From the human T2T-CHM13v2.0 reference genome, Homo sapiens, in NCBI RefSeq assembly GCF_009914755.1, contig NC_060938.1: a stretch of DNA of 64,000 nt. The stretch is one strand, 5' to 3'. The notes beneath the pieces were generated by a model. The model was not told the DNA's origin and ran no database searches. It worked only from the letters and a program-made list of their open reading frames with translations. Positions 1 to 64,000 of the stretch are shown in pieces. Numbering within the stretch: position 1 is the stretch's first letter; each line of letters opens with the position of its first letter. Both the position numbers and the translations under genes were made by a program.

Positions 1-704
1 GATTAAGAATTAGAACACTTATTGCAGTTCCACTTCTGTCACTACAAGAGCATTAGTTTCATTATTTGTAAACATTAGAGAGATAATACCTGTCCTGACA
101 GTTACTGAGGCTCAAATAAGAAACATAAAACTGTCTTTTAAAAGCTGAAAAATCCGGTACAAATACAAAGCATTATTATAATTACACCACAAAGCCTTAA
201 GAATCCCAGGGAGTAAAAGCTAGTAAGAAAGGAGAAGATACAGGACATGGAAGGGAAAGAGAGGACACTCAATTATGACAAGAATTATGTGGCAAGCCAT
301 CACTTTTCTGTCAACACTGCTTAAAGCTAATGGTAGATGCTGAAATCTCCAATTCACAGAAGAGATGCAAGAACAGGACAGCTATGTCTCCAGTAGTTCT
401 CTTTTTACTGATGTGGGTGGTAGGAGGTAGTGAGAAATCTCTTTCACACTACAGTAATACAAAATCAGGACAAATATATGAATGCAGAGTCACAGCTTTT
501 AAAGGTAACTCCCAGCACAGTAACTATCTTTCCTGTGCCTTCGTGTTTTCCTCTTAAAATATGCTAATTTCAGTTTTCCATTTAACAAATCCTATAAGCA
601 TTAGGACAGAAAAAAGAAAGGCCTTATTATTTTCTATAATAGATCACCTTGAACTATGTAGCTGGTAAATACACATAAGTTCCTCAATGCTTCTTAGAAA
701 TGAG

Positions 705-1293
705 TGCTCTGCCCTCAAATGTCCCATCACAATAGCAAGGAGTACTCAATCTTGAGCTTGCTCTTGCCCGTCCCATCCCAATAGCAAGGAGCACTCACTT
801 GAGCTTGCTCTTGCCCGTCCCATCCCAGTAGCAAGGAGCACTCACTTGAGCTTACTCTTGCACGTCCCATCACAATAGCAAGGAGCACTCGAGCTTACTC
901 TTGCACGTCCCATCACAATAGCAAGGAGCACTCACTTGAGCTTACTCTTGCACGTCCCATCACAGTAGCAAGGAGCACTCACTTGAGCTTGCTCTTGCCC
1001 TTTGTTTTGGAGGTACCAGATGTTTGCTCTGCCCTCAAATGTCCCATCCCAATAGCAAGGAGTACTCACTTGAGCTTACTCTTGCACGTCCCATCACAGT
1101 AGTAAGGAGCACTCACTTGAGCTTGCTCTTGCCCTTTGTTTTGGAGGTACCAGATGTTTGCTCTGCCCTCAAATGTACCATCCCAATAGCAAGGAGTACT
1201 CACTTGAGCTTACTCTTGCACGTCCCATCACAGTAGCAAGGAGTACTCACTTGAGCTTGCTCTTGCCCTTTGTTTTGGAGGCACCAGATGTTT
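705..1293. repeat. Compound minisatellite built from the CHD8 exon 4/intron 4 junction (10 units; 47-bp and 87-bp units forming a 134-bp higher-order repeat)
   Basis: Unit gtcccatcacaatagcaaggagcactcacttgagcttactcttgcac (47 bp) recurs; intact ACTCACTTGAG cores start at 793, 840, 930, 977, 1064, 1111, 1198 and 1245; degenerate cores at ~745 and ~887. Confidence 0.97.
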
Positions 1294-1636
1294 TACTCTT
1301 CTTTGGCTTCTCCTCTTTCAGCCTCTCCCCAGCACTCTTCTTCCTGCGTTTCTTCTCGCCTTCCTCCTCTGGCCGAACGCTGGGCAACTCGTCCTCATTT
1401 AAGACTCGAGGTATGTTCTGCTCACCGCGGGCACGGGCTCTCGCAATGGCCTCTGCTACAATCCGATTTGCTTTCTCTTGCTTCTTCTGGTGTTCCAATC
1501 TGCGGTTTTCCTCCATTCCTGTCTTTCCCCCCGAATGAGGAGCAGAGCTTGCTGGTGATGACAAAGCTGCCACTTCACTGGCACTCAGAACTTTAACTAC
1601 AGAGAGCCCAGAAGAGGCCCCTTGGGAAGAGCCAGC
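1251..1636 (-). CDS. CHD8: CHD8 third coding exon (exon 4 of the long transcript), AGSSQG...GASKTKGKSKL(N)
   Basis: Acceptor tttctatag|GCT at 1636, donor CTCAA|gtgagt at 1251; 386 nt, in frame with the previous exon; includes basic KKRRKK stretch. Confidence 0.97.
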
Positions 1637-2345
1637 CTATAGAAACAAAGATACTACAATTTCAACTTGCTTGTAGTTAAATGGCCTAAATAAAATCCAG
1701 CTCTGAAGCAGGGGGGCTAGAAACTAGTTCTTTAATCCCTCAAGAATCAAGCTCAGACTAAATCTTATTGAACCTACACCTACTTTTTAAAATGTATTCT
1801 TTTGGTGGGAAAGGGGTGAGAAAAACCAAGAATTCTGCCAAAATAAACTTTAGTATCTTTTTGCTATGCTTCCATTAATATACATCTCCATTACCTCAGA
1901 AAAATTACAACTAATATACCCAATATTGGTCTCTGGCCTAACGGTAAAAAAATTCAAATTCTACTCTTGGCCTACCTTTTATCTGCCTGGGCGGGGAGAG
2001 GGGAGGACTGATCACTTATTTCTTCAAGTCATTTCTGAACTATCATTTAAAGGATATCACAAATCATTTTTATTTCACAATAATATTAGGAAAAGATTAT
2101 AAATAAAACAATTCAAAGATAAATACTAAATAATCTCATATCCCAAACCCAACAATCCCTCTCTAATCTTTTAATAATATAATTAAAATAAGGTTTCCAT
2201 GAATGAAAGAATTAAGTCTGCACCTCAGTTCAGAGATATAAATCTAGAATGGCCCCACATTCAAGAATAAGTGGTTGCTGAGGGCAACAGCAATGGACTA
2301 AGTATTTTTGTTTTCTTTCTTTTCCTTACTATGTAAGTCTCTCAC

Positions 2346-2717
2346 CTGTGGCTGCAGTACCACCTTGACTGGTACTGAAAGTCTTTGTCCTGGGCTTTGT
2401 CCTGGTCCCATTATCTGAGCCTGCTGTACAGAGGACAGAGTCACTGGCTGGGTGGAGGGTGGCTGCTGGGGCTGTGGCTGCGATGATGGTGGTTGTGGTA
2501 CAATCTGGATTTTTTGCTGTGGCTGCTGCACCTGCAGCTGGATAGTTACTACCTTGGCAGGCTGCCCTTGGGCATTCTTGGCTTGAGTCAGGGCTGCCAG
2601 CTGGTTGCCCTGTAACACTATCTTGCCTGGTAGACTCCCTAGCACAACATGCCGATGTCCTTGGGGACCTCCAGACTGTGGCTGCTGGAGGACCAGGGTG
2701 ATGCGTTTCGATTCACC
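2346..2717 (-). CDS. CHD8: CHD8 second coding exon (exon 3), GESKRITLV...VVLQPQ, Q/P-rich
   Basis: Acceptor cactttag|GGT at 2717, donor CAG|gtgaga at 2346; 372 nt, phase 0/0. Confidence 0.97.
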
Positions 2718-2891
2718 CTAAAGTGAAGAAAGGAAATTGCAAGAGTACAACATTAAAGAATGGTATACTCTGAAATATTTACACCAGTTTTCTTCATGCT
2801 AGAATCATAAAAACTACAGGTCAGAAGACACAGTACAACTCACTTTGTTCATCATCCTATCTGTCTTGATGCAATCTTTTTTGTTATTTTT

Positions 2892-3188
2892 AGACAGGGT
2901 CTCGCTGTATTGCCCAGGCTAGAGTGCAGTGGCTATTCACAGGCACAACACTACTGCTGATCAGCAAGGGAGTGCTGCCCTGCTCCGTTTCCAACCTGGG
3001 CCAATTCATCCCTCCTTAGGCAACCTGGTGGTCCCTTGCTCCTGGGAGGTCACCATATTGATGTCAAACTTAGTGCAGACACCTGATTGGCATAGCACAC
3101 CACAGCCCAGAACTCCTAGGCTCAAGTGATCCTCCCGCTTCAGCCTCCTGAGTAGCTGGTACTATAGGTGCATGCCACCATGCCCAGC
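2892..3188 (-). pseudogene. Full-length 7SL (SRP RNA) retrocopy including the S domain
   Basis: Reverse complement follows 7SL including non-Alu S-domain text (catcaatatggtgacctcc...accaccaggttgcctaaggaggg...ggaaacggagcagg...gtgaatagccactgcactc); A-rich tail at 2877-2891. Confidence 0.93.
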
Positions 3189-3300
3189 TAATTTTTATTT
3201 TGCTTTTTTGTAGAGATGAGGTCTATGTTTCCCAGGCTGGTCTCGAACTCCTGGCCTCAAGCGATCCTCTGGCCTCAGCCTCCCAAAGTGCTGGGACTAT
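3189..3300 (-). mobile_element. 5'-truncated Alu left arm plus A-rich linker fused to the 7SL copy
   Basis: cccagcactttgggaggctgaggcc...gagttcgagaccagcctggg...tctctacaaaaa on the minus strand. Confidence 0.85.
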
Positions 3301-3484
3301 CAGCTGTCCTGATAGAATCTTTTCTATAATGCTTCTGCTCAGTAGGTATCAAGCTATGTTTTAAAAACTCCTGATGGAAGGCTATCTTCTAATGCAGCAG
3401 TTCATTTTTGGAAACCTAATAATACAAAATTCCTTATATTGAATTGAAATCTGCCTCCTTGTAGCTTCTTCCCACTAGTCCTAC

Positions 3485-3608
3485 TTTTTTTAGAGACAAG
3501 GGTCTCACTATGTTGCCCAGGCTGGTCTTGAACTTCTGGCCTCAAGCAATCCTCCTGCCTCAGCCTCCTGAGTAGCTGGGATCACAGGTGAGAGACATTG
3601 TGCCTGGC
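3485..3608 (-). mobile_element. Monomeric Alu (FLAM-type)
   Basis: ~120-bp left-monomer sequence with tail; tagtccta repeated at both flanks. Confidence 0.8.
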
Positions 3609-4182
3609 TAGTCCTAATTATCTCAATGCTGCGCCCCCACCCCCACCAACTCTTTTGGCCCTTTATTCAGATGCTAGAGCCTCTACCTTCTTACGCTAGA
3701 AACTAACACTTTCACTGAGCAAAGTAGGAGGGGGACAATCTTAGTAATAAGAATAAAAGAAAGATATAAATAGCTTTTACAAGTCTTGCAAATATAAAGA
3801 TAATTCTTCAAAGATGTTTCTTTGTTCCCATAGCATCCCATACTTCTCATAAAACTTTGTATCACACAATTATTGTGAACTCTTGCTTAATATCTGTCTT
3901 TCCTGGCAGACGGTGAGCTCTGTAAGGACAGGGACTGTGTTTGCCTTATTTAGCACCAGCTAGGTACAATGTAAATGTGTAGTAAGAGCTCAAAAAATAT
4001 GTTAACATTAACTGCTTCCAACCAGCAAGTACTAAGTATGTGGCTGTCACACTAACTGATAAAAACCAAAGATGGAATTTAAATAGGCTTTCCCAGAGAA
4101 AGCTCTCATGTGCTCACTCTCTCAAAGAGTTGCTGGGCCCTCTATGAAACCAAAATTCACCTCCCCCTTTCACTCAAGTCAC

Positions 4183-5025
4183 CTGGGTAGGTGTAGAGGT
4201 CAGTGTAACTGCAGGCTTCAGTGGGGGCCCTGTGGCCCCAGGGTTTCCAGCAGGAGCTGAACCCTTAACTGGCTGGAGGACCAGCTGCTTTACTGGTCGG
4301 CTGGGCTGGACAATGCGCTGAACAGCAGCCTGGTTCCCAGGGACCTTGGCGGCCAACACTGTATTACCAGAGACAATGGAAACACCTGGTCGAAGGGGTG
4401 TGCCGGTTAGCACTTTGGTAAAAGTGACTTTTCCACCATTGGCTGTGCCTGCCACCAGGGGCTGAGCTGTGCTGGTGATACCTTGGGCCTGAATTTGTGC
4501 CACATGGGCACCAGTGACTGAGGAGCTTGGTGGGGCCTTAAGGATAACAATCTTAGGGGCTGACTGAGGTGGCTGCCCTCCAGCACTACTGGAGGAGACA
4601 GCTGTGGCAGAGACACCCATGAAAGGATTCCCTTGGCTCAGGATCTCCTGGCTCTTGGAGACTTGCAAAAGTCCTGATGTTGGCGTCGATGTCTGTAAGA
4701 CAGGTTGGGCTGGCTGCTCCTGGCTGGCAGGCTGAGTGGTATAATCATGCAAGGTTATGGATTCTGGAGCTGGAGCTGTGGATTCTTTGGAAAGTTCTGT
4801 GGGAGCTGTTTCCTCTGGTGGAGGGACCAGTTCACTTGCTGATGAATTCCCCACATCACCACCTCCACCATCCTGGTTCATCTGATCCAAGGAGTCCAGA
4901 GAGCTTGGCAGTCCAAGGGCTTCCTCAATGGGGTCTTGTGTGACCTGGTTAAAGCTGTCATCAGTCAGAGAGTCCAGGCCAAATAAATTTGGGTCATCGA
5001 ACAGATCCATGATGGGGTCTGCCAT
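4183..5025 (-). CDS. CHD8: CHD8 first coding exon of the long isoform (MADPIMDLFDDPNLFG...STPTQ, 281 codons)
   Basis: ATG at 5025 in strong context (aagATGG), donor CAG|gtgact at 4183; recognisable CHD8 N-terminus. Confidence 0.97.
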
Positions 5026-5240
5026 CTTGGGAAAGTAATGGAGGGTACTTCTCCAAGGTCTAGGGAGGGAAGGGGAGGGGGGGTACTGGCTCTCCCCTCC
5101 CCTCCCCTATTAAGAAAAAAATGTACACAATGTAAGAGGACTACTCTTCAAGTATAGAGGCAAGAAACAAGTGCATGTCAGATTGTCCTGACCTTCATGG
5201 AGCAAGATGGCTACGTCTTCAGAGGAAGATGGTGGAACTC
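5026..5240 (-). other. CHD8: CHD8 5' UTR part of exon 2, with two upstream ATGs and an internal alternative donor at 5193
   Basis: Acceptor ttcctacaacag|GAG at 5240; ATGs at 5198 and 5176; ATGAAG|gtcagg. Confidence 0.85.
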
Positions 5241-7397
5241 CTGTTGTAGGAATACAAATACAAATGAAAAATAGGCAAAGTTGGCGATCTCAGAGAAAAT
5301 TTTCCCTTCTTACGTACTGTTCTTAATATCAAATAGCATGAATATAAGAGGGAAATGTGAGGAAATCTGAGGACGGACATACAGCAGAAAGACACTCATA
5401 TTTCTGCTTCAAAACTAAAACTAAAAGAGAAAAACAATAACAACCTCCTCTTGGGCACTTACACCTACAAACTTTAAAGACTCTGTCAAGAGCATTTGGC
5501 TGTCTTTCTCCGTTTCTTTTAACAATTATTATTCTTTGGTAAAGATAAAATTTAATATTCATTTACCTTCTATTTTCAGTTTTTAAGTTAGTAGAACTCA
5601 AAAATATGCCACCAGAATTACAGTGACTCTATAGATAAAGGTTTCTGGATATATTCTATTGTATAAATTTTTCTTGTGTTTTATATATTTTTACTTACTA
5701 TTGGCAAAAATAACCACCTTTAACCAAGGCTTATAGTACAATCTCACCAAAGTGATCATACAATTTTACCCAGGAAGTTTTGCAACCTTTATTCTAGTTA
5801 ACATATTAATCTATAATGGGATTTTTGTTCTGAAGTCCCCTCTCAAGAAAACTTTCTCATATTTAAGATAAAAAAGGTCAATTGCAAGGGATTCAACATT
5901 GTTTCCAATTTATATTCCCAACTTCCTCTTACCATCTCTTACATATATTTTACATTCCAGTCCAACTAGACTACACAATTCCCTTAATGTGATTCCTACC
6001 TGTGTGACTTTGCTTATGATGCTGTGCTTTCTGCCTGGAACACGTCCTCTCCATCCCAATGCCAATAATCTCTCGCAGCTAAAATCCTACCAACCCTCAA
6101 AGGTCTTCTACTCCATTAAGTGAGCCCTGAACCTCTGACGCTTTAACAACTGAGCAACTTGTGATGACTTGATCCCTCCACCTCCTTTAAATACCCACAC
6201 CATTGTTTATACCTTAAAACACTTATATTTAATATTTTATTATAATGACCTAAGTCTGTAATATATCCTCTGAAGGCCCAAATGGTTCCTTTGCGCAAAT
6301 TGTAAAAAGTTGCCCACTTCTCAAGATGCCTGGAAAACTGCCATACTAAATATATAAAAATTTGTTATGAATGTATGCAATGTACACCCTCCACAACTCT
6401 GTACCATGGCCCAGCTCCTCTTTCTCTGGGAGAAAGTTCTTGGATGGTGGGGACTATGTTTTATTTATCTGTGGATCCCCTAAGAACCAGCAGGACATAG
6501 CACATATAGTAGCTAATCAAAAAACAGTTAATGAATTATACTTGCTCGCATTATCTGGAGTAAACCATTCGATCCTCACAGAAACTAAATGGTATCCTTT
6601 GATTCTAACATGAGATGGTAAAAAGCTTCCTATCTTGAAAACATGTCTTATGAATGGCTGAAAGTAGGTTCACAAAATCCATGTCTAGGGTTTTAAGTTC
6701 ATGAAACTAGTGGAAAAAAGAAAAGCTATCAAAGACAGGGAAGTATATCACCATAAAACCCAAATATATGAAAAAGAAATATCTGTTCTTTGTATATGAT
6801 GACAGTATTTGACAATACAGGAAAGTCTTGCTTGGTAAGACCATTTCTCCTAACTTTTGGAAGACACCAGATAAGAAATTTGTCAGAGGCACAGTCCTGA
6901 CTGAAGGAGACTTTTCCATATAACCCCCATGCTATGTTTTTTCCTTCCCAACCCATCTCACTTATCCTTATAAAACAATATAATATGGGTTAATATATCA
7001 GATACTCCAAAACAGACAAAGAGAACAAACACGTGAGTCAAAATTACAAAGTATACATGGTATCTCCAACAATGTTAAACAAGATCGTCCTTGCTTCAGT
7101 AATTGCATACTTTTCATATCTCAACCCAAGATCCATACCATCTCCCATTCCTGGCTAGCCTATTCCACCAGCTCATTCCAGCCTCTCATATCTAATATTT
7201 GCCTCCAAATTACTCAAAATGGCAATCAGGAAAGTTATGAATGCTTCCTGATTTAACGAAAACCTACTCAATAACTTGATATTAATAAATTTCCTTCCCA
7301 TTATCATCAACTTTTTTCCAGTATACCTACTTTGGCACCAATTATTTTTCATTCTCTACTCACCGTCAGAAGTTAAAGTATCTACAGCTAGGAGTAA

Positions 7398-7721
<324 letters not shown>

Positions 7722-10199
7722 TGAAAGTTTCTACTAACCAGAAGTTTACGTTGCAAATAGTTTATAGCCTGCTCCTTATTCCATGGAGTATTTTGTCGCT
7801 TCCATGATTCCTTGCTATTTGTTAATTCTAATGCTCTTCCTTTCCCCCATAATGATCCAATCTTAGGCCCAGATTTTTTTTTTTTTAAATAGGAGAAACA
7901 AGGCTGATGGTTTCTGATGAATCTCCTTACCCCCATATGACTTAGTATAAGCTTTTTAAAGATCAATGCATTGTCATTTATCTCTCCCTTCCCAATTTTC
8001 GAACCAAATTTCTGCTTCTTCTAGTTCGGTCTATGCCTAATAATTCAAAAACCTTGCCACCAAGTATCATTACTTCTCAGTCCCATCATTCTCACCTATA
8101 CTGACCCAATTCATCTCATATTTTTATGCTAGTTTCCTACTTCTTTTCTAGTTCCTATCTTTAAACTGTCCTTGACTCTTACAAGATTAAACCTTCTCCC
8201 AACATACATCTAACTTTTTTTAACCCTCCTTCTACTACTACTTGTGGGTCACCCTGGCTATATCCACATACGGCCTATTTATTCTACCAAGCTCATCTAT
8301 CTCATGAATCCTCTCAACCATCTCATGAATTCTCTTTCCTTGATTCAAACCCTAATAGCAAAAATGAACAGATGTTAAGTTGGTTTCAATGCAAAGTAAC
8401 TGCCTAGATAAAGAAGTCACACCAACTTTTATCATATTAAGAATGAAAAGCCAGTGTTGGCCCACCAGTCCCCAAAAGAGAAACACATGTATGTGCTCAA
8501 AAGGAAAGACAAAACTTAGTGGTTGTACTTAGTCACTTTCCATAATTACAAACTAATGACCAGAATCATGACAGAAATCTTGGAGGGCATGTAGGGGGTG
8601 AGGGATGGCAGTGGAAGGGAAAAGTAACAAACTAGTCAGTTAAGGTTAAAATCCAAGCCCATCTATCTATAATCGCCAAGTAACAATACAGTTACCTGTA
8701 GAAAAATACTTTATTATATATGCCAGTATAGCCCTTCACTTCATCTCCTTCTTAAAGGTGAAACTACTGCTTCCCCTTGAGACAAGTACAAACTGATGTT
8801 CTTCTGCAGCTTTACCACCTTTAATACAGTTCTTGATTTTTTTGGAAATCTAGAGTCCCAACTCTCTCATTCTTATTTGACATTATTCCTCACCCTTGCC
8901 CATTTCTATAATAAACTGTCTGTCCTATGATAAAGTATTTTGTTTTAATTCTACCCTATATTTTTCCATCTCAATCTCTCCATACCTTTCAACAAAGCAG
9001 TGATTCTCAACCAGGGGATGGAGACTAAGGCCCTTAAGAAGGGCTTCTGGGAACCGAGGGTGGAGATAAATGTGCAGTTCTTAAAGGTGTATTCAATATT
9101 ATAATTTTATATTTATCAAGTGAAAAAACTACATCTCATTGTTTAGGCTATTTATATTTATTAACACTGGACAAAGCCTTCTTGGCCAGTGAAGATCTGT
9201 AAAAGACACGTGAGGAGTAGAGGGCAGAGAAAGAAACATTCCTGGCTTGGCAGAGTTACCAGTATCTTTGGGATGGGATAAGATTTCCTATAGCCTCTCA
9301 AAAGGAGTTTATCATCATTTACTGTTTATGATGGATGAGAAACACTGCAAGAGATTAGTTCTGTCGTCTAATAGATAAAATTATGTAAAATGAGCTACAG
9401 ATATCTATTGCCCACTTATAGATTTCTCCGTAGTGACAACCTCTTAGAAGACAATGAACGAATGCAGTATTGAGCCATGCTGACCTCTTTCTGTAATGTG
9501 CACTTTTAGAAAGTACCACTCATGACCACTTAACCTCTAGCTGCTCAAAGGTTCAGAAAAGAATAAACTATTTTATTTACTTCAAAGAACAAATCTTGTT
9601 GTTGGAAACTGTATCCTTTCAAGAAGATCAGTTGCAGATAGACATAAATACATGTTACTGAAACATAAGATGGGTAGAAGCAGCTTAATTTAAATGAGAA
9701 ATACCTTGAAAATAAAATAATCCAAAGGGCTAAAATGAAAATCACCAACATAATTTTAAAAGAGAAGTATTTTAAAACTGTACCATGAAGACATTCGTGA
9801 GACACGAAGGGTCTCAAATCTTATACAGAAATGAAAAATAAACATCCAAAGTGAATGCAATCACAATTTAGGGTCAGCAAAGGATCAGGATGGAAAGACA
9901 TAGGACCAAATTGGAGCCACTCAGATTTCCTAAGTAGATCAAGATCCTAGGCCATTTTCTCTGTCTTCACCATTCTCACTGCCAAATGTGTGGCTACTCT
10001 GTTTCTGTTTTCCAATTACTGAAAGAGAAAGCACTCACACCTCAATCAAGGGTATGGTCATTTGGGGGAATATAAGGCTGGTAAAGTAAGACCTTGTGAA
10101 TAAATCGGAAAAGCAAAATAGGCAACTACGACAGCTAAAGACATGTATTTTCAGGGGGTAAAGAAGAAACTAGAGAGATTCTGCACTCATGAAAAAAGG

Positions 10200-11010
10200 G
10201 AAAGGGCGAGGTGAGGAAGTGAGGGGTTGATCGAGAGGAAAACGCGACTGGGGTGGGGGTGGGGGGGACCCGGGTACATTACCTGCTCATACTGCCGGGG
10301 TTGGTGCCAGTAAGGTCCATACAGCAGAGGCGGAAGATTTCTGGTAACTGGAGACCCCAAAATGGAAATGAGGTACATGCACTTGAGGTAAGGAGCTAGC
10401 GGGGGTGCCCTCCAGGGTGGGGATGGCCAAGACGGGAAGATGCGGGGGGTGGGGGGTGTGGATGCCCGGGATAGGAGCAATGTTAGGGCGGAAGCTGCAG
10501 GCCGAGAGGCCCGACAAGCCCTGAAGGAGAAAACGAGCTGTGCCTCACCCCAGTGGAGGAGAGAGGTGGCTTTACCTGCAGTGGCTGTGGGGGGCCGGTT
10601 CGCCCCTCTCCCTGTCTCTCCAGCACCAGTTCCCCCTCCTCCTGCGCAACCTAACCTGATGCTCCTGCCCGCCCCGCGCCATCATTGGCTGAAGCGCACT
10701 GCCACTCACCAAAGGCGAAAAGACGCAAAACAGCGCAAAGGGTGGGACTATAAGGAGCTCCCTTCCCCCTCCCCCGCAGGTTAGGTTGAGAGCGCACGGA
10801 GAGGCCTATCCGGTTTCTAGGGCCGAGGCGAAGCCTGCAGCTTGCTTGAAAAAAGGGGGCTGGCCAGAGGAACAGTCTCATAGTACGCGAAACCAGTCCT
10901 GGAGATTAAATTCCCTACCATCTACACTGAATTCTTCACCCTGAAGAGTATAAACTTGGGAGGGAGGGTTCCGCGCTAGGCCAGCTCCGCCTCCCTCTGA
11001 ATCCCCGGCC
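10200..11010 (-). promoter_or_regulatory. CHD8: CHD8 proximal CpG-island promoter with alternative non-coding first exons
   Basis: GC/CpG-rich; CCAAT (minus) 10684-10688; GC boxes ~10665-10680; donors CAG|gtaaag at 10576 and CAG|gtaatg at 10283. Confidence 0.8.
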
Positions 11011-11448
11011 TTCTAGCAGCCCTGTCAACCCCTCTCCTGTAGTGACTACACCGTATCCCACTACCTAATAAAAGGGGCCAAATCTTCTTCCCTCCATCGT
11101 GGGAGTCAGCCCAGCTGGAATATGGGGCCTTTTAAAGCACTCTTTCTGCCACAACACATAAGGTTGCCGTGCATTTTTGACACTGTGACCCTTCAATACC
11201 AATACGGCTTTTTAGACAGTAATTCCTGGGGCCCTCTAACAATTCCCGACCCTTAGCCCGCTCAAAACAAACACTCCTCACCCTCTAAACTCGGTTTCCT
11301 GTTCTCCCATCTCTTGAAACTCAGCCCATTTGACCTTTTAATCAGTGTCCACTTTGCGATGTCACTTGAAATCACTCTAATTCCCAGTGAGACTAGACAA
11401 CCCCAGAATGATGGTGTGCAAGCTTAAATCCACCAAAGTAAACTTGTT

Positions 11449-12591
<1,143 letters not shown>

Positions 12592-13319
12592 TTATACTCT
12601 GAGGACACAAATTAGGAAAATCAACTTGCTTTAGATGTCTTATTTTTTAAAGATCCTAGCATTACCACTGTCGCTAAAAACACCTAATTACCACTCCTGT
12701 AAACAGCAATACTGTTTTCCCATTCACTGTGGCTCAAAACCTCAACAGTCTCTAAAACCTCCCCCCTGTAGCCACCATCCAATCATTTGCCAAGTGTCAT
12801 TGATTCTCTTACAATATATAACAAAGATTTTGGAGCTGCCAAAGACTCTGTCAACCTTCTTAGTGTATAGATGAGAAAACTGAGGCTTAGAGAGTTGAAT
12901 GTTTGACTATGAAACTAAGTGGCAAGTTAGGATTCATATATCTGACTCCTATTTCTGCTGCCATCTCCCTTACTTATGTAGTTGCTTATGTAAGAGAAAA
13001 GCCTCATAAAAAATCTCTCTACTCACCCTACTAATCCATTCTGCAACCAGATTAATATCCTAAAACACAGTATGGCCAAATCAAACTTGTGCTGGAAAAT
13101 TTTCAAAGGCTCCCAATTACTTAAGACAATATCTTATATTTCCTGTCTTATTTTCTACCATTTGTCTACATATACTTGCTAGCCAAAAAAAGACAAATTA
13201 CTATTGTCGTATTTTTTCTAATCTGAGCCTAATATTGCTGCCTTCAAATTATACACATCTTTAATTTCTTTCTTTGCATTACCAAAATCTTACTTATTAT
13301 CCTCTAAGTTCAACATCAA

Positions 13320-14300
<981 letters not shown>

Positions 14301-14304
14301 TAGT

Positions 14305-14790
14305 GAACATTTGCTAGTTTTTTTCTGCTCAGCAACCAAAAGGCCCCTTCCTATATTTTCCATGGAAAGCTGGATCTTATCTCCCCATATGGAGCCTGGG
14401 GAGATAGGGTTCAATTGCCTCCTCCCCTTCCTAGCAAAGAGGAAGTATGCATGCACATGACCTAGGCTAGTTTAAGTGGATACTCCTGCTGGGGAAGTCT
14501 TGACTTTGCAGGAGTAATGCAAAGACCCAGGACCAACCAGTTAGACAATATTTGGCAATGGCAGATATTAGAGTCCAACTGTAGCATCCTATATAGACTG
14601 GTCAGCAGTGTGACCTTGACCTTCTCTTTGGTCTTCCCTCCTTTGATTTCACACCATTCTCTAAACCAGGTTCTCTAATATTCCCATTACTTTTTTGAGC
14701 CATTCAGTATCCTTGCAATAAATTTTCTTCCTGCTTAAGTTACCCAAAAGATGATTCCTGTTGTTTGCAACCAAGAATCCTAACACAATT
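14305..14790 (+). mobile_element. Old ERVL-class solo LTR (LTR16/LTR33-like)
   Basis: 3' end aataaattttcttcctgcttaagtt...ctgttgtttgcaaccaagaatcctaacaca is typical of this LTR group. Confidence 0.6.
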
Positions 14791-14836
14791 ATTAGGGCCT
14801 AAATTATAGCAATATGGTTCAAAAGATAGTGATAGA

Positions 14837-14867
14837 ATTGTTTATTGGCCTTTTGCTAAGATCAAGT
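14837..14867 (+). pseudogene. U2 snRNA 5' fragment (short truncated retrocopy)
   Basis: attgtttattggccttttgctaagatcaagt vs U2 5' end atcgcttctcggccttttggctaagatcaagt. Confidence 0.7.
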
Positions 14868-14992
14868 TTAAAAAATAATAATGGGAGGGAAATGACAAAG
14901 CCAGAAACACTTAAGGGATAAAAATCAGTAGAACCTGGAGTTCAGAGGGAAAGATGAATAGTTTAGCCATATTGAAAATGAGCTGCCTAGAG

Positions 14993-16010
<1,018 letters not shown>

Positions 16011-16256
16011 AGGAGAAAAGAGAAAGGGGAGGAGAGGAGAGGGGAGGAGAGGAGAGGGGAGGAGAGGAGAGGGGAGGGGAGGGGAGGAGAGGAGAGGAGA
16101 GGAGAAGGGAGGAGAGGGGAAGAGACGGGAGGAGAGGGGAGGAGAGGGGAGGAGAGGGGAGGAGAGGGGAGGAGAGGGGAGGAGAGGGGAGGAGAGGGGA
16201 GGAGAGGGGAGGAGAGGGGAGGGGAGAAAGGAAAGAAAGGAAGAAAGAAAGAGAAC
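16011..16256. repeat. Polypurine tract (GGAGA/GGGGA)n, including perfect GGAGAGGGGA decamers
   Basis: ~245 nt with a single pyrimidine, in the position of an Alu tail. Confidence 0.97.
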
Positions 16257-16499
16257 AACTGCACAAATATTGTTGGGAGAGACAAGAGAATGTTAATGAC
16301 TGTGAAGAACTGGAGAACCTATATCCATTCTGAAGAATGTAGCTGCAATTCACCTCTAATTAAGTCCTGTCAAATACAAACACACATCCAAGGTTGAAAG
16401 AAAACTTCAGATTTTCCAAAAGCCAGAATTTTGACTGTAAATAACTAATTTTTTAAGAAAACTAAACACTATGCAGGATAAAGAAAACACTTAGCTGGG

Positions 16500-17390
<891 letters not shown>

Positions 17391-18677
17391 TTAGGATAAT
17401 TATCTTTTACTTTATATTTTACTTACATTTGTATATGGAAATATAATGAGCTTTGAAGTCCAAGGGACCTGGGTTCAAATTTCTGTCCCATCAAGAAAAT
17501 CAACCTTTCTGAGTCTAGCTCATTCCTCTACATAAAGGGGATAGCAGTATTAAGTTACAGGAACATTTATGAGGATTAATGAAACAACTGGCACAGTGCT
17601 TGACACATAACCACTAAGTCCTAGTAGGTACTTGACAAATGTTGTTGGATAAATTGGAAAAAAAATTGTTTTTGCTAATATCTATACCTAGGATACTGTA
17701 ATGAGCCTGAGAGAGGGTCACTACCCAGATTAATGGCCTCCAAAATAGTTTAGTTTCAGTTGGCTAATACCTATGAGCTTGAGTGCACACTCTAGCTCTC
17801 TCTCCCTTTATATTAAATCTAATTTAAGGTGAACAGGAATAGCTACATTCTAGATTCTAGAGTCTGAAGATCATGTTCAACTAAATGGCTTTGGTCAGCC
17901 TAAGCCTGCTCTAGATGTTCTATGTCACTAGTATCCCATTTTGAGTGGTGAGACTTCACACTCTAAAGGATCCAAGGAAGGGTCATAAAAATTGCAAAAA
18001 CACCACTCCCACCCTCAAACATATTTTTTTTCCCATGGCTTACAGGACACCACACTTTTCAAGTTTTCCTTCAATCTATTTAACCACTTTTTTAAAAAAA
18101 AAAATTTATTTGCTACTTTTTTCCTATACCACCCCTTTAATTGAAGTTCACTTTGGTCCTAGACCTTCTTTTCATTCTATACTTTCTTTTCAAGGATGTT
18201 TAATTCCAATACATCACCTCAATTATTATTCATTATTTTCTTCAATAAATTATATGCTTATGTCTCTCATATCTCTGGGCAAGATGTCACCTTTGAACTC
18301 TTGGTCTGTATATCTCCCTGCTTAATCCATAGCTTTTCTTGGTAGACTCTCCAGTTCCCCCATCCCTATCCCACTACCACATGTGCACATACACAAACTG
18401 GTAATCATTCTCCAGCATCTCCTATCTGGATAGTCATGGTTGCACAGACCAGAAACCTACCTTACTACCCGTACCCAGTATTTTAAATTCCCATCTTTAC
18501 CTCCTAAAGATCCCTCAAATCCATCTACTTCTGCCTTTATTACCCTTTGGCTCAAAAGATGGCTCAATTTATCATGTTCATTTCCCTAGACTACTGCAAT
18601 TACCTTCTAACTGGTTCTCTTCCATTCTGCCACTTTAATTCTTACTTATCCTTCAAAGCTCATTTCAACAAAAAGTT

Positions 18678-19625
<948 letters not shown>

Positions 19626-19694
19626 CTAAAATTGCTGAATGTACATTACATGCCAGGCACTCTAAGCAATGAAAATGTATTAACATACTTAATT

Positions 19695-22641
<2,947 letters not shown>

Positions 22642-23637
22642 CTACTCTTGGTTGTGTTACCTAACCTCACAGTCTTTTTTTATTTTCCCTGTAAAATGAA
22701 ACTAGCACCACATACATTTCAGTTATTCTTAAGATTAAAAGATAACATACAATGTTTGGCACATAGTAGGCAAATAAAAAGGAATTTATTATTCTCCATC
22801 CAATATCTTAAAACAGTACCACTGAAGGCTTCTCTCAAAGCAAAATTACTCCTCAGAGACTTGGCAGAGCTGATCTGTTAGGCAGAATGGAGGGATACCG
22901 AAATAGATGTAAAAGTTTCACAATTAGAATGGCAGGACTGCTGGGCAGGATGAAAGGACTCCAGTACTACCGTGCTGAGAAAGCAGCACAAGTCTTTAAC
23001 ATCATAACCATGAAACAGATTTCAACCAGCACTTGTGATCTAGAGTAACATCCCAGGTAATTCAACTAATCACTTTTATGTTTGTAGGAATATGTCAGTG
23101 TCTATTTCTTAAGTATTCAATTTACTTCACAATACCTGCTTGTGGTAACTTTTAGTTTCCAACTGACTAGACTGTCCCTTGGTAGTTCACATGCCCAGAT
23201 CCAGCTTACTTAGCTTTTGACTCCAATGACTTTCAGGAGCATAGTGAAAGGAAGTAACCACTGCCTACACTATATAGTTAAATTTTCATTTAAAAAAGCA
23301 GTCATATTTGTAAAACAGGCGAAAGCACTAAATTTTATAGGAGAATTGATATGCAAATTAAGGAAGAACTGACTAATGTGCCCCAGACCCAGGAAGGGGA
23401 GGAAAAACAAGAATGACTGAGTACTGAGTAGAAGAAATGAAAAATACTGAGTAAAAGTTCAATGTTTATGCAACTTGCTAGCCCCTATTCAAAAATCCAC
23501 TAATTTGTGCAGCAGCAATAGAAAATGAAAAAAAAGATGAAAAAATTCAGAAATCCAGAAACATCTTACCATTAGTGCTGTTTACTTAGATAGATGTATA
23601 TCTGATAAAATCATGTTCCATACACGAAATTCTGTTA

Positions 23638-28007
<4,370 letters not shown>

Positions 28008-29059
28008 ATTTCAGTTTTAAACTTTCTCCTAAGCCTGTCTCTTCAAACTTGCCTACTCTCTCTTTGGCCAATATCTTTCACTTGCCTTCAGATCCACTGA
28101 CACGCCTCTCTTGCAGCAGAAGGTCTTCTTACATGGAAAATGTTTTTCTTATCATAACTCTTTTTTTAAGGGTTGGGATAATTCCAAAGTACTTGAAATA
28201 AGTTTCTCATATCTTGCTCTATGAGGTTGACTAGAATTTGTTCTGAAACCTATTGGATGACCAATACAAAAGAAATTCCTAAGCAGAAGACACGATCTAA
28301 TTAACTAACACAGGACACGATTCAAATCACAAACTCACTTTCGATATGTAATGTGCCCCACACCAGATGACTTCAGCATATGCTAACCTAGGCTGAGAAT
28401 CCTTGACTGAGTCGACAAACTCAGAAAAGCATGGAGATGAAACGATCTGTAGACGCCGCTGTGATGGTAGGATGCAGCAGACACTGATAAGGCAGCTCCC
28501 CTGGCTTGTGTTTGGGGCGCTCCGCTGTTTATTCTTTAATAGAAAAAGACAGAGTTCTAAATCTTTGACTTCTGGCTCACTTTGCTTAGCCATACGAAAG
28601 AGATGGGTCCACTATATACCTTTTCTGTGAAGACCCTAACCGCTTCAAGACTGTCCCTTAAAAAGCAAGAGGCTGCTGCATTTATACAGCTGCTGCAGGG
28701 AAATTCCCTGCGACACTAGAGACAGGTAAATAAACTGCATTCGTTCCAAAGCAGGGGGAAGGGTCTTCTATCAGTGAAGAGTTTACATAATGCAACGGAA
28801 AACCAGTGAGCTCTGCAGACCTGTCAAGGAGGATGCAAGGCTTGAGCTCCTCTCTTCCCACCATCTCTAAACATTCTCCAACAGCCTGCTCTTCACTGCC
28901 AGGAGACCCACAGAACTTACACCTGAGAATGAGTAACAATCTGCTTACGCTTACCCCATGCTTTCCTACCCACCTTTATTATTAAAATACAGAAGAAAAA
29001 AAAATAAAAAGAAGTAGAAAACCCTAACCACCTATTTCTGAATCCAAAGTATGGAGTAA

Positions 29060-29900
29060 CCAAACGGGGCCGAGGAGTTTTCCCTTCTCTGAAGAGAGGA
29101 GAACAAGGCGCCGCCTCCAATCTACACTACGCCCAGTAATGCAATGACAAGCCCTGAAAACTCCACAGCGTCCCAAGCAGTCCCTCGCGGCTCGGCCCGG
29201 CTCGGACCCCGCGGCCCGGCAGCCACCCTCTCCCCCGGCCTCTCACAAAGGAGACTGGTTCAGTCCGGAGCATCACCCCGCACCTGATCCCTCACAACTG
29301 GGGGGCGAGCAGGGGGTGGAAGAGAGAGGAGAAGGAGTTACTTAAATCAAATCTCTGAGAGCCTCAGCTTTTGCTGACTCCTGGCCCAGCACTGAGGAGC
29401 GGGTGCGAGCGGGAAGCCTACCTGTGCAAGTCCTGGTACTTCCTTTCCAGGCAGCGTTTCAACTCACCCTCTCCGAGAACAAGGCGCCTTCCGGCGGAGC
29501 ATGGCCAGCCCTCGCCTCAATCTAGCTTGCTAGTAGTCCATTCTCCCTAGGCTCCGCCCCCCTGCGCTCCCATCCGCCAATGGCAGCACCGAAGCCCGGC
29601 CTCTTCCAGCGAGCTAGTGTGAGCGCCATCCAGGAAGTCTCTTGAGGGTGGAAGGTCCTAGGAGGATGAGAAGGGTACGTAGGCGACCACAAATATGCCT
29701 GATTGAAAATAAAATCTGGCGGCGGCTCGCCTCTGACGACTCAGTTCACAGGCGGCCAGGCCCCTCGGCATCTTTTTTTGACCCCCGCCATTGGGGGCGC
29801 TGTGAACTAAAACAACACTTAGTTACCTACTTCTGGGAAGCCATCTTGGCTCGGACTCCGGGACTGGGTGAGAGTGCTTAAAGAATGTGAAGACCCTGTC
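29060..29900 (-). promoter_or_regulatory. CHD8: CHD8 distal CpG-island promoter and non-coding first exon (~29510 to donor at 29422)
   Basis: CpG-rich; GC box ggctccgcccc 29551-29561; CCAAT 29577-29581; ETS-like ccggaag (minus) 29488-29494; donors CAG|gtaggc (29422) and AGG|gtgagt (29468); TSS position is inferred. Confidence 0.8.
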
Positions 29901-30280
29901 GGTCTTCTGTCCGACTATCTAGGTCCAGCCCGAACATACTCTGCTGTATACACTTAGGAGGCCCCTCAGTCACGACGTGAAACCCTGGAGTAATGCCGTA
30001 TGTGGTTACGGGCAACAACCACCACCACCCTCTCACTTAACTGTAGGAGTAAAGCAATTTTAACAAATCAAATAAGCAAAAATTAATTCTTCTAATGAGA
30101 GTGAAAGTTGCACTTTCCTAGGGTAATCCTTTATGGACACCTCACTCAAAATATCAGGACATGTATCTATTATAGGTGCTACTAAGCTTTAGGATTCACT
30201 GCAAATTTTCCAGTAGGGGCACTGTGAATCAGTTGGAAATCAAGAACAGGACTTAAGGAGGAATTCCTTTTTTTTTTTAA

Positions 30281-31393
<1,113 letters not shown>

Positions 31394-32399
31394 TCTGTCA
31401 ACCAAATTCTCTCCTGGCTACTGCTGCCATTATATCAATTTGATGTTAGTATTAAGATTTATCAGAACAATGTGTTTGTCTGTAAATGCATATACAGATA
31501 TAACCTTAATTATTAATAGTTTCTAGGATGAGAGCCTATTATCCATCTGGTACAGAATAGACCTGTCATCAAAGGAGCTATAGATATTATGGAAATGGGA
31601 ACAGGTGTGCCTGAACCAATTTCTGGTACCTACACTGATCTTAGTATGATTTCCAATGGTCTTGGCCTTCAAAAACCAATGGACATTGGTAAGACTATAG
31701 ATGGAAAAAAAAAAAAAGTGGACATTATTTCATAACTACCATTCTTCATATGGGGTGGCATATCCACTTTTTATAATTCTTCATGACCACTTCACTCAGA
31801 ATACAGATGATTTTGCCCAGATACTTTTTTTTCTCATGCTTCCCTTACAATTGGTGCAATACCCAAGTACAGAAGGTCATAAGTCGGCTTGGTTAATAGA
31901 ACAAGATATGGGCATTAATATTAAAAAACTGTGCTCCAAAATATCAAAATGGTATCCTTTATTGACTCTGAAAGCAGTAGCTCTAGGCAGAATGCTGTCT
32001 TTGACCAATCCTCTAATGCTTCTCAATTGCTAAAGATTGTTTTTTTGGGTAGTAAAAAAAAAAAAAACAAAAAAAAAACCTTCTGTACAGAAACTAGTTT
32101 TTATTACTTTAGTTTTCGCCCAGAGGTAAGGGGGCAGGCTAACTCCAAGTTCAACAGCTTCAAATCCTTTTTGGAATCAGATAGGATTTTAAAAACAAAA
32201 CAAAAGCATAACCAAAGCAATACCCCAAATGTCTTCCAACTTCCTGTGGTGCACTGTCAACTATTACTACTACTACTGGGGTCAGAATCGAGTATAGCAT
32301 GAATCCCAAAGAGGCTTCTTCATTATCTTTGATTTAATTCCCTGAGAGGAGAGTATCTACTAATGTTTGGGATACAATTAGAAATGACACATGGAGTAT

Positions 32400-34809
<2,410 letters not shown>

Positions 34810-34964
34810 TCATTAATTATATTTTCTAAAAGCAGATTTGACCTTGGCAGGTAACCAGATGCCCTAGCCACGCTGATGTGGAACAATAATCTGTGACAGT
34901 AAGAATAAGATGACTACCTGTGGTCTAAATATCCTAGTTGACTACAGTGGCTTTTGTGCACTTT

Positions 34965-35255
34965 TTTTTTCCTTGAGGAAATGAGGTCTCCCTATGTTGC
35001 CCAGGCTGCAGTGCAGTGGCTATTCACAGTATGATCAGTGTGCACTATAGCCTCAAACTTCTGGCCTCAAGTGATCCTGCCTCAGCCTCCCAAGTAGCTG
35101 AGACTATGGGTGCGCCACTGCACCCCTGTGCTCATTTTAGAGACGGAGTCTCTCTTTGTTGCCCAGGCCGGTCTCAAAGTCCTGGCTTCAAGCAATCTCC
35201 CCAGCTCAGCCTCTCCAAGTGCTGAGATTATAAGCATGAGCCGCCACACCTGGCC
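34965..35255 (-). mobile_element. FAM-like monomer (34965-35125) plus FLAM-like monomer (35135-35255)
   Basis: First retains 7SL-like gtggctattcacag; second is flanked by cctgtgctcatttt. Confidence 0.75.
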
Positions 35256-35708
35256 CCTGTGCTCATTTTTAAGGGACAATGTTATACTTAAATGTCATAG
35301 CTACGTGCAGAATCAGGGTGTGACGAGGTAGAAGTGGAGGCGGCAAAGTGCAGAAGTAGCATATGATTCTTTTTGTCTTGTTCCAGAATTTACTTTATAG
35401 AAATTACTCTCCTAAGCAATTATGAATTATACCTCCCTTACGTTCTAGAATAGTAAAAAACTGAGGTTGACAAGAAAATCTCCCATATTGTGTAAGTCTT
35501 TTAAATCACCAATAATCTCTTTAAGCATTCTGAGTGTCAGACTTGAGAAAAACAGAAAATGATGACAGGTCTCTGTGTACCTAGATTTAAAAAAAAAAAA
35601 AAAAAAGTGTTGAATTGGCAGAGCTTTTAAATTGTATAATGATAGATGGGGAATGTAAGCATTCCATTCTAGGGAACCTCCAGTTGTATTCAGAACAAGC
35701 CAAAGTTA

Positions 35709-35825
<117 letters not shown>

Positions 35826-35943
35826 TCATCAGTCTCAAGTTCAGGTAGAGAAATGAGGGAAAGAGAATATTAATTATTATTCATATTTGAATTTCTAAGG
35901 TGAATTAGGAACCATTAGAAGACAGTAAAAAACATAGAAGGTC

Positions 35944-38415
<2,472 letters not shown>

Positions 38416-38569
38416 AAGAATAAGGCAAGGTTGGGCTGTTTGTGATTCGTATTTTTCAATTTGAAAATTTTCATTTGGGAGGTTTCCAGTTTTCCAACTC
38501 CTTGGAAAAAAAGTGTAAGACCATTAAAGAACAACAAATCTACAATATTTTAATTTATTATACCATCAG

Positions 38570-39575
38570 CTGTGTGAAGACCAGGGAAGATCTAAATGTC
38601 AACCCTCCCAAATTTGTACCTCTAGCCCAGATGCTTGACTAAGCACCAGATTTGTACATTTGTGAATTCTTCATTTCCACACTGATACATAAAACGGACT
38701 TCAAACTTAACACATCAAAATGGAACTTCTTTTCCCCTAGCCTGTGTTTGCTGCAGGCTTCTGTATCTCAGTAAATGGCATAAGCCAAAAACCAAAGTGT
38801 TATTATTGATACCCTTTGCTCCCTACTCCAAATATCTAATCCATTCCAAAGTGAAGTACTTCCAATATGTACCTTAAAATTATCCTTTCTTTCTCTTTCC
38901 AGGGTCACTTCCTAGACCAAGCTACCATTCTTTCTCATGTGGACTATTGCAACTGGGATACTACTTCAGTCCTTGTTCTCCTCCAGAGTGATCTTTTAAA
39001 ATCTGATCAAGCCACTTCTCTACTTAAAACTTTAAAATGCTTCAGGTGTATTTATTTATTATTATTTTTAATCCCCCATCTCCCAAGCTTCAATTTCCAT
39101 GTATTTAGAATAAAATCCAAAACCCTTACTCAGGCCTCTAAGGTGCTATAAAATCTGGTCCCTACCTACTTTTCCAACCTCATCTTGCACTATTCCCTCT
39201 TGATTTAGTCCAATCACACTAGGTTTCTTTCAATAAACGTGTCAAGCTTCTTCCAAGTTCAAGGTGTTTGTATAGTTTGTTCCCCCCAAGTAATACCCTT
39301 TTAAAAAAATCTTTGCCCAGCAGGCTCTTGCCCATCCTTCAGATCCCAGCTTAATATCACTCCTAATCAAAAGTAGGTACCCTGTTATTCTTTCGTAGCA
39401 CCCTTTTTCCTCCATTGCATTTATCACAATTTACAATTTGATACAAATAATTTTATATTTAACATCTATGCCCCCACTAGACTGTAAGCTGCACAAGAGC
39501 AGGGGGACGACTTTTTTCCACCTTGCAAACTCAGAATCTGGCACAGTCGTTTTCAATACATTGACTGATACACTA
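38570..39575 (+). mobile_element. L2 3' region
   Basis: cttcaaacttaacac..., tttagaataaaatccaaa and ccccactagactgtaagct match L2 consensus motifs. Confidence 0.7.
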
Positions 39576-39701
<126 letters not shown>

Positions 39702-39704
39702 CTA

Positions 39705-39914
<210 letters not shown>

Positions 39915-39928
39915 TTAGCCTGTGGCCA

Positions 39929-41685
<1,757 letters not shown>

Positions 41686-41741
41686 TGCATAGAGTACCTA
41701 GATGACTCCTGTTAACTATTATTCACATGGATACAATTTTA

Positions 41742-41960
<219 letters not shown>

Positions 41961-42054
41961 TTAACATCCTTAACAGAATCAGTAGATAGAAAAAAAAAAA
42001 AAGCTTTAGAGGATTTAGGGAAGAATCTCCCTCCCATGCACCAGATCTGGCTCA

Positions 42055-42204
<150 letters not shown>

Positions 42205-42319
42205 TCACATGCCACCCTAATACAAAGGACTTAACTAAAAAAAGAATTTCTATTACGAAAAGAGAATTAGGGAAAGAAAACATGCCTGCCCGAGAAGAAA
42301 CCCAAGTGGGAAATCAATA

Positions 42320-42510
42320 TTTTTCTATGGGAGTGCATTGATATTTTGGGCAGTCACTTACTCTTCCTGAGAGACTGTCCATCAGATTAGTGGATGTTTA
42401 GCATCCTAGATCCCAGTCACTAAATACCTGTGGCACCCCAGTCAGCACGATAAAGACGATGAAGACATTTGCATACATTTCCCAATATCCTCATAAAAGA
42501 ACAACTGGAA
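42320..42510. mobile_element. MER20-like hAT MITE remnant
   Basis: ggatgtttagcatcc...cactaaatacctgtggcacccc resembles MER20. Confidence 0.45.
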
Positions 42511-43332
42511 ATAGGACTGGAAACGGAGTGTATGTCATTTTTTTCAATCCCAAATATGATATTGAACACACCATATTAATCTTTCTGTTCCCATTTCTTT
42601 ATCTGTAAAAAGGAAAGTTATCTTAGAATGCCAAAACCTGGTCTAATAGAAATTTCATTCCAATGAATCAATATAAAAATTAGATTAAAAGCACTTCAAC
42701 TGATTATCTTCTAACTGACCTTTAGTGTTCCACTGATAATGCAAGACTACCTAGATGTCCCTTGCTGGGCTTCTGTCATGGGAAATAGGAATAACAAACA
42801 GAGAAAGAAGCCCAGGGCCCAGCATAGAGTTTTCCTAGAAAAATCCAAATGTTCACACTCTAATCTCATTTCCAGTTGGACAAAGATATTAAGTTCTATT
42901 TAAAACTGAGTAATTTATTAATGCCCCCATAATACTGGGTACTTTTGCTTTCTTGATGGACTAGTTCTTTTTTTTTCCTTTAGGGAAAACAAAAACATTT
43001 TTTAAATAATATGAATACCCTGTACATTGAATCTATCCTATTAAGAAAGTTTTCACATTCTTGAAATAATTTATCCTTACATCCCTACATAACAGGAGGT
43101 AAGACTATAATTTATAGGTTACAAATGGGAGAATCATGATTAAGGATGTGGGAAAATAAATGGCTTTCTCATAGTATAATACCAGTAACAGTGGTAACAC
43201 TAATTATAACACTGCAATAGTACTATAAACTACTTTTTGGCATATAAAATGTGCTACGAACTTTAAGAGACAATTACATATATTATTTCATTTACTTCTC
43301 TTAGCAACCCTGGGGCCGATATTATTATTCCC

Positions 43333-48972
<5,640 letters not shown>

Positions 48973-49867
48973 AACAATACATTTTACATTTCCAATAATT
49001 GCCAGAGGCACAATTAAGCATTGTTGCCTTGTTAAGCATTGTATCATTAGCCCCTATCGCAAAGTGAGAATTCGCTCAATATTCCCTTTAAAATACCTTT
49101 TAGTTGATACTGCCAAATCCTTTTCTAACCCCATCAATTATTTGACTCTAAATAAATCCGTTAGGAACAGTGGTAGCTTCAGGTTTCCATACAGGTGGGA
49201 CTTGGAAGTAGCAATATGGTAAGAATGGGGATGTAGGGGTTTATTTAGAAACTGCATTTGCATGGCAAGAAAGCTAGTTTCATATATGTTGTTTATTTGG
49301 ACTGGGGTTACGGAGATAACGAAGAGGGGGTAGTTAAAAGCCTCTTCAGGCCATGCCTTATCACAAACGTGTGGGAAAGGTTAGTATTTTCCAGGATCGC
49401 CAGTGCGTTTGAGGAACTGTTAACACACTCTTTCATTTAAAAGGAAAGTTTTTAGTTTTATTTGCCTATTAATTCTAAGGCAGGGATGACTCCTCAATTT
49501 GCTTCTTCACCAATATAAAAAATGTCCATGTATTGGTGTTTACTTTTTAAAAGTAAGGCTGGTATTAATTTACCTCAAAGCACAGATGAGTTCATAAATA
49601 AGCAGTTATGCTTTCGTGGGATTTTCCATAAACATACAAATTGTATTTGAAAAAAAATTATATGACGAGTCTATACCTCACACTCTAAAAAGTTACCTTT
49701 CAATTATATACTCTCCCTTACACTACTCCCCACATATCAACGTTTCATTGGTCACTTCATTAACATAAGTTTGGACTAGTTTAAAGTAGTGAGGGGTAAC
49801 TTTTTACTTCGAACACTGAAGGCTGCTAACTTTCCACTTTAGCAATTTAGCTAGTCAGGTTTTATCA

Positions 49868-50191
<324 letters not shown>

Positions 50192-50195
50192 TTAC

Positions 50196-50241
50196 CTGTG
50201 TCTCCGATGATGATATACTTGAAGAGATAAGCATAAGTCAT
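50196..50241 (-). CDS. RAB2B: RAB2B exon 1 coding part (MTYAYLFKYIIIGDT)
   Basis: accATG at 50241; CAG|gtaacc at 50196; the 8 exons sum to 651 nt = 216 aa + stop. Confidence 0.97.
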
Positions 50242-50647
50242 GGTGTCGCGTCCTCTGGGTTCCGGGTCCGCCCGACTTCTATAGCCACTTACCTCCGACC
50301 TCTCTAGCCACTCAATCTACCGATCTTCTTCTTCTCCCCCTTCCCCCCGCTCCCCCGCCCCTCCGGCTCCTCTAGCCCAGATCACGTCTCTATTGCACTC
50401 CCCGGAATCATCCTTAGGTCGGGAGTACCCTACGCCACCTCCAGGGACGCTTCTAGCACTTCTACATGCCCTTATCCCTCCAAACTCCAGGGGGCGATAG
50501 CCCAGCGCCTGACTCTCTGCAGCCCCACGGCGCTCCTTCCAATCAGCAGAGAGAACACACGTCCTTGCGGAAGTGACGGCAGTTCCGAGTCCAGTGGGGG
50601 CGGTGGGAGCGATGAGGGTCTGAGGCGGTGGGAGCGGTTGTGTGAAG

Positions 50648-50653
50648 ATGGAG
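50648..50653 (+). CDS. TOX4: TOX4 exon 1 coding part (ME)
   Basis: aagATGGAG|gtagga; in frame with exon 2. Confidence 0.9.
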
Positions 50654-50864
50654 GTAGGAACCTGATAGCTAAGAAGGCTGGCGAGAGAACGCGGCCGACC
50701 GGGTTGAAGCAGGGACGGGAAGCCGGGCGGAGAGGCGACTGACGGGAGAGGAGAGAGAGCGGGGTTTGGGGAGTGTTGTCAGAATGTCAGGGTCAAAAGC
50801 CATCGCTCCAAGCTGACTCCCTGCTCCCCCTAACTTATCCCCGCGACTTTCTTTTGGTTTCCAG

Positions 50865-50933
50865 TTTCCCGGAGGAAATGACAATTACCTGACGATCACA
50901 GGGCCTTCGCACCCCTTCCTGTCAGGGGCCGAG
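50865..50933 (+). CDS. TOX4: TOX4 exon 2 ([23 protein letters not shown])
   Basis: Branch-like cctaac at 50829; tttccag|TTT ... GAG|gtgagc; 69 nt. Confidence 0.93.
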
Positions 50934-51162
50934 GTGAGCCAGAGCTGCCGACGCCGCGGGGGTAGGGCCTGAGGCAGCGGTGGGGTAGGGTAGTGGGGAG
51001 GAGAGCACGGACTCCGGGGACGGGGGCTGGGAACCAAGGGCCGCAATTGGTGTTTAGAGAAAAGTGGCGGTTGCTTCTAGAGCCTGTGGGGACTATCTGG
51101 GGAAGTCTTGGGAAGTTGCTGTCATCAGAAAGCAAGGTATTGGAAAGAGATAACCTGTTTAA

Positions 51163-55430
<4,268 letters not shown>

Positions 55431-56895
55431 ATAGTAATAATTTCAAAAGAGTAGCAGTCCAGAGAGAGCATTGCCTGAGGCGGAAAGTTCTATGATCTGA
55501 AGGCAATTTAATCTTTCTGTTTCTCTTTTTCAGGTTGGCTCTAATATAGTGGTATTATGCTTAGAGCACATTGGGGAAATAATTAGGCATAAAGGTACCC
55601 ATCCTTCAGTAGGAAAAGTAACTAACATTAGAACCAGTTCATTATTTCTGGCTAAATAGGTAAAATTTTCACTACTACATCAGTTTTTAAGAGCAGTTAT
55701 TTAAATGACCCATAGTACCAGCGTATTGTTGAATAAATAGGTGTTGGATTAAAATAAATTTCTCTAAAGTGAATGATCTATATAATAAGCTAAAGAAATA
55801 ATAGATTGTATGTTTTGGGATCAGAGAATGAAAAAAGGGAGGGAAATGGTATTTTTGATTTTTTGGTTCTCTTGATATTTAAGCATCTTTGCTTATAAAC
55901 TGTAATTCCCAAACCAGCCCCTCCTTCAAAAAGGCCCAGGAATTGAACAAAGGAGGAAAGGAAAGCTAAGTTAGAAGGTAACTGCATATCATGTTCCTGT
56001 TTTCTCTTTCTGTGTCCAAACCACTTCTTTTTAATATTTGCTTCAGTTTTAGTTTTGTTTTATATTTAACAGTCTAGAGTGTGATCTGGTTATGTAATCC
56101 GCTAAAATAAAGTAAGTTTAGGTATTCATTTTTGGATTTTACCCATAATTTTACAGATCATTTGTAGTGAAAAAGATTTTAGTGAATCTCTACTTTTACT
56201 ATAGCATGTGGTTTACCCTATCCTTTTTTTTTAACCTTCTGTATTCTTGATAATTGTAGTTATCTTACTATTCATACTTAAAGGAAGAAATAAAACAGAA
56301 CCCAGAAAACCACCATGAAAGCCATAGGTACTGAATAACAAAGCTTTTACACATCCCAAGGGGTGGTGTATAGAAAGAATGCCTTGTCGATCCTACATAA
56401 TGGAATCTCAACATGTCTAATTTTTTTATCATTTCCCAGTTCATTTTATGTAGCCATGTCTAATTTTTTAGTGTACAAGGAGAACATTCCAGATGGTTTA
56501 TGAGGGGTAGTCACTTGTGGAACACTGGTCCCTTGTTTTGGATATGAATTTTTATCCTTTTGGGGTTCTCATTAACAAATAGTATCATTTTTATATCCTG
56601 ACAAAGTTGCTGTTTTGTTGTGGTAAGCAGAAAAGGATAGGCATCTTTGCTTTGCCAAAGCAATCTGTATCTTGAAAATTTTGGAAACTACTATTTTACT
56701 ATTAGTCTAGTACAGTAAATGTTTCCCTTGATCCTTCTTCCTGTTCCTATAACTTTTTTTTTTTTTTTGGTGTGAGAATTTGGTAAAAATCTTTGTACCT
56801 TCTACCTTAAAAATGCTCACGTAAACCTAAACTGAAATATCAGAAAGAGTCATGGACTGGAAGTTAAGAACTTCCACTCAATAACAAAAATTATG

Positions 56896-59545
<2,650 letters not shown>

Positions 59546-60813
59546 AAGGAACCTTTAGGAACTCTATTTAAAGAATGCATTGTTCAATTATGAAAAAAAA
59601 AAATGTTGGTACCTATTGAATTTGATCTGAATCAGTTTATATTTACTATGCTATGTGTTAGATTGATAGAATTTAAAGTTTCTAAAATTCCAATTATCTG
59701 TTATAATTGGTTGGGGTGGGGGTAATCATTATTAGGATATTATCATTCATAACAATGGTTAATGATGGTGATTAAGCCATTATATGTATCAGGCAATGTG
59801 CTAAGATTTTATGCATGAAATCTCACTTATCCTCATAATAACCATATAAGGGGATTACCATTATAATTCCCATTTTACAGATGAAGAAAACTTGTTCAAG
59901 GTCTTGTACCCAGGTCTCTCTGACAGCAGTCTCTTGCTATTATTTATAAATGTCTATTGCTGTAAATGCCACCATTTAGATTTTAGTGTCAAAACAGAAC
60001 CATAGCAGTTCACATCTTAATCAGACATTGTCTGTTAGCTGCATGAGTGGTGGCCTCATTCAGAAAAGAAAGAATGTGTTATTATTGACCTAGTTGGACT
60101 CAGAGGAAGAGATTGGGTCTTTAGCCAACTGGAGTAATCCTTTTCCTCTCTTAGAGAGAAGCTTGGTCAGAGCAAGACTAGCATTTTTGGCATTGTTGAG
60201 GTTTTCTGAAAATCCTATACTAATGGGAATCTTTATTTGTTGTTAACATTATAATTTCTAAAGTGGAGAAGAAGTAGGAAACTCTGCAAATATTTTAGAG
60301 GGGGTAAAGTTCCCATGACAGTACATTTTAGCATCTGTTTGAAAGGAACCTAAAACAACAAAGTATAATTGGCTGGCTGACAGCGAATTTCTGTGACCTA
60401 ACAGTTTAGATGTAATAATTGTGAAATAACTGCTCTATTAGAATCTTTAGAGAGAGATTTCAAGAATCATAGTAAACAGGTTATAAAGGCTATGTCCTAA
60501 GTAATGGTACTGAAAGAATTTTTCATTAGAACCATAGGCATAATTTAAGACAAAAGAGACGGTAATGGTAGAAAAGAGATAAAAGAATTGAAAATTGTGA
60601 CTGATGTTAGCAGCCTTGAATGTACCAAATGACCAAGGGTATCAGAAGAGAGATTGGTAAAAATAATAGGTTCTAAGAAATTGATTATAAAATAGGATCC
60701 TAAGCAGAAAAAATGCATCCTGAGAATCTCTAGTACCCCATTATGTTCTTCACTTAGTAGTATGCCATTTCTCCTCTTTTCACTAATTCTTTTCCCCCTT
60801 TTTTCCCCTACAG

Positions 60814-61056
60814 ACATTCCATACACCAAGCTTGGGTGATGAGGAATTTGAAATCCCACCTATCTCCTTGGATTCTGATCCCTCATTGGCTGTCTCAGAT
60901 GTGGTTGGCCACTTTGATGACCTGGCAGACCCTTCCTCTTCACAGGATGGCAGTTTTTCAGCCCAGTATGGGGTCCAGACATTGGACATGCCTGTGGGCA
61001 TGACCCATGGCTTGATGGAGCAGGGCGGGGGGCTCCTGAGTGGGGGCTTGACCATG
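60814..61056 (+). CDS. TOX4: TOX4 exon 3 ([19 protein letters not shown]...GGLTM)
   Basis: cctacag|ACA ... ATG|gtaagg; 243 nt; TOX-family motif [17 protein letters not shown]. Confidence 0.97.
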
Positions 61057-61956
61057 GTAAGGGGCAAGACATTGTCAGGCTTACCCCAGCTAATGGGCAT
61101 GGCATTAGGGGAGACAAAGTTACTCTATTCCCTGCTACACTTGGGTATTACTTGTTTCTCTTCTTGTGGCTAAAGGCTCACCAACAAAGACTTAATTTCA
61201 CCTGAATAAATGAAATTTACCATGTAGGTAGATTTTACTTGAAAAATAATTTAAAATTGTACAATGTCTGGTTTGAAAATTATTTATTGTGGTTTTTGGG
61301 AAAAAGTGTTTTCTGCTTTTATTATGGCCTTCACATCCTAGGATTCAAATTTGAATGTGATAGCTGGCACACGGAGGGATTTATTCAAAAATGGCCTGAA
61401 TCACGTTGAGCAGCCAGCAGAACAGAGCTTAAAAAAAAAAAAAAAAAAGGTCTGAGCCAAATATAGTATTGTGGATTAGTATGTAATATAAATCAGTATA
61501 TTGGGCTTCCAGCACATCGAACCAGTAAGCACATCTTCATACTCTATATTTGATGCCAGACTTTAATATTGGCCTTATTTATGCTGATTGCCTATGTATT
61601 ACAATTTTAAAAGCTATTATTTTGGGAGAGTACAGATAGGAAGTTTTTCTTTACTCAATGTGTTGTCACTACCTATATATTACTGAATAAGTTGATAGCT
61701 CTTTGACTTGTCCAACAGTGCGACTTCTCTGATTATTTTTAGTTCTTCTTTTGAGTGCAAAGAAGTAAATTCATTAATTTCTGTACTTTTTTAAAAAGCT
61801 TATTTTTTTATTTTCATTTTTGAAGACTATTTTATGTTTTGTATTTTAAATGATACAATTTGGGTAGGCAGGGAATTTATAAGCTGTCTTAAATTTAGGG
61901 GGGAAAAGTGGTTTTTTTTATATTTAGTGTTTAATTAGTCCTTCTGCTTCTCTCAG

Positions 61957-62217
61957 GACTTGGACCACTCTATAGGAACTCAGTATAGTGCCAACCCACC
62001 TGTTACAATTGATGTACCAATGACAGACATGACATCTGGCTTGATGGGGCATAGCCAGTTGACCACCATTGATCAGTCAGAACTGAGTTCCCAGCTGGGT
62101 TTGAGCCTAGGGGGTGGCACCATCCTGCCACCTGCCCAGTCACCTGAAGATCGTCTTTCAACCACCCCTTCACCTACTAGTTCACTTCACGAGGATGGTG
62201 TTGAGGATTTCCGGAGG
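61957..62217 (+). CDS. TOX4: TOX4 exon 4 ([10 protein letters not shown]...[15 protein letters not shown]...EDFRR)
   Basis: tctcag|GAC ... AGG|gtgagg; 261 nt. Confidence 0.97.
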
Positions 62218-62539
62218 GTGAGGCATTCCCTGTCAAAATCAATTCTGCTGTGATAGTCTGGGATAAAATTTTTGGGATACAGAGCCTAATCAGTATTCTT
62301 TACCCTTGCCGTGCCATCTCCTCTGCTGTTTTCTGGGTATGGGGTTCCACCTCCCAATTTCCAGTTTATAATTCTCCTCTCAATCCCTATTCTTATTGGT
62401 TCTCCATATTTGACTAATGTCTTTTAATGCTATTTCTATGATTTTTAGCATTTCTGAAAATTCCATACATGTGGCTAGTTTCCAGACATAATACTTGTCA
62501 TTGTCCATTGTGTAATTCTCTCTTTTTTCTCTCCTACAG

Positions 62540-62770
62540 CAACTTCCCAGCCAGAAGACAGTCGTGGTGGAAGCAGGGAAAAAGCAGAAGGCCCCAAAGA
62601 AGAGAAAAAAGAAAGATCCTAATGAACCTCAGAAACCAGTTTCAGCATATGCTTTATTCTTTCGTGATACACAGGCTGCCATCAAGGGACAGAATCCTAA
62701 TGCCACTTTTGGTGAGGTTTCAAAAATTGTGGCCTCCATGTGGGATAGTCTTGGAGAGGAGCAAAAACAG
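62540..62770 (+). CDS. TOX4: TOX4 exon 5: basic NLS and start of the HMG box ([26 protein letters not shown]...[10 protein letters not shown])
   Basis: cctacag|CAA ... CAG|gtgagc; 231 nt; gene continues beyond the window. Confidence 0.97.
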
Positions 62771-62885
62771 GTGAGCAAATATTGAGGAACTAGTAGTGAA
62801 TGTTCCAGAAGTTTTTAAAGAGATAAAAATTGAGGTTTTCTTTTTTCTTACATGTCCTTATCTAATATCAGCTGTTTGTTAATGA

Positions 62886-63901
<1,016 letters not shown>

Positions 63902-64000
63902 CTACCATTTCCCGCTTTTAAGGTGGAAACTGGAGCCCACTGCCCAGTTAAGGTCATATAACATTTAAGTGGTAAAGTTGAGACACAATCCAGGTTCTTT

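What the first reader, a model, noticed from the sequence alone, without database searches (positions are those of the whole stretch)
705..1293. Tandem array of duplicated 5' splice sites: the CHD8 exon 4/intron 4 junction is itself amplified, and every extra donor lies behind a stop codon
Seen: the repeat unit is not random intron DNA but exon end + donor + start of intron. CTCAA|GTGAGT occurs at the real boundary (last exonic base 1251) and again, identical from -5 to +6, at 1204, 1117, 1070, 983, 936, 846 and 799; two more copies are broken. Reading past the real donor gives AAG TGA at once, so any downstream copy adds a premature stop at codon 535. Established: a PTC this far upstream of later junctions triggers NMD, and CHD8 is haploinsufficient (autism/overgrowth). 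Inference: the array may be a built-in poison-splicing rheostat or U1 snRNP decoy whose copy number tunes CHD8 dosage; alternatively it is a natural test of how the spliceosome picks one of eight identical donors. I do not know whether it has been described.
Basis: partly seen in the sequence, partly recalled or inferred. Interest (0 to 1): 0.85.

Follow-up and report, generated by a model that had tools for sequence, protein, structure and literature searches.

The report
CHD8 splice-donor minisatellite in intron 4
The start of CHD8 intron 4 is a variable-length tandem repeat made from copies of the exon 4/intron 4 junction, so seven extra perfect splice donors sit behind the real one; this is real and curious, but a similar repeat is already known in ABCA7 and nothing yet shows that it tunes CHD8 dosage.

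Summary
On the minus strand, CTCAA|GTGAGT occurs exactly 8 times (chance 0.07), at the annotated exon 4 donor (1251) and at 1204, 1117, 1070, 983, 936, 846 and 799. Two more copies are broken by indels. The array (721-1293; 47-nt and 134-nt periods) starts 43 nt inside exon 4. It fills the first third of an intron I infer to be 1,532 nt. Read-through gives AAG TGA, a stop at codon 535.

It is a minisatellite born from duplication of the exon-end/intron-start junction, and it is found nowhere else in this genome. It is already catalogued, without comment, as a length-polymorphic VNTR: hg38 chr14:21427243-21427911, 668 bp in the reference, mean 617.5, SD 32.5 in 17 assemblies, flagged "not an eQTL" in GTEx (Lu 2021 supplement).

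The ABCA7 intron 18 VNTR is a direct precedent. It includes the exon's donor, and the next unit's donor is used in about 2% of transcripts, which are NMD-sensitive, independently of length.

Most likely the extra donors are tolerated bystanders that give at most low-level NMD isoforms. A copy-number rheostat is unsupported but not excluded. It is a new member of a known kind, of moderate interest.

The parts
1251..1636 (-). CHD8 exon 4 (386 nt); its last 43 nt (1251-1293) are also the first part of the first repeat unit
   Evidence: Annotation supplied with the finding. The frame was checked by translation, ending ...KTSGASKTKGKSKL + AA. TRF's period-134 array reaches 1293.
721..1293 (-). Minisatellite of 10 units, read 5'->3' on the minus strand: 47, 87, 47, 87, 47, 47, 43, 47, 47 nt, then a terminal unit that runs into unique intron. 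The first two 47+87 pairs form 134-nt super-units
   Evidence: The first two 134-nt units differ at 4 of 134 positions. The unit has no other copy in the 3.1-Gb assembly: all 5 matches lie at this locus.
1245..1255 (-). Authentic exon 4 donor CTCAA|GTGAGT (last exonic base 1251); -9 = C, +7 = A
   Evidence: annotation.
1198..1208 (-). Extra donor 1 (exon +47 nt); -9 = T, +7 = A
1111..1121 (-). Extra donor 2 (exon +134 nt). It carries a 43-nt copy of the exon tail, with an exact match for 31 nt upstream; +7 = G
1064..1074 (-). Extra donor 3 (exon +181 nt); -9 = T, +7 = A
977..987 (-). Extra donor 4 (exon +268 nt). It carries a 43-nt copy of the exon tail; +7 = G
930..940 (-). Extra donor 5 (exon +315 nt); -9 = T, +7 = G
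862..904 (-). Unit 7 (43 nt): the donor is destroyed by a 4-nt deletion (GCTC----GAGTGC) within the imperfect 4-nt repeat AAGT/GAGT
840..850 (-). Extra donor 6 (exon +405 nt); -9 = T, +7 = G
793..803 (-). Extra donor 7 (exon +452 nt), the last intact copy; +7 = G
734..767 (-). Unit 10 (terminal): the donor is destroyed by a 2-nt insertion (CTCAAGATTGAGT). It is followed by the unique intron sequence ...GGGACATTTGAGGGCAGAGCACTCATTTC

Best explanation
This is a young minisatellite (VNTR) whose copy number varies between people. It arose by repeated tandem duplication of the CHD8 exon 4-end/intron 4-start junction. A 47-nt unit (16 nt of exon + 31 nt of intron) was duplicated first. A 134-nt unit (43 nt of exon + 91 nt of intron, already holding two donors) followed, and then more 47-mers.

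The first unit overlaps the exon and everything downstream is intronic. Unequal exchange therefore changes only the intron length and the number of extra donors, never the coding sequence.

The spliceosome uses the first donor. It alone abuts the purine-rich, enhancer-like body of exon 4 and closes the shortest exon. The whole array is then removed with the intron.

The extra donors are most likely tolerated bystanders. They may bind U1 and may be used at a low rate, most probably the nearest ones. That would give exon-extended transcripts with a stop at codon 535, which NMD clears. The loss would be small and not proportional to copy number, so the array is not a meaningful dosage controller.

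Shown: the anatomy, the frame, uniqueness in the genome, length polymorphism, and the absence of an eQTL flag.
Inferred: the order of duplications, why the first donor is chosen, and low-level NMD isoforms.
For: - Anatomy and frame.
- Unique locus: all 5 matches in the 3.1-Gb assembly lie here.
- Intron 4 is about 1,532 nt by my inference of exon 5: acceptor tttttcctttttag|CACC at window -282, open frame ...LNTITPVVGKKRKR.... The array is therefore about 35% of the intron.
- The eight donors are the only 8-of-9 matches to the U1 consensus between exon 4 and exon 5, so they are real competitors on paper.
- Only the real donor has the exon body upstream. The 100 nt upstream are 74% purine with 4 GAR-GAR hexamers, against 55-62% and 0-1 for the seven copies.
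- Polymorphism and tolerance: Lu et al. 2021 supplementary file 1, row 8230, gives chr14:21427243-21427911, ref.len 668, asm.len 617.5, SD 32.5, n = 17, eqtl False. Their scan regressed k-mer-estimated VNTR length on GTEx expression, with 30,362 VNTRs within 100 kb of a gene tested and a gene-level FDR of 5%.
- Two coordinate anchors imply that the CHM13 array is about 92-94 bp, two 47-nt units, shorter than hg38's.
- Precedent: in ABCA7 the donor of the second VNTR unit is used in 2 +/- 1% of transcripts, rises with cycloheximide, and is unaffected by VNTR length.
- RefSeq lists no CHD8 transcript using an array donor (annotation given with the finding).
- CHD8 is absent from the 5 supplementary files searched for a catalogue of non-productive splicing events.
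Against: - No RNA data could be examined, so 'low usage' is an inference.
- Recalled in vitro work with duplicated equal donors favours the donor nearest the acceptor. That would predict substantial use of the downstream copies.
- Short RNA-seq reads cannot tell the copies from the real donor unless they reach more than 8-43 nt upstream of the junction. Annotation and event catalogues may therefore systematically miss such isoforms.
- The eQTL scan used noisy short-read length estimates. The table's rpgg.acc for this locus is 0.194, and I did not read a definition of that column. The scan covered adult tissues, not developing brain, and it declares only the lead VNTR per gene.
- Both indels in the array hit the donor core (2 of 2). 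The -9/+7 variants tighten a donor-masking hairpin in 6 of 7 copies. Both could hint at selection against active extra donors, which would mean the donors are not entirely harmless.
Confidence: 0.65

Rival explanations
1. Poison-splicing rheostat. A meaningful share of pre-mRNAs splice from one of the extra donors, acquire the codon-535 stop and are destroyed by NMD. More copies would then mean less CHD8, so the copy number or sequence of the array sets CHD8 dosage.
For: - There are seven extra donors with the same -8..+6 sequence as the real one.
- The stop follows immediately.
- Copy number varies among people.
- Dosage control by a downstream 5' splice site coupled to NMD is a proven mechanism elsewhere, in Hps1/Ptbp1.
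- Short-read RNA-seq would under-detect these isoforms.
Against: - The locus is not an eVNTR in the GTEx scan. The only CHD8 eVNTR row found in Lu 2023 is a different repeat.
- Common length variation in a strongly haploinsufficient gene argues that the effect per unit is small.
- In ABCA7 the use of the next-unit donor was about 2% and did not depend on length.
- No annotated isoform uses an array donor (annotation). CHD8 is absent from the supplements searched for a non-productive-splicing catalogue.
- A steady loss of transcripts with no regulator is a cost, not a regulatory device.
Confidence: 0.1
2. U1-recruiting intronic enhancer. U1 snRNPs bound to the downstream copies are not used for catalysis. 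They help to define the rather long (386 nt) exon 4 and to activate its own donor, as engineered 'exon-specific U1' RNAs do when they bind just downstream of a donor (recalled from the literature, not read here).
For: - Eight 8-of-9 U1 matches lie within 452 nt downstream of the exon, and none comparable lies elsewhere in the intron.
- The 47-nt spacing should allow more than one U1 to bind (inference).
- The real donor has A rather than G at -1, so it is not a perfect site.
Against: - The array appears recent. Its first two 134-nt units differ at only 4 of 134 positions, so exon 4 presumably spliced well without it.
- Length varies among people with no expression signal.
- All units are predicted to fold the donor into a hairpin, which would hinder U1 binding.
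- No binding data could be examined.
Confidence: 0.12
3. Actively silenced copies. The extra donors are kept off by local RNA structure. Each unit folds into a hairpin (outer stem GCAAGAG/CUCCUUGC, inner stem GCUC/GAGU, loop AAGU) that buries the donor. Only the real donor has a C.A mismatch at -9/+7 that loosens the hairpin, and its +7 A also pairs better with U1.
For: - The hairpin is predicted in all eight units.
- The -9/+7 pair is C/A only in the real donor. In the seven copies it is U-A (2), C-G (3) or U.G (2).
- MFE is -10.3 kcal/mol for the real donor, against -11.7 to -13.4 for 6 of 7 copies.
- With identical flanks, the single A-to-G change at +7 lowers the 61-nt fold from -17.7 to -20.8 kcal/mol.
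- Masking of a 5' splice site by a stem-loop is an established mechanism, as at MAPT exon 10 (recalled).
Against: - One of the 7 copies (1117) has a weaker hairpin (-8.5) than the real donor.
- The differences are only 1.4-3.1 kcal/mol.
- Window-based unpaired probabilities do not separate the real donor (0.0002) from the copies (0.0000-0.0005), and 4 of 15 control donors in the window are as low.
- Only 1 of 5 local folds reached z of -2 or lower against shuffles (z = -2.20); the real donor's fold gave z = -1.71.
- I noticed the -9/+7 pattern after the fact, and variants spread by duplication, so there are few independent events.
Confidence: 0.1
4. Assembly or annotation artefact: the array is a collapse or expansion error, or the exon boundary is misplaced.
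For: None found. Tandem repeats are error-prone in general.
Against: - The window comes from a complete long-read assembly.
- The same locus is present in hg38 (668 bp) and in 17 further long-read assemblies with lengths near 617 +/- 33 bp.
- The exon boundary at 1251 is the only one that keeps the CHD8 frame into the exon 5 I inferred.
Confidence: 0.01

Closest known systems
ABCA7 intron 18 VNTR (De Roeck et al. 2018, PMC5954066; I read passages and section 21)
   Same: - It is a minisatellite that starts at the exon/intron junction and includes the exon's canonical donor, so every unit begins with a donor-like GT.
- The donor of the next unit is used and gives a PTC, NMD-sensitive isoform.
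- Its length is polymorphic in the population.
   Different: - ABCA7's unit is 25 nt, C-rich and purely intronic (the array starts at the GT). The CHD8 unit is 47/134 nt and includes 16-43 nt of coding exon, so the copies mimic the exon side of the junction too.
- ABCA7 alleles span 0.3-10 kb, and length affects exon 19 skipping, expression and Alzheimer risk. The CHD8 array varies by about one or two units, and no effect is known.
- Donor use has been measured for ABCA7 and not for CHD8.
Alternative downstream 5' splice site coupled to NMD as dosage control, e.g. Hps1 exon 18 under Ptbp1 (Hamid & Makeyev 2014, PMC4222953; passages read)
   Same: An upstream donor gives the productive mRNA, and a downstream donor gives an exon extension with a PTC that NMD removes.
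   Different: - Hps1 has two different donors (weak upstream, strong downstream) and a defined regulator binding between them.
- CHD8 has eight identical donors, no known regulator and no demonstrated use.
Internal tandem duplications spanning splice signals: intron gain or extension by tandem genomic duplication (review PMC3443670, passages read; Gao & Lynch 2009 and Hellsten et al. 2011 known to me only from its reference list and from recall)
   Same: A tandem duplication copies a splice signal, and the outermost pair of sites is used. The duplicated exonic segment then becomes intronic and the mRNA is unchanged.
   Different: Those cases are single duplications that create or lengthen an intron. 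Here the process was repeated about nine times and remains polymorphic.
Laboratory constructs with duplicated 5' splice sites (Reed & Maniatis 1986; Eperon et al. 1993; Hicks et al. 2010; the Roca, Krainer & Eperon 2013 review). All are recalled; none could be read (one search failed)
   Same: Identical donors with identical local context compete for one acceptor.
   Different: - As I recall them, those experiments favour the donor nearest the acceptor when both are strong. In CHD8 the annotated product uses the farthest one.
- The natural case has a 386-nt internal exon and a 1.5-kb intron, so exon definition and exonic enhancers probably dominate.

Membership tests
Minisatellite / VNTR | Head-to-tail tandem units of 10 nt or more | tested here: met
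   TRF gives period 47 x 12 and period 134 x 3.9. A manual parse gives 10 units.
Minisatellite / VNTR | Copy number varies among individuals | tested here: met
   Lu 2021 supplementary row 8230 gives ref.len 668 against a mean of 617.5, SD 32.5, in 17 assemblies. The CHM13 array is 573 nt (721-1293). Coordinate anchors imply it is about 92-94 bp shorter than hg38.
Junction VNTR that duplicates the exon's donor (ABCA7 intron 18 type) | The array starts at or before the canonical donor, and the units carry donor motifs | tested here: met
   The array reaches 43 nt into exon 4. Eight of 10 units carry an intact CTCAA|GTGAGT.
Junction VNTR that duplicates the exon's donor (ABCA7 intron 18 type) | Donors of downstream units are used in RNA and give PTC isoforms | not testable with these tools
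   No RNA-seq is available. The PTC consequence itself is verified. No annotated isoform uses an array donor (annotation), and CHD8 is absent from the Lim 2020 supplements searched.
Junction VNTR that duplicates the exon's donor (ABCA7 intron 18 type) | Repeat length affects splicing or expression of the host gene | tested here: inconclusive
   Only published tables were available. The locus is eqtl False in Lu 2021. It does not appear as a CHD8 eVNTR in the Lu 2023 files that could be searched, with 2 files not searched. No sQTL data were found (10 files searched, 1 not searched).
AS-NMD regulatory switch (alternative 5' splice site) | The alternative site introduces a PTC more than 50-55 nt upstream of the last exon junction | tested here: met
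   The stop falls at codon 535, and 34 further exons follow (annotation).
AS-NMD regulatory switch (alternative 5' splice site) | Regulated, measurable use of the unproductive site; conservation of the element | not testable with these tools
   No transcript data and no other vertebrate genomes were available. The low divergence between units (4 of 134) suggests a recent origin rather than a conserved device.
U1 telescripting element / U1 decoy | Cryptic polyadenylation signals nearby that U1 binding would suppress | tested here: not met
   There is no AATAAA or ATTAAA anywhere from exon 4 through exon 5 (window 1660 to -420).
Stem-loop-masked 5' splice site (MAPT exon 10 type) | The donor is buried in a stable local hairpin whose strength sets its use | tested here: inconclusive
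   A hairpin is predicted at all eight donors. The real donor's hairpin is weaker than those of 6 of 7 copies and stronger than 1. Unpaired probabilities do not discriminate. Fold z-scores are modest.

The most novel reading that the evidence does not exclude
The array is a hidden, allele-dependent leak in CHD8 expression. In some cell states, such as developing neurons with different SR/hnRNP levels or weaker NMD, a noticeable share of transcripts splice from the extra donors.

The size of the leak would depend on how many intact, weakly masked donors an allele carries: unit number, the A/G variant at +7, and the -9/+7 hairpin pair. Common VNTR alleles would then modulate CHD8 dosage and the penetrance of CHD8-related autism or macrocephaly.

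This would have escaped notice because short junction reads from the copies are indistinguishable from the canonical junction.
Probability: 0.07. Interest if true: 0.8.

Novelty: new member of a known kind. Interest (0 to 1): 0.4.

Why it matters
CHD8 is one of the most dosage-sensitive autism genes. If this common repeat affected productive splicing it would be a candidate modifier, and masking the extra donors with antisense oligonucleotides could be a way to raise CHD8 output.

Whatever its function, the locus is a clean natural version of a classic splicing experiment. Eight donors identical from -8 to +6, two of them with 43 nt of identical exon context, compete for one acceptor, and the one farthest from the acceptor is the annotated one. 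That makes it a good test case for exon-definition models, for splice predictors and for long-read isoform calling.

It is also a practical warning. Junction reads from the copies can be mis-assigned to the canonical junction, and variant calls around c.1601+1 to +450 lie in repeated sequence.

Tried and rejected
- **RNA accessibility:** I tested whether it explains the choice of the first donor. The probability that -3..+6 is unpaired is 0.0002 for the real donor, 0.0000-0.0005 for the copies, and 0.0000-0.14 for 15 control donors in the window (4 of 15 at or below 0.0005). It does not discriminate.
- **Pseudo-exons inside the array:** no AG in the stretch scanned (window 1300-600, which covers the array) has 60% or more pyrimidines in the preceding tract, so the array offers donors only.
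- **Telescripting:** there is no AATAAA or ATTAAA between exon 4 and exon 5.
- **Recombination-hotspot motif:** the CCNCCNTNNCCNC 13-mer (recalled motif) has 16 matches in the window and 0 in 700-1300.
- **Structured RNA families:** Rfam at gathering threshold on 1-3300 finds only the annotated 7SL pseudogene.
- **Other copies in the genome:** none.
- **Literature searches that found nothing on this array:**
  - CHD8 + VNTR returned 12 papers. From the listing (titles and abstract starts) none concerns this array; I opened one, and its only CHD8 hit was in the reference list.
  - CHD8 + tandem repeat + splice donor returned 6 papers. None looked relevant from the listing; I opened one and it was not relevant.
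  - CHD8 + unproductive splicing returned 1 paper, unrelated judging by its listed title and abstract.
  - CHD8 + c.1601 returned 0.
  - CHD8 + poison exon returned 2 papers, both reviews judging by the listing.
  - A broad VNTR/eQTL/sQTL search was badly designed and useless.
- **Supplements without the locus:**
  - Bakhtiari 2021 lists only a coding 15-mer VNTR for CHD8.
  - Eslami Rasekh 2021 has no CHD8.
  - Lim 2020 has no CHD8.
  - Hamanaka 2023 has no CHD8, with 1 file not searched.
  - The first two are short-read catalogues of repeats that fit within a read (as I recall their design), so a 570-670-bp array would be out of their scope.
- **Papers not held**: Gao & Lynch 2009; Roca, Krainer & Eperon 2013; Mukamel 2023; Garg 2022. 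My memory that Mukamel 2023 describes a splice-altering intronic CUL4A VNTR could not be verified, and I do not use it.
- **Not possible here:** comparison with other primates or mammals, RNA-seq, SpliceAI/MaxEnt scoring, and population genotypes.
Full report

Yes. CHD8 lies on the minus strand, and its exon 4 ends at window position 1251 with ...GCAAGCTCAA|GTGAGTACTCC.

- The 11-mer CTCAAGTGAGT occurs exactly 8 times in the 64-kb window. All are on the minus strand between 793 and 1255. Shuffles give a mean of 0.07, and 0 of 100 reached 8.
- The last 'exonic' bases are 1251, 1204, 1117, 1070, 983, 936, 846 and 799.
- Two more units have lost the donor. Unit 7 has a 4-nt deletion (GCTC----GAGTGC). 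Unit 10 has a 2-nt insertion (CTCAAGATTGAGT).
- Tandem Repeats Finder reports period 47 x 12 (721-1266) and period 134 x 3.9 (770-1293, 89% matches).
- The coding sequence up to the exon end is 1,601 nt. The exon therefore ends in phase 2, and reading on gives AAG TGA, a stop at codon 535.

**2. Anatomy.**

Cut at the recurring GCAAGAG, the array has ten units on the minus strand: 47, 87, 47, 87, 47, 47, 43, 47, 47 nt, then a terminal unit that runs into unique intron.

- The 47-mer is 16 nt of exon end plus 31 nt of intron start.
- The 87-mers are a 47-mer whose tail continues into older intron sequence (...ACATTTGAGGGCAGAGC) and then restarts with a 43-nt copy of the exon tail (AAACATCTGGTACCTCCAAAACAAAGG...).
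- The array thus has two complete 134-nt super-units, each with two donors. A third begins at 1025 and diverges from about its position 119. A run of 47-mers follows.
- The first two 134-nt units differ at 4 of 134 positions.
- The first unit overlaps the real exon (1251-1293). Changes in copy number by unequal exchange therefore alter only the intron.
- One of the four differences lies in the exon-derived part (GCC to ACC, Ala to Thr). Gene conversion from a downstream unit could in principle write it into the exon; this is my inference.
- The unit has no other copy in the 3.1-Gb assembly: all 5 matches are at this locus.

From 10 kb fetched upstream of the window I infer exon 5. It has a strong acceptor (tttttcctttttag|C) at window -282, an open frame continuing ...KSKL-N-TITPVVGKKRKRNTSSDNSDVEVMPAQSPREDEESSIQ, and the donor CAG|GTAAAA at -396. 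On that inference intron 4 is 1,532 nt, and the array is its first ~530 nt.

**3. How good are the extra donors, and what sets the real one apart?**

- All eight are identical from -8 to +6. They match the U1 consensus at 8 of 9 positions. No other site from exon 4 to exon 5 does as well; the next best are two 7-of-9 sites, one of which is exon 5's own donor.
- They differ at +7. The real donor, 1204 and 1070 have A, a Watson-Crick partner for U1 (recalled U1 sequence). The other five have G.
- They also differ at -9 (C or T).
- The clearest contextual difference is upstream. The 100 nt before the real donor are 74% purine with four GAR-GAR hexamers, a crude proxy for SR-protein enhancers. The copies have 55-62% and 0-1.
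- The real donor also closes the shortest exon (386 nt, against 433-838 nt).
- The array offers no acceptor-like AG with a pyrimidine tract, and there is no polyadenylation hexamer from exon 4 to exon 5. Internal pseudo-exons and a telescripting role therefore find no support.

**4. A structural lead, with exceptions.**

Each unit is predicted to fold into a hairpin that holds the donor. The outer stem is GCAAGAG/CUCCUUGC, the inner stem is GCUC/GAGU, and the loop is AAGU, which is -2..+2 of the donor.

- Positions -9 and +7 face each other in this hairpin. They are C/A, a mismatch, only in the real donor and in broken unit 10. In the seven intact copies they are U-A (2), C-G (3) or U.G (2).
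- The 32-nt hairpin MFE is -10.3 kcal/mol for the real donor. For the copies, in order, it is -11.7, -8.5, -11.7, -13.4, -12.0, -12.0 and -13.4. Six of seven are tighter and one (1117) is looser.
- Against this, window-based unpaired probabilities do not separate real from copies, and 4 of 15 control donors elsewhere in the window are as low.
- Only 1 of 5 local folds reached z of -2 or lower (z = -2.20).
- The pattern was seen after the fact and rests on few independent mutations.

I therefore rank it as a testable lead, not a finding. The same holds for the fact that both indels in the array fall in the donor core. The 4-nt deletion lies in an AAGT/GAGT near-repeat, so slippage is a sufficient explanation.

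**5. What is already known.**

*The locus.* It is in the VNTR catalogue of Lu et al. 2021 (PMC8275641). I read supplementary file 1 part 1 for the headers, the matching rows, and main-text passages.

- Row 8230 gives chr14:21427243-21427911 (hg38), ref.len 668, asm.len 617.5, asm.len.std 32.5, asm.n 17, len.vst 0.0046 and eqtl False.
- Its 'most informative k-mer' is a one-indel variant of the unit seen here.
- That study regressed k-mer-estimated VNTR length on GTEx v8 expression. It tested 30,362 VNTRs within 100 kb of a gene and found 346 eVNTRs at a gene-level FDR of 5%.
- In Lu et al. 2023 the only CHD8 row in the files that could be searched is another repeat, chr14:21442635-21442834. 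I located it at window 16025-16226.
- Using that repeat and the gene's 3' end as anchors, CHM13 is about 92 bp shorter than hg38 somewhere between them. The array itself is 573 nt here against 668 in hg38. I infer that CHM13 has two fewer 47-nt units than hg38 and about one fewer than the average assembly.

Healthy people therefore differ in the number of extra donors.

*The phenomenon.* De Roeck et al. [quoted passage not shown]

- The donor of the next unit is used, retaining 25 nt and causing a frameshift and a PTC.
- That isoform is 2 +/- 1% of transcripts, rises with cycloheximide, and does not depend on VNTR length.
- Length instead affects exon 19 skipping.

Dosage control by a downstream 5' splice site coupled to NMD is documented for Hps1 (PMC4222953). 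Tandem duplication of splice signals with use of the outer sites is a recognised route to intron gain or extension (PMC3443670).

*What I did not find.* No paper discusses the CHD8 array's donors, CHD8 unproductive or poison splicing, or c.1601 splice variants. CHD8 is absent from the supplementary files I could search for the Lim 2020 catalogue of non-productive events and for the Hamanaka 2023 splicing-TR catalogue (one file not searched). These searches cover only the held open-access library.

**6. Most likely explanation.**

This is a recent minisatellite that is still variable in the population. It was made by repeated tandem duplication of the exon 4/intron 4 junction.

- The first donor is chosen because it alone is backed by the enhancer-rich exon and closes the shortest exon. 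The whole array then leaves with the intron.
- The extra donors are tolerated passengers. By analogy with ABCA7, I expect low-level use of the nearest copies, giving NMD substrates, without proportionality to copy number.
- The anatomy, frame, uniqueness, polymorphism and missing eQTL flag are shown. The choice mechanism and the low usage are inferred (confidence about 0.65).
- The rivals are a copy-number rheostat (0.10), a U1-recruiting enhancer of exon 4 definition (0.12), structure-based silencing of the copies (0.10, and compatible with the main reading), and an artefact (0.01).

**7. Caveats that keep the bold reading alive.**

- Recalled in vitro work with duplicated strong donors favours the donor nearest the acceptor, the opposite of what is annotated here.
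- NMD would hide the products.
- Short junction reads cannot distinguish the copies from the real donor unless they extend upstream far enough. That means more than 8 nt for the copies with T at -9 (1204, 1070, 936, 846), more than 18 nt for 799, and more than 31 nt exact (43 nt with one mismatch) for 1117 and 983. Annotation and event catalogues could therefore miss them.
- The eQTL scan used noisy length estimates in adult tissues.

No RNA data, primate genomes or splice predictors were available, so usage, age and conservation remain open.

**8. Verdict.**

- The locus is catalogued but its donor content appears undiscussed, while the kind is known from ABCA7. It is a new member of a known kind.
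- Interest is 0.4. It is a neat natural splicing experiment in a clinically important gene, with a small chance (about 7%) of being a real dosage modifier.

Noticed in passing
window 16025-16226: A second CHD8 VNTR lies in intron 1: the 10-mer AGGGGAGGAG x 20 (91% matches), inside a RefSeq-annotated enhancer span (15306-16224). It corresponds to hg38 chr14:21442635-21442834. Lu et al. 2023 list that repeat as associated with CHD8 expression in heart left ventricle (one row; effect column about -0.19).
   Followed up: partly
window 1282 (exon 4, 32 nt before its end) versus 1148 and 1014: The exon reads GGTGCC (Ala), but both intronic copies of the exon tail read GGTACC (Thr). Gene conversion from the array could write an Ala-to-Thr change into CHD8. 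Alternatively, the exon may have changed after the duplication. I could not check population or other-species data.
   Followed up: no
L006:9604-9718 (window -396 to -282): I inferred CHD8 exon 5 (115 nt) from the sequence alone. It encodes a basic KKRKR stretch that looks like a nuclear localisation signal (recalled motif type). Intron 4 is only 1,532 nt, a third of it the repeat.
   Followed up: partly
window 2892-3188, minus strand: A full-length match to the Metazoa_SRP model (172 bits, model positions 1-299 of 299) lies in CHD8 intron 2, between exons 2 and 3. It is the annotated RN7SL650P pseudogene.
   Followed up: no
whole window: The CCNCCNTNNCCNC 13-mer occurs 16 times, against 1.5 expected. 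Most hits are the CC[ACGT]CCTTGGCCTC form, which I take from recall to be the Alu-borne version. None lies in the array.
   Followed up: no
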